Position numbers and translations under genes: made by a program. DNA of 64,000 nucleotides from positions 186,001 to 250,000 of the forward strand of contig JAMDHS010000023.1 of NCBI GenBank assembly GCA_029717555.1, given 5' to 3'. Of the stretch, positions 1-64,000 are shown piece after piece. Source of the stretch: Peribolospora baueri. Taxonomy: Eukaryota. Every line of letters begins with the position of its first letter. Positions within the stretch are counted from its first letter, which is position 1. Under the pieces are notes generated by a model, which saw only the letters and a program-made list of their open reading frames with translations, made no database searches and was not told the origin of the DNA.

Positions 1-1
1 G

Positions 2-565
2 AAGAGGAGGGGAAAATACAAACCGGAGACGGAAGAGGAGACGACGGGCGAAGGGGGTGACGTAGGTACTAGTGCACGGGAGGCCGAAGAAGGTCGAGCG
101 AAGGACACGGCTGGGAGCGAACAGAAGATTGCCGACGGGACAGAAGAGCGAGAGAATGGCGGAGCCGCTGACGAGGGTACCGACAAGCGGCCGGAAGGAG
201 CTATTGGCGAGTCGGGGGACGGAGAGCGGCAAGGACAGCAAGGGCAAGGCGCATCAGACGCCAAGACCGACGGTCACGGAGAGGAGTCGACGACGACGGC
301 AGAAGAGGACGAGGCGCGCCTGGTTGCGGCGCTCGAAGCGGAGCCGACAAAGAGCAGACTGGCGATGGCGCTCAACATCTTTGGCCAGTTCGAAGCCAAA
401 TTGGAGTTGCTTGCGAAGACCCGGTGGGACGAGGTGCCTGAGCAGGTCGAGGGGGAGAAAGAAGGCAAGGAAGGAGATGCGGCAGAGACAAAGGAGAACG
501 GCGGCGACGAAGAGCAGGCGGCGGGCAGCCAAGGAGAGAAGGGCGGAGAAGGAGGAGAGGCGTAA
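2..565 (+). CDS. 3' end of an unidentified protein with an acidic/Gly-rich low-complexity C-terminus; begins before the window
   Basis: Frame is open from position 2 to TAA at 563-565 (...EDEARLVAALEAEPTKSRLAMALNIFGQFEAKLELLAKTRWDEV...). No family recognised. Confidence 0.55.
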   Translation, partial: KRRGKYKPETEEETTGEGGDVGTSAREAEEGRAKDTAGSEQKIADGTEERENGGAADEGTDKRPEGAIGESGDGERQGQQGQGASDAKTDGHGEESTTTAEEDEARLVAALEAEPTKSRLAMALNIFGQFEAKLELLAKTRWDEVPEQVEGEKEGKEGDAAETKENGGDEEQAAGSQGEKGGEGGEA

Positions 566-1041
566 ATGGCGGCCGGCGCGTGATCATCGCGCGATAGGAA
601 GAGGCATCGTCGGCCGAAAGGGCGCACGCAGTTTAACGTGGCCCTTGTCACGTCACGTAGGGCCAAACCGCATTGGTACCCGTCTCTTTTCATTCATAAC
701 CGGCAAGCGTACCTGTCTTCATCACCCTCGTTCTCTCGGATATATGAAATGCGTGTTACACGTTCGTGTCGGCCACGAGCTCATGCCGGTTACGGACACT
801 ACATGCAGTTCGTGAGGGACGGCCGTCTATGCTCGTCCATGAGCGACCGACGCCCTCCCCACACGCCCGTCTCCCGATGTCCTATCCTGCGACTCGAGCC
901 AGGGTCGATTTGCCAGACGAATTTCCTTACGGCATCGTTTCTTTTTTCCCGCATAGATCGCCCCGTTGGGACGTTCGACGGCCATTTGTCTTCATCGCCC
1001 ACGCCCACGCCTGCAACTTCTCAGGGCATAGAATGGCGGCG

Positions 1042-2904
1042 TCAAAGGAAAGAGCCAACGGGTGTCTCGATCTCGATCGCCGATACAGCGGCGTCCCTCA
1101 CCGGGCGCTGCGCAGATATACGAGCCGATAGGAAAACGATCCATCTCTCCACTCTATCCTTTGTGACCCTGGCGAGACGGGCAAAGGGGGCGGTGAGGGG
1201 AGGGGAGGGATGGAAGGGTGAGTTATGCACTTCGTCACGGAATGGTCCGATAAGACGAACGAAAGCGATTGCATGCTCACATGGTGAGATCCCGTGTCCG
1301 ACGAGACCCTCGACGAGCTGACCGTCCAGTCCCTGATAAGCCCTTTGACGCCGTACCGGTGGAGCGTCTTGCGCACCCCATTGGAGCCTGAAAGACGGTG
1401 GCTGAAGCGAGGGGAAGGCGGTCGTGTGACGAAGAAAAGTTAGGCTCGGGCTCTGTGGCGTTCTGGTTCGTACTTGGAATCGAGATCGACAACGGGCTCG
1501 GTTCGGTTTGACGGGGCTCACCGACGGCGTTGGCTAGAGCGCTGGTGACGAACGTCTGAGCGACACCACTCGGCTTCTCGCGGTCCTTCCAGGGCACGAG
1601 GGCACGCGTGAAGGCTTTGGTGAGGTAGAAGGTGAGGGCGGGAGAGGAGGAGAGCAAGATGGCGGACTGGAAACCTGCTCGATGAGAGGAGAGGCAGGAC
1701 AAAGCAAAAAAAAAGATTCGGGCATGAGCGAGCAACGTCGACAAGGCGAGGCAGACCGCGACGACGTAGGAGGGCACGAAACGTAAAGGCCCACCGCTCC
1801 ACAAGCCCGTCCAACCCTTCTCGTTCACAATGTCCTCCACGATCTCGCGCGTGGTCCGAGTCTTGGCGTACCCGTCGTCGTCCTCGTCGCTAATCTTCTT
1901 CCTGGTGGGGCGGCGTGACGGCCGTATCGGAGGACGGTTGGGAAGGAGCGGCTGGTCGCTGGGAAGGAGCGGCTGGTCGCTGGGAAGGCGACGACGCGGC
2001 GGTCTGTTTGCGGACGACGATATTGGAAAGGGGGGTTGTGAAGACCCTGCGGAGAGTAGAGTCGACGGCCGGAACGAGAAAAGAAGAAATACAGCATCAG
2101 ATGAGACCCGACACGAGCCATTATTCAGACGGGACGGGACGGGCATCCGCACCGCACCTACTGATCACGCCAGCCAAAGCGCCAACAGCCAACTCTTCCG
2201 GCGCGTTCAAGCTCGTCGCCGGGCCGCCCTTTCTCGGAGAAGGAGGGGCGGCGGCGCGCGTCCGCGTCCGCGTCTGGTTGCGTTGGCGGAGAAAGGAGGA
2301 TAGAGGAAGCTGCGGGGAGGAAGGGAAGGGAAGAAGCGGGGCCGCGTTCGTCAGACGAGCGGCGCATCGACGGGCTGAGCGACACTGCGCCGCGCCGCAC
2401 CGCGCCGCACACCCAAAACCCACTTGGAAGCGATCGTCGACAGCGTATCCGATCCCAAGCCTCGATAGAGCGCTCTAACGCCGTCTCGGTCGACGATGGC
2501 GCGCGCTGCGCCCGTCAAGCCCGCGTCGCGTCTCTTTCCCTGCGAACCGCTCGATGACGATGGCGACGGCGATGGCGATGGGGATTGTGTTTGGAGGCGG
2601 GTGGAGAGAAGGTCGAGGGGATATACGATGGCATTCGAGACAGCCGAGCTGAAGAGAGGGAAGCAAGGGGAGGTGATGATCAGCGAAGCAAAACCACGGT
2701 AGTGCAATCCAAATCTATCCAATAGCCCACCCTACGGCTCCGGCAGTCGCCTGGGCAAAGGGAGGCTGCGAGAAGCAGGAAAGAAAGAAACAAAAAGTTA
2801 AGTCGACGAACGACGAACGAACGGACGAATGGACGACGCGCGAACGAACGGGCGGAAAAGGAAAGCGGGGAAGCGTGTGTGCCTACGAGCTGACTCTGGC
2901 TCAT
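1042..2904 (-). pseudogene. ANT1: Peroxisomal adenine nucleotide carrier (ANT1/PMP34-like, mitochondrial carrier family), disrupted
   Basis: Spliced translation MSQSQL|PPFAQATAGAVG|SAVSNAIVYPLDLLSTRLQ...ALYRGLGSD...EELAVGALAGVISR|VFTTPLSNIVVRKQ...GWTGLWSG|FQSAILLSSSPALTF...YQGLDGQLVEG...MVTKDRVE, with carrier Px[DE]xx[KR]-type motifs. Frameshifts near 1892, 1340 and 1289, and apparent deletions near 1375-1392. Confidence 0.75.
1939..1988. repeat. 21-nt tandem duplication (TGGGAAGGAGCGGCTGGTCGC x2 plus a partial copy) in an ANT1 exon
   Basis: Two exact copies visible; encodes PSQRPAA twice on the minus strand. Confidence 0.9.
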
Positions 2905-3457
2905 CGTGAAAGACTGCTATCTCTAGGCTTCCGACCAAAGGGACGGGAGGGGCGTTGGGAGGAGACGGACGGACGAGGTCGAGGGAGTCGAGGTGTATAG
3001 CAAGACACCGACGGCCGCGACGAGAAGAGAAGGAGGGGACAGCGGTGCGGTCGTCGATCGTCGATCGCCTGCACCCCGTCGCTGCGGCAAGTGAATGTCG
3101 TCCACGCATGTCGTCCACTGCGCGGCGGCCGAGAGAACGAAAATGAACCGAGCTGGGTAAGATGTGCGATTGAAGCGGGCGGGGCAAAACACCTATCCTA
3201 TGGTACACACTTGCGCGAAAAGGAGATGTGAGTCGGCTAGCCGACGACGACGGGAGGACGGAAGGAAGGAAGGAAGAAAAAGAGGCAAGTGAGGACGGGA
3301 GGGAGAAGCGAAAGGAAGCCAAACAGAGGGGCAAGGAAGAAAGGGGAAGAGAAGAAGAAAGAGACGGCTACGATGTAAACGGGCGGGGGAGCGACGACCG
3401 GCTGAAGCTAGAAAGAGAGTGGAGCGTCCAAAAGAGAAGAAAAAGAAGAGGCGAGGA

Positions 3458-6400
3458 CTACCTAAGATCGTCCTTTTCGTCCACCTCCTTCTGCAACAGA
3501 CTGTCCGACGCGAGGCGAGGAGAAACCCAAGACGACGTCAGCGATCGGTCGTCGCCGTCGTTGTCTTCGATGACCACCGGGTAAAACTCACGAATTGAGC
3601 GCCTTGAGACCCTTGGCGATACCATAGCTAGCGCTGGCCATGTTCGTCTTCGTCGCCTTGTCAAACGCAGGTCTGGCCTGGAGTTCGGAGAGCTTCTCAC
3701 AGTTGGTTTCGAGCTCGCGCAGGATCGGCTCGCCCTCGGCCCGCGAGGCGGCAGGAAGGTTGTCCTGCGAGATGGCGACGATGGAGCCTACGATGGTGAC
3801 GATCTGCGTCAGGTTCTCTGCGGAAGCGACGAGGAGGGATGGGTCAGCGAGCGAGCGAGCGAGCGGGGGAGCGGGGCGGGACGACGGCGACGGGACGCAC
3901 CGTTCAACTGTTTGCCCTGAGCTCCCTCGCGGATGGACGACAAGAGAGATTGGATGGAGTGGACGATGGCCTCGGTCTGGGTCTCGATGTAGTTCTGGAA
4001 GACGGAGAAGAAGAAAAAAAAAAGATGAATGAAGGAAGGTGGCCCATCAAATCAGTCTTTGCCAAACGCGCCATCGAAAATGGAAGAGGGACGAAGGCTC
4101 ACCTTGAGCTCCTCCCAGTCTTCCGCCTGACCCTCATATTCCTTCTCCTCGTCTTCCTCATCGTCGTCGTAGTCGTTCCCGCCGCGGTCGGCGTACGGCG
4201 GCGGCGGCGGCGCCATCGCCGTGCTCTTCTCCCTGTCCCTCAGGCCGGCCAGGGGCGAGAGACGAGGAGACAAGGAGGAGGGGGAAGAAGGAGCGCCGGC
4301 AGTGTTCCAGCCGTTCGTCGGCGCTCTGCCTCCGCCGGGCACGCGAAGCATGCTCATCCGTCCGGCGGCGCTGGGGACAGCGAGTTCGGATTGCTCAAAC
4401 TCAAACTTGCTCGCTCGACGGACCTTGAGGAGCTTGGCAATGTCGACGATCGTCGAGCTCACGTGGCTCGCCGCGGCGTCGAGCAAGCTCACGGGGCTCA
4501 GGCTCTGCGACGTCGCGTGGTTCCGGCTGGCGGTCATGAGGTTGTTGAGCGTCGCCGCGGCCTTGGTCTTGAGGCCCTGGAGCTGGTCGTAATCGGCGAC
4601 GGACAAAGCTTCGGCGGCCCTGTCATTGAAGGATTCGACGTCGTCCATGACCATCTTGTGCGCTACGACGACCTGCTTCATGGTGCCGAGCACGGACGAA
4701 GGCGAGTGAGAGCGACCGGAGGCGAGGAGCTCGTCGATGGACGACTGGAAGGCGGTGAGGTGCACGTCGGCGACGACGCCGTCGGCGGTCGCGGGCATAA
4801 AGTCGTCCGCGTTGGGCGGCTGGACGAAGAGCTGGGAGGTGGCCTTGATGTTCCGAAGCTCCGTCTTAGCCGCCTCGTATTTCTTCTTGTAGCTTGCCAT
4901 CTGGGCGTCGAGGTCGCGGATCCTGGCCACGTCTGCGTCTTTGTCGGCGAGCATCTCCTCGTTGCGCGCCGACAGGGCGCGGAGCTCGTCGAGGAGGGTG
5001 GAGACTTCCTTTTGGAGGTCGCTGATCACCTCCTCCTGCCCGTCGAATCGCCTGCGAACCGACTCCAACTCTTCCCTCACGCTCGACTCGCCCACGTCGC
5101 GCGCCTTGGCCGCCTTTTCCTCGGCCGCCCTCAGCTGCTCCTCCGTCTCCTCGAGCCTGACCTGCAAGGAGCGGAGCAAGCTCTGTTGGCCCTCATTCCT
5201 CTCCTTCTCCCGGCGCAGGTCGGCCTCGAGCTCGCGGATTTGCTCCGATCCCGCGCCGCCGTCCTTGGCCTGCGCTCGCAACTCGTCCGCCTCCTTCTCC
5301 AGGTTGGCGATCCGGGACTGCATCGTGGCGATGCGGAACTCGTAGTCGGAGCGAATCTTTTCGGTGTCTTCGAACTGCTAGCAGGTCGGCCAAGCGAAGC
5401 GCATGGAAGAAAAAAAAAAGAGAAAGATCGCAGGGAGGGAGGGAAGGATGAATGCGCATCGCCACGTTCAGGGATCGCTCGCTCGGACTCACATCGCTAA
5501 CGCCGCTGACGCCCCTCCGACTGCCAAAGCCAGAGCCCCTGTCGCCGACGCTGAGGCCAGTGGTGCTGGGAGCGCCGCTGGCGTAGCCGTTAAAGAAGCC
5601 GGTGCCAATGCTGCTGGACTGGCTGAAGACGGTGCTGCGGTTGTCATCCTTGGTCGAGCCGTCGTCGCGGTCGCGGTCGCGGTCTTCGAGGGACCGGCGT
5701 CGACGGCCGCCGAAGCCGTCGCTCTCGCTCCCTGGGTCCGAGTCGGCGATCTCGCTGTGATCGGCGGGGTGCTTTGCGTTGGCGTTGGCATTGGCGTTTG
5801 CGTAAGGGACCTCGATCTGCTCCTCGACCAAGGTCGACTTAGAAGGGATGATGACATCGCTCTTGGACGGCTGCGGGGAGAAAGTGCCGTCGGTGTCCTT
5901 GCTGCCCTTGCGCCGAGGCTTCTCCCTCTCGTCCGGCTCGCGATCGGCGTTGGGCCTGAACTCGGCCTTGAGGTCGGGAAAGCGTCGCTCGAGCTCGAAA
6001 AAGACGTCACCGGCGAGATCCTTGAAGCGGGATCGGGGTAGCGTGGCGAGCTTTTGGCGGGCCTGGTTTCGCTTCGGGTGGAAGTCTTCGCGGACGGGGA
6101 GAAAAGGGGCGCCTAAGGCGGAGTGAAGGAGAGAGGAAAAGGGAGAGGAGAGGAGACGTTGAGACAGCGAACGGGCGAGAAGGAGAGGGGAAAAGGGAGA
6201 CGAAGGAGACGAGACGTTGAGGAAAAGGGAGACGAAAGGAGAGGAGACGTTGACGAGAAGGAAAGGAAACAAAAAAGGGGGAATCAAAGGAGACGAGACG
6301 TTGAGACGGGCGAACGGGCGAGAAGGACAGGAAAAAAAAGGGAGACCAAAGGAGAATGAGACGGGCGAAGGAAAGGAAAAAGGGAGACGAAAGGAGACGA

Positions 6401-7072
6401 GGCGTTGAGAGGGCAAGAAAAATGAAAATGAAAATGAAAAAGAGAACGTCGCCCAGCCACTATCAATCATAGACGCACCTTTACCACCAGCCTGCTGCCG
6501 ATCCCTCTCTCCACCGTTCTGTCTCCGAACGAGCTCGTCATAAACGTCGGTGGACAGCTCGTGGAACTGCAACCGGGAGAGGCGGGTGAGTTTCTCTCTT
6601 GCGTTGGTGCGCGGGCCTGTGTCTGTGAGGAGGGAAGGCGAAGGAAGAGAGGTGGTGGTGAGATAGGATAAGAGGACGCGGCGGGGGAAGAGATCGACGC
6701 ACCCTTGGCCAAGTAGGTCCTCAAGAACTCGAGGAGCTCGATGTACTGTTGCCTGGCCGCCTGAGCGACCTCCTCGCCGGACAATTTTGGGCGCTGACTG
6801 CGGCCGTGTTCGCCGGCGGCACCACCGGCGGCACCGCCACCGCCGGGTCGAGCGTTTCCGGGGGAGGAGCCAGAAGAAGGCTTGGGGGAAGGGAGGGACG
6901 GGCTGAGGGGGTTACCGCGCCCGTAGGGGTCTCGATCGCGGTAGTCGACGGAAGGGCCGGAGCGAGCGCGGGTGGGGGAGGAGAAGTTGGGCGGCAAGGG
7001 CGAGTGGATGGCGCGGGGCGAGGTGAGGTCGAGGCCGCCTCCGCTGGGAGAGCGGGCGGAGCGGAGGGACAT
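3458..7072 (-). CDS. SPA2: Polarisome scaffold Spa2 (SHD/GIT repeats, coiled coil, GIT1_C-like end), multi-exon
   Basis: SHD repeats NAREKLTRLSRLQFHELSTDVYDELVRR and HPKRNQARQKLATLPRSRFKDLAGDVFFELERRFP. Long coiled coil at 4100-5370. Terminal exons NYIETQTEAIVHSIQSLL...DDLR*. Confidence 0.9.
6113..6478 (-). repeat. 366-nt SPA2 intron built from degenerate repeats with core GAGACGTTGA (+ strand)
   Basis: GT donor at 6478 and AG acceptor at 6113. Core motif near 6153, 6211, 6244 and 6296, with a variant near 6399. (AAAATG)n near 6420-6440. Confidence 0.7.
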
Positions 7073-8232
7073 TGCGACGGTGGAAAGCGGTGGGGGAACG
7101 GGAACGGGGGGAAGAGAGGACTCCCGCTATGCTATGCTGTGCTTTGTCGTCCTCTGCGAGAAGGGTGGACGACGGCGACGGGGCCCACCGCTGGGTGTGG
7201 GTCGGTCAGTTGGCGAGCAACGCGTTGGGTTCCTTTTGTACGGGGGCGAACGGCAGGGGCGGCGGGCGTTGGCGTGGGCGTGGACGAGGAGGAAGAGGAA
7301 GAGGAGGGAGTGAATGAACGAGTGACTGACTGACGACTAGCTGACGATGGACGACGGATGGAGACGAGGACAGAGCTGCGCGCCGGCGGTGTGAATTCGC
7401 GGGCCGGGCGTCGGACGGATGGGGCTGCCAGCGACGGTGTTGTGTTGTGGAGAAGGGAAAGAGAAAGGGAAAGGGAAAGGAGCGGCGGTGGTGAAAGAAA
7501 GAGAGACGGCCGAAAAAAGCGAGCGGGCTTGTGGATCGTGGCTGACGGGGAGAAGGAAGGCGACGATAGCGCTGGAAGCGATGGCGACGGTTCTGTATGG
7601 CGTCGGCGACGGCGAGCGAGAGACAGCCCGAGGGAGTGACACAGAGAGAGAGCCAAAAGCCAGCCAGCGAGCCAACCAGCCGACGCGCGACTCCACCACG
7701 TCCTCCGCAGTCGCTCGCTTCTCATCTCCGCCTCGACCACGCCGCAGTCGCCATTCGTTGCCGAGCTGCCGCAGCAGCGGCTTGAAGCCTTCGCTCCTCG
7801 CTCCCTCCTCGCCAGGCAATGCGGACTAAAGACACAAAAAACGAGGCGAGCTAGGTAGAACGAGGGAGCGAGCGAGGGTGCAAGCAAACACGCAGATGAA
7901 CACGGGCACGCAGACGGGACGGACGCCTGCCTGCGTGCGCGCCCGAATGAGACGCAACGAAACAAAACGACACGACACAGCGCGACACGAAATCGAATGC
8001 CAATATCGCCGCGCTCGGACGCTCACACTCAGGCGCAGCTGATTACGCACAGCACACCACAGCACCGCCCTCCGTCACTATATGTACGTCCAACTGACCT
8101 GCCTGACAGACAGGCGACAGGCCCAAACTCGTGCCATGTCTCGGATCGCACCCAACCAAATCGCGTCGTCGTCTGCCACCTCGGCCACCTTCCGGTCGCC
8201 ATAGGCGGCGGTCGGTCGAGCGGTCATCGCCT

Positions 8233-8715
8233 TCACCACAATCCGAACCACGTCCTCCTCCTCTCTTGCCCCTGCCCCTGCCCTTCCCTTCGCCCTTGCC
8301 CTTGCCCTTGCCCACCCTCCACCCTCCACCTCTCCCTCTCCCCCCTCAACGCCTCAACCTCCCTCTCCAACTCCCCCACCTTCTCCCTCCAAACCCTCCC
8401 CTCCTCCTCCCCATCCAACACCATCCACCCAAGCTGCAACAAGAAATACACCGCGCTACCGTAGGCGAGGACTCGGAGCATTGACGGGTATACTTCGCGG
8501 TAGATCCCGCCGTGCTTGAGATTTGGGTGGGGGGGCGACGCAGATGTGTTTCGGTTGTCCGTTTTGGCATCCGGCGACGGTGACGGAGTATGTTGCGATT
8601 GCGATGACGATGGCGAGACATAAGATCGCCGGAGCTGTCCAGCGAACTGACACCGACCGCGGCTCACGCAGAGGAGAGACGACCGTCTAGCTATTGCCGT
8701 CGCTGTCGTCGCCAT
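8233..8715 (-). CDS. Small putative mitochondrial membrane protein (single TM segment plus coiled coil)
   Basis: R/S-rich N-terminus resembling a presequence, hydrophobic segment MLRVLAYGSAVYFLLQLGWMVL, coiled coil REKVGELEREVEALR, C-terminus RRTWFGLW. Confidence 0.6.
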   Translation of the reverse strand: MATTATAIARRSSLLCVSRGRCQFAGQLRRSYVSPSSSQSQHTPSPSPDAKTDNRNTSASPPHPNLKHGGIYREVYPSMLRVLAYGSAVYFLLQLGWMVLDGEEEGRVWREKVGELEREVEALRGERERWRVEGGQGQGQGRREGQGQGQERRRTWFGLW

Positions 8716-9416
8716 CTTGCGTCTTTCGTCTCTTTTTCGTCCTCGTACGAGGAGGAGGAGGAGGAGGAGTCCTCGTCCCGATCGACCCGCGACCCGTCAG
8801 TCACCCGCGATCGATCCGCTTGTCGCCGCCTTACCCCGTCCGCTCCGTCAGTCGGGGACACAAACAGAAATACAGATGGAATCGATTCACATCTCTTCGC
8901 TAACTATGACTGGATGGATGGCCGGATGGATGGATGGATGGATACGTCCGCTGACGACAAGCGAGCGAGCGAGGACGACAAGGAGATTGGACGAATGGAC
9001 TCGTCAAATCGAATCGAATAGGATCGAATCGAACGCAAGATGAACAAGGGGGAGCGAAAAAAAAAAGGAAACGATGCGTGACTATGCGAAAAAAAAAAAG
9101 GGAGAAAAAAATAAAACGTAATGGAGGCGTGGGACCCATTGCAATAGGAGAAGAGAAGGGGGAGTCGTTTCGTTTCGTTCGCTCATTCGTCCGTCCCGCC
9201 CGTCCACAGACGGACGCACTGAAAAAACGATAGGAGCAAGCCCCGCTCGCTGCTCTCCTCGCACTTCTTCTCTTCGTCGCCCCTCCTTCCTCTATCCTAC
9301 CCTACCCTCCTCCTTACAACATCCCACACCTTCCCGCCGGCGGACTGAGGTCCGAATCCAACCTCGGGATCTCTGATGAACGACGCCAGAAAACAAACTA
9401 TTTTTCACTCTCCCCC

Positions 9417-12400
9417 TCACACTCCATACCGCTCATGCAGCCGTTCCATGATGACAGGCGGGAACTGCGCCGTCTGCACCTCCCACTGAGGTCCGCTCAT
9501 TTCTCGGAACCCTCGGATGATCTGCCGGCGGCGCAAAAGGAAAAGAATCGATCAGGAGCTGAGAAGGACGAACAAACCGATCCGGCTCGCCCACCTTGGT
9601 GAACATGTCATTCAGCTCTTCTGACGGCGTGCTCCACCGAACGACGGCGTTGCAAAAGTAGACAAAGCTCTGGGAGGACGAGACAACACTTCAGTCAGCG
9701 GAAAAATCCGCCCACTCGCCCCCGAAACCGAAAGCTCACCTTGGCCAACCCGTTAGGGTTCTGCTGGATCATCAGACAAAGTCCCCGGAACGCCGAGTCC
9801 TTCTCCTCGTTGTCCCTGATATCCCACAAAGCCTGACACCAAGCCTGGACGAACGCCTCGAGATGCGGTGCCACAAGGTTCGGGCAGACGAGGCCCAGGC
9901 GGCCGATCGTCACTGCCGCATTCTCGGAGAGCGACTTTACGCTCTTCGGGCTCAGCAGCACCGGCACCAGACGGTCGATCAGCGGTGGCACCCATTGCTG
10001 GATTTCGGGGTCTGACAACGCCCAAGGCGATCCAGTCAGTCCGATCACACTCCGTCGCATGAGCCGCCCAAGGCAGAAACCGCCGGCGGTATAAGGCCAC
10101 TACCACCACCATCACAGCCACGGCCAAGGCCACTCACCGGAACCATACTGCAAAGCAATCTCTCCCGCCGCCCACGCCGCGTTATTGCACACGCTCACGT
10201 TCTCCACCTTTGGGTCCACATCGATCTGGCGGATAAGCTCAGGCATGATCTGGGCGAGGTATGGTCGGAGAAGGTCGAAGCACGAGATGGCCAGGTCGCC
10301 CAGGAGCGCGTAGGCTGACTGGCGCACGGCGGGCTCGGGGTGCTGTAGGCGTCGTGGAAGAGACAAGGGGTTAAGTGGTGTCGTGGGAGAGACAAAGGTT
10401 CAAGTCCACTTGACCCCTGCGACCGGACTGTGATGTGATACTCACGTTGATGCAGAGGGGCATCATGGGCAACAGCGCCGGCTGCGTCTGCTCGACGTAC
10501 TGTCTCACATTACCCTTGAGACCCTGTGTCATCCCGCTCAACAGGTCCAGGGCGACGATGATAAACGTCCTATCCGGCACTTCGTCCAGGTTGTTCGGGT
10601 CCTCCTGCCGGTACGACAGCAGAGACGTGTGTACAATCTTCAGACACCGTTCGAACACCGGGCCCGCGAACTGGTAGAAGCCGGGTCCGATGGCGATGGT
10701 TACGGACGAGAGACACTGGAAGAGAAGAAGGCAACGCCACAAGTGAGCCCTCTTGAACGTGCCGCCGCCCCCGCACGCTCGGACGGCTCACCTCAAGCAA
10801 GGGAATCAAGTCGGTGTCCTCGTCGGACAGGTTCTGCCACTTGTGAATGAGCGGGGGCAGAAGCAGCTCGAGAAGCTCCGGGTTGTTGAGCGCGCTTCCG
10901 ACATGGTCGGCGAGAGTGCCGATGGCATCGTAGAGAATGAGCAGGTTCTTCTGCTGGTACTTGTTGAATGCAAAGACGAGATTGCGGATGATGGGCTCCA
11001 GGAACGGATCGAGGTCGTGGTCGGCCGCTTCCTCTAGCGTCGCGAATGCGCTGCAGCCCGCCTCTTGGACTCGCTTGTTGTTGTCCAACACCATTCGGAG
11101 CAGCTGGGCAGAGGGAAGCGAAAGATAAAGAAAAGAACACGGCTGATGAGCTTGGCTGGCCTAGACAAACTTGCGAGCCGGCCAGTAACCGCTTTCACTC
11201 ACCGCCTCCATCGCAGGCACAAAATACTTTGCCTTGTGCTCCGGGGTGGCGTCTTCGTTGACGCACCAACCGGAGTATCGACCGAGCGTCCAGCAAGCGA
11301 TGGAACGGATCGGAGGTCTGGTGTCGTTGAGGGCGTTGATGAGGTAGGGTACGAGCGTGCGGAGGTGTGGCTCGACGCCGCTGAGGCAGCCTACAAAGTC
11401 CGGCAACAAGAAAAAGGATCGTCTCGTCAGCCCGTCCGTGCTGCTCGGCCGACATCCACCTCGTCCTCGCCGCCGCGCCAACTCACCGTCAGCTATAGCG
11501 CCCAGCGCGAGGATGCCGCTTTCCCTCTGCAGCCAGTCCTCACTGAACAACTTCTCCTTGAGGTAAGGCAAGAGGATCTCTAGCAACTCGTTGCCATAAT
11601 TGACCGCGATCACGTCAAGCGCGGCGGCGGAACATTTGCGGAGGTTCCAGTCAGTGAATTCCTCGTCGTCGTCGTCCAGGTCAAAATCATCATCGTCCTC
11701 GTCCTCATCCTTCTGCTCCGCACCGAAGCGGTCCTTGGACTGGCCGTCAGAGCCGTTGGTGCCAGTCTCCTCCATCCGAGCGTTCGCGTGTGTCTTGCCG
11801 CGGTAGTGGACGGGTCGGATGTCGCTCTCCTTGTCCGGTACGGCGGCGTCATCGTCGACGTCGTTCTCGAGGATCGCAATGTCGGCCTCAGAGTAGACCA
11901 TGCCCTTGAGCAGGACGGGAGCGACCTTGGGCAGGTACGGTTGGAGGTGGTCGTGCAGCTGGGGCTGTTCCGCAAAGCTGAGCCAAAACTCGCACGCCTC
12001 GAGGGCCACGTCCTCGTCCTTGTCCTGGGTCGAGTAAAGCATGTACTCCACCACGTTGCCCATCTCCGGCACGAGCTTGTCCGGGCGGGAGCCAAGAAGG
12101 AGGACGAGAGCCTGGCAGACGAAGCGGCGTACGTCCGAGCTTTCATCTGAGGCGCGCTTGAAAAGCTCGGCGATGAAGGCGTCGATGTGCGCTTGGAGCG
12201 AGGAGGAGCCGGTGGGGATGAACTGGTTGAGGCAGTTGAGGGCGTGCACGCGGACCCGGTTGTTGGGATAGCTGAGGAACTGAAGGAACTTGGGTATCAT
12301 GATGTCGAGAGGCCGAACGCCGTTGATGTCCACCTCGAGCTCCGTCGGGATATCTTCGCAGATCTTGGCCCAGGTGCTAAACGCTCCCTGTAAAAGACGC

Positions 12401-13052
12401 CGGGCGGGCGAGGCAAAGGGAGGACGGCGTCCCGTGGGTCCGTCAGTCAAGCCTGCGCGGATGGGCGGCGAGACAGGTGTCTCACCGTCTTTCTCTCTCA
12501 AAGAGACTCACCTCGACCTCAAACTCATTGGGGGAATCGAGGATCTGTACGAGCTTTTGGAGCGCCTCGGGCCAGTTTTCGGGGCCGATGATGACGACGA
12601 GCATGGCGACGACGCCCGAGGCGGTGTTGCGGACCATCGTGTTGGCATCGCTGAGGGCGGGCAGAACGACGTGCTTGACGTACTCGACGTTATCGGCGGA
12701 AAGGTGCTCGTAGTGGTAGCGGATCTGGTTTTTGAGAATCAAGCCGGCGATCGATCGTGTCCGCTCGTCCTCGTGGGGCAGGGCGCCGAGGACGTAGACT
12801 AGGTAGTTGACATAGTCGGGAACGGAGTTGAAGGATTCGAGGCGCTGATGCGGGACGAGAGAAAGAGATGGGGGAGACGGTGAGAGATCCATACGGATCC
12901 ATCCGCACCTCGGCTGGCGATCCAGGCTTCAACGACACCACCCGACTTACGGCGGTGACGGCTTGTTGCTCCGCCGTATTCGGGCTGAGTGAGTCTCTTA
13001 GCAGCTGGAGGAGCTCAGCGAGCCCGTCAGGCTGAGGCGCCCAGGAAGCCAT
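9417..13052 (-). CDS. KAP104: Transportin / importin beta-2 (karyopherin), multi-exon
   Basis: [15 protein letters not shown]..., [20 protein letters not shown], acidic loop followed by [63 protein letters not shown], end ERLHERYGV*. Confidence 0.95.
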
Positions 13053-13455
13053 GGCGGGATGGGTATGAGATGAGGCTGGAGATGAGAATGAAGATAGGAC
13101 TGGGAGCGGGAATGGGATGGAGGGAAGGGAGGGGATTTAGGAAGTGGTGGTACGAGAGGCGTGGGGAGCTAGTCGTTGGGCGACGAGCAAAGACTGCGGT
13201 CGGGCGAAGGCGATGCGATGCGGGTGAAAGGGAGGCGAGAGCGAGGACGGAGGAGGCCGTCTGGGGGCGATGGGAGTCGAAGGATGATGGGCGTCGGGAG
13301 GAGTAAGGGCGAGCGGTCGACAAAAGGGAGGAGTTGTCGGTGGTGGAAGAAGGGAGTAATGATGGTCGTCGACGACGCGGCTGCGATTCCATTCGTTCGT
13401 TCGCGTGGAGGAGGTCAAGCGTCGTTCGGACTGACTGCGGCAACTTCGAGCAGAA

Positions 13456-13527
13456 GACTGGACTGACTTTGACTTTGACTGACTGACTACTGACTACTGA
13501 TTGACTGACTGATTTGATTGACTGACT
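13456..13527. repeat. Degenerate (GACT)n microsatellite, intergenic
   Basis: Directly visible GACT/GACTTT/GATT array. Confidence 0.7.
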
Positions 13528-14471
13528 ACGGAGTCGGCGCGTTAGCAGCGACGCCGCCGACGACCCTTCTTCCTTCCTCCTTTCTCGCCCTCGACATGTC
13601 ATCGACATGGACATGGACATGGTTGTGGACGACATGGACAACCACCCACGCACGCCCGAGCAAACATACATGCAAAACAGAGAGAAGATGGGAGAGGAGA
13701 CAAACATGCCACGTCGTCGTGTGCAGCCCCCCGACGACGTCCTACCGGGTACCATTGCCTCTCTTCAGGCCATGGACAACGGGTCCGACGCTTTCCCTCC
13801 GCCCCTCGCCGCTCCTTCCCAGCTCCCTCTCGTCCGTCGCTCACTCTTTGGCATTCCTTCAGCTCCCGCCGCTGTCCCGGTCGGTACCTGCCTGCCTGAC
13901 ATCGCCTCGACGGGCGATGGGTGGATGGAATAGATGGATGGATGGATAATTCGACGCGCGACTGGTTTGTCAGTCAGACAAGACAGACGATGGAAAGAAG
14001 AATTTAGGGAAGGAAGGAAAAGAGCAGAACCAGTAGGTTGAGAGCGCCAAAGCGACGAACGACGGACAGACGGTGTTTGGGTCATCCGTCCCTTCGATTC
14101 GAGCCAAAGAGAGAGAGCGATAGAGATGTGTGTGTTTGTGCGGTCATTCGTACGACTCGAGCAGGAAGGAGAAAGAAGCCTAGTCAGGACCGAGCCGAGC
14201 CGAGCCCATGTCGGCAGCACCCTTGCCTCCGGCCCGGCCGTCAGAGCAGGCAGTGACTAACCGGTCGCGAAAACAAAGGGCCAGGCAGGGCCAGGAAGCA
14301 AGCAAACACATCGAGCTCGGGCGCATGTAGGATACCGTATTCATGATGACGAACGAACGAACGAACAGACGGACGAGACCCGTTCAAGCAATGGATTACA
14401 GACAGACGACGAAGCAAGCGAACCCAAGCGGGCGTATCCCAAAACGAAAAACGAAAAACTAGACGGAGAAA

Positions 14472-14502
<31 letters not shown>

Positions 14503-14534
14503 CGGTCGGAACGACCGCCGACCCGACCCGACGC

Positions 14535-15695
14535 TCAACTCAACTCCCCACCCGGCAACACAATCTCCACATCCCCGTCTCCGTCCGTCGCCAAGCCAAA
14601 AGGCCTCTCGCTGATGTGCGTCGACGACGGGCCGTCGCCGTTGCCGTCGCCGGGAGGAGGAACGTATCGGCCGGGCGGGTGTTGGAAGTAGCAGTCTGGT
14701 CGGTGGCAGCGGATGCCAAACTTGCAAGCCGTCGTCGTCGCGCCCGCGTCGCGCGGGTGCGAAAAGTAACAGTCCGGACGGGTACAGCTGTCGCCAAACC
14801 GACACGGCTTCTTGCCGTCGCCGCCGACGCCGCCGCCGGCGGCGTAGGTGTATGAGGAGGAAGAAGAGCCGAACGCGGAAGGGGCGGCGACGCCGGCGGC
14901 GTGGTTAGCAAGCGAGCTTGTGAGCGCCGGCGAGGGCACAGCGTTGCCGTTGGCGTCAGTGTGAAGATAGGAGCACGACGGGTTGAGACAGTTTTGGCCA
15001 AACTTGCAGGGCACACCGGACGTCGAGGGCGGAGGTCCGTCTACGGAGGCTATATTATAAGGGTGACGAGGAACTAGTCAGCGATCCATCGAAGCGGACT
15101 TGTCCACGACCAACGGCAGCAAGAGGCGACGACGATGACTCGCCTTTGACGACAGCGGGGCTGACATGACTCTTGCCACAGTCCTTGTCCTTACACTCCC
15201 TCCCCCCCTCCCCAGCTCCACACACATCCTCGCTCAACACGAGCCCGCTCTGATCGTCGGCCACGGGACTGGGATGTGCGTACCGGCAGTATGCGTTCGT
15301 GCACGAGCTGGCAAACTTGCAGAGCGCCTTGTCCGTAGGCTCCGACGGCACCGTCTTGTCGGCTTTCGGTGCGAAGGACGGGCCGAACGTCGTCGTCGTT
15401 GTCACGGCCGCCGGAGAGGCGGCGAAGGGAGACACCGCGGGCGCGGGCGCAGAAATGGACGTTGGGGCGGGTTGGCCCAATGCGCGCGAGGTGACGTGCT
15501 GCAGCACTTGGCGGATCTCGCCGGCGCCCACTTCCGACTCGGGAAGCATCGGGTCCACGCGCTGTGCCAACGACGGCCTCGCGCCGAACGGCGTACCCAC
15601 AGCCCCTGGAGGCGCTCCTGGAACGCCCACCATGCCTTTGGCGCCGAAGCCCGTCGGGGGACCAGCATACGCGCCGTTTACCGATGGTCCATTCA

Positions 15696-15729
<34 letters not shown>

Positions 15730-17247
15730 GTGGTTCTGGTTTCGCGCGAACGCGGGGGTGAACACGTTGGCATGCGGGTTCGGCACACCGGCTCGGGTAA
15801 AGATGCTGGGCAAAGAGGAAGGAGCAGAGGCGGGCATGCCCTTCATCGAACGACCCTGGGGCAATTTCGGCAGCTGCTGCCTCGCCGCCGCACCGAGGGC
15901 TTTTCCAGCGATATGTAGGCCGCCGTCCATTCTACCGTTCCTGGCCATGCCGCCGACGGCGATCGTGCTCCTCTGCGCCATCGCCCTGGGCTGGGCAGGG
16001 ACCGTCTGCGGCCGTGCGACGCCGGGTTGGCCGTCCAGCTTATCCATCTCAAGTTTGCCTCTCTTGGGCGCATCGCCCAACACGTCCATCTGAGCGAATT
16101 TGCGTTTGCCGACTGCGGCGGAGTCGAGGGATTGGATCGCGTTGCCGAAGAGGTTGCGCGGAGGTCCGGTCGGGGGTCTGCAAAAGATACATGCATTCAT
16201 GTGAGACGACCCAAGCGGCGAGGAGACGTCGGCGGCGATGCACGGTGGTATGGCCGGTGGCTAGCTCACCTTTGCCGCACAGACGTCCTCCCATCTTGGC
16301 GCGCGTCCCTCTCCCCCGGCACATAGCTATCATACCCTCTCCGCCGCCCATCGACAGGGAAAGCGGTCTGTATTGGAAATGCGCTCTGCGCTGGCTGTGG
16401 CGGCGGTGGCTGCTCGCAGTGATCCCAATATTGCTGCTGCTGTTGTGGTTGCGGTGGCTGTTGGTTTACCCTTCTCCGCTCCTCGTCCCTGCCTTCATCC
16501 ACCTCCATTCGGTCTCGGTCATCCTCCCGAGCCACCTCGGGCTGCTGAAGCCGTGTCCAGGCGACGGTGGACTCTGGTGGGGGGGCGGTGGCGGGCTCGC
16601 AGATCCTTCGCATCTCGTCGTAAAACCATTGCGAGAGGGCGGGTTTGTACTCTGGACCAATGACTGGGAGGTAGAAACAGCCGACGGAGTCAGACGTGGG
16701 GCCATGTGTAGATCGAAAGAGCGCCGCACGGTCTCGAGGGAAAGTCGACTCACGGTCCGTGAGCTCGGCAGTGATTTCGGTCGGGGCCTTGGAGTTAGCG
16801 AGCATTACGGTGATATACTCGCCCCTACGCGAGTAAATAAAAGGGAAGGAAAAGCAAAGCCGAAGAGCAGGCGCCGTCAGCCTCTCCAATTCCACGACGA
16901 GCGAGAGCACAAGCGAGGTAGGACAAAAAAAAAGGCAACCCACATCACAGCGTCATCCTCAGCCGAATAATCATGCTCCGCCAATTTCCGCTGTATGGAA
17001 GCCTGAAGCCGACGAGGGCAGTGGCGTCCGGGAACGAGTCAGCAAAACCCCTCTGTGACAATCAGACCGATTCACCACGCTTTTTCTCTCTCACCTGAAG
17101 CCTTTGTGCCTCGGGCGAGCGTACTGCGCGGACGAGGAAGGAAGCCAGCGAGTTTCAGCATGAAAGGCATGAAAGAGCGGTATCGTGGATAGGAAGACAA
17201 GAACTGGTGATAAACAAAACCGCGCGCTCACGAGTAAAAGGCGCCAT
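14535..17247 (-). CDS. NAB2: Nab2/ZC3H14-like poly(A)-binding CCCH zinc-finger protein, multi-exon
   Basis: PWI-like N-terminus MAPFTLRSPEAQRLQ|ASIQRKLAEHDYSAEDDAVMGEYITVMLANSK. CCCH fingers CKFASSCTNAYCRYAH, CKFGQNCLNPSCSYLH, CRFGDSCTRPDCYFSH, CKFGIRCHRPDCYFQH. PolyQ tract at ~15697-15726. Confidence 0.85.
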
Positions 17248-17788
17248 GATAGACGGTCGGGAAGAACGGAGTCAGTCGCTGTACTTGCTTGCTCGGTAGC
17301 TGGCCCAAGCCTTGTTTCGTCGGGTGGGTGGCCAGGCCTGTGGTGATGGTGAGAAGGAAGGTGGGATTGAATATTCAGTCGGGAAGGCGACGCGAGTCGA
17401 TCATAACCCTAGAAGTTTTCGTTAAGCGATCGAGCAGCCATCGAGGGCGATCCTCCATTTAACCTCCCTCCTCCATCCTCCATCGCCCCAAAGACGGGCA
17501 GGTGCGAGCGATTTTAGAGCAATACGTCGCCGCTTGCCTCGCGCATCTCAATCTCAGGCGAACATCAACATCATCATTTTTCATCAAAAAGCAATTCGTA
17601 AAGACCCGTTACAAAGCGAACACACCGTCCCCTAGACGGAGAGGGAAAAGAGGTAGAGGGGATTAGGGTACGTTACGATGAGGGGAGGGAGGAAGAAGAC
17701 GAGTCGAAGGGAAGGAGGGCGACTCTTCCTTTGGGGGGCATGCATCCCGTCCTCATCCGCGGCATTCCGGCTTGCAAACTGGATCGGA

Positions 17789-18523
17789 TCAGAAGAGGAC
17801 GGCGACGCCGGCGGCGACACCAAGGGCGCCGAGGCCGAGCTGGACGGCGACGGGGCCGGAGGCGGAGAAGGGCAGCTTGGAGGCGGGTGCGGCGTTGTGG
17901 GAGGAGGAGGCGGTGGCGGAGGAGGAGACTGGGCGGTGTGGGAAGGGAGGGTGGATAGAGGTCAGGCAGGGGCGTCGGAGGTGGAGAAGGGTGGGACAGG
18001 CAACTCACCGACGGAGGCGCTCTTGGACGAGGTAGCGTTGGCGGTCGAGCTGCGGGGGAAGAAAGCGGTTAGCGTCCACTCTACCGAGCCGCGTCCATGA
18101 CGAGCAAAAAGAAGCAAAACAAGGGCCCACTCACCCGGTGACGTTGGAGCACTCCTGCTGCTGGAGGGCGAGACCGGCCTGCTGGTCGGCGGCGGAGCAG
18201 CGTGCCTTGAGGCAGGTGCCAATGTTGTTCTGGAGGGGCATGTTGGTGCAGATGCAGGTGAGGTTGGCTGTATGGGGAGAGTTGGCGGTGAGCGTGAGTG
18301 GTCGTGTGGGTCTCCGTCTATCCATCCATTCGTCCATCGCACACCGCGTCGTCGCGCCGCTGGCGCCGCTGGGCTACTCACTGACGGACGTGCACCTGGG
18401 CTGACTGGAGGTCTGGTTGGCGAGGGCTTGGGTGGTGCAGTTGAGCACGCACGGGGGCACGTTCTGGGCGAGGACGCCGGAGAGGGTGGCGAGGAGGGAG
18501 AGGAGGGGGAGGGAGACGAGCAT
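17789..18523 (-). CDS. Secreted CFEM-domain, probably GPI-anchored protein
   Basis: Signal peptide MLVSLPLLSLLATLSGVLA; CFEM Cys pattern PPCVLNC...C...NLTCICTN...CLKARCS...QQQEC; Ser/Thr stalk; hydrophobic tail QLGLGALGVAAGVAVLF*. Confidence 0.85.
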
Positions 18524-19821
18524 GATGGGCGGCGAGTGTGGGGCGACTAGGTGGGAGTGGTGGGAGGAGAAGAGGCGAAGGGAAGGGAAGGCGCTGGCGT
18601 GGCTTTATACGTATCCCCGGCGAGCCGTGCGTGCCTCAAGCGCAAGCCAGTCCAGTCGTCTTTCTTGTTTTCCTTCTTTTCTTGTCTCTCTCCCTCCTCA
18701 CCTTCTTCCTTCCCCCTGCCCGCCTCACCCGCCCCACTCCTGTTTCTGGCCCAGGCGAGGCAATCAAGGCAGAACGCGTCGATCGCTGCGGCATGCTGCG
18801 GCATGTGCTGCCTGCACCCCGCAGACGGGTTTATTACTCGTTAGCCAACGCCACGGCCGAGCCCAGCGACAGCCAGTCAGACTAACTAGATAGTCGACAT
18901 GGAGAGGAGAGAAAGAGGGAGTGGGGAATGGGGATGGGAGTGGGAGTGGGGAGAAGGGAAAAGGGAGACAGGAGACAGACGAGAGCGTACTGGTCATCCT
19001 CGCACTTAATAACGGCGTTAGCAAACGCCTGCACTCGGCGCCCACGTTCTTGCTTGCGCTTGCACGAATGAAGGAGATGGCCAAACAGGGTAGGGGGGGT
19101 GTGTGTGTTGGTGGTGCATATTCATGTCTCGATGGCAAGGGCCACCCACACACGCTATCCCCGATGGCGGGGACCCCGGTCGCCTACGTACTATGAACGA
19201 AACGACACGGCGCTGCTGGAGCGGTGAACGAAAGACGCACCCTTGCGCACGCCCACCTCATCACGCGCCCTCGGCCCTTTGCTCCCGCCGAGGAGGAGGA
19301 GGAGGTCGACGGGGGCCGGTCGTACGAGAGAGAGGCGCCACAGTGCAGCAGCAGTCAGGTCTCGGCCGTCGTTTACTTTGGCGGCGCGATGGGTATAGCT
19401 CGCTAGCTACAAGTGGGCGAGGAGGGGAGAGGAGGGGACGGAACGGGATAGGAGAGGCACGTCGTCGTCGTCGTAGGCGTCGTGTGCGCATCGCATCGAA
19501 CGCTGTCGTCAGCCGTCAGGGCGGGCGAGGTATTTGGTTGTGCTGTCCAAGGCGCTGGCGGTGCGCACCGACTCGGACTCGGACAGGCGATCCTTTCTCT
19601 TCTACGACGACGGAACGGGGTCGGGAAGAGACAGCAAGATGGCACAAGCATTCCTAATCCGTATCCCTGCCCGCCCCCGCTGCTGATCGCCGTCATCGCG
19701 CGCCAGTCTCAGTCCGTGCACGGTCCATCTCGCCCCATCGTCGACGGCGACGGCGACGGTGACGGTGACGACGACAACGACAAGACGACGAGGACGACAA
19801 CATCGTCCAGCGACCCTCGCC

Positions 19822-22800
19822 ATGTCGCCCCTCTCCTCCCCTTTCTTACGACTCCCCCTTCACCTTCTCCTCCTCCTCTCCCCCGCCCACGCTCTCACCT
19901 GCTCCAACTACGGCTACCCCAACACCACTGCTCAAGCCGCCTGCGTCTGTCCCTCCCCCTTCCTCCCACCCTCCTGCCTCTCCCCCTCCTGCTCCGGCAA
20001 CTTCCTCCTCCCCACCTCCCTCCGCCAGCCCCTCCCCGCCCTCGCCAATGTCACCGACGCCAACTTTGGTTCGCACACCGGCGGCGGAGGCGGTAATGCG
20101 TCCTACGTTGGTGCCGGGTGCGGGTGCGACGCCGGCTGGACGGGCGAGGGCTGTGGCGTGTGCACAACTGACGCCGCTTGCGATGCCGCCTTTGCCCGCG
20201 TCACCGCCGCCACGGGCAATCAGGACGCCCTGACCGGCGCGAGCACGACCGCCGACGCCGTGTGCAATGCCCAGCCGTGGACCAGGTCGGCGGGCATGAT
20301 CAGCTGTGACGTCCAAGTGATTTTTCTTCCATCGTCTTTCCCTCCGCCCTCTCCGTTCGTTTGTTCATCCTTCTCCCTTTTACTCCCTCCGCACAGAATC
20401 CAACCCTTCAAGCGCTCTTCCCCCTCAACTCGGTCCTCACCATCCAAAAGTTCGTTAACCCTTCCAAGTCCCTATTCCCTCCCTCGTCCGCCTCTTCCTC
20501 TTTCTCTCCCCCCTCATCCAATGCCACCGCCTTTGGCACCGCCGCCACGATGCTCGCCCAGCTCTGGTACGCCGGCGTGGAGCAGTTCTACTGTCATGCA
20601 GATCAGTGCGTCCAGTCCAACAAGACCGCCGCTGGAGGCGGCGGCCAAGGACAGCCGGTCGATTGGGTGTGCCAGGATTTGCAATGTCAGTGCGTCCCTG
20701 GCTCCGCCTTTTGTGGCGGCGTGCCGGTGAGTGCCCGTTTCTTCGGGCGTAGAAGTACACCGAATCGACGTCTCACTCGTCCTCCTCCCGCCTCAGCTCA
20801 AATCGATAGAGGGCACCATTTCCCAGCTCTCCGGCACGGTCACCATCACCTGCACGACTGCCTCCTGCACTTTCAACCAGGCCCTCCTCGCTTCCTTCTT
20901 CGGCTCCGGTGGCCTCTCCCTTACCGGCTGTTCCTTTGGCGAGTGCGTCAGTCGCGCCGTCTTGAACGAAGTTGACTCTTCCAGCGCCGGAGGCACTGGC
21001 GGCGGCGGTTCGGGTTCGAGTCTGAGCGCCGGCGTCATCGCCGCCCTCGCCGTCATCGGAGCTGCCGCGCTCGTCCTCCTTGCCCTCATCGCTTGGGCCA
21101 TCGTCGCGCAACGAAAAGCGAGAAGGCGCAGCCTCCCCCACGGTCTAGCCCTAGGCGTCGTGGAAGAAAAGTCGGCTCCAGGTCGTCCTTCCGAGGCGGG
21201 AAGAGGCGTGGCTTGGCATGCCGTATCCTACGACGTTCCCTCCCCTCGTCCCTCCATCTCCACCTGGTCGCGCTCCTTGGCCGCTGCCGCTCTTCCGATC
21301 CCCCGCCGACGACGACAACACCTCGTCGGAGGAGGCGATGGAGAGCGACCGGAAGAAGCGGCGGCAGCGGCGACGACAGAGCCAGGCAAGACTGTGCTAT
21401 TGAACAGCGAGGGAAGCGTCGCGCCGGGACACATGCTTGCGATCCTTGGCCCGAGCGGCGCGGGGAAGAGTACCCTCGTCGATATCCTCGCTGGAAAGGC
21501 TAAGCGCGGACACGTTCGCGGTCGCGTCTCCTTCTCCGGCGGCGGCGGCGGCGGCAGCGTAACGGGAACGGGGCGACCTCGGGTCGGCTTCGTCAGCCAG
21601 TCCGACGTCCTCCCACCCACCCTAACCCCACGCGAATACCTCCTCTTCTCCGCCCACCTTCGTCTCCCGCACGCCGAATCCCTACCACAATCTTCGATCC
21701 GTACCCACGTCTTTGAAGTCCTCCGCCAGCTCGGACTTACAGATGTTGCGGATGTGAGGATGGGCAATGAGGAGAGGAGGGGGTTGAGTGGTGGAGAGAA
21801 AAGGAGGGTTAGCATTGCGCTCGAGGTATTGACGAGGCCGGAGGTGCTCATTCTCGATGAGCCTACCTCGGGTAAGTCCGCCCCCATCGTGGCCCGCCCG
21901 CTTGCTGGCCGGGCTTGACCTGTCTTGGTAGCGCTCACATCCATCGCTTTCCTTCGCTCGTCAGGCCTTGACTCCGTCTCTGCAGCCAACGTCATCTCCG
22001 TCCTCCAGAACCTCGCCAGCGATCCAGTCTATCCCACCACCGTCGTCTGTTCCATCCATCAGCCAAGGTAAGCAGCATCCCGCCTTTTCCTTTTTCTTTG
22101 TTTTTCCAGCTCTGAACCGCTCGACGACACCCCCGCAGCTCCAAGATCTATCGCGCCTTCACCCACGTCCTCCTCCTCTCCCTCGGCCGACAGCTTTACT
22201 TTGGTCCCGGACGCGACGCGCCTGCCGAACACTTTGCTCGAAGGGGCGTCCCTTGTCCCGTCGGATACAACGTTGCGGATCACCTTCTCGAAATCGCTAG
22301 CGATCCTTCCCGGTCTGTCCTCGTCGACGCGCGGAGCGGTGGGGGGAGCAAGCAAGATCGGAAGGAGATCGTCGGAGCCGTCGACGACGGCGCGTCAGCG
22401 TCAGCGTCAGGAGGAATGAAGGCGAATGGCGACGCCAAGGACACGTCTGCGTCTGCAGAGATGGAAAGCGTCCTCCCCGTCCTGTCTCCCGGTGAACCTT
22501 TCTCGAGACGCACACGCGGCCAGGTGAACGACGCCCATGCGACGACGACGACAACGGTCGAGGCGGAGAGCCCGACGCCGAAGGAAAAGACGACGTGTCG
22601 GACGACGTTCTTGACCCAGTTCGAGGTCATCAGCGGCAGGGAATGGCTCAATCTCAAGCGGTGAGCCACGCCCCTTGCCTACCGGATCTTCCCGCCGTCC
22701 GTCACCGTCTACCGTTCCTGACCGTCCGCTGATATACTCTCTTCCGCGACCCCCCCCTCGTTTCATCTCCTTCGACAGAGACAAGTCGCTTTTCCTCCTA

Positions 22801-24096
22801 CACCTCGGTGTCGCGCTCATCCTCGGCGTCTTCTGCGGCGGACTCTACTTCCACGTCAACCTCACCATCGCCGGTTTTCAGTCTCGCGTCGGATCGCTCT
22901 TCTTCATCGGCGCCCTCATCGCCTTTACCAGCTTGTCGAGCTTGAGCAACCTCGTGGAGAGGAAGGAGCTGTTCGTGAGGGAGAGGGCGGCCGGGTATTA
23001 CCGGTGAGTCGCTGCCCCTCTTCCACACGCCGCCGTGCCGCACGTCTCGTCGAGCTGATACCATTCCTGCCCCTCTCGTCCTCCCTCCTTCTTCTAGCCC
23101 CGGCGCCTGGCTCCTCTCCACGATCCTCTTCGACGTCATCCCCCTACGCTTGATTCCCACCATCGCCTGTGGCACGATCATCTACTGGATGGTCGGCCTC
23201 GCCCCGCACCCGGCCCAGTTCTTCAAATACCTCTTCGTCCTCGCCCTCTTCAACATTGCCTCCGTCCTTTTCAACCTCGTCCTCGCCGCCTCCATCCGTA
23301 ACGGCGGTGCGGCCATCCTTTTGGGCAGCATCGTCACGCTATTTGAGATGGCCTATGGTGAGCTAGCTGATCCGAGACGGAGGGAGGGGAGGGGAGCGAT
23401 GGGACACTTGTCGACGTCGTGTTCGTGCCGCTCATACCCACTTCCGTCGTCCTATGTCGCTTTCGGGAAAAACCCCTTATTTTTTTTTTCCTTCGCAGCC
23501 GGCTTCTTCGTCAACCTGGGACGAATACCGCCAGTACTCCGATGGCTTCAATATCTCTCCTTGCTCAGTGCGTCTCCGACCCCACCCGACGTTTTTTCTC
23601 TCTTTTTCTTGTCGCATCCCGCAACGCCCTATGACTCGCTCACGTCACGTCGCGTCGCTTCGATTTTCACCCCATCGCGCAGAGTACGCGCTCGAAGCGC
23701 TCTCCGTCAACGAGGTCATGTCGGGCCTCCAGATCGAGGACGTGATCGCAGGCGTGCCCGTCAACATCTCCGCCGTGACGATCATGAACCTCTTGTTCGG
23801 GTTCGGAGAGAAGAATTACTGGAGGTGAGCGCGCGTCGCGTCGCATCGCGTCGCGGCGAGGCGAGGCCAGCGAAAACGCGCCTCGACATTGTTCCGATGC
23901 CGGGCCCAACTGACGGCATCCCCTTCGCTTTTCTTCCCGTCTCGCCACTCACCCTCGCCCTTCACGCGGCCCGACGTTTTTGTCTCATTCTCGTTCGCCT
24001 TCGCACAGAGACGTGGTCATCTTTGTCGCTTTCATCGCCGGTTTCTCCGTCATCCTCGTCAGCGTCGTTGGCTGGAAGCTTAGAGAGCGGAGATAG
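19822..24096 (+). CDS. ADP1: ADP1-type ABCG half transporter with Cys-rich EGF-like extracellular N-terminus
   Basis: Signal peptide, EGF-like CGCDAGWTGEGC, TM helix, Walker A GPSGAGKST, signature LSGGEKRRV, Walker B ILDEPTSGLDS, SIHQP, ABC2 membrane domain, stop TAG at 24094-24096. Confidence 0.9.
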
Positions 24097-24922
24097 GTCT
24101 TTCGCCCGGGCGCTCAGGCTTATTTCCCCGATGCTCCCTTTCCCTCACTTTCTATTTCTTCCCATTTCTTTGTCCTTCCCCCCTCTCCCTTTTCTTCTGG
24201 TCTTCTATTGGGAATACCCCTTATGGCGGTCGGTTCTTGTGGCAACGTATTTCAAGACACGAGCTTTGAAAAAAGACCGAGACGGCTTCAGGTGGTCGTC
24301 GGAAAGATGATGAAGAGTGCGCGTGGACAGCCGTGGGGCGGTCGTCAGGGTCATCTGTCCGGCGACACTCCCGTCGTGATGATGATGCGCTTTTAAGCCA
24401 CACTCCACAATCGCATCGCATCGCATCGCTCAAGCTTGCTGCTCCCGGAAGATCGCTCCTTTGAGCGAACCAGTCTGGCACAGAGTCTGGAGCTGGGCGG
24501 TCAGTCCGGCGCCCGTATTGATGCCTCCCGGCAGGACCATCGCGCCCGCAGGCGGCAGGGCGCCCACAGTCGGGGCGGCCGCCATGCCGACCAGGCTGGG
24601 AGCGGGGCGGAGCTGACGAGAGGGACGGCCAGGCTGATGAGAGCGAGGGTACAGAAGGAAGACGACTGGCAGGTGGGAACGTTCGTTTGCCGTCCTGATC
24701 CCGCACCGGGTGGCGGGGAGGCCGGGGGGGGGTGGGGAGCTGGCCGGAAAAGGGGCTATAGAGCGACGAGTCGGCGCGCACGAGAGACAGAACAGACTCG
24801 CCTTCATATTTCCTCTAGACCGCAACGATGGTGTATGTGGAAAATACGTCGGCGTGCGTGTTGCAGACGCAGGTTTGGAGACGAGCCAAGCCGTCTTCCT
24901 AAGCGCCGAGGGTTACGTGAGC

Positions 24923-26329
24923 ATGACCAAGAACCGAAAAGCCTCAGGCAGAGCGAGGTCGGCGACTCCCATCGCTCAAAAGAGTCAGAACCACCTGACG
25001 AACGCGCAGATGAGGATGCGGGGCCCGACGGCGACGGCGATGACCACCACCACCACCACACCATCTCACGTCGCTCCTGGCGAACGGCCCTACGCCGCCA
25101 GCTCGAGCTCCCCACCGAGCACGGCGGGCCCGCCAACGCCCCCCACTCCGCTCTCCAGACCGACGTCCGTGCGCTTTTCGGCCGACGGCTGTCCCTCGCC
25201 GCATCACGAACATCAGCCCCAACACGGGTCTCGCGAGCACCATCAGATGCCCCTCGGCGCCACCATACGCAGGAAGGAAGGCCACCGCAACTTGAAGCAA
25301 CCCCGTCCGCGCCCTCGTCTGCGGCAAGCCGAGTGCGAAAAAGCGACCGAGTCCGATTCCACGTCCGACTCTGAGATGTCTGCCGGCTTCCATTCCGCCG
25401 GCTCCCATCTATCTGAAGACGAAAGCGCCTCCTCCGCCGGGCCTTGCTCTTCCCCATCCTCCTCTACCTCCTCTTTTCTCTCTTTTACACCCATGCTTCA
25501 TGTCGAGCCGATCAATAGGAGAGACGGCAGAGGAGATGAGCGCAAACAGTGGGTTGTGCAAGGAGGAGAGCTGGAGAAAGCGCAGATGGAAGCAAGAGGT
25601 GTGGATGAGGAGGCCGTGAAGCATGAGATGAGGCATAGAAGGAGGACTGGTGGTGGTGACGGCGACGGCAGTGGCGGTACGGCTGCTAGCGATCAGAAAC
25701 ATCAGGCTGTTATGGATGGAGTAACAGAGAAGGAGAGACAATTTGAGGTTGGAGGGATGTTCCCAAAAGGGCGAGAGCGGGATGAAGGACCGGCAGACAA
25801 GCACAAGCACCTTGGTCCACCAGGCCTAGACGCACGAGACCTCATCCGGCTCCACAGTGAGCGAACGTGGCCTCGCTCAGCTGGAGCCAATGCTCAGCCA
25901 GTGCCACCTTGCTCCTCTGACCTCAAGGAGGCGGCATGGTTAGGAAAGGCGGCACTGGGAAGCTACGCGGATACCAGTACTGCTGAGGAAGACCGGAATG
26001 AGGAAGGAAGACATCCGTCGACGGAGGAACGAGCCGAACACGCAGAAGCACTTGCATCAGCACAAGCTTCGGCTCTAGCGTCCAGCGAGCGTTTCCACCT
26101 TGGCCGGGAGCGATCGCTGTTGAACGAGGTGAGGGCGCTGCGACAGAGGCTGTCTGTGAGCATCGAGATCGGCGAGCACGAGAGGAGGATGGTGGAGGCC
26201 GGGAGGAAGTACGAGATCGCTTTGAAGGAGCTTGAGGACCAGGTGAGAGGATTACGAGAGGGGAGAAAAGCTGTGAAGCGCAGGGGTTGGCGAAGGTTGT
26301 TGCATTTGCCCAAGCACATTCATCATTAG
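24923..26329 (+). CDS. Hypothetical intronless protein, disordered with C-terminal coiled coil
   Basis: Long open frame (first ATG 24923) filling an otherwise empty interval. No recognised domain. Confidence 0.5.
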   Translation: MTKNRKASGRARSATPIAQKSQNHLTNAQMRMRGPTATAMTTTTTTPSHVAPGERPYAASSSSPPSTAGPPTPPTPLSRPTSVRFSADGCPSPHHEHQPQHGSREHHQMPLGATIRRKEGHRNLKQPRPRPRLRQAECEKATESDSTSDSEMSAGFHSAGSHLSEDESASSAGPCSSPSSSTSSFLSFTPMLHVEPINRRDGRGDERKQWVVQGGELEKAQMEARGVDEEAVKHEMRHRRRTGGGDGDGSGGTAASDQKHQAVMDGVTEKERQFEVGGMFPKGRERDEGPADKHKHLGPPGLDARDLIRLHSERTWPRSAGANAQPVPPCSSDLKEAAWLGKAALGSYADTSTAEEDRNEEGRHPSTEERAEHAEALASAQASALASSERFHLGRERSLLNEVRALRQRLSVSIEIGEHERRMVEAGRKYEIALKELEDQVRGLREGRKAVKRRGWRRLLHLPKHIHH

Positions 26330-26506
26330 CATCATGTATTGCTAAGATACGCCAGTCAAACTGAGAAGACAGTGCCAGATCGGCACGTCTTGGCGTCCAA
26401 GCTAAGGCAAAGATTTATTCAATTGATTCTTGGAAATTCACTTTGGGTTTATTTGTCCAACGGACATACACACTGGGGAATACTGGCGAACAAAGCGAAT
26501 ACACGC

Positions 26507-27597
26507 CTAAAGGCCCTCCTTCAACCTCTTCTCGGCTTCCTTGAAGTTGATCACTTGCCTATGTTACACGAATGAAAGGTGACAGCCGGTAAGCGGATCG
26601 ACGAACGACGGCAGAGGGAACATGACGTGCACAGCGGCAGCACGTGACGCCGATACAGTCTTCACGCTCACCAGATTGCCTTAAAGTACTCGGCCTTGAC
26701 ATTCTGGTACTGGAGGTAGTAAGCGTGCTCCCAAGCGTCGATGCCGATAAGGGGCTTGTGGGCTGGCATGAAGAAAAGTTCAAACAGGGAAGGGGACGTC
26801 AGCGAGATTGTCATGCGTCGTCAGACTGCCGAGCTCTCGGGATGATCTACTGACACAGCAAAGGGTCCTGGTTCGCAGTGGTGACGATATCGAGCTTCTT
26901 GGTGATGGGGTGAATACCGAGCCAGCCCCATCCAGAGCCCTGGATGCCAGCGAGGGCGGCATTGAACTTGGTCTTAAGCTGGTCGAGGCCACCGAAGTCG
27001 CGATCGATGGCATCCTTGAGCGCACCGTCGGAGAGCTCGCCACCACCGGCCTTGGGCGGGGCCAGGTTGGTCCAGAAAAGAGAGTGGTTTACGTGGCCTG
27101 GTGTGATGTGTAGGCAGGCATACCACTGATAAGTGGGGCTCACGGGATAGTGTGGGCCAACGGTGAGCGGGACGGGGAAGTTGCTTATAGTTTAACTCAC
27201 CACCGCCGTTGAAGACGAGAAGCCGCTGTGTCTCAAGCTGGGTCTTGACGTCACCCTTGGCGGTCGCCTCGTGCAGGGTTTCCTCAGCAGCATTGAGACC
27301 GTTAACGTAGGCCTGGTGGTGCTTGTTGTGGTGGAGCTCCATGATCTGGCCGGAGATGGCCGGCTCGAGCGCCTTTGTAGACATGAGCGTAAAGGGTTAG
27401 GCGTCGACTCAGCGTCAAGACATGGTCCGGTTCGGCCATTCATCGTCGACATTCATTCCAGTTACACTTACACCGTAGTCGTACGGCAGATCAGGCAGTG
27501 TGTGCTTGCTCCTCGTGGCCATCGTGCCGGCAGGCCGGACCGCAGAGGCGCGGAGGGCGGACGAGGCGAGAGGGCGAGCGGCGACGCGGAAGGACAT
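26507..27597 (-). CDS. SOD2: Mitochondrial manganese superoxide dismutase
   Basis: Presequence [87 protein letters not shown], end RLKEGL*. Confidence 0.97.
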
Positions 27598-28371
27598 GGT
27601 GGGATTGTGAGCAGGAATCAGGAGTGGTGAAAGTGGCCGTCGTGAAGATGATCGCGATCGTTCAATCCCGGAACGATGTTCGATGATGACGCGCAGATGA
27701 TCGGCGCCGCAGTCGAGTAAGTGCACAAGTATGTAAGCAACCGTAGGGTTAGGGTCGGGCCCTTGCCGCAGCCCCAAGCACGTCCACCGCCATCGTTCGT
27801 TCGGCGGCCCCATTAGGGCGCCTTCCCGTCATCCCAACGCTCGTTCCCTTTGGCCCGTTCCCGATTGCATCTTCGGTCAGCGGGTTGCCAAGTGAAATTG
27901 GCAATCCTCATTACCCGCGTAGGAACCTTGAAACGAGGGAGGGACGCGTGCGTGGCTTACTTAAGGGATGGCAAGTCCTGTTACCTCCTTTACCTCCTGT
28001 AGGCAGGCGCCGCGGCGGTGAGGGGGCGTCCCAGGCCGCAAGCGGACAACCTCGTCGTCGTCGTCTTAGCCGCCCTCCGTGACCAACGCACCTAGGGGCC
28101 AATGAATAGCAAAGGATAGGGATGAGAGCGCGGAGAATACCCAGCCCACACGGGAGTGGCTCTGGTCCTGCGGCGTCGGGTTCTGGTGGCGATCCGGAAC
28201 AACGCCGCCTTGCGGCTGTTGGCTTCGTTAACATGACCTCGGCCGCACTTTTCGGCGTCAAGACGACTCGACGCTTGCTGCACACTGTCGCACAACCTAG
28301 GCGCCACCATGGTGCGGTCCGAGTTGTCGGTTCTGGACGAGGTACCGAAGCAGGTCGACCGCGCTCGTCGA

Positions 28372-29125
28372 GTATAAATTTATGATAAGGATTTCGTTCG
28401 TTATCGGACTTAACCTTACATTTTATAACACGAACTGACGACAGCCATGCAACACCTGTGAAAAAAAAACCTATTACACTTATTTTTAAAACTAGCACAA
28501 TAGGCAAACAAACTACTCCGACAAGGGTATTCATTTAACTATTTTCATACAAGGAAAGGTAAGGTTCTACGTGGATCATCGTATTAAATAACATGCTTCA
28601 CTTCGGGTTTCTGGTGCCCTCTAATCTTTTTGTTTTCAGCACTGATGCTATACTCACAAGATGCTACAAGCGTTAGCATCTTATCAGATATAATAATTGC
28701 TACCAAATGATAGTGTAGATCGTTTACGGCTTGGAATACTAGGGTATCTAATCCTTGTCTCTCCCCAAGCTTTCGTATCTTAGTGTCAATCGTTAATTAG
28801 AAACGTGCCTTCGCAATTAGTATTCCACTAAGTATAATCGGATTTCATCCCTACTCTTAGCATTATCCTTTCCTCTGTTCGATTCTAGTTATTAATGTTA
28901 AAATAACCACCTACATGCCCTTTACACCTATTAAATACGTCTAACGTTGGCCCACCCGTATTACCGCTTCTGCTGGCACGATGGTTAGATTGGACTTATA
29001 GTAAGGAAAGTCATTATACTCCTTACTCTATCCACAAGAGTTATCCACTTGTAGAATTCTAGTTGACTAGGTCATTCTTTCGAACATTGCCCAATATTCT
29101 AAACTGTTGCGTCTTAAAATAGACC
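28372..29125 (-). other. NUMT: fragment of mitochondrial small-subunit rRNA (rns), roughly E. coli 16S positions 335-1115
   Basis: Abrupt AT-rich island. Colinear reverse-complemented SSU signatures: ACGAACTGACGACAGCCATGCAACACCTG (28430), GGAATACTAGGGTATCTAATCC (28733), GTATTACCGCTTCTGCTGGCAC (28958), CAATATTCTAAACTGTTGC (~29092). Both rRNA ends are missing. Confidence 0.88.
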
Positions 29126-29187
29126 ATCCTTGGGCTCAACCTCGATTGACGCTGTCGACTTATACGACTTGTTTGCACGCTACACAG

Positions 29188-29280
29188 ATCGGAAACGCAG
29201 CCCCGATCCCACTCGCCATGGTCATAGGAAGAGAGCTGAAAGAGGCTATGATAAAGAGGACTACTGAGGTATCTATATAA
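29188..29280 (+). pseudogene. Orphan terminal exon of a C5 cytosine DNA methyltransferase (motif X), DNMT1-like remnant
   Basis: After a branch-like TTGAC (~29146) and CAG (29185-29187), the frame reads IGNAAPIPLAMVIGRELKEAMIKRTTEVSI*. This matches C5-MTase motif X (Q[IV]GNAVPxxLAxxIG) and the GREL-x-EA tail recalled from basidiomycete DNMT1-like proteins. No other MTase motifs found in the window. Confidence 0.65.
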
Positions 29281-29413
29281 GTCGTTTGTTTCAAAGTCGG
29301 AACGAGAAAGCACATTGTTGTACTACACTCGTACACGACAGGTGAATAAATTCGATTCGACCCAGAGGAGCGCTCCTTCTTGATTTGAAATCAGTTCGTG
29401 GATCTCCCTCGAA

Positions 29414-31402
29414 TCACTCATCCACCTTGACAGCGAGCACAGCAGAGTGTTGCCCGCCCGTAGCGCATCTCACCACCTTATACCCCTGCATCTGCTTGCT
29501 AGTCACCCTCGTCGGGGTCCTCACTTCTTCCTCGTCGCCTATGCCTAACTGGCACTGGTTGCCGTAACCCCAGCCGTAAAGGCAGCCGTCCTCGGCAACT
29601 GCAAGGTTGTGCCGCGTGCCGCTGGCCAGATGCACGATCTTCGTCGGCTTGCCGTCGGCTTCTGCCGGGAAAGGTATGTGCACCGGCTCAGGGATGTACT
29701 CGTCCGGAGGAGGACCCTTCGTCGGCGGAAGATCATCCGACGATACGACGCCCGCAAAGGCCCCGCCCATGCCATCCACCTCCATGGCATCGGCGCCACC
29801 GCTAGCCGACGCCTTTTCGCGCTTCTGGGCCTGTTTGGCCTCCCACTGCTTCATCTCCTCCTCCAACTCCTCCGCCCTGCGCTTCTCCCACTTTTCGCGC
29901 TCTTCCGCCACCTCGATCATCGCAGGATGGTCGTCGTCCAGACCGAGCTCGAAGCCGTCGCAGCGCCCGCAGCCCCAGACTTCGCCGTTGTCGAGCAAGA
30001 AGAGCGTGTGGTGCTCGCCGCCCGAGATCTGCTTCACTCGAGCTCCGCCATGCTTCTCCGGGCTTAGCGCTTCCACGCGCGCCGGCACAGGGATGATGTC
30101 CTGAGCGCCTCCATGCGACATCGGCACGCCCGTTTGATGGAGCGAGTTGAGGCCCCAGCTATAGACCTCTCCCTTCTTGTCGACCGCAAAAGAGTGGTAG
30201 CTGCCGGATCCCAACATCACGATATCTTTGAGAGCCAAGCGTTCCGGTGTCAGACCATTGATCTTGCGCCTCTCGATGATGCGCCTTCCGAGCTGGTTCT
30301 GCTGACCGTTGCCCCACGTGTAGACGTGGCCCGTCGTCGTCAGAGCCAGAACGTGATCGGCGCCACACGCGATCTGCACGAAGCTGTGCTTGTTGAGCTC
30401 GGGCAGGGAAACTGGAGAGAACTGCTTCTTCTCCGATCCAGTGCGGCCGTCGAAGCCAAGCAATCCGTCGTTGGACTAGGAGAAAAAAAGGGGCCGTCGC
30501 GCGCATTCAGCGACGGTGAACGTAGAGATGCCGAGACTTCTATCGCTCACCATACTCACCCTGAAGCTACCCCACACTCGCACCTGGCCCTGATCTCCGA
30601 TTGCCACGCTCACGCTGTCTCCAGCAGCAACCTGAACGGCACGGAAAAGCTCGACTTCGCCCTCCTTGCCGCCCTCAGGCGGCGGTCCGGGTAGCACGCC
30701 GCGACCGGCAGGGTCGAGGCCCTCGACTCGCATCGGCTCCGTCTCCAGCACTTCCGCCTCAATGGACGAATCTCGAGTGGTGGAGCGACCGAGAGAGGCG
30801 TTATCGTTGATACCCCACGACCATATCTGAAAGGCGTCGAGGCAACATGAATAAAAACACCGGGTAAACACGGGGACGCGGTCGAGTTGAAGGAAAGGGC
30901 GTCGGGAAAAGAAACCCGCGAATGGTTCACTCACCTGTCCATCCGAATCCACCGCCAATGTATGCATACCGCCAGCGGCGAGCGTCTCCAATCCGCCCTG
31001 GCCGGAAATGCCCTCGTCCACTTTGGATTTCCAGCCGATATGCAAACGCGGACGCTTGATCTCTCCCAGCTCTCCGGTGCCCAGTCCGTGTTGGCCCATA
31101 TCGCCATTTCCGAACACGAACAGGTATCGTGGGAGGATCACGGTCGCGTCCTTCGCGCTGCGGACGGCCGCTTCCGGGACCGGAAGCGCGTTAAGCCCTG
31201 GACGAGGTGCTCTCGAAAGGGCACTCGCCCGACCGCGACGAGACGGCGACGCGGACATCGTCCTCGTCTTTTTCCCTGCAGGCTCGGGCGTCTTGCTACG
31301 TCCGCGCCCGTTGGCGGTAGAGGCCCCCTTGCTGGGGCCAGCAACCGGCGACTTGCCCCGCTTCCGGGTCGACCTCTGAGCCATGTGCTCGTCCACGTCC
31401 AT
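29414..31402 (-). CDS. RCC1: RCC1 Ran guanine-nucleotide exchange factor (Srm1/Prp20/Pim1-like)
   Basis: RCC1 repeats FVFGNGDMGQHGLG, AAGGMHTLA, WSWGINDNASLGR, ACGADHVLAL, WGNGQQNQLGRRIIERRK, SGGEHHTL, ATGGQHS. Basic N-terminal tail. Start may instead be 31384. Confidence 0.93.
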
Positions 31403-31704
31403 ATTGATTCGAGCCCGGGTAGCTGACTGCAAGGGAGAAACGGCAATGAGACACGCAGGATAGAGGGCGAAAAGGAGAGCGAGCAGCACCGAGGTGGAGC
31501 GTTGGTGGATGGTGGTCGTTGGTTAAACTCGCAAAAAGTTTTCGATGTTGACGTCCCGCCGTGTTTGGCCCGATCTTGCCTTCTTGCCGCAGTCGACGCG
31601 GCTACCTTGGCCCACGTGGACGACACCGACTTCGAAAGCCCCATCCCCCACTCTGACCTCACCTCACAGACATCTTCAAGCAGCAGCATTGAGACAGACG
31701 TCTG

Positions 31705-33979
31705 ATGCTCTTCAATGGCACCGGAGGGGGCTCCAGCGCCGGGGATCCTCCTTCCCAGGCGCATCCTGATGCAACCTCTTCTTCCGCCTCCGCCACAGCC
31801 CCCCGGCTCGAGCTGGGAGCGACCATGCTCGACGGCGACGAGAGCCTCGACGGAGACGTTACCGTCGCGCTGGCCAGACTCAACTATAACATCGAGAATG
31901 TGACGAAACAGATGAGGGAGCAGGTGAATTCTGCGTTTTGTTACTTGCGTCCAAAGAGACGTTGCGCGACTTACCTTCTCTCAACCTTTTGTGCCTCGTT
32001 CGATCGCCGACTGCACAGGTAACCACCCATGCGCCGGCACTGCTCGCCCACGCTTCCAGCATATCCAATATGGAAGGCGGGCTCAAGGACGTGCGTAATG
32101 GTCTTGGCGAATTAGAGGGTGGAGTGGAGCGGTACGTGCAACCTTTATATTGTCTATGTACGACGGTGTTGAAGCCCTCAAGTTTCGCTCGTGTTGATGC
32201 CTCCTGTGTCACATTTTGTGACCATTACCCTTCTTCTCAAGCCTTCGCGCAAAGGTACGGACTCCGTACCAACATTTGCGCCGCTTGCACGCCCGACTCT
32301 CTCGCTTGCACGCTGCCTCCGATTTGCTACGTCGGGCTGGGCGGTTCGCTCAGCTGGCTCGTAGGTTGGACGCCCAGATGGACGTTGTGGTCGCAACAGA
32401 AGCGGGAGGCGGGGATACGAACCCAGCCCCGGGGACGATTGAACAAGCGAAGGGCAAGGGAAAGAGCAAGCTGGATTTGACCGAACCAGAGAGGGAGGAG
32501 GCTCTTGGCAGGGAGCTCGCCAAGGCGGCTTTAACGATCTCTGAACTCGGTGAGCGAGCCCTTCCATCTCAAGGACTCCTCTCTACCAAGACGACCTTTA
32601 TTGACGCAGGCATACTTGTATTGGCTTCCTGTCGATCTCTGCACGCTTTCTTTGCTCTCTTATAGACTCATTACTCTCGCAATCCCCGGTTTCTAGCCCA
32701 ACTGCATCTCCTTCCACGGGCGCGAAACCGCCCGGTAAAGGCAATGCTGATCCTCCGGGACTTCCCTCCCCACCGCTCACGGCACTTTCCTTTGTGAGGA
32801 CATATCTGTCGGTTCTAGAGGAGGCAAGGAGGGGGGTCAACGAGCGGATGGAGGATATGATTGTTAGAGGGCTTAAAGATTTGGTGAGTGGAAGCCTCCC
32901 GGCGCGCACCCTTCTCTAAATCCCCTCTGTTCTTGCTCTCATGAGCTGAAGCTCGGCTCGCGCTTTTTTTCTCTTTCAAACGCCCTCACGACCATCTCTC
33001 ATAGTCTCCAACGCTTCTCTCGAGCGCTCTCCAAATCGCGAATAACCTTGGTTCCCTACCCGACCTCGTAAGAGATCTGCTCTCTGACCTGACCGAAGTC
33101 GTCCGTGATCGCATCCGCGCGGCATTCGACATGACGAGTTTGGCTAAGGAAGTTGGTGGTAAAGGTGCGCCTTATGCCCTTCTCCGTGTGCACTCTGCCG
33201 CTCAATTCACAGGGCACGTTGCTGATCAGCTGACGTCCGTCCCTTTTGCCGTTCCACGATCAGAACCTATCGCTCCATCGGCGGCGAACGCGTACATCGG
33301 CTACAAGATCCGCTCACGCAACGAGCCGGCAAACGTGCTCGCGCCACAGTGGGCCGCAGCTTTGTGGAAGCGTCTTGACAATCTAATCGTGGGGGAAATG
33401 GCAGGTGTTTGTATGAAGGTGGGTCTTCGTTTGCTCTGCTCAATTGACTCGGTAGCATGCATTGGTGCTGGCGAAATGGATTCGTGCTCACCTCATGATG
33501 CCATCATTGACGGGTGGCCAGGTGTACGCGCTGGAGAAAGTGCTCCGACTGAAACAAGACCAGGGGACACAGCTTTCGTTCCTTGAAGAGGCGATGAAGG
33601 TGCTAGAGAACAAGCCGAGCGTCATCTTCTGGAAGACGTTTGCTCAGGCTTTCGAGTCGCACTCGAAGGAAGCCGTAAAATGTGAGTCGCTCTTCCATTT
33701 CCTTACTCCGGTTCACCACGGCGCTCGTCCATCTTCTATCAAGAGGAGGCTCGCCCGCGCGCGCGCTCAATGACATCTGATCTGATCCTCCACTGGATAC
33801 GGGCATACGAAAAACAAGCGTCAGCGTTCGTCCAACAAATGCTCACCACCAACTACGCAAAGCTCGTCCGACTCTTCCAAGACTTTTTCTCCAAGGTCGC
33901 CGTGACGACGGATACGGACCAGCAATCTCCTGAGACGGTCCTTGTGCTGCGCTCGATAGCACACTTTGCGAGCGCCTAG
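31705..33979 (+). CDS. COG5: Conserved oligomeric Golgi complex subunit 5, apparently 3'-truncated (possible pseudogene)
   Basis: Eight in-frame exons: DVTVALARLNYNIENVTKQ|VTTHAPALL...RLHAASDLLRRAGRF...LLSSALQIANNLG...VYALEKVLRLK...YAKLVRLFQDFFSK...SPETVLVLRSIAHFASA*. Start codon uncertain. Confidence 0.8.
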
Positions 33980-34649
33980 GTATGCTGTGTGTGCATGTGC
34001 ATGTGTATGTGTATGTGTATGTGGGCGTTTGGATGGCGCCACCCTGCTTCCTCGACGATGGATTTCAGCGACAGATGCTGTTTCCGCAACGTCCCGAGGT
34101 TTTTTTAATGCCTCGCGGCATTGTTCAGTCGAGGCGAGCCAAGCCAAGCCAAGCCAAGACGAAACGAAACGAAACGAAAGGGCCGGAAAAGGAAAAGAAA
34201 GAAAGCCATCTGAACAGTCGATGGCGTGGTATTCCATTGACAAAGCACGATGACAAGGTATCCCGAAATAGCTACGCATGCATGTATCAGCATCAATATC
34301 AATATCAACGTCTAATATCCCGTCGGTAAGGGACGACGGGAGGGATGTGGCGTTGTTAGGAATGATACCAAGAGGTGGAAAATGCGCACGCAATAAAGAG
34401 GTGCGGGTGGCCGGGCGGCCGGGGCAAGGCAAGGCAAGAAGGGTAGGGGGGGGGGTGGCAACCGAGCGTCCCGAGGCAAAGGATAGGAAGAATACGAAGG
34501 CAAATAAAATGTCAAGGAGAGCGACCCTTTCGCTGGGGCACAAGGGTCCTGGTGCAGAAGGGCCGATGTGCGGGAGGAGGCTTCTTTGAGTTGGGCAAAC
34601 CGGAGGAAACGAAAGCGTCAGGAAGAGGGACGCTGGAAAGGTGCTCTTC

Positions 34650-36258
34650 TCAAAGGATGAGAGCGGCGACGGCGCCGACGGCGCCGAGGGCGAAGGAAGT
34701 GAGGACGCCGACAGGAAGAGAGGAGGCGCTGTTGGAGCCGGAGGTGGCCTTGGATCCTCCCGTGCTGGTGGCGGCGGGACGGGAGGAAGGCAGGCTGCCG
34801 TCGGAGGTGTGGACTGCGGTGACGGTGATAATGTGAGTGGTAGAGAAGCTGGAAGAGCTCGAGATCGTCGATTGCGTAGACTGACTGGAGGCCGAAGAGC
34901 TGCTGGAGGCGGAGGATCCCGAGCCGACGCTCTGAGGGTGATTGGCCTCGGAGCCAGCGGTGGGAGCGGCGGCGCCCAAGCCGGAGGAGATGCCAGAATA
35001 AGTGTTGCAGTTGGACGAGCTGGCGGCGGGATGGGCTGAAGGGGTGGGCGAGACGCCCTGATACCACCTCGAGGTGCCGTAAAGGCCCATCGGGAGGTCG
35101 TCGTCGGCGTCGCACTGCTCGAAGACGCCGTCGGTGTACGGACCGGGCATGCTAGGGTGATGCAAAGAAAACGTGGCGAGGGAAGGTCAGTCGGTATCCA
35201 ACGAAGGAGAGAAGGGGTTGCAAAGCGGAAAGAAAAAACAATACTCACTTCCTGAGAGAATCGAATCGATCCAACCGGTGAAGATGGGAACACAATGCGA
35301 AGGGACCAAAGGTCAGTCGCGAATGACCGCGCCATGAGCAAAAAGGGCAAAACGAAAACGAAAACGACAATCACCATTGGCAACCCATGGTGTCGTAGAT
35401 ATGCTGGCAGTTGGTAGCGGCGTTCGGGCCGATACAAGCACGGACACAGAAACTGCGATGGTAGAAGGGGCGGTGAGACGAGGCGGGAGCGGCCAAGAAG
35501 AGAGGATGCTTGGGATATGCTCACTCGCTCTCCGACATAAAGTTGGTCCACTCGAAGATCTGCTGATAGCCGCCATCAAAGGCGTTCGAGAACACTAACC
35601 CGCCGATGGGGTTGCCGTTGCCGGTCGCACCGTGCGGATCGAGCTCTCCGCCAGCGTCGCCGCGAGCGATGTTCATCTTTGTGAAGTCGCCATTGCCGGT
35701 CACTTGGACATAGTCGTCCGTCTTGAGGAAGTGCACTCCCGTGAGAGTTCCTGTCAGGGCGAGGGAGGCGGATTTCAGAGGAAAGCAAACAGGAGAGGAC
35801 GGTTCGGTTAGGAGAAACGGGGTCGACCACGCAACGCAGCGGATAACCATAGCCTTTACCTGGAGGGATGAGACGGGTGCCGTATCCGCTCTGAGTGCAC
35901 CAAGCCACCTCCACCTCCTCCGTCTGGCCGATCTCGCCGACGGTGGGGGGAGCCCAGAGACAAAAGTCGTGCACCGAGTTGATGTATACGTTCTGACAGT
36001 TCGAGGTCTGGGACGAGCCGGCGCCGCACTTGTTCGTGCCCGTTTGGCCTTGTTCCGTCGTTGCGGGCAGGTTGGCGGGGTCGTAGGTCGCGCTGCAGGG
36101 AAGGGTATCGGACAACGCCCGTCAGGGATATGCTTCTTTCTCAAGCGGCGCCACCGCTCGCAAAGCGTCACGCACGAGTACTGCGCCTTAGCGAGAGCGG
36201 CAACGAGAGGGAGAGTTTTGGCGGCGAGGCCGACGATGTTAGCGGTCGAAGTCTTCAT
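34650..36258 (-). CDS. Secreted GPI-anchored mannoprotein, Cryptococcus MP88-like family
   Basis: Signal peptide; GQTGTNKC, NSVHDFCLWAPP, VAWCTQSGYGTRLIPPG, GGELDPHGATGNGNPIGG, EWTNFM, CQHIYDTMGC; Ser/Thr tail and hydrophobic C-terminus. Confidence 0.85.
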
Positions 36259-37334
36259 GGCGATGTGAGAAGACAGCGAGGAATTAGGGAGATGTGAGAA
36301 GAAGGTGAGAGAGGAGAGGAACGAGTGTGGGGGATATATGGCCAGTAATAAGATATGCCAGTCGGACAGGGAGGCGGTGCTGTTCAAAAGAGGTCAGGGA
36401 TCAGGCCACTGGGTCCGGGCATGGAGAGGTGGACTGTGGAGGACGGAGGAGGACTGGGCGACACACGGCACGCACGGCGCGCGAAGTACGATTACGGTGT
36501 ATGTACCGTTTAACGCACACCACATTCAGCTCAAAGCCTCTCCCGCTTCTGCTCGCTCTCTCTCCCATCTCCCAAACCATCACAAGGACCGCTCTAGACT
36601 CACCGCAACGCAACGGCTCCAGATATCGGCCGCACGGCCGCCGACGGTCGCGTCAGGCCGTCCGCGCCGACTCGACAATTGTGCCGGGCACAAGTCCACC
36701 GTAAGTATGATAATAATCAGACTACGTGACCTACGCCCGCAACAGGCCAACTGGAGCCTCTTCCCGCTCGCCCTCCCTCCACGTTGCAAGTCGCAGCGTA
36801 CTTGCCTCTTCACGTCGCCGCCTGATTCTCTCCGGCTTGTCGAGGGGGTTTTGTCCAGCACGTGAGAGCATGTACAAAAGACTCCCTCCTTCCCCGCTCG
36901 CTGCCTCTTGGGCTCGCGCTCCCTCAACATGCGCCTGCAGTGGACAGCGCGCAACGGCTCGGAGCGAACAGACTTCGCAGCATGTCGTGCAGCAGCTAGC
37001 CAGCTGTCCTGGGCCCGACCCTCGGATCGTCGAAGGCTCGGCGGACGTCTCGGCGCCGCTCAGCCTAAAGTACCTACGGGATCAGCAGGGTGCATAGTCA
37101 CGTGCGCTCGAGTATCGTCAGGCGTAATCGAAGGTATAATGGCGCGGCAAGCGATCTCTTTCCGGGCACGCCAAGCCCGCGCATCGTCGACCACCACCAG
37201 GAACGACCGACCAGACCAGCCTGTCCACGTCTTCCTTTGAATTGAATCCATGCGCAGAAGCATGCTGTTGCGCCCTCGCCAGTGACTGACCAGAGGCCCT
37301 CGTCTCACTAGGACAAAACGGCGTCGGGGACGGG

Positions 37335-40300
37335 ATGCAGGAAGCAGCGCAGGGCAAGGACAAGGGGAAGGGAAGGGCGAACGAGGAGGGTCCGGTGCGC
37401 GACTCCCTTGGCGCCGACGGCCTCGAGTCGCTTCGAAAGCGCATGGCGGGCCGTGAGTGCCAACTCGTCGCCCATCGGATACCCTGTCCTTCGCCGTGCT
37501 AACCTGGCCCTCTCGCCTGTCCTGTCTCCATTCTGTTTGTGCGCTCATGCTGCTCTTTTCTCCTTGACATTCTTCTCCACCCCTGCGGCTCAATGCAGCC
37601 TCCTCCAACAAAGCAGGCCTCTCCCACGACCAGGAAGACATCAACCGCAAGATCTACGAGGCGTCCAAGGGCAGCAAGTTTTTCGAGAACGAACGCAAAA
37701 GGGATGAGGAGGTCACGAGGAGGATCGAGAGGCTCAGAGCTGTGGAAGAGGAGGGGTTGAGAAGGTTGGGCCTCGCCTTAGCAGATGGGCGGGTCGTTGG
37801 TGAGTCTGTGGAAATGCGGAGGGCGGAGAAGGAAATGGCGGATTTGGTGAGCTTCGTTGAGACCACTTTCGACAAGGCCATCCCGGACACATTTTTCTCA
37901 TTCAGTCCCTACCAACCTTCCTCTATCGCATGATGGAATTCCATCTGTTCAGATCGCCGCGCTAGAACTTGAGCGCGACCTGAAGGAATACATTCTACAT
38001 TGCGACATGGTAAGTCGTGAGGCCCGGTAGATGACAGCTGTGAAAGGCGCATCGAACAGAGGCCATTTCCTCACTTTCTTTCTCTCCTCCCTCTCCTCCG
38101 TCCTTTTGTTGCCCAGGACATGTTTTATGCGGCCGTTGAACAACTCGGCGACCCCACTCTCGCCACCGTACCCTTCGGTGTGGGCAGCCTGCATGGCGTG
38201 CTCACAACGTGCAACTACGAGGCGAGGAAGTACGGCGTTCGGAGCGGTATGGCTGGCTTTGTGGCTGCCAAATTGTGTCCTCATCTTCGGTTTGTGAGCA
38301 CGTTACCCTTCCTTTCTACTGTCCCATGGCTTGTCGATTCCGAACCTTGCACTCATTTACTGGCTCAAGGTAAAGAACGATTTCTCCAAGTACACGGCCG
38401 CCTCAAACAAAGTGTTCGACGTCTTTCGTCAATGTAGGCTCTCTTCCTCCGCGCCCCGGTGCCTTTTCACTCCCACGGGAGGATAACGTCACAGGTGGGA
38501 CTGATGCCAAGACCACGCCTTGCCCTTCGCAGATGACCCGCTCATGTCCCCCGCGTCCCTCGACGAGGCGTACCTGAGCGTTAGGCGGTACTGCGAAGAG
38601 TACCAAATGGGCGTCGAGGAGGTCGTCCAGCGCATCCGAGCCGAGGTGAGGGAGAGGACAAAACTCACCGTTAGCATCGGCGTTGCTCCGAACAAGAGTG
38701 AGTACGTCCCCACCGGAGCCCCTCAACTCTGGTCGCGGCAGCTTGTCGATCTCGTCCTGACTGACGGACCGCCGACATCTTGGGCCCGAGTCAGTGCTGG
38801 CAAAGGTGAGATCGCGCTCGCTCGATCTCTTTCGCCATAAGCGAGGAGATTAAACGGCTCTCCGCCCGTATGCCTCTCCCACCCTCCTTCCCTTCACAGA
38901 TCTGCTCAGACAAGAACAAACCGGACAACTACTACATCATCGAGTACGACCGGCGGCACATCATCGAGTTTATGGACCGTCTTTCTGTTCGAAAGGTGCC
39001 CGGAATCGGGAGGGTCACGGAGAGGATCTTGAACGCTTTCGGCGTCGTGGTGAGAGTGCGCGTCTTTCTTGTTGCTAGGCGTCAGACTTGGCTGGCTTTT
39101 GACCTCCGGTGGTCTTCGTTTGCATTCCGTCGGCGTCTCCAAAGACGTGCGGAGACATCTACAGGCAGCGACTGCGCTTGTATCTGCTTCGACAACAGAT
39201 TGGTTTGGACGGTCTGCTCAGAGCGTACCTAGGCTTGGGCTCGAATATCGTGAGGCCGCATCGGAGGGAGGAGCGAAAGACGGTGGGCAGAGAGTCGTTA
39301 GTACCCGAGCCGAGCTGTGGCCTTCTTCCACTCCAAACCTATTGTGAAAAAAGACGGATGTCCTCTCACACCACAACTTTTTCGCATCCGCGCAGAACGT
39401 TTCAGCCAACGTCGAACGAAGGTGTCCTTTACGCAAAACTGAGGAACGCGGCGGAGCACGTAGAGGAGGATCTGAAGAGGCTCAATTTCTGTGTGCGTGG
39501 TTTGTCCGAAGCAGCCGATTGGACCGTTTCAATTCATATCACAGTGGGATGAACCAGCGGTTTCTCCTTGTCACACGTCCAGGGAAGTACCGTCACCTTG
39601 CGGTACAAGCTTGACACCTACGCTTGTGAGACCCCGTGTTCTCGGTCACCCTATCTATACCCTGCCCAATCGCCTCATCATGAAGTCCACAACTTCCCCC
39701 TTCCCTCCCTCCAGCATACACCCGTGCCAAGACCGTAGCGCACAAAGTGAACAAGGCGGACGAGATCTTTTCCATCGCCTCAAAGCTTCTCGCCGCGGAG
39801 CTTCCTCTCCGGTGTCGTCTCATCGGCGTGAGGGTCGGCAAACTGGTGGATAGGGGCGTCCTCGAGAACGGCGGTCCGCTCGATAAGGTGCGGTGTACGG
39901 TCGGCCGGTCTATTCTGGTCTTTCGTCTTTCGCTCATGACTCATCAGAGCTGACGGAGCGTGGGAAGATGCTTTTCGCCCGCCATCGGTTTCGGACAGGC
40001 CTTCGTGAGGAACGGCTTGTCGCTAAAGTTCCAGAAAATTTCTCCCGTCGCGGAGGGGGCGAGCGCGGGAGAGCACAGCGAAATGGACGGCGCTTCGCCC
40101 CAGGAAGAGTTTGCGAACCCGCCGGAGGATGCGTTTCTCCGCGACGAGAAGATCGGGCCGCTCGAGGATGGCGACGGTCCAGACATGGCGCCGCATCGCA
40201 GCGGAACACGTTCTCCGCCGCCGTGGGAGGAGACGCTGCGTACGACTTCACCTCCGCCCTCAGATTCCAGCGCCCCCACGACAGCGACGTCGACCGAACC

Positions 40301-40493
40301 GACGGTCATCTGCCCGATCTGCAACGACCCCGTGCAGGACGGAGAAGATAACGCTGCGCTGAACGCCCACATCGACTTGTGCTTAAACGGGCCGGGCGTG
40401 GTGGCCCCGGTTTCGGCTTCCGCCGACGTGTTGCCGAAGAAGGGGAAAAGGAGGCGAGTGAGAACGTTGGATGGATATTTTCAGATCAAGTGA
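37335..40493 (+). CDS. POLK: DNA polymerase kappa (Y family, DinB-like), multi-exon
   Basis: N-clasp KAGL...INRKIYEASKGSKFFENE, catalytic HCDMDMFYAAVE, CNYEARKYGVRSGM, SLDEAY, LAKICSDKNKP, KVPGIG, UBZ finger CPICN...NAHIDLCL, PIP-like TLDGYF. Confidence 0.93.
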
Positions 40494-40957
40494 ATTTTTG
40501 GACAGCCTGGCCTGGGCCGGTGACGTCAAGCGGGTGGTGGAAGGGCGAGTGGTGGCTTTTGTTTTTTTTCCTGACTTGCCCTGGACTGGACGCCTTCAGA
40601 GCCTTTGTCTGGCCTCCAAAGGTTGGGCCCCGTGTATCCTAGTCGCAGCCTTGTGCGACGGACGTCGACAACCATGTCATTTTCCATTCCATATGATATC
40701 AATTGCGTGGCGTGTCCAGAGCCTCCCGATGGTCCGGTCCGTTTCTTCACCCGCGAACGCGAACGTGATCGGCGGACGATCGCCCCTTCTGTTTTCTGAC
40801 CCTAACGGAACTTCTGATGCTACGAGGGGGCCTCCTCTTCCCTTGCCGTCGTTTCGTCACCTTCGTCTCTCGTCCCCACTCTCCTCCCACCGCGCTCGCT
40901 CGTCCCAAGTTCGCTCCTACCGCCCCCTCCGCACGCACACACCCCAGCGCCCTCACC

Positions 40958-42802
40958 ATGTCCGCACCCGAACGCTTGCCGTACCTCACCGTCTCGGACC
41001 TCCGGCCGGTCCTTGCCAAGGTGTCGCAGCAGTTTGAGAAGGCGGTGCGAGAGGGGGATGCGTTCTTCTTCGAGAGCTCCATCAGGACGTTGAGGGTGGG
41101 CGGGGATGGGGGTGAGGGAAGGATAGGAGACGAGCAGGACGTCGTTGGGAGGGTGCCTGTGAGTCTACATGACCAGACGTCGGTTTCGCGTCGCATAAAC
41201 TTCCCGGCTCGCTCGAGCGACGGTCAAAGAGGCTTTTCCTTCCCGCCCGCTCACCGCTTGTTCCTCTTCGCCGGCTGGTCATGCCTCCTGCTACGGACAG
41301 TTCCAAATCCGCCTCGTTCCTGCCCTGCTCAAGAAGCCGACCTCAAACGCCGCTTCCAACGGGGACGGCGGCTCGAACGCCCAAGCGGATGGGACGGCCG
41401 CTACGAAGCCGCCGTCGTCGGAGGGCAAGGGTGCCACAGAGGGGCGAAAGCAGAACGAAAAAGACCCGTTCGCTCCTCCTTATGTGCCGAATCTGCTCGT
41501 GCAGGAGTTGGGCGACTATGTGGTCCTGGTGAGCGTTGGGCGTCGCTTCTCGTCCTCCTCATACCGTCCGCGCCGCGCTCGTCTGACCATCACATGCATG
41601 GTATGGGATCGTTTGGACAGTTGAACAAGTACTGCGTCGTTGCGAATCACTTCTTGCTCGTCACCAAGGGTAAGCCCGGTCTTTGTACGGACGGCGGATG
41701 GATGCACGTTCGCGTTCACTGCACGACTTTGCGCTCATACTCGCTCGCTCTTTCTAAATGCACATCCGTCGCCCGCACACGCCCGCCTCGTTCTGTGTGT
41801 GTAGAGTTTGCGCCCCAGCACTTGCCGCCCTCTCCTCGGATGCTGGCGCTCATCTACCGCATCCTCCAAGCGCACGCCGCCTCGGGCGCTGATAGCAAGG
41901 AGCTCCTGGCGTTCTACAACTGCGGGCCACAGAGCGGTGCGAGCCAGCCACACCAGCACGCACAGTTCATAGAGGTCGGTCACGAGAAGGAGCAGGGCGG
42001 CGAGCCGACGAAGAGTAAGGTGCCGATCGAGGCTATGCTGGAAGGGCTGGAGGATGACGGACGGATAGGCGAGTGTGGGCTCGCTTCACTTCGCTTTGGT
42101 TTTCGGCTCTTTTTTTTTGCCCGGAGGCGGCCCCGCGCTCTTTGTTTTCTTTGCTGATGGCTATCCTCCCTCGCTTGGCCTCGACACGCTTCCGCAGACA
42201 CGATCCACGGCCTCAACGTTCCATGGCAGCAGTACGTCGCCTTGCTCACCCCACCTCCGGGCGCGTCCTCCAAACCGGAGGCGGGAAAGCCGGACCCGCT
42301 GGAAAACTACCTTGCGGGCCGGTTCCTTACCCTGCTCGACACGATGGTCTCCGCCAAACGCGCGGCAGCCGCGGCGCCGACGGGATCGGGTGCGGAGGCC
42401 GAATGGGGAAGGGAACGGGAGACGAGCTTCAACCTGCTGGTGACCCGTCGGGCGATGCATCTCATCCCGCGGGGTCGGGAGACGTTTGACGGTCTTCCGG
42501 GGAGGCAGGACGGTGGGGAGATTGGAGCGTTGAGCATCAATGCTCTAGGTGAGTCGCGCATGGGGGGAGGGGACGGTCCCTGGACGGGGCGGTTGCACGA
42601 CTGATGATGGCCTGACGGACATATTGTGGGATTGAACGAACACGCAGGCTTCGCTGGCCTCCTGCTCGTCAAGTCCGAGGCGGAGCTGTCGGCGCTCGAG
42701 CGCCTGCCGGGCGGCGTGGCGGAGGTGCTGTCGGCGGTGGGCGTGCCGCGGACGGCAGAGGTCGAGTGGGCGCAGGAGCTGGTGAGGGACGAGAAGATGT
42801 GA
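40958..42802 (+). CDS. APA2: Ap4A phosphorylase / ATP adenylyltransferase (HIT-like)
   Basis: DPFAPPYVPNLLV, LNKYCVVANHFLLVTK, AFYNCGPQSGASQPHQHAQF (HxHxQ), SFNLLVTRRAMHLIPR, LSINALGFAGLLLVK. Confidence 0.9.
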
Positions 42803-43514
42803 GCGGCGGTGGGGTGGACGACGGCTGCCGTAAGGGACCAGCCCTAGTAGGCCTTTCTCTCCTTCGACTCGATACAGAGCAGGGCGCTCCGTGCGTGTAA
42901 TGTAGAAGAGGCGTTAATGATCCGATCGGACGCACGCCTTGTGAGCTCGTTCAGCAGGGAGCTTGCTCCAAGTTGGTGCAGGTTGCTTGCGTTGTGTGGG
43001 ACGCAGTCGTGTGCGGGTCGTCATTTCACGACTCCGCCGCCGGCAGTATTTTATTTTAGATCGTCGATCAGCTGACTTGTCCCTTCGCCGCGGTCGGCGG
43101 AGCAGCGTCTCCGTCGTCGTCGTCGTCGTCTCGGATGTGGAGCGGTTAGAGTGCAGTCGTTTTACCTTTTAGCGGCCTTCGTTTCCACGCTTCCACCCAC
43201 CGCGTCCCAGCCTTCCAAAGGCTCGCTGTCGCACAGGGATAGAGCAGCGCTAAGGACTGGTCTGGTGAGCACATAGTCACTGGACTGCGCCGGACAGAGG
43301 TGAGTGAAACTCGGGGGGGTCTTTGGCGAGCCCGTCGACGGCGAGACGCAGCGACGACGGGGTGGTGGTGGAAGCGATTACAAGCACTCATATCAAAACC
43401 TTCGTCTTCGCTCTCCGTTTATTCTTGCCCTCCCACCGCCCGTCCTTCTCTTCCCTCCTCTCCATCCTCTCTCACGCTCTTTCCCCTCTCGCACGGACCA
43501 CACCCACACTCACC

Positions 43515-46500
43515 ATGACCATGCCGGCCGTCGCCCTCTCGCTATCCGACCCTGGTCCCCCAACACCAACACCGCGCCGCCAGCGCTCCACCCCGTCCTC
43601 GCTCCTCTCCCTCGCCCTTCTTCTCCCCTTTCTCGCCATGTCCAAGCTCAAGCTCAAGCTGCTCTCGCCCAACTCGCCCTCCTACCTCCCGCTCGCCCAG
43701 CAGCCCTCGTCTCCCAAATCCCGTCCCTTCACCCCTTTCCTCCGCACCGCCCCTCTCCTTCTCTTTCTCGGCGCCCTCTGCCTCCTTGCCTTTTCCCTCT
43801 TCTCCGGCCGCCTTGATGACCTCGTCGGCCAGAGCCAGGGTGGGAACGTCGGCCTGCGATTCGGCAAGCACGCCAACGGCGGCAGCGGCTCGTGGGACGT
43901 GCACGACGTCCGGCAGGCTGCTGCGCCGTTCAGGGTGGGAACGGGGATTGGCGACATTACTGGCCCCGTCGTTGAAGTTAATATGGTGCGTGCAAGCGCG
44001 AGAGCGAGCAGCTGTGGTGGCGGACGACGGCGGGCGGCCGCTCAAGCTCCACGTTCTCTCCACCGTCTCGTCTCCGCTCTCATGCTTGGTCACAGATGGG
44101 ATATGCCTCCCTCCCGCAAACCAACACCGGCCTTCATATGCGTCTGCGCTCCCGCGCATTCATCGTCGCCGACGCAAACGAGAACGGCAAGCGATGGGCC
44201 TTCATCAACGGCGACATTTGTAAGCCCCTTCAGTCGAGAGCCCCTTTATTCGGCTCCGTCGATGGAGTTTGTTCGCTCGTCGTTCCTTCCTGAAATCTCT
44301 CTTGTTCCATTGCGCGTGGCAAGGCATGGGAGATACGGCCATCCGTCAAGGCGTCATCGACCGCCTCTCGGCCCTCTATCCGGGCGTTTACGACAACACT
44401 AACGTAGCCATGGTCGGAACGCACAGTCATGCTGGTGTCGCCGGGTTTCTGAACTAGTGAGCCTCTCAGCTCCGCATGCTGTCCTCGTTCGTCGACTCGT
44501 GTTGTCGTTCACCTCGGTCTGATGGATCGTATTTTTTTTTCCTTACTCCCTCGCAAAGCCTCTTGCCTCAGATCACGTCTCTAGGTGAGCTTCCTTTTCA
44601 AGAGAGCAAAGGATATAGATGCCTGGCTGCTTGCGTGGATGCCTTCAAATGCCGACCTCTGATCTCCCTTCTCCCACCGTCCTTTCTTCTTCAGGCTTCG
44701 TCCGCCAAACATATGATGCTATTGTCGACGGCAGCGTTCTAGCTGTTCAGCGCGCGCACGAGAGCCTCGGAGCGGGAAATCTGAGGTTCGGTAACACTAC
44801 GTGAGTCTTCCGGGCTTTGACGCCGCCTCTTCCTCTTGCAAATGGTTTAAACACTGACGTTTTGACGAGGCCACACCGTCCGCACCGTCCGCCGTCACCC
44901 TCTTCTCAGTCTCCTGGACACTAATATTAACCGCTCTCCATACTCTTACGATCTGAACCCCGCGGAGGAAAAGGCGCGCTACCAGTACAACCAGGACAAG
45001 GAGTTTGCGCTCCTGCGCTTTGACAACGCCACTGGCGGCGCCAAGGGCTTCCTGAGCTGGTTCCCCGTCCACGGGACAAGCCTGGTGGGTCCATTCATCG
45101 GCGGGGGCGTCGGAGGTGCGCGAACGCGAACGGATGCTGATATCGGCCGTCTCGTTTCATCTCAAAGTACGAGAACAACACCTTGACCTCGTCCGATAAC
45201 AAGGGTCTCGCTGCATTCATGTACGAGAGCTACCAGCAACCGGCCGTGATGCCCGGGAACAACACTTTTGTCGCCGGGTTCTCGCAGGCTAACGTGGGCG
45301 ATACGTCTCCCAACACGCTTGGAGCATGTGAGCGTCCTCGGATACCCTATCCGATCTTTCCTCGCCCTATGGCTTTGGAGCTGATCGGATCATTATCCCG
45401 CGGCTCCTTGTGCCATGTTTCGCAACAGTCTGCGACGACGGTTCCCCCTGCGATTACGAGCACAGCACCTGCAACGGCAGGGTGGAGACCTGCCACGGAA
45501 GGGGTCCCGCGTGGGGTAACGCGGGGGCGCTCGCTGTCTCCCCGACGGGCAGCTACGACTTTGCTTCGAACGAGATCATCGCTGCCAACCAATTCGGTGC
45601 CGCTCGGAGCATCATGGAGGGCTCCGGTCTGACCGCGCTCACCGGTGCTGACGTCGTTTCCGTCCACACCTACGTGAACATGAGCAACTACGCCTTTGCC
45701 CTCTTCAACGGTACCACCGTCCACACTTGTCCTGCCGCTCTCGGTTACGGTTTCGCCGGAGGAAGTGAGCCCTCCGTCCGTTCAAATTTGTTCGGTTGAC
45801 CGAACCGAACCGGTCGTGCATTCGTTGACCGCGCTTCGTGGTTTTGTGCTCGCCTTTGACAGCCACCGATGGACCGGGAGCGTTCGACTTTGTTCAGGGC
45901 GATAACTCTTCGTGAGTATAGGTAGGCGTTTCGGCGAGCATACCAGAAGGAGTTTCGAGCGACCATATTGCTCCTTGTTAAGTTTATTATTCTGCATCCC
46001 TGTGTGTTCAACGCCCTCCTATTCAACCCCTACAGCGACACGCAGAACCCGTTCTGGCAGATCGTCAAAGCCTTCGTCAAGGAGCCCTCCGAGTACAACA
46101 AGGCATGCCAGTACCCCAAGCCGATCCTGCTCGACATTGGCGAGATGCACGCCCCGTACGATTGGGGCCCGGCGATTGTGGACATCCAGATGTTTCGCGC
46201 GGGCAACCTCGTCGTCCTCGTCGTGCCCGGCGAGTTCACCACCATGGCCGGCAGGCGTATCAAGGAGGCCGTCGCCGCCGCGCTTGTGGCTCACAACATC
46301 ACGAGCAACCCGATCGTTCAAATTAGCGGGCCCGCCAATACATACGGACATTACGTCGCCACCAGGTGAGACATGTGCTGTAGAAGAGCTCTATCGATGA
46401 TGGTCGCCCGCCCTCTCTATACTGACAACAGTCCTTCGCCGACGCTGCTCCTCTCGATTGCAGGGAGGAATACACTGCCCAACGCTATGAAGGAGCTTCG

Positions 46501-47390
46501 ACTCTGTGCGTACCTTCAACGTCTTCTGTTCCTGCTAGGGGTGGCAGCTGCAAGACATCTGATCGCCGTTTCCTTTAATCGTTGCGCGATAGCTTCGGGC
46601 CGTTCACTTTGGAGGCGTACATAGACATCTACACAAAGCTCGTCCCATCCCTCGCTGCGGGAGCCGCCGCGCCGCCTGCGGGACCTAGTCCGCCCATCTT
46701 CATCAATCAGGCCATCTCGCTCGTCCCCGGGGTGGTGTACGACTCCGTGAGCAGCGAACATGGCTGCCACATGCTCGAGGGGCGAATTGTCTGACCGTGC
46801 CGTGTTTCGTCTTTCTCTCTCGCCATTATACGACCCACCCACAGCCTGGCCTCGGACGTTCCTTTGGCCAAGTCCTGAAGGACGTTCCGTCGCATACCTT
46901 CACGGCCGGAACGGGCAACGCAAGCGCGACATTTATCGCCGCCGACCCGCGCAACTCGCTCCGCCTCGAGGACACCTTCCTGGCCGTGCAGATGCTGCGG
47001 AACGACGACGGCTTGTGGAAGACAGTGCGGACGGACGGGCACAACACGACGACGATACGCTGGACGCGGACCAACACCGTCACGGGCGAGTCGACGATGG
47101 AGGTGGCCTGGGCCATTGAGAAGGACGCCGCAGCTGGGACGTACAGACTGGTGAGCGTCGAAGAAGGTCGCCGCCTCCGCGCGTCCAGTCCTTCGTCCTA
47201 CCGTCGTATCGGTCCGGCTCGCTCGCCAAAGCGCCTATCGTCCGCTAACCTCCCTTCGTCTCTTGAACCCATCTTGCGAAACCCCCTTCCCAAAACCACT
47301 TCGCAGCAATACAATGGAGACAGCAAATCCGTCACCGGCACCATCACGCCTTTCTCCGGCTACTCCAGCAACTTTACCGTTACCGCCTGA
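43515..47390 (+). CDS. Neutral/alkaline non-lysosomal ceramidase with N-terminal membrane anchor, multi-exon
   Basis: GIGDITGPVVEVNMMGYA, GLHMRLRSRAFIV, GTHSHAG, NINRSP, WFPVHGTSLYENN, QANVGDTSPN, TDGPG, PGEFTTMAGRR, EYTAQRYEGAST. Start may be 43515 or 43638. Confidence 0.93.
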
Positions 47391-47756
47391 GAGCGATAAG
47401 ACGCCTGTTCGCTGGACTTAAAAAAGATGTTTAAGACTCGTACGGAATGAACACGGACCATTTATGGAAAATCCAGTCCGGGAGCTCGAGTCTGCCCTTC
47501 ATCGCTTTGTCCCGCATCCCCCAAACCGAGTGTCATGGCGCCCTGAAGCATACTCGCGACGCGTTCATGGAGCCATTCGCAGTAACGCCTTCCGTGGGGC
47601 GAGACATGAACGTAAACGCGTATCGTACAAATACAAGTTGGTGGAGGAGGGGGACGAGAGAGAGAGAGAGAAGGATGGAAAAGCACCAGCTCTGACCGCG
47701 CATGTCCAACTCGTCTCGCACGCGACTTCTGCTCGCGCCAGTGAGCACTCGCTCGC

Positions 47757-49702
47757 TCAGCGCGGTCGAGACGGGTAAGAGCCGGGGAAAGGAATGCGAA
47801 TGTTCCAATTGCGCTCGAGATGGAGTTGGAGGTCTCGCACTTCGAGCGAGTTGCCTTTGCGGTGCTTAGCAAGACGACAGGCGAACTGGGTGACCGATTC
47901 AATGAATTCGTCGGCGATTTCAAGGAGAAGCTTTTTGCGTTGTGGATAAATAAAAGACCGAAAGACGAGGAGGTGAGCTAGAGGCCGTGATCGAACGAGA
48001 ACAAAGGGGCAACGATCTCACATCTTCGACATCCCCTTCCAACCTCTCCTTGCCATCCACTTCGGCGACGAGCTCCTGCACCTTCCTCTTCGTGAGTACC
48101 TTGCCCTGATCCTCGGGAGCGATAGGGGGCGGCCCCACTGGCGCCGTTCCTGTTCCCGGCCCTGCTCCGGCTTGCTGAGCAGCTTGCATGGCCTGCCCGA
48201 CCGCTGAACTGACGCTGGCGGCGTCGCCACCCAGTCCTTCGATCCCCTCCAGGCCCCCACTTAGCCCGCGTTGCCGCGCCACCATTCCCAGGAGTTCCTC
48301 CCAGCTGGAATAGGCCGGACTAGCGCTACCAGCGCCGCCACCAGATTTAGAGCCGCCCAAAGGACCGAGAGGCGGCGGCTTTGTGATACCTGGCGTGCCG
48401 AGGAGCGGTGAGGCCCCGAGGCCTGTATTGAGCGTCGGACGGGGGCCGGTAGAGTTCGGATATGGAGCCGGTGCAGTGGATGACGAAGAGAGATTGAGCG
48501 TAGTGGGAATTGGCGGTGTCGTATTTAGAGTAGGAGTGTAAGAAGTCGGCATTGGCTGAGCGGAAGTGGATGGAGGAGCTCCAGCCGGCACACTTGGGGC
48601 TGGCGCTGGGGACGATGCCGATGGACGCGTGCCTGCGGTAGAGCTGGGAGCTGGAGAAGCGCGTGCGCCGGTAGGCGCCTGTCCCGCAGGCAGCCGCTTG
48701 GCGCCTACAGCTGGCGAACTGGTGTGCGTGTCTGCTCGGCTGCCAGGCCCGGGTGAGGAAGCGGCCAGAGGAGAAGCGCCAATCTGTGCGTTTGTCTGCG
48801 CAGGGCTTCGAGCGTGCGGTTGGGCACTGCTCATGGCGGGGGAAGTCGTAGTCGCCGCTGGCGTCGATGCTGTTGTCTGCTTCTGAGCCTGTTGGGCCGT
48901 CATCTGCTGCATAGCACGTGCTTGCGCCTGCTGCCGCTGTTGTTGCTGAACTTGCGGAGACGCAACGGCTTGATGAGCTTGCTGCTGGCCACTCTGTTGC
49001 GTCTGCTGCTGGGCAGCCGACTGGGCAGCCGCTTGGGCCTGAGCCTGCGCTTGCGCAGCCAAAAGCTGCCTACCCAGCATGAGGTTGTGCCTCCTTGCCT
49101 CTTCGAGATCGTGTTCCATCTTTGCCCGCTCCTCCCCTTGGGGCCCTCCCTGCTCTGCAGTCCGGGCGAGCGCCGCCTCAAGGGTTCGGATGGTGTGCTG
49201 GATCGGGCCAGCGAGCCGCGCAGCTTGCGCCGCGCTAGCCAGCGTGATGTTCGCGTTGCTTAGAGGACTTGGAACTGCTGGCTGCGGTGGCCGAGGCTGA
49301 GTGACCTGCTGTGCGGTTGGCGCGGGCGGACGCTGCTGTTGCTGAGTCGGATTCACGGGGGCGGGCGCCGTCCCCATTTGACGTTGACGCTCGTGACCTT
49401 GGCTGATCAAGGTACGTAGCTGCCATCCATCCACAAAATTCAACCGAAGAGCACGCCACAATTTCGTAAGACAAACAGGAATCCAAGCTGTTCGCTGACA
49501 TTGACAGAAAAGCCTTGGCGAGACGCACCTGGTTCATCCTTTCAGGGCTCACGCGCCCTTGCCGAGCAGCCTCGACGAACGCCTGCAACTGAGCAGGGTC
49601 CCTCAGCAGCGCAGCGATGTTCCCCAGAGGGTTTTGTTGCTGTGACTGTTGCTGAGGCGTCATGCCTGGACCGCCCTGGAACGGCGGCGTTGGGGACGAC
49701 AT
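47757..49702 (-). CDS. TAF12: TFIID/SAGA subunit TAF12 (Q/P-rich N-terminus, histone fold)
   Basis: KVLTKRKVQELVAEVDGKERLEGDVED|LLLEIADEFIESVTQFACRLAKHRKGNSLEVRDLQLHLERNWNIRIP. Confidence 0.9.
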
Positions 49703-49910
49703 CGTCGGACGACTGGCTAGCTGTGTCGACGATGGTGGATTGGAAGGCCACAAGGGGAAACGAGACGCCGAGATGATCGCGAGGGAGTCAACACCGCGCT
49801 TCTCCGCCTATTTCCGTTAATCTCCCTACCCCGCCTTTGGACTCGGACAGACGTTTCGGAGTGCTTCTCAGGTCAGATTGGAGGCAGGTCGCTATCAGGA
49901 AGCAGAAAAG

Positions 49911-51023
49911 ATGCTCGGTGAGGCTCGAAAGGATGCCAGTGGTCCTTGCTGGAACGTCTGTTTGAGCTGAGGATTGACTAACGGGCGACTTCTCTCGTGA
50001 CAGTGGTGGGTTTGACTGGCGGTATCGCTTCCGGTAAGCGCTTTTGCATTCGTCGGGCCTGCTGCTCGCAACCGCCGCACATCTGACCGACGACGCTGTC
50101 TCCCTCAGGCAAGAGCACAGCGTCCAAACTATTTCAAAATGAACATCATATACCTCTGATTGATCTGGACAAGCTGGCCCGCGTGGTCGTCGAGCCGGGC
50201 ACGCGTACGCTGCGTTCGTTGGTGCGCACCTTTGGCGATGATATCCTTCGTCCGGACGGCTCGCTCGATCGGCCTGCTCTCGGGAAAATTGTGTTTGACG
50301 ATGACCCCAGCGGGGAGAAGCGCAAGAAGCTCAACTCTATCACCCATCGAGCTATCAGGAGGAGAATGGCTTGGGAGCTCTTCAAGTTTTGGATGAAGGG
50401 AGAACAGGTCGCCGTCGTCGATACCCCTCTCCTCATCGAGGTTGGGATGTGGCGGCTATTTGGGGAGGTTGTCATCGTTTATTGGTGAGTGGCTAAGTGT
50501 CTAGCGTACGATTGCTAGTCTCCCATGTCATCGACTAATCTGTTCGTTTGTCCGACTACGGTATGTGGTTTCTCACGCTGTTTCTTTTTCGGCATCGTTC
50601 AGCTCCCCGGAGGACCAGCTCGCTCGCCTGCTCTCCAGGGACACCCACCTGTCCGAAAGCTCGGCGAAATCGCGTCTGGCCGCCCAGCAGCCGTTGTCAA
50701 CGAAGTTACCGTATGCAGATGTGGTCCTCGATAACCGGACTACCATCACCGAGGAAAGTACCCCTACAACTTCAACCAACCCGCTTTCTTCTCAAGTCGC
50801 TGCGCTGGTTCGACGCTGGAGGAGACGACAGCGCGGATGGTGGATTTTCAGTTGGATCGTGCCCGGGTGGGCCATCTTCAGCGCTGCGAGCCTCCTCATT
50901 GGTCGATGGTGGATGGCGCGACGGCGAGGATTGGGAAAGGGCAGACCGCAGGAAAGCTTGGTGGGCGTGGAGGAGCAGATACGCGCAAAGGCAATTACGG
51001 TCGAGGCGCACAAGGATCGATGA
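49911..51023 (+). CDS. CAB5: Dephospho-CoA kinase (CoaE/Cab5)
   Basis: ML|VVGLTGGIAS|GKST P-loop, ARVVVEPG, LDRPALGKIVF, LNSITH, VVDTPLLIE, RLAAQQPL...ADVVLDN, C-terminal TM segment. Confidence 0.93.
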
Positions 51024-51361
51024 AGTTTGTAAGCGATCGGAATCGAATGCGGTCGAGCCAGGCTTCTTGTCCGTGCATACGTTCCGCATTCATTATACAT
51101 GGGGTATCGCCCACATGCCGTCACCGGAGCTGGAATAAGACGAGACAGGAGTGCGTAATGCGGTGGCCCGAGGTCTGCAGCATGATTTAGTCCTTATCTC
51201 CGTCCTTGAGTGAGACTTGCGCTAGAGGTGGAGACGAAGCGGGGCACATACAAAACACCTGCTTCCTGCTACACCCCCTTATCCGTCTTGGCCGCGTTTT
51301 ATCGGCTATAGAGGTATCCCCCCTTCTTGATTGCGCGCTTTTCCCAGTCGATATCCAGGAA

Positions 51362-51935
51362 ATGGTCGACGCCCGTTTTGAAACCCCTTCCAGGACGTCA
51401 GCATCTCTCACACCTTCTTCCTGCTCCTCCGGGAGCTTAGCCAGCAGCGTCACCAATTTAGAGCCCTGCACCACCTCCCGCCTATCGGATGAGGACTGCA
51501 AGGGCGTCCACCGGGTCATCTCTGCTCACCGAGCCGAGCTCAGGGTACTCCAGACTCGTACAGTGGAGAATCAGGAGGGCATCGATAATATCGCACAGCT
51601 TGAGCGGGATCCTTCTGGGAGAGGGGGAGTGGAAGGGAAGGGAGAGTATAAAGAGAGGCAGCTGGCACTGATACGGGCGAGAATTGCGTTCGACAAAGAC
51701 ATGGCTGGTGAGTGGCCTGTAAACATGTTCATGTGCATGTGCTTGGGTGTTGCCCTCATCAAAGCTTTCATATCCCTTCCCATCAGCACACATCGAAAAG
51801 GAGATCACCCGCCTGCGTGCCTCTCTCGAGCAAGAGAAACGGCTGCGTGTACGCGAGCTGCCCATCTCAAAAAGGCTCGCACACGCGTTTAATCGTAAGA
51901 GCTGGCCACTCGGCGAGGGCCCTCCCTCGGTGTAA
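51362..51935 (+). CDS. Small hypothetical coiled-coil protein, two exons
   Basis: ATG at 51362. A GTGAGT...CAG intron (~51708-51786) joins ...IAFDKDMA to AHIEKEITRLRASLEQEKRLR...PPSV* in frame. Confidence 0.55.
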
Positions 51936-52064
51936 TCGCGGTGGCGTATGATCGATCTTCTTGCCAAGCGGTCCTTGACGCTGGTCGACCAAACCCCTCC
52001 CTTCTTGCCTTCCCTCTGAACTTTACTCCCACAATTTGGTTATCTACACTTAGTTGTCCCTCGA

Positions 52065-52104
52065 TTCTTCTTCTTCTTCTTCTTCTTCTTCTTCTTCTTC
52101 TTCT
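52065..52104. repeat. (TTC)n microsatellite, about 13 units
   Basis: Directly visible. Confidence 0.95.
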
Positions 52105-52970
52105 TTTTATCCTTGGGTCCCTTAGTTACCGTCCCACTCACGAACATGGACGTTCATCCTGCGTGCTTTGTTGTTTTTGTCTTGTTTCGTACTCGCCGAC
52201 GCGCAAAATGCCGACGCGCACGGACCATCGCGTTACTGCTGCGGTGGCTTGTCCTTCCCATTTCCTTTCAGGTCGTCTTGACAACGAGAACGAGTCGTTG
52301 GCTTTCCTCAAGGCGATTGTCATCGACCATTGAGCAGCGAGGAGAGGCTCAACGAGTCTACCGGCTGATGAGGATCTCTCCATTTTGCCTCCTTCTTGTA
52401 CGCCACGTTGTCACAGCGCTCGCCCTTCGGCCAGGCTGCCGCTCTTCCTTCGCCTCTGCACCATAACAACGCCCTATAGTGACGACACGGCGTTCAAAGG
52501 TAGCATACCTTCCACTCTCTTTTCCTTTGTCGTTTTGATACAGGGCTGTTACTCTGATATGGATTGGCACTCGGTGTTGTCAGGCACGCACACAGAGGTA
52601 GAGGAGAAACCAACCGCTTAATAAAACAGGAGGCCGCCATGTTCTCTCCCTCTCCCAACCTCGTCGTTCTCCCCCTCCCTAAGCTCACCTTTCATACCTT
52701 TCTTTACCCCTCTTCTTTTTGCTTTGAAAGGGTCTGGTACCCTTGTTCCCGACACCCCCGCGTTGTTTACCCTCAGGCAGGACCACACCCCCCCTTCTGC
52801 TCGCCCAACGACAACCTTTTCTTCCCTTCCAGGCGGAGGTAGAGGGTCCTAGGCGACCTCTGTCTCCAGAACATCGCAGTTTCCTTTCTATTTATCTCTG
52901 TTCACCACTTTCCTTTATCACAACTGCTCGACCTTTTTACAACCCCGTCTACACTGAACCGAACATCACC

Positions 52971-54031
52971 ATGGGAAAGTTCGTGTGGCACGATTGGGGT
53001 AGGCTTCTCGCCCTCGCTACCGCCACCTACTACACTTGGGCTGGTATTTGTGAGTCCCTGGCCCAAGTTTATCTGCTTTCTTGTTGCGTGGCTTGTTGAA
53101 AGTGAGAGATCATGTGATGGTAACAAGTGCTTGGGAGTCCTGGCGTTGGGATCGGACAAGGTAGGCGGTTTTCAGGGGATGGCCCGGAGGCCATATTTGC
53201 GATGAGGAAGCGGACAGATGTACGCTCTGTTTGAGCCACTCTTGTATGACTCTGCTCCGTCCAGGTCGGCTGCGCGGAGCTTGGTCTTGTCAGTTCGTAA
53301 AAGGCATGGCGCGACCAGGACACGCCTCATGTCAAGTGAACTTAGCTATTTGTTCTACGTCCTCGCTAATTTCACCCATTGACTTTCGCTTGTCCTACGC
53401 CCCACCCAGGGGGCATCTTCTTTCGCAAGTTTTTCTGGGACATGATTGACGGCACGCTCACCTCGACCGGATTTGTGTGAGTGACCCTTCACTGAGTCCT
53501 ACTTTGTTCCTTCCGAGTAATCCTTCGATCCCCGCTCCACTGTGGCCTCACTAATCTCTCTCCTCTCCTATATTTCTCACCTTATCTACCCTCCCCTCCA
53601 GAGCGCCGCTCCAAAGTCAGGGGTTCGTGGCGGTGACGGTCAAGTTTCCCCTTCTCCAGATCCTCATCATTCTCGGAGGCCTTTTTGCCCTTGCCCTCGA
53701 GTGGCCGCTCAATTTCTTCAAGGGATCTGCGTTCCATCGCAGCTTCGTTTTCCGCGGCGTCGTCTACTTCTTCTTCGCCTTTTTGGGTAGCTTGGTCTAT
53801 CAGGTGAGCAAGCGCTCGATTTCCACTCTCGCTCCGGCCGAGTCCGGGAATAATCCACGTAGGTTTGGAGGGACGCAGCTTGGGCTGAATCGGGCCCTCT
53901 CTCCTCTTTCGTGTACATAGACCGTCGACACGGCCGTGTACTGGCTAGTCGTCAGCACGGTCTACACGCGCGCACATGTGCTTGGTGAACAAATGGAGAA
54001 GCCGCGTGGACGTTCAGGCATGGCAGCCTGA
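52971..54031 (+). CDS. noxD: NoxD/PRO41 (p22phox-like NADPH oxidase partner) membrane protein, four exons
   Basis: MGKFVWHDWGRLLAL...W|GIFFRKFFWD...LLQILIILGGLFALALEWPL...FHRS...LVYQ|TVDTAVYW...GE. Matches the recalled PRO41/NoxD pattern MGRLIKNHWARL...KIFWDF...EWPL...HRS...YQ. Confidence 0.75.
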
Positions 54032-54897
54032 TGCGATACGGTGACAGCCGGTACGATTTGTCTGTCTTCGGCGCCCGTCCCCGCCTCTCTCCGTCATGCG
54101 AATCGACATTGCGAGGTCGAGTTCTTCTTCGCGCACCCTGTTCACTTGGAGTGGAGTGTGACACCCTGCAGGTGACAAACCAATCTCCCTCCCATCTTGT
54201 CTCCTGTACCACCTCTTGCGCAAGGTTTCACTTACAAGCTCCAATCAGCCAATCAACATATCACACACGTCTTGGTCACTGCCCCCATGCAATCAAACAC
54301 GGGGAGAGATGGAAAGCGGTGGGCGGGACGAGTAGATGTGCGCTGGAGCACTTGTTCCCGATCCGTCTTTCATCTCTTCCTTCCGTCTCGCTCACTGAGA
54401 TGGCGGTGTTATTGTTCGGTCGTCGATAAAAGCCGACGGCTCTCGAGAGCCTTTCAGACAAGACAGAAAGGGCGGGTATATACTTGCTGAAGTGACGTTC
54501 AACAGACCGAAGGGGACTCGAGGGAATGGCAGGCGGTTCGATTATGTCCGCAGAGCGTTGTCTAGCGATTCAGCCGATAGGCGGCGCTGATGGAACACTC
54601 TCAAGGGAAATAGTCTGGGCGACATTCTCGAGTGCACGAGGACACCCGATGGCAGTCGTGTTCGGGTATCCGTTTCGATATATTGACTCGGATGCTGCCC
54701 TTCTAAGAGGCGCCTTTGTAACCCCGGGCGACCGGGGAGCGTTACTCCAGTTATCATACTGCTCGAGGTATACAAGAGATCGACTGACGGACTGAGCTGC
54801 CACGGACTGTGCTGACGTGGGATGTGTAGGAAGGAAGAAAGTCGGGACACGAGCGAGGACAGGAAGGAGGCGCAACGGTCAAGGTAAACTTGTCCTT

Positions 54898-57800
54898 TTA
54901 CAAGACCACCTTTCGGTTCTCCATCTCGAACTCTTCTCGCCTCCCGTTGCCGTCGTCGGTCGCCGTCGAGCTCGAAGCCGAATGAGACGGCGACGCGCGA
55001 GGTTGTGCCGGTTGAGCAAGCACGCTGGGGGGCTGAGAGTAGACTTCCCGAAGCTTTTGCTCCACCAGCTTCTTCACTCTGCGTGATGTGAACACACGCA
55101 CAGAAACAAAGTGGTGTCCGTCAGGCGACCGAGTGAAAGGGTTGCCATATGTGCGATGGTCGATCTAACTCACTCTTTGAAAACGGCCTTGCCCACCGTC
55201 ATCATAGGTCCAAGGAGAGAGAACTGGACCGCCACGTAGCTGTCGGGCGAAACAATGCGATTCGACAAGTGAGCAAGGACCAAAGTGAGCTATCCCTCTT
55301 TCGGACAGCTTTAAGGGGCACACTCACAAAGACGCGCCGAGAATGCAGAGCGAAGCGAACAAGAACGGGCTCGACAGCACCGCGATAGCCTCGTTCCAGC
55401 CGAGGACGACGAGCACGGCGTATATCCAATACGGTATCTGAGCGATGCTACTGACCGTGCTCCGCTTCGCCTCCACGTAGTACGCGTCAGCCTCCTTGCG
55501 GAAGCGGGAGATGATCTCGTTCTGCTTTGTCTCGGTGAAGATGGTCAATGTCGAGTCAAAGTCGAACCCTGGCTCGTCGTCCGTCGTATCATCGGCTTCG
55601 GAGGAGGGGAGGCTGATCATCAGGTTCGGGTCCGTAGGGGCAATCTTGGCGTAGATGGGAATGAGGGCTAGCGTCTGCGAGCAGAAGAGAAGGAGCCTGC
55701 TCAGTTACACCTCGACAGGGCTACTCTGCGCACTCAGTCGGTCTCTGAGATGTCCAACCACTCACTGCATCCCTCGCCGTCCGGAAAGCGCCGTCGATAT
55801 CATCATCAGGCTTCCAAACCCTCGGCACGCCATCCTTGTCATACCTAAACTTGTCCTCGAACAATGTGCGCAGTTTGATGAGCAAGACAGCATCAGCAGT
55901 CTGTTCATCCACCTTGGACCGCAAGGCCAGCCATGAGCGGCGGCGGAGAAGGGTGAGGGAAGATTGGTTTTCTTCCTCGGTACAGTTGAAGCCTGAGGAG
56001 ACCGGAAGAAAGAGAGTGGGGTCGCGTGTGAGCAAAGAAAGGGCAAATCCAGACGCCGCCATCGAACAACGAGCAGGAGCAAGTACAACAACGAGCTCAC
56101 TCGTCGCCTTCTTGAGGTAAGTCGTCTCGGCCTTGTCGAGAGCGTCATTGAAAGCTTTCAGGATCTTGTCCCACATGTCCACTGACGGCTTGTTGAGCGC
56201 CAGCTCCGTGGGTTCGGCCACCTGCTTCTTGATGTTCCTCTGAAAACGGAGGTATGAAGGAGCTCATGGTGAGCAGACCGAGCGACAAGACGTAGCCAGC
56301 CACACAGGGCACATGCGCCAAGTCACTCACCTCTATTTGAGTGACCATCTTCTTCGTCTCCTCTACCCGACTTTGGTCAGCGACCTGCGTGATGTCTTCC
56401 CGGAGTTGCGCAAACTCTTCGTCGAAAGACCAGTCCGTGTCCTTGAGGAGGATGGCTTCAAAACGGCACGATAAATAAACGCACAAGGTTGAGCTCAGGC
56501 GTCCAAGGGACACGCATGGGCTTATACGCGGTGGAAGGAAGAAAGGACTCACCATTGGCCGCCTCCTCGAAGGCACCCTCGGCCTTTTGCCTCTCCGACT
56601 TGACTACTTGGGCAAAATCGTACCCTTCTCCCTTGAGCTTGTCCAAGATGGAAGCCTTGAATTCCTTCAGCACGTCCTTGTGTAGATTCTTGAGCTGGCC
56701 GAGGAAGAAAGGAGAGAGTGTGGAATTGAGCTTGTCGAGGAGGTCAGAGCGCTTGCGGCGGTACACCTCGGCGTGGTAGCGAGAGGCGGCCGTGTCGAAC
56801 TTGACTGCGGAGGACGAGACACGAGAAGCGCTTGGATTGAGTGGGACGGCTTGATGGCGACGCTCTACATGCTCACGAAAGTAACTCACCGAGTGCAGCC
56901 TTCCTGTGCTTCTCCATGTCAGCTCCAAGCTCCGGGATGACCTTGCCAGCTTCGACTGGCCGACGGAAGCCCTTGACGTCGTTGCCGAACACGGCGAAAG
57001 CGCCGTTGGCGATCTCGTCGCAGCGGAACTGAGCGAGCAGTTCCTGTTGCGTGGGGAGGTCGAGATCCTTGTTCGTCATGACTTGTTGCTGGAAGACGAA
57101 AGGACGTGGAAAAGCGATCGAAGAGCCAGTGATCAGAGACGAGGTTGAAAGGAAGTGTGATGAGATGCAAAAGACAAGAAGACTAACCCAAATGCCCTCC
57201 ATGTAGTGCCCGAGACCGTCGGCAGGGATGCGCTTGTGGTAATTAGGACGGAAGACAAAGTTGGGGTCCTTGCGATCGATGAAACGACGTCGCAGGTTGA
57301 GGACCTCCTTCTCGAACTCCTGGGGTAGGAGGATCTTGTGCGGCAGGGTGGTGAACATCATATCGAAGTAGTCAGAGATCTTGCAGTCCTCAAGACCTTC
57401 CGGCTGGACCGTACGGGGACCGTCGCGAAGAAGAGGGTGTTTGGTCAGATCGACTCGCCAATAAGAGACATAACTTCCTCCATGTATACGGCTGAGAGAG
57501 ATGTTCACCTTGGAGAGCCCACTCCAGATCTTCTCCAAATCGGAGGCAATAGTATTGGACAGGTTAGAGAGCGGAGTGTGTCCGACGTGGTCGCGGATGA
57601 CGAAAAGAAGGAGCGTCTTGTCTTTCGATGCGCCACTGCGCAAGTCAGAAACCAGAACAAGTCAGAACAAGTCAGCATCCGTCGGGACAAGATGCGAACT
57701 GTGGTAATCCCGAAGAGCAACAGAGGCTAAACGGCGAAGAACACGCACTTCCTGCCCTTGCTCGTCTGGAACAGACTCAAGTTGACCTCAAACACCGTCT

Positions 57801-58809
57801 TGAGCAAGCTCATGTTGGCACCCTGGTAGAGACCAACTTGGTGCTCCCACATGTTCACGATGAGGACCTCGGCGGAGGCCATGGAGAAGAGGGCGGACTT
57901 GCGTTCAAAGTCCTATGAAGGAATCGATCAAGGCGCTTCGACGGTGAGCAGGAGCAGGCCCCAAAATTCTGTTTCCAAAGCACGTTCACAGCATCGCTCA
58001 CCTGGTCCTCTCCCCTTTCACGGCCGTCCGTACCCTCCACGTCCATGACGAGCACGTCCATATCCTGGCCCGGACACATCCATATGCCCTTCGTGGTTTG
58101 CCGCCTCTGAGACTCGTCCATCACATCGAACGTCGTCCCGAACAGACGGTTGAGAAGCGTACCTTTCAGGAGAATGGGGGGCCGGGGGGGGGGGAGGGGG
58201 GGGGGAAGGAGAAAGGGCAGAAGAGGCCTGTGTCGGCACTCTAGTCGAGTATGGCGACCCGCGGACGCCCGCAACCCCGTGTGTGTGTGCTTCATTGAAG
58301 CGTTCAAGAAATGAAGAAGCTTCACTCACTCTTACCGGTGGACTGAGATCCGAAGACGGCGACAACGTCGTAGGAGAAACCCTTATCGAGCAGGCCCCAC
58401 TGATCCATGTTTTTGTCCACTTCCGACCTGGAGGCAAGTGGAGGGGGAATGTGGGGCCATTGAGCTTTGTGCCGTCGAACTCGAATCGAGTCGGGGGTTC
58501 CTGATCGGCTCCCCCGCCGTGATGACAGAAATGATGGCCCTTCGCTCCCCTCTCCCGGGCCCCTGTCGCCTTCGTTATTGGAACTCACGAAAATCGCTGC
58601 TCCTCATCGATGATCTGAAGCCTCTCTTGTCCCTTTAGATTACCCTTCGCGATCCGCCGCCCTCCTTCTCCGTCCTCCCCATCACCGGGGCCGGTCCCGT
58701 TGGCATTCACGACCTTCTCTCCCGCCTCCACCAAGGATGCCTCGGCGGAGATAAGCGTGGGGTCGGAGGAAAGCAGGTTTGGGGTTGTGGTGCTGCTGCT
58801 GTTTTCCAT
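54898..58809 (-). CDS. SEY1: Sey1/RHD3 dynamin-like ER fusion GTPase, multi-exon
   Basis: [106 protein letters not shown]. Confidence 0.96.
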
Positions 58810-59502
58810 GCCAGGCTGGATGGGGGCGACGGGCGGAGAGGGATGATCAGAAGCCGAGCGGGGAGTAAGGGGCGAGGGTGGAAGAAGGGGTGGGGGCGGC
58901 GATGCGATGCGATGCGATATGATATGATGTGATGACGATTGTGCTGATCGACGGCGGACCACAGAGGATCTACGCGTGACACACACGTACGGTGGTAGGT
59001 GGGTGGACGAAGAGCAGGCGCCACTTGATAGGGTGACCGCCCGGTTTGTGCGGTAGCGCTCTGGACGCAAAGGGGTTGTCGAAGGAGGAGCGAGTAGGAC
59101 GGGTGCGGTGGCGGAGACGAGGGACGTTCCGATGGAGCTGAGGAACCTTGTGGGCCGTGAAAGAGAAGCAGGCGACTCCAGAGAAGCTGAAGAGGGAATC
59201 CCACGACGGCCTCGATCGGGGGCGCACAGAGCCCGAGAGCGGATTAGGGTTACGATAGTCGCCGGTCAAGTCTCGCACAGATGCCACATTCAGTGGACAT
59301 CCACGCGACGCAGCGCCATCTGCGAAGGGAACTGGGAAAGGACGACCGTTCCTTAATCGAATACCATATGTCGCGCGTCCCATGTCGTGTCTTCGTTTCC
59401 TCTTGCCAGAAAGACAATGCCCATCCAGAAGCTACAGTGCGCCGATTAGATTTACATTCAGGGAGGATCACCGGAACGAGGTGAAGAAGAAACCCAACGA
59501 GT

Positions 59503-61373
59503 TCATGTCCTGAGGGACAAAGCTAACAATGGCATCATCCCCCTCGCTTCAAAATTTTCCCAGCCTACACCCTTAAACGACACGAACCTCTCCTCGGGAT
59601 CGTACTTGAGCTTGATCTCCTTCAACCGGGCATAGTGGTCGGCGAAGGACGAGTCAGAGCTGGGATGCAAATATCCTAACCCCACCTGTCCTCGCTTTTT
59701 CGCTGACCCCATCTCCTCCCGGCCGTAATCGTTAGCTCTGGCGTTCAGTGGAACGAGGTGTATGCAGCCGCCGCGGAGCGCAACCTGACTGTCGTCGGAG
59801 GCGTCTCTGCCGGCGGCAGCGTCGGCACTGGCGGCGGGTGTATTCTCGGCGCCGGGTATTCTATCTTGTCGCCGACGTATGGGCTAGGTGCGTTCAAGAT
59901 GCATACTTGGTTTCTTTCGCAAGCTGAAAGGGGCTTCAGCGCCATGCTCATTTGTGTGGACGGTCAGGCGTGGCGTGGACAACGTGCTCCAATTCGACGT
60001 CGTCTTGGCGAGCGGCGAGATCGTGTCCGCCTCGTCCAGTAGCAACTCGGACCTCTTCTGGGCGTTGCGCGGAGGGGGCGGCGGTACCTTTGGCGTCGTG
60101 ACCAGCGTCACGTACCGCGTCCGCCCGGCGACGCCGGCTCTGGGCGCTCTCTGCGCTGTGAACGTGACGAGCGCCGAGGGTTACGAGGAGCTCCTGACAC
60201 GGCTCATCCGCGGCCTGCCGAACGCGACGGATGCGGGCTGGGGCATGTACGTCGTGATGTCCGGCGAGATCCCCAGCAGCTTCGCAACCTGGCTGTGAAC
60301 GCCTTGCATCCCAACTCGACCGACATGGCGCACGCCACGACCGTTCAGCCGCTCCTGGCCGAACTGGCATCGGTTCCCGGGGCGACAGCGCAAAGCTTCA
60401 CGGTGCCTTACCAAGGTGGCTTCTACGATTGGTATAAGGAGTACGAAACAAACGGGACTCAGGTCGGCGCCCCGGACATCCTCGGGTCGAGGCTCATGAG
60501 CCGTGACGCCCACTTGAACAAGGCCCGAGACGCCGCCAAGATCTGGGCGCGGACTCCTGGCCTCGGCATCAAGTGAGTACTGTTCGGATGTCGTAGCGTC
60601 CGCAGTTCCATCTCCATGAAGCATGGAACGGCTGGGTCGCTCATCGCTCATCGATTACATGCCTCGCCCTTCACTCGCTTCTGTCCGCCATCGTCGTCCC
60701 GTCCCACCCAGCGTCATCGCCGGCGGTGCAGTCAATCGGCCCGACGAGGCCTCTACCGGCCTCAACCCGGCGTGGCGCCGCGCCATCTCCAGCGTGTCCA
60801 TCTCAGAATCGTGGGCCGATAACGCGACGGTGGCGGAGCAAGACGCGGTGCAGGCGATGGTGACGTCGCAGACGATGGCGTTGGACTCCTCGAGCCCGGC
60901 GGAGGGGCGTACGTGAACGAGGCGGACCCGGGAGAAACTTGAAAGCGGTCACAATGTCCTGCACCCGATGGACCTCGACGGCGAGCGACGGCACGCTGCC
61001 CTGGTCGCAGGTGGCAGTTCTGGGGCCTGCAATCTCGCAGTCCTCCTTCCTCCGTGCCGTTGGCCGCGATCAGAGTCTCCCAGTTGGTGTTCTGCATCGC
61101 GCCCGGCTGGTCGGCGCGCCATGTGGCGTTCGTCCACTGCGTCTGCGCCTGCGTGCACGCCGAGGCGGAGTAATGCGGGTCGTGGCAGGGAAAGGCGGGC
61201 GGGCGCGGACGGAGGAGCGGGGTGGAGAGGGAGGCGGAGAAGGCGTCCAGCTCGGCTTGCGAGGGCAAACAAGGCTGGCCGGGCCGGCAGAAGCAGCGCT
61301 GCCGCTGTTGTGGTCCGCTCGCGCCTGCCCGGAGGAAGGGGAGGAGGATAGCGAGGGGAAAGAGGATGTGCAT
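59503..61373 (-). pseudogene. Secreted FAD-linked oxidase (berberine-bridge-enzyme-like) with an inverted internal segment (~59665-60937 on the + strand)
   Basis: N-terminus on minus (signal peptide, CRPGQPCLPS, WRADQPGAMQNTNWE, CDQGSVP...DIVTAFKF). Middle on plus ([62 protein letters not shown]). C-terminal BBE part on minus (HYARLKEIKLKYDP). Several frameshifts. Confidence 0.85.
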
Positions 61374-63651
61374 CGCTGGGTCGGCTGTGGGGTTTGGAGA
61401 AAGAAGCGAGGAGGGAGGGCTCTGACGAGGACGGCATGCGTCTCCTATTGAATTTTTGCGTCATGCTGCGAGGTCATCTCAGGCTCTTCCTGACGTCATA
61501 CGAAGCGAAGCCTGGCGACTCGCCCGCTGTGGCTCCAACATGCGGACGAGGTCAGTGGGATGGATAGAGAGCGGTGGAACAGATGCGGAGTGAAATTGGG
61601 CGAAAGAGCGGATGGGCAAATGCAGGCGTCCTCGACATGGTCCACATGGCCCAGCCTGTCCAGCTCGCTGGTGGAGTCCGTGGCAAAGGCGTAGGTTAGC
61701 ACAGCGAGGGGGACGTGCGCACTTTGCTTCTTGCGCTTGGACGTTGACGATCGCTGCAAGCAATGCGTGATCGGTGGAAACGCGCGGGCGAGACACGAGA
61801 AACGCACTGCCACCACGCACGCACGCACACATGGGCAACGTCGAACGTGCTCTGCGACTCGGACTGAAGTGGCCCTGCAAGTAAGGCGCTTTACAGTGCG
61901 GTATGTAGGTACCTGCTACACCCAACCAGCCCCCGAGACCCCATATCCCGCCCCGACAACATGCGAACCGCATCGACGCCCTGACTGCCCGCGGTCCACC
62001 GCAGCGCCGCCAGTCCAGAAGGGCGGGCTTCAGGCATGGTGTAAGGATCTGGCGTAAGAGAGACTGCAAGGAAGCCGCCCCGTTTCCTGAATCCGACGCG
62101 CAGCGGTCCAAACGAACCGCAAACCCACCTCTCCGGCGGCGTCAAGCTCACTCAGCATCGGGCGGGCCGGGGGAGGTCGGACCATATTAACTAGTCCGAC
62201 GATGCGGGTCCAGAAGGGGATGGCCACGGGATGCCCGGTCCGGAGGGTGGAGCTGTGGGACACGTCTTGGTCGGAAAGAGGGGTCGCTCTTCTGGCCAAA
62301 AGGGGACGAGTGTGCTCTCCGAGACTTGGGAAAGAGCAAACTATTTCCACATCCGTCCGAGGGGGCTCCTGATCTGATGTCGTCCTAATGAAGGCAGGTT
62401 GTAGTCAAGAGAACGCAGGGGGGTTGTCACAACTCGGCGTCGTTCTCGCCTCGGCTTGCCCACCGGCTGAGCCGAGCCGGTCGTCACGGCTACCACTCAC
62501 TTCCCTTCTCGCCAATGAGAGGCGTCCCATTTCCACTTACCCTGCGTCTTCACGTGGGCCGCCATCTCAATCTCAAGCACAGCCAGCCGTCTTTCGTTGC
62601 AGCTCCATCCCGGACGCGGTTCGCGAGAGCCATCGCGATCGGGGACACCGGCCGGGTCCGGGATCAAGCAGAAGGCCCGGGCCTTGGCCCTCATCGAGTG
62701 CGACGGGGCGCACGACGACACGGACGACTCGCAACACAAGCAAGCTGGAGACGGAGACGGACTTGCGATCCCTCGATCCCACCCACGTTTGGGTGCCTGT
62801 GGGTGGGAACAAGAAGCTGTCCACACTCCCGCCGCCGATCGGCTGAATCGGCCAGGCGTGCATAACCCTAACTGATCAACCGCCCTCCCTTCCGCCCAAA
62901 TTTTCCCGGCCTCGTCCTTCTTCAGCCACGACCCCACCCGTCTGCTCTCTGCAACGAACCACCAAGCCAACACTCGCACCGCCGCTTTCAATTCGTCAAA
63001 CCCAACACCCAAGCCTCTTCTCACCATCTATGGTCGATCCCAGTTTATCGTGCTCAAGCTCTCGATCGAGCCTTCTCAAGTGCGTACCAAGTTCTGCGCG
63101 CCCGCGCTGCCTTCACTCGTGCTCGTCTTTGTGGCCGGCATGGCCGACCGCATGTGGACGAAAGCTAGCTAATGCTTTCTTCTGTATCCATCTCTCCATC
63201 GCCGCTGTCCCGCCCTCGTCCTCTCTCTACTATCTTGTCTGCTGGCGACCCCGCGTACAGCTGCGTCCGTAGGCCTCGCCGCCACTCTTCCTCTGGCCTC
63301 TTGATTCTGTTCCTCGACTCCTCCGACAGGCCGCCGTAAGTTGGCCCATCCTCGTCGCCCCATCTCTAGCCGCCCAGGTTCCTTTCCCACCTCAAAAGTG
63401 TTTCAAGGACCTGGCCGGCGGCTCTTCTCCTGCACACCAGCCCTGCCGTGCTTTGCACTGCGCTGCTTACCATCCGCTTAACGAATACGCTGCCCAGACG
63501 AATCGAGGTTTGCGACGCCTTCGCCATAGAGCCTCACTGAACCACGCGCGCTATCTTCTCACACTCAACGAACTTGTCCTCGTCAGCCGCGATGCCCGTG
63601 CTTTCCGCGCCTCTCAAGAAACTTCCTCTCCCCCTCACTCACTCTCGGACC

Positions 63652-64000
63652 ATGACGCTAAGCGAGGTGGACGGGAATTATTTCGACGAGGCAGCTCCGC
63701 GCCGGCCATCGACTGCTGTCGGCGAGCGAGACGGTCGTGCAGTCAAGAACAACAGGGACATGGGGGACGGGGGTTGGTTTCGGCAGAGTCAAAGCGTCCC
63801 TCCGTCGCCGACGGGCGCTGTTGGAAACAAGGCGCCGTTGGCACTGGGACAGCCGTCTCAACCCCTGTCAGCCCGGCCGACGCGTAACAACACGCCTTCG
63901 CCGCCACGTTCACCTCAGGTTCCTCTTTCTGCCCCTGTATCCTCTCCCAAAGCTAAGCCCACCGCGGCTTCGGCGGTCATCAGAGACCAGCAAGGCGGCC
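63652..64000 (+). CDS. 5' part of a gene running off the window; Pro/Ser-rich N-terminus (possibly a polo-like kinase N-terminus, unverified)
   Basis: ATG at 63652 in a CACTC/CT-rich context. Frame open to the window end (MTLSEVDGNYF...TPSPPRSP...AVIRDQQGG). Confidence 0.45.
   Translation, partial: MTLSEVDGNYFDEAAPRRPSTAVGERDGRAVKNNRDMGDGGWFRQSQSVPPSPTGAVGNKAPLALGQPSQPLSARPTRNNTPSPPRSPQVPLSAPVSSPKAKPTAASAVIRDQQGG

What the first reader, a model, noticed from the sequence alone, without database searches (positions are those of the whole stretch)
27880..29280. DNA methyltransferase gene apparently deleted and patched with mitochondrial rDNA
Seen: about 60 nt right of the NUMT is a splice acceptor and a 30-residue exon, IGNAAPIPLAMVIGRELKEAM...*. 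Known: C5 cytosine MTases of the DNMT1 class end in motif X (QIGNAVP...), and such genes span several kb with motifs I (FxGxG) and IV (GPPCQ). Seen: only ~1.7 kb separates the SOD2 start from this exon, the NUMT fills about 0.75 kb of it, and no other motifs were found. Inference: a double-strand break removed most of a DNMT1-like gene and was repaired with mtDNA. That would capture a methyltransferase loss together with its mechanism, in a phylum where DNMT presence is patchy.
Basis: partly seen in the sequence, partly recalled or inferred. Interest (0 to 1): 0.88.

Follow-up and report, generated by a model that had tools for sequence, protein, structure and literature searches.

The report
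DNMT1 gene relic beside mitochondrial DNA insert
A fungal intergenic region holds a real piece of mitochondrial ribosomal DNA and, next to it, the last 30 codons of a lost DNA methyltransferase gene, but a close relative without the mitochondrial piece also lacks the gene, so the insertion did not delete it.

Summary
A 749-nt copy of mitochondrial small-subunit rDNA (28376-29124, minus strand) sits between an Mn-superoxide dismutase gene and an RCC1/pim1 gene. Sixty nt to its right, a 30-codon frame (29188-29280) matches the extreme C-terminus (motif X and tail) of DNMT1/MET1 methyltransferases: 17 of 27 residues, tblastn E 2-3e-5, hhalign probability 94%. None of 300 simulated windows reached that score.

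The NUMT is not an assembly chimera. Nuclear-depth contigs of two public runs run 30-35 nt into it, and it differs at 18 sites from the high-depth mitochondrial contig.

In a relative about 2% diverged (organism B), one contig bridges the locus. The NUMT is absent there and only 281 other nucleotides stand in its place, so B has no room for a DNMT gene either. The gene body was therefore most likely lost before the two lineages split. The mtDNA capture, probably end-joining repair of a break, replaced at most 281 nt.

No other DNMT motif was found in the 64-kb window. Both features are ordinary kinds: a pseudogene relic and a lineage-specific NUMT. The whole genome, closer relatives and B's 281 nt could not be examined.

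The parts
26668..27597 (-). Mn/Fe superoxide dismutase gene (SOD2-like), several exons. The start codon's A is at 27597.
   Evidence: Pfam Sod_Fe_N E 6.3e-20 and Sod_Fe_C E 2.8e-14 and 7.3e-13 on three exon frames. The start codon was read from the sequence.
27598..28370 (.). GC-rich intergenic flank (SOD2 upstream region), shared with organism B. B lacks 27992-28067 (76 nt) and has 4 other letters there.
   Evidence: Contig pieces and joints of X3/X4. No Pfam family of note, no MET1 tblastn hit better than E 4, and no SSU match when searched alone.
28371..28375 (.). Five junction nucleotides matched neither by B's contig (ends at 28370) nor by the mitochondrial contig (begins at 28376). Possibly filler.
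   Evidence: tables 5 and 8. The filler reading is inference.
28376..29124 (-). NUMT: 749 nt of mitochondrial small-subunit rDNA, roughly Rfam model positions 335 to 1120-1160, inverted relative to the window's + strand.
   Evidence: Rfam. Matches high-depth contigs at 97.6% (X1, 4156x, 18 of 749 letters differ; X2, 1818x). Nuclear-depth contigs end at 28405 (X1) and begin at 29095 (X1, X2). Absent in organism B. AT-rich.
29125..29127 (.). Three junction nucleotides matched neither by the mitochondrial contig (ends at 29124) nor by B's contig (resumes at 29128).
   Evidence: tables 5, 7 and 8.
29128..29187 (+). 60-nt spacer shared with organism B. It ends in 'cag', which may be a former splice acceptor or simply where the homology stops.
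   Evidence: Sequence. B's contig resumes at 29128. No DNMT likeness upstream of Q at 29185.
29188..29280 (+). Relic of the last 30 codons plus the stop of a DNMT1/MET1-type cytosine-5 methyltransferase gene (motif X and C-terminal tail). The homology starts at the Q codon 29185-29187.
   Evidence: PDB phmmer: DNMT1 chains at E 0.005-1.2, best stretch 18.4 bits. tblastn 31 of 31 MET1, best E 2-3e-5. Simulations 0 of 300. hhalign probability 94.2%, 26 columns, 65% identity, at the template's C-terminal end. Atlas 0.95 with PF00145 clusters. Pfam itself gives no hit.
29414..31522 (-). RCC1/pim1-like gene, at least two large exons. Its stop codon at 29414-29416 lies 133 nt from the relic's stop, and the two are convergent.
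   Evidence: 911 homologues at E<=1e-20, named RCC1/BLIP-II, pim1 or regulator of chromosome condensation. Pfam RCC1 families. ORF coordinates.

Best explanation
The SOD2-RCC1 intergenic region of a basidiomycete, apparently of the Ustilaginomycotina, carries two separate scars.

(1) The older scar is shared by lineages A and B. A DNMT1/MET1-type methyltransferase gene once lay here, convergent with RCC1 and probably divergent from SOD2. All of it was deleted except its last 30 codons. These may have been spared because they lie within about 130 nt of the RCC1 stop codon, in that gene's 3' end zone. That last point is inference.

(2) The younger scar is in lineage A only. A chromosome break in the remaining spacer was repaired by end joining that captured a 749-nt fragment of mitochondrial SSU rDNA in inverted orientation. 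It replaced 281 nt still present in B and left 5 and 3 unassigned nucleotides at the junctions, with no target-site duplication.

Neither part is functional now. The NUMT is a partial rRNA copy, and the relic lacks every catalytic motif.

Shown: the NUMT, both junctions, its absence in B, and the DNMT1-like C-terminal frame. Inferred: the order of events, end joining as the mechanism, and the reason the last exon survived.
For: NUMT and junctions. X1 has a nuclear-depth (87x) contig over 25000-28405. X1 and X2 have contigs over 29095-32000 (87x and 115x). These reach 35 and 30 nt into the insert. They stop where 31-letter words become shared with the 4156x/1818x mitochondrial contig; that explanation of the stops is inference.

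The insert is not the mitochondrial genome itself: 18 substitutions and 6 gap letters in 749 nt separate it from A's mitochondrial contig.

In B, one contig per run (X3 70x, X4 97x) bridges the locus with 281 other letters in place of 28371-29127. Its flanks differ from the window by 65 letters in 2992 nt and 39-40 in 2862 nt.

The NUMT is not young. Within 28693-29124 it differs from both mitochondrial types at 5 shared sites plus 1 indel.

No direct repeat flanks the insert.

DNMT relic: (the only non-repetitive hit among 1.84 billion representatives is a MET1 C-terminal fragment, E 1.9e-5 over two stretches).

No further DNMT piece in the window: the next-best tblastn hit is E 0.1, and Pfam finds none.

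Taxon: the best named RCC1 relatives are Ceraceosorus guamensis 59%, Sympodiomycopsis kandeliae 58% and Tilletiaria anomala 54%.

Literature, passages read: NUMTs enter at double-strand breaks by non-homologous end joining (PMC2820518). Most basidiomycetes carry 1-3 DNMT1 genes, while Ustilago maydis, Malassezia globosa and Wallemia sebi have none (PMC7862722).
Against: The relic is only 26-30 residues. Pfam PF00145 does not detect it even at E<=10. A word-index search of 5.8 billion proteins found nothing. In the full library search, no single-stretch match reached E<=0.001. The same peptide also gives weak ankyrin-repeat (DARPin) alignments in the PDB, 11.5 bits per stretch at best.

All MET1 queries were plant proteins, because no fungal DNMT1 could be obtained.

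No contig in A spans the whole NUMT. The left junction is seen in X1 only, since X2's contig stops at 28265. X2, with 0 differences, may be the sample the window was assembled from.

B's 281 nt were not readable. They could hold more DNMT remains, or be B's own insertion, and there is no outgroup to set the polarity.

In 80 metagenome loci with RCC1 relatives at 53% identity or less, 32 of them with at least 3 kb downstream, none has SOD2 or a DNMT beside RCC1. This gives no independent support that a DNMT ever lay at this position.
Confidence: 0.7

Rival explanations
1. One reading: a single break removed most of an intact DNMT1-like gene in this lineage and was patched with mtDNA, so the gene loss and the NUMT are one event.
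For: The NUMT lies only 60 nt from the DNMT1-like terminal frame. The insert did come with a loss of resident sequence: 281 nt present in B are missing in A.
Against: Organism B has no NUMT and only 281 nt at the site, so it also lacks the gene body. The model then needs an independent deletion of the same gene in B within the same interval. No other DNMT remains lie left of the NUMT.
Confidence: 0.05
2. The DNMT likeness is chance: a short open frame in intergenic DNA, or in the RCC1 3' UTR antisense, that happens to resemble motif X. No methyltransferase gene was ever here.
For: Only 26-30 residues match. Pfam is silent. No single-stretch hit is significant against 1.84 billion proteins. Ankyrin-like alignments also appear. 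There is no synteny support.
Against: tblastn E 2-3e-5 for a named family, and 0 of 300 simulated windows reach the score. hhalign probability is 94%. The match sits at the very C-terminus of MET1, with a stop 4 codons after the end of the best query. The language-model search independently points to PF00145 clusters at 0.95, a score that shuffled sequences reach about once in 100. Every DNMT1 alignment scores higher per stretch than the ankyrin ones.
Confidence: 0.15
3. The NUMT is ancestral to A and B, and B later lost it in a deletion that left or added 281 nt.
For: The NUMT has 5 substitutions and 1 indel of its own in 432 nt. At all 7 sites where the two mitochondrial types differ, it carries B's state, so it looks about as old as the A/B split.
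Against: It requires B to have removed the insert at, or very near, its exact boundaries and to hold 281 unrelated nt there. A replacement in A explains the shared boundaries with one event, because the alignment breakpoints are set by A's insert.
Confidence: 0.1
4. The mtDNA block is an assembly chimera or mitochondrial contamination of the scaffold.
For: No laid contig of organism A spans the whole insert.
Against: Nuclear-depth contigs cross both junctions: left in X1, right in X1 and X2. The block differs from the organism's mitochondrial contig at 18 sites and 3 indels.
Confidence: 0.02

Closest known systems
NUMT formation by capture of mtDNA at chromosomal double-strand breaks through non-homologous end joining. 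Review PMC2820518, passages read; it cites Ricchetti et al. 1999 for yeast, which I did not read.
   Same: A fragment of bulk mtDNA in intergenic nuclear DNA, with no target-site duplication and a few unassigned nucleotides at each junction. It is polymorphic between close lineages and decays after insertion.
   Different: Here the capture goes with the loss of 281 resident nt. [quoted passage not shown]
DNMT1/MET1 maintenance cytosine-5 DNA methyltransferases (Pfam PF00145 with BAH and RFD domains)
   Same: Motif X and the C-terminal tail: 17 of 27 identical to a plant MET1, ending within 4 codons of that protein's end. PDB DNMT1 chains are the best single-stretch matches.
   Different: Every other part is absent: the catalytic motifs I, IV, VI and VIII, the target-recognition region, and the BAH/RFD domains. 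It cannot be an enzyme.
Lineage-wide absence of DNMT1-family genes in Ustilago maydis, Malassezia globosa and Wallemia sebi (review PMC7862722, passages read)
   Same: A basidiomycete whose nearest named relatives are Ustilaginomycotina, with a DNMT1-type gene missing at this locus.
   Different: Those cases are presence/absence calls. Here a physical remnant of the gene is still visible. Whether this genome keeps another DNMT1 or DNMT5 copy is unknown, because no genome is held.
Recent inactivation of the dim2 methyltransferase in Zymoseptoria tritici (PMC8016269; only the search listing and abstract were seen)
   Same: A fungal DNA methyltransferase lost recently enough that remains are visible and close relatives differ.
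   Different: There the cause was gene amplification followed by RIP. Here it is a deletion that left the last exon. In addition, both lineages examined here already lack the gene.

Membership tests
DNMT1/MET1-class C5 cytosine methyltransferase (PF00145) | Motif X (Q-I/V-G-N-A-V-P-P-P-L-A type) near the C-terminus | tested here: met
   QIGNAAPIPLA at 29185-29217. tblastn 31 of 31 MET1 queries, best E 2-3e-5. hhalign probability 94.2%. PDB DNMT1 chains.
DNMT1/MET1-class C5 cytosine methyltransferase (PF00145) | Catalytic motifs I (FxGxG), IV (PCQ), VI (ENV) and VIII (QxRxR); the motif names are recalled | tested here: not met
   No tblastn hit better than E 4 in 27600-29300, and none better than E 0.1 anywhere in the 64-kb window. 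Pfam is silent on 36 frames of the locus.
DNMT1/MET1-class C5 cytosine methyltransferase (PF00145) | Reaches Pfam's gathering score for DNA_methylase | tested here: not met
   0 families at E<=10 for the 69-aa and 31-aa frames.
DNMT1/MET1-class C5 cytosine methyltransferase (PF00145) | N-terminal RFD and BAH domains | tested here: not met
   Full-length MET1 queries, which carry PF12047, PF01426 and PF00145, give no significant N-terminal hits in the window.
NUMT (nuclear copy of mitochondrial DNA) | Homology to the organism's own mitochondrial genome | tested here: met
   97.6% identity over 749 nt to the contig at about 48-fold nuclear depth in X1, and the same for X2 over 519 nt. Rfam SSU rRNA match.
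NUMT (nuclear copy of mitochondrial DNA) | Physically joined to nuclear DNA on both sides | tested here: met
   Nuclear-depth contigs end at 28405 (X1) and begin at 29095 (X1, X2), 35 and 30 nt inside the insert. No single contig or long read spans it, so this is word-level evidence only.
NUMT (nuclear copy of mitochondrial DNA) | An empty or alternative site exists in a relative | tested here: met
   X3 and X4: joint 28370->29128 with 281 other letters, on one contig each.
Ankyrin repeat (considered because of the DARPin hits) | Tandem 33-residue repeats recognised by Pfam Ank models | tested here: not met
   A single stretch only, 11.5 bits per stretch at best in the PDB. No Pfam Ank family at E<=10.

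The most novel reading that the evidence does not exclude
The 30-codon frame may be the last visible trace of a fairly recent, lineage-specific loss of DNMT1 inside the Exobasidiomycete part of the Ustilaginomycotina. It would be kept because it overlaps the 3' end zone of RCC1. The 281 nt that organism B retains, and that the NUMT replaced in A, would then be further pseudogene remains. Together these would let the loss of maintenance methylation in this subphylum be dated and its steps reconstructed.

Separately, at all 7 of 7 sites where A's and B's mitochondrial rDNA differ, the NUMT carries B's state. It would then be a fossil of the ancestral mitotype, and A's present mitochondrion either evolves unusually fast or was replaced.
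Probability: 0.25. Interest if true: 0.45.

Novelty: new member of a known kind. Interest (0 to 1): 0.3.

Why it matters
As it stands, it matters little. NUMTs captured at repaired breaks, and short pseudogene relics, are both well known, and the link between them, which made the finding exciting, does not hold.

It has modest value as a marker. A physical remnant of a DNMT1-type gene in a subphylum where surveyed species lack the family could help date when and how maintenance methylation was lost, once whole genomes of this clade are compared.

The NUMT is a clean, dated example of mtDNA capture with a 281-nt replacement in a basidiomycete. It also preserves an older mitochondrial rDNA state.

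Tried and rejected
Whole genome. None is held for this window, so tBLASTn for other DNMT genes was impossible.

Earlier notes of the scan. None for this genome or for this peptide.

Word-index search of 5.8 billion proteins with the 44-aa frame, longer proteins only. 1 candidate, none scored.

Pfam on the frame and on 36 frames of the locus. No DNA_methylase; only two chance-level DUF hits at E 0.16 and 0.028.

Library-wide phmmer. 2 hits. One, P0001, is a serine/threonine-rich repeat protein matched in 4 stretches and was rejected as a low-complexity artefact. The other, P0002, is a duplicated MET1 C-terminal fragment whose E-value is inflated by its two copies.

Ankyrin reading of the peptide. 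Rejected: weaker per stretch than DNMT1 and no Pfam support.

Idea that the frame is the reverse complement of the 5' end of the mitochondrial rRNA. Rfam's alignment ran on to 29214-29222. Rejected: the flank alone gives no match at E<=10, the true mitochondrial contig diverges after 29124, and B has this flank without the NUMT. The left flank behaves the same way.

An 18-nt direct repeat between the NUMT (28733-28750) and the end of the frame (29258-29275), 15 of 18 matching. Taken as chance.

A motif VI-VIII-like stretch at 18981-19121 (+), hit by 30 of 31 MET1 queries at best E 0.1. Rejected: at 28.5 bits it lies within what simulated windows give (median best 25.8 bits; 8 of 300 reach 30 or more), and Pfam is silent.

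Synteny test in metagenome contigs. 80 RCC1 loci at 53% identity or less, of which 32 have at least 3 kb downstream. 0 have SOD2, MET1 or the peptide at E<=1e-3, while the RCC1 positive control hits 80 of 80. A tblastx look for other shared neighbours gave only short pieces with linked E-values. The test is uninformative, because even the SOD2-RCC1 adjacency is not kept at that distance.

Expression. No RNA holder was listed.

Not reached.

Full report
WHAT IS THERE

The stretch lies between two minus-strand genes. On the left is an Mn/Fe superoxide dismutase (Pfam Sod_Fe_N and Sod_Fe_C on three exon frames), with the A of its start codon at 27597. On the right is an RCC1/pim1-type gene with its stop codon at 29414-29416.

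The best named relatives of the RCC1 protein are Ceraceosorus guamensis (59%), Sympodiomycopsis kandeliae (58%) and Tilletiaria anomala (54%). The organism is therefore a basidiomycete, most likely an exobasidiomycete-like member of the Ustilaginomycotina, with no close annotated relative.

THE NUMT

Rfam finds bacterial-type SSU rRNA on the minus strand, and GC falls from about 0.6 to 0.30-0.44.

Four public runs hold the region. I laid them on 25000-32000.

- Runs X1 and X2 (organism A) are the window's own strain or nearly so, with 1 and 0 differences in the left flank.
- Their nuclear-depth contigs (87x and 110-115x) cover 25000-28405 (X1), 25000-28265 (X2) and 29095-32000 (both).
- A contig at 4156x (X1) or 1818x (X2) covers 28376-29124 (X1) or 28606-29124 (X2), then continues with sequence unlike the window.

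The mitochondrial homology is therefore 28376-29124. The nuclear contigs reach 35 and 30 nt into it and stop where 31-letter words become shared with the abundant mitochondrial sequence. That account of the stops is my inference.

The insert differs from A's mitochondrial contig by 18 substitutions and 6 gap letters, so it is not mitochondrial contamination of the assembly.

Rfam's alignment runs further, to 28230 and to 29214-29222. Each flank searched alone gives no SSU match at E<=10, so those extensions are artefacts. No direct repeat flanks the insert.

THE RELATIVE

Runs X3 and X4 (organism B) each give one nuclear-depth contig over the whole locus. It is about 2% diverged from the window: 65 letters in 2992 nt on the left, 39-40 in 2862 nt on the right.

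The contig shows two joints:
- 27991->28068, with 76 nt absent and 4 other letters in their place.
- 28370->29128, 'skips 757, 281 letters between'.

B thus has no NUMT, and 281 nt of other sequence stand in its place.

THE METHYLTRANSFERASE-LIKE FRAME

Evidence that it is DNMT1-derived:
- phmmer against PDB sequences gives DNMT1 chains at E 0.005-1.2. The best stretch scores 18.4 bits and lies at residues 881-904 of a 913-residue chain.
- A language-model search gives scores of 0.95, 0.95 and 0.94. Its two best clusters carry PF00145 in 18% and 47% of members, and 20 of 30 hits belong to that set.
- phmmer against 1.84 billion representatives gives two hits at E<=0.001. One is a repeat protein that I reject. 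The other is a 114-aa plant MET1 C-terminal fragment present twice, E 1.9e-5.
- With 31 full-length plant MET1 proteins, tblastn hits 29185-29265 with all 31, best E 2-3e-5 at 40 bits and 17 of 27 identities. The alignment reaches the last residue of the query, and the window's stop follows 4 codons later.
- In 300 simulated windows the best score of that query reached 40 bits in none and 35 bits in one.
- hhalign of the 69-aa frame against a 23-sequence MET1 alignment gives probability 94.2% over 26 columns at the template's end.

Evidence against:
- Pfam does not see it.
- A word-index search found nothing.
- Single-stretch matches are not significant library-wide.
- Ankyrin-repeat proteins align weakly.
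- I had no fungal DNMT1 to compare.

I put the relic at about 0.8-0.85.

IS ANY MORE OF THE GENE PRESENT?

No. Between the SOD2 start and the frame, no tblastn hit is better than E 4 and no frame has a DNA_methylase match.

In the whole window the next-best MET1 hit is E 0.1, at 18981-19121. That is within chance expectation.

WHAT HAPPENED

B lacks the NUMT yet has only about 1.0 kb between the SOD2 start and the frame. The body of the DNMT gene was therefore already missing in the common ancestor of A and B, unless it was lost twice in the same interval.

The mtDNA capture is a second event. It replaced 281 nt and left 5 and 3 unassigned nucleotides at the junctions. This fits end-joining repair of a break with mtDNA as filler, which is the accepted route for NUMTs (PMC2820518, passages). 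That review says deletions at such sites are rare and very small in primates, so 281 nt is on the large side.

The insert is not recent. Within 28693-29124 it differs from both mitochondrial types at 5 shared sites plus one indel. A's mitochondrial type has 7 further differences, at which the NUMT keeps B's state.

The relic's stop lies 133 nt from the convergent RCC1 stop. A deletion reaching further might have damaged RCC1's 3' end, which may be why this piece survived. That is inference.

CONTEXT AND VERDICT

A review (PMC7862722, passages) states that most basidiomycetes have 1-3 DNMT1 genes plus DNMT5, and that Ustilago maydis, Malassezia globosa and Wallemia sebi have no DNMT1-family gene. 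A visible remnant in this subphylum is a small addition to that picture.

The relic and the NUMT are each probably real. The proposed single event, 'deleted and patched', is contradicted by organism B.

Both features belong to known kinds, and interest is modest.

Noticed in passing
window 28693-29124: The NUMT is closer to organism B's mitochondrial rDNA (5 substitutions and 1 indel) than to the mitochondrial rDNA of its own organism A (12 substitutions and the same indel). At all 7 sites where the two mitochondrial types differ, the NUMT has B's state. Either A's mitochondrial rDNA evolves faster or A's mitochondrion is not the direct descendant of the NUMT's source.
   Followed up: partly
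window 27992-28067: Organism B lacks a 76-nt GC-rich segment of the SOD2 upstream region and has 4 other letters in its place. This is an indel between the two lineages.
   Followed up: no
window 18981-19121 (+): A short frame resembles MET1 motifs VI-VIII. It is hit by 30 of 31 queries, best E 0.1 at 28.5 bits, and lies in a G-rich non-coding-looking stretch upstream of an ABC-transporter-like gene. It is within chance expectation, and Pfam is silent.
   Followed up: yes
window 28625-28667: Runs X1 and X2 each hold a short contig (94 and 85 nt, depth 131x and 150x, near nuclear depth) that matches this part of the NUMT with 2-3 differences. It then continues with unrelated sequence to the left. 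It may come from another nuclear copy of this mitochondrial segment elsewhere in the genome.
   Followed up: no
window 29258-29275 vs 28733-28750: The last codons of the DNMT-like frame share 15 of 18 nt with a conserved stretch of the rRNA inside the NUMT, in the same orientation. I took this as chance, because the flank alone has no rRNA match.
   Followed up: partly
window 28230-28375 and 29125-29222: Rfam's SSU alignment over-extends by up to about 150 nt into nuclear flanks on both sides of a truncated rRNA copy. NUMT limits taken from covariance-model hits alone would be wrong here.
   Followed up: yes
window 21400-24310 (+): Frames with Walker A-like and ABC-signature-like motifs, visible in the tblastn alignments, suggest an ABC transporter gene upstream of the locus. 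The motif names are recalled. This was not examined further.
   Followed up: no
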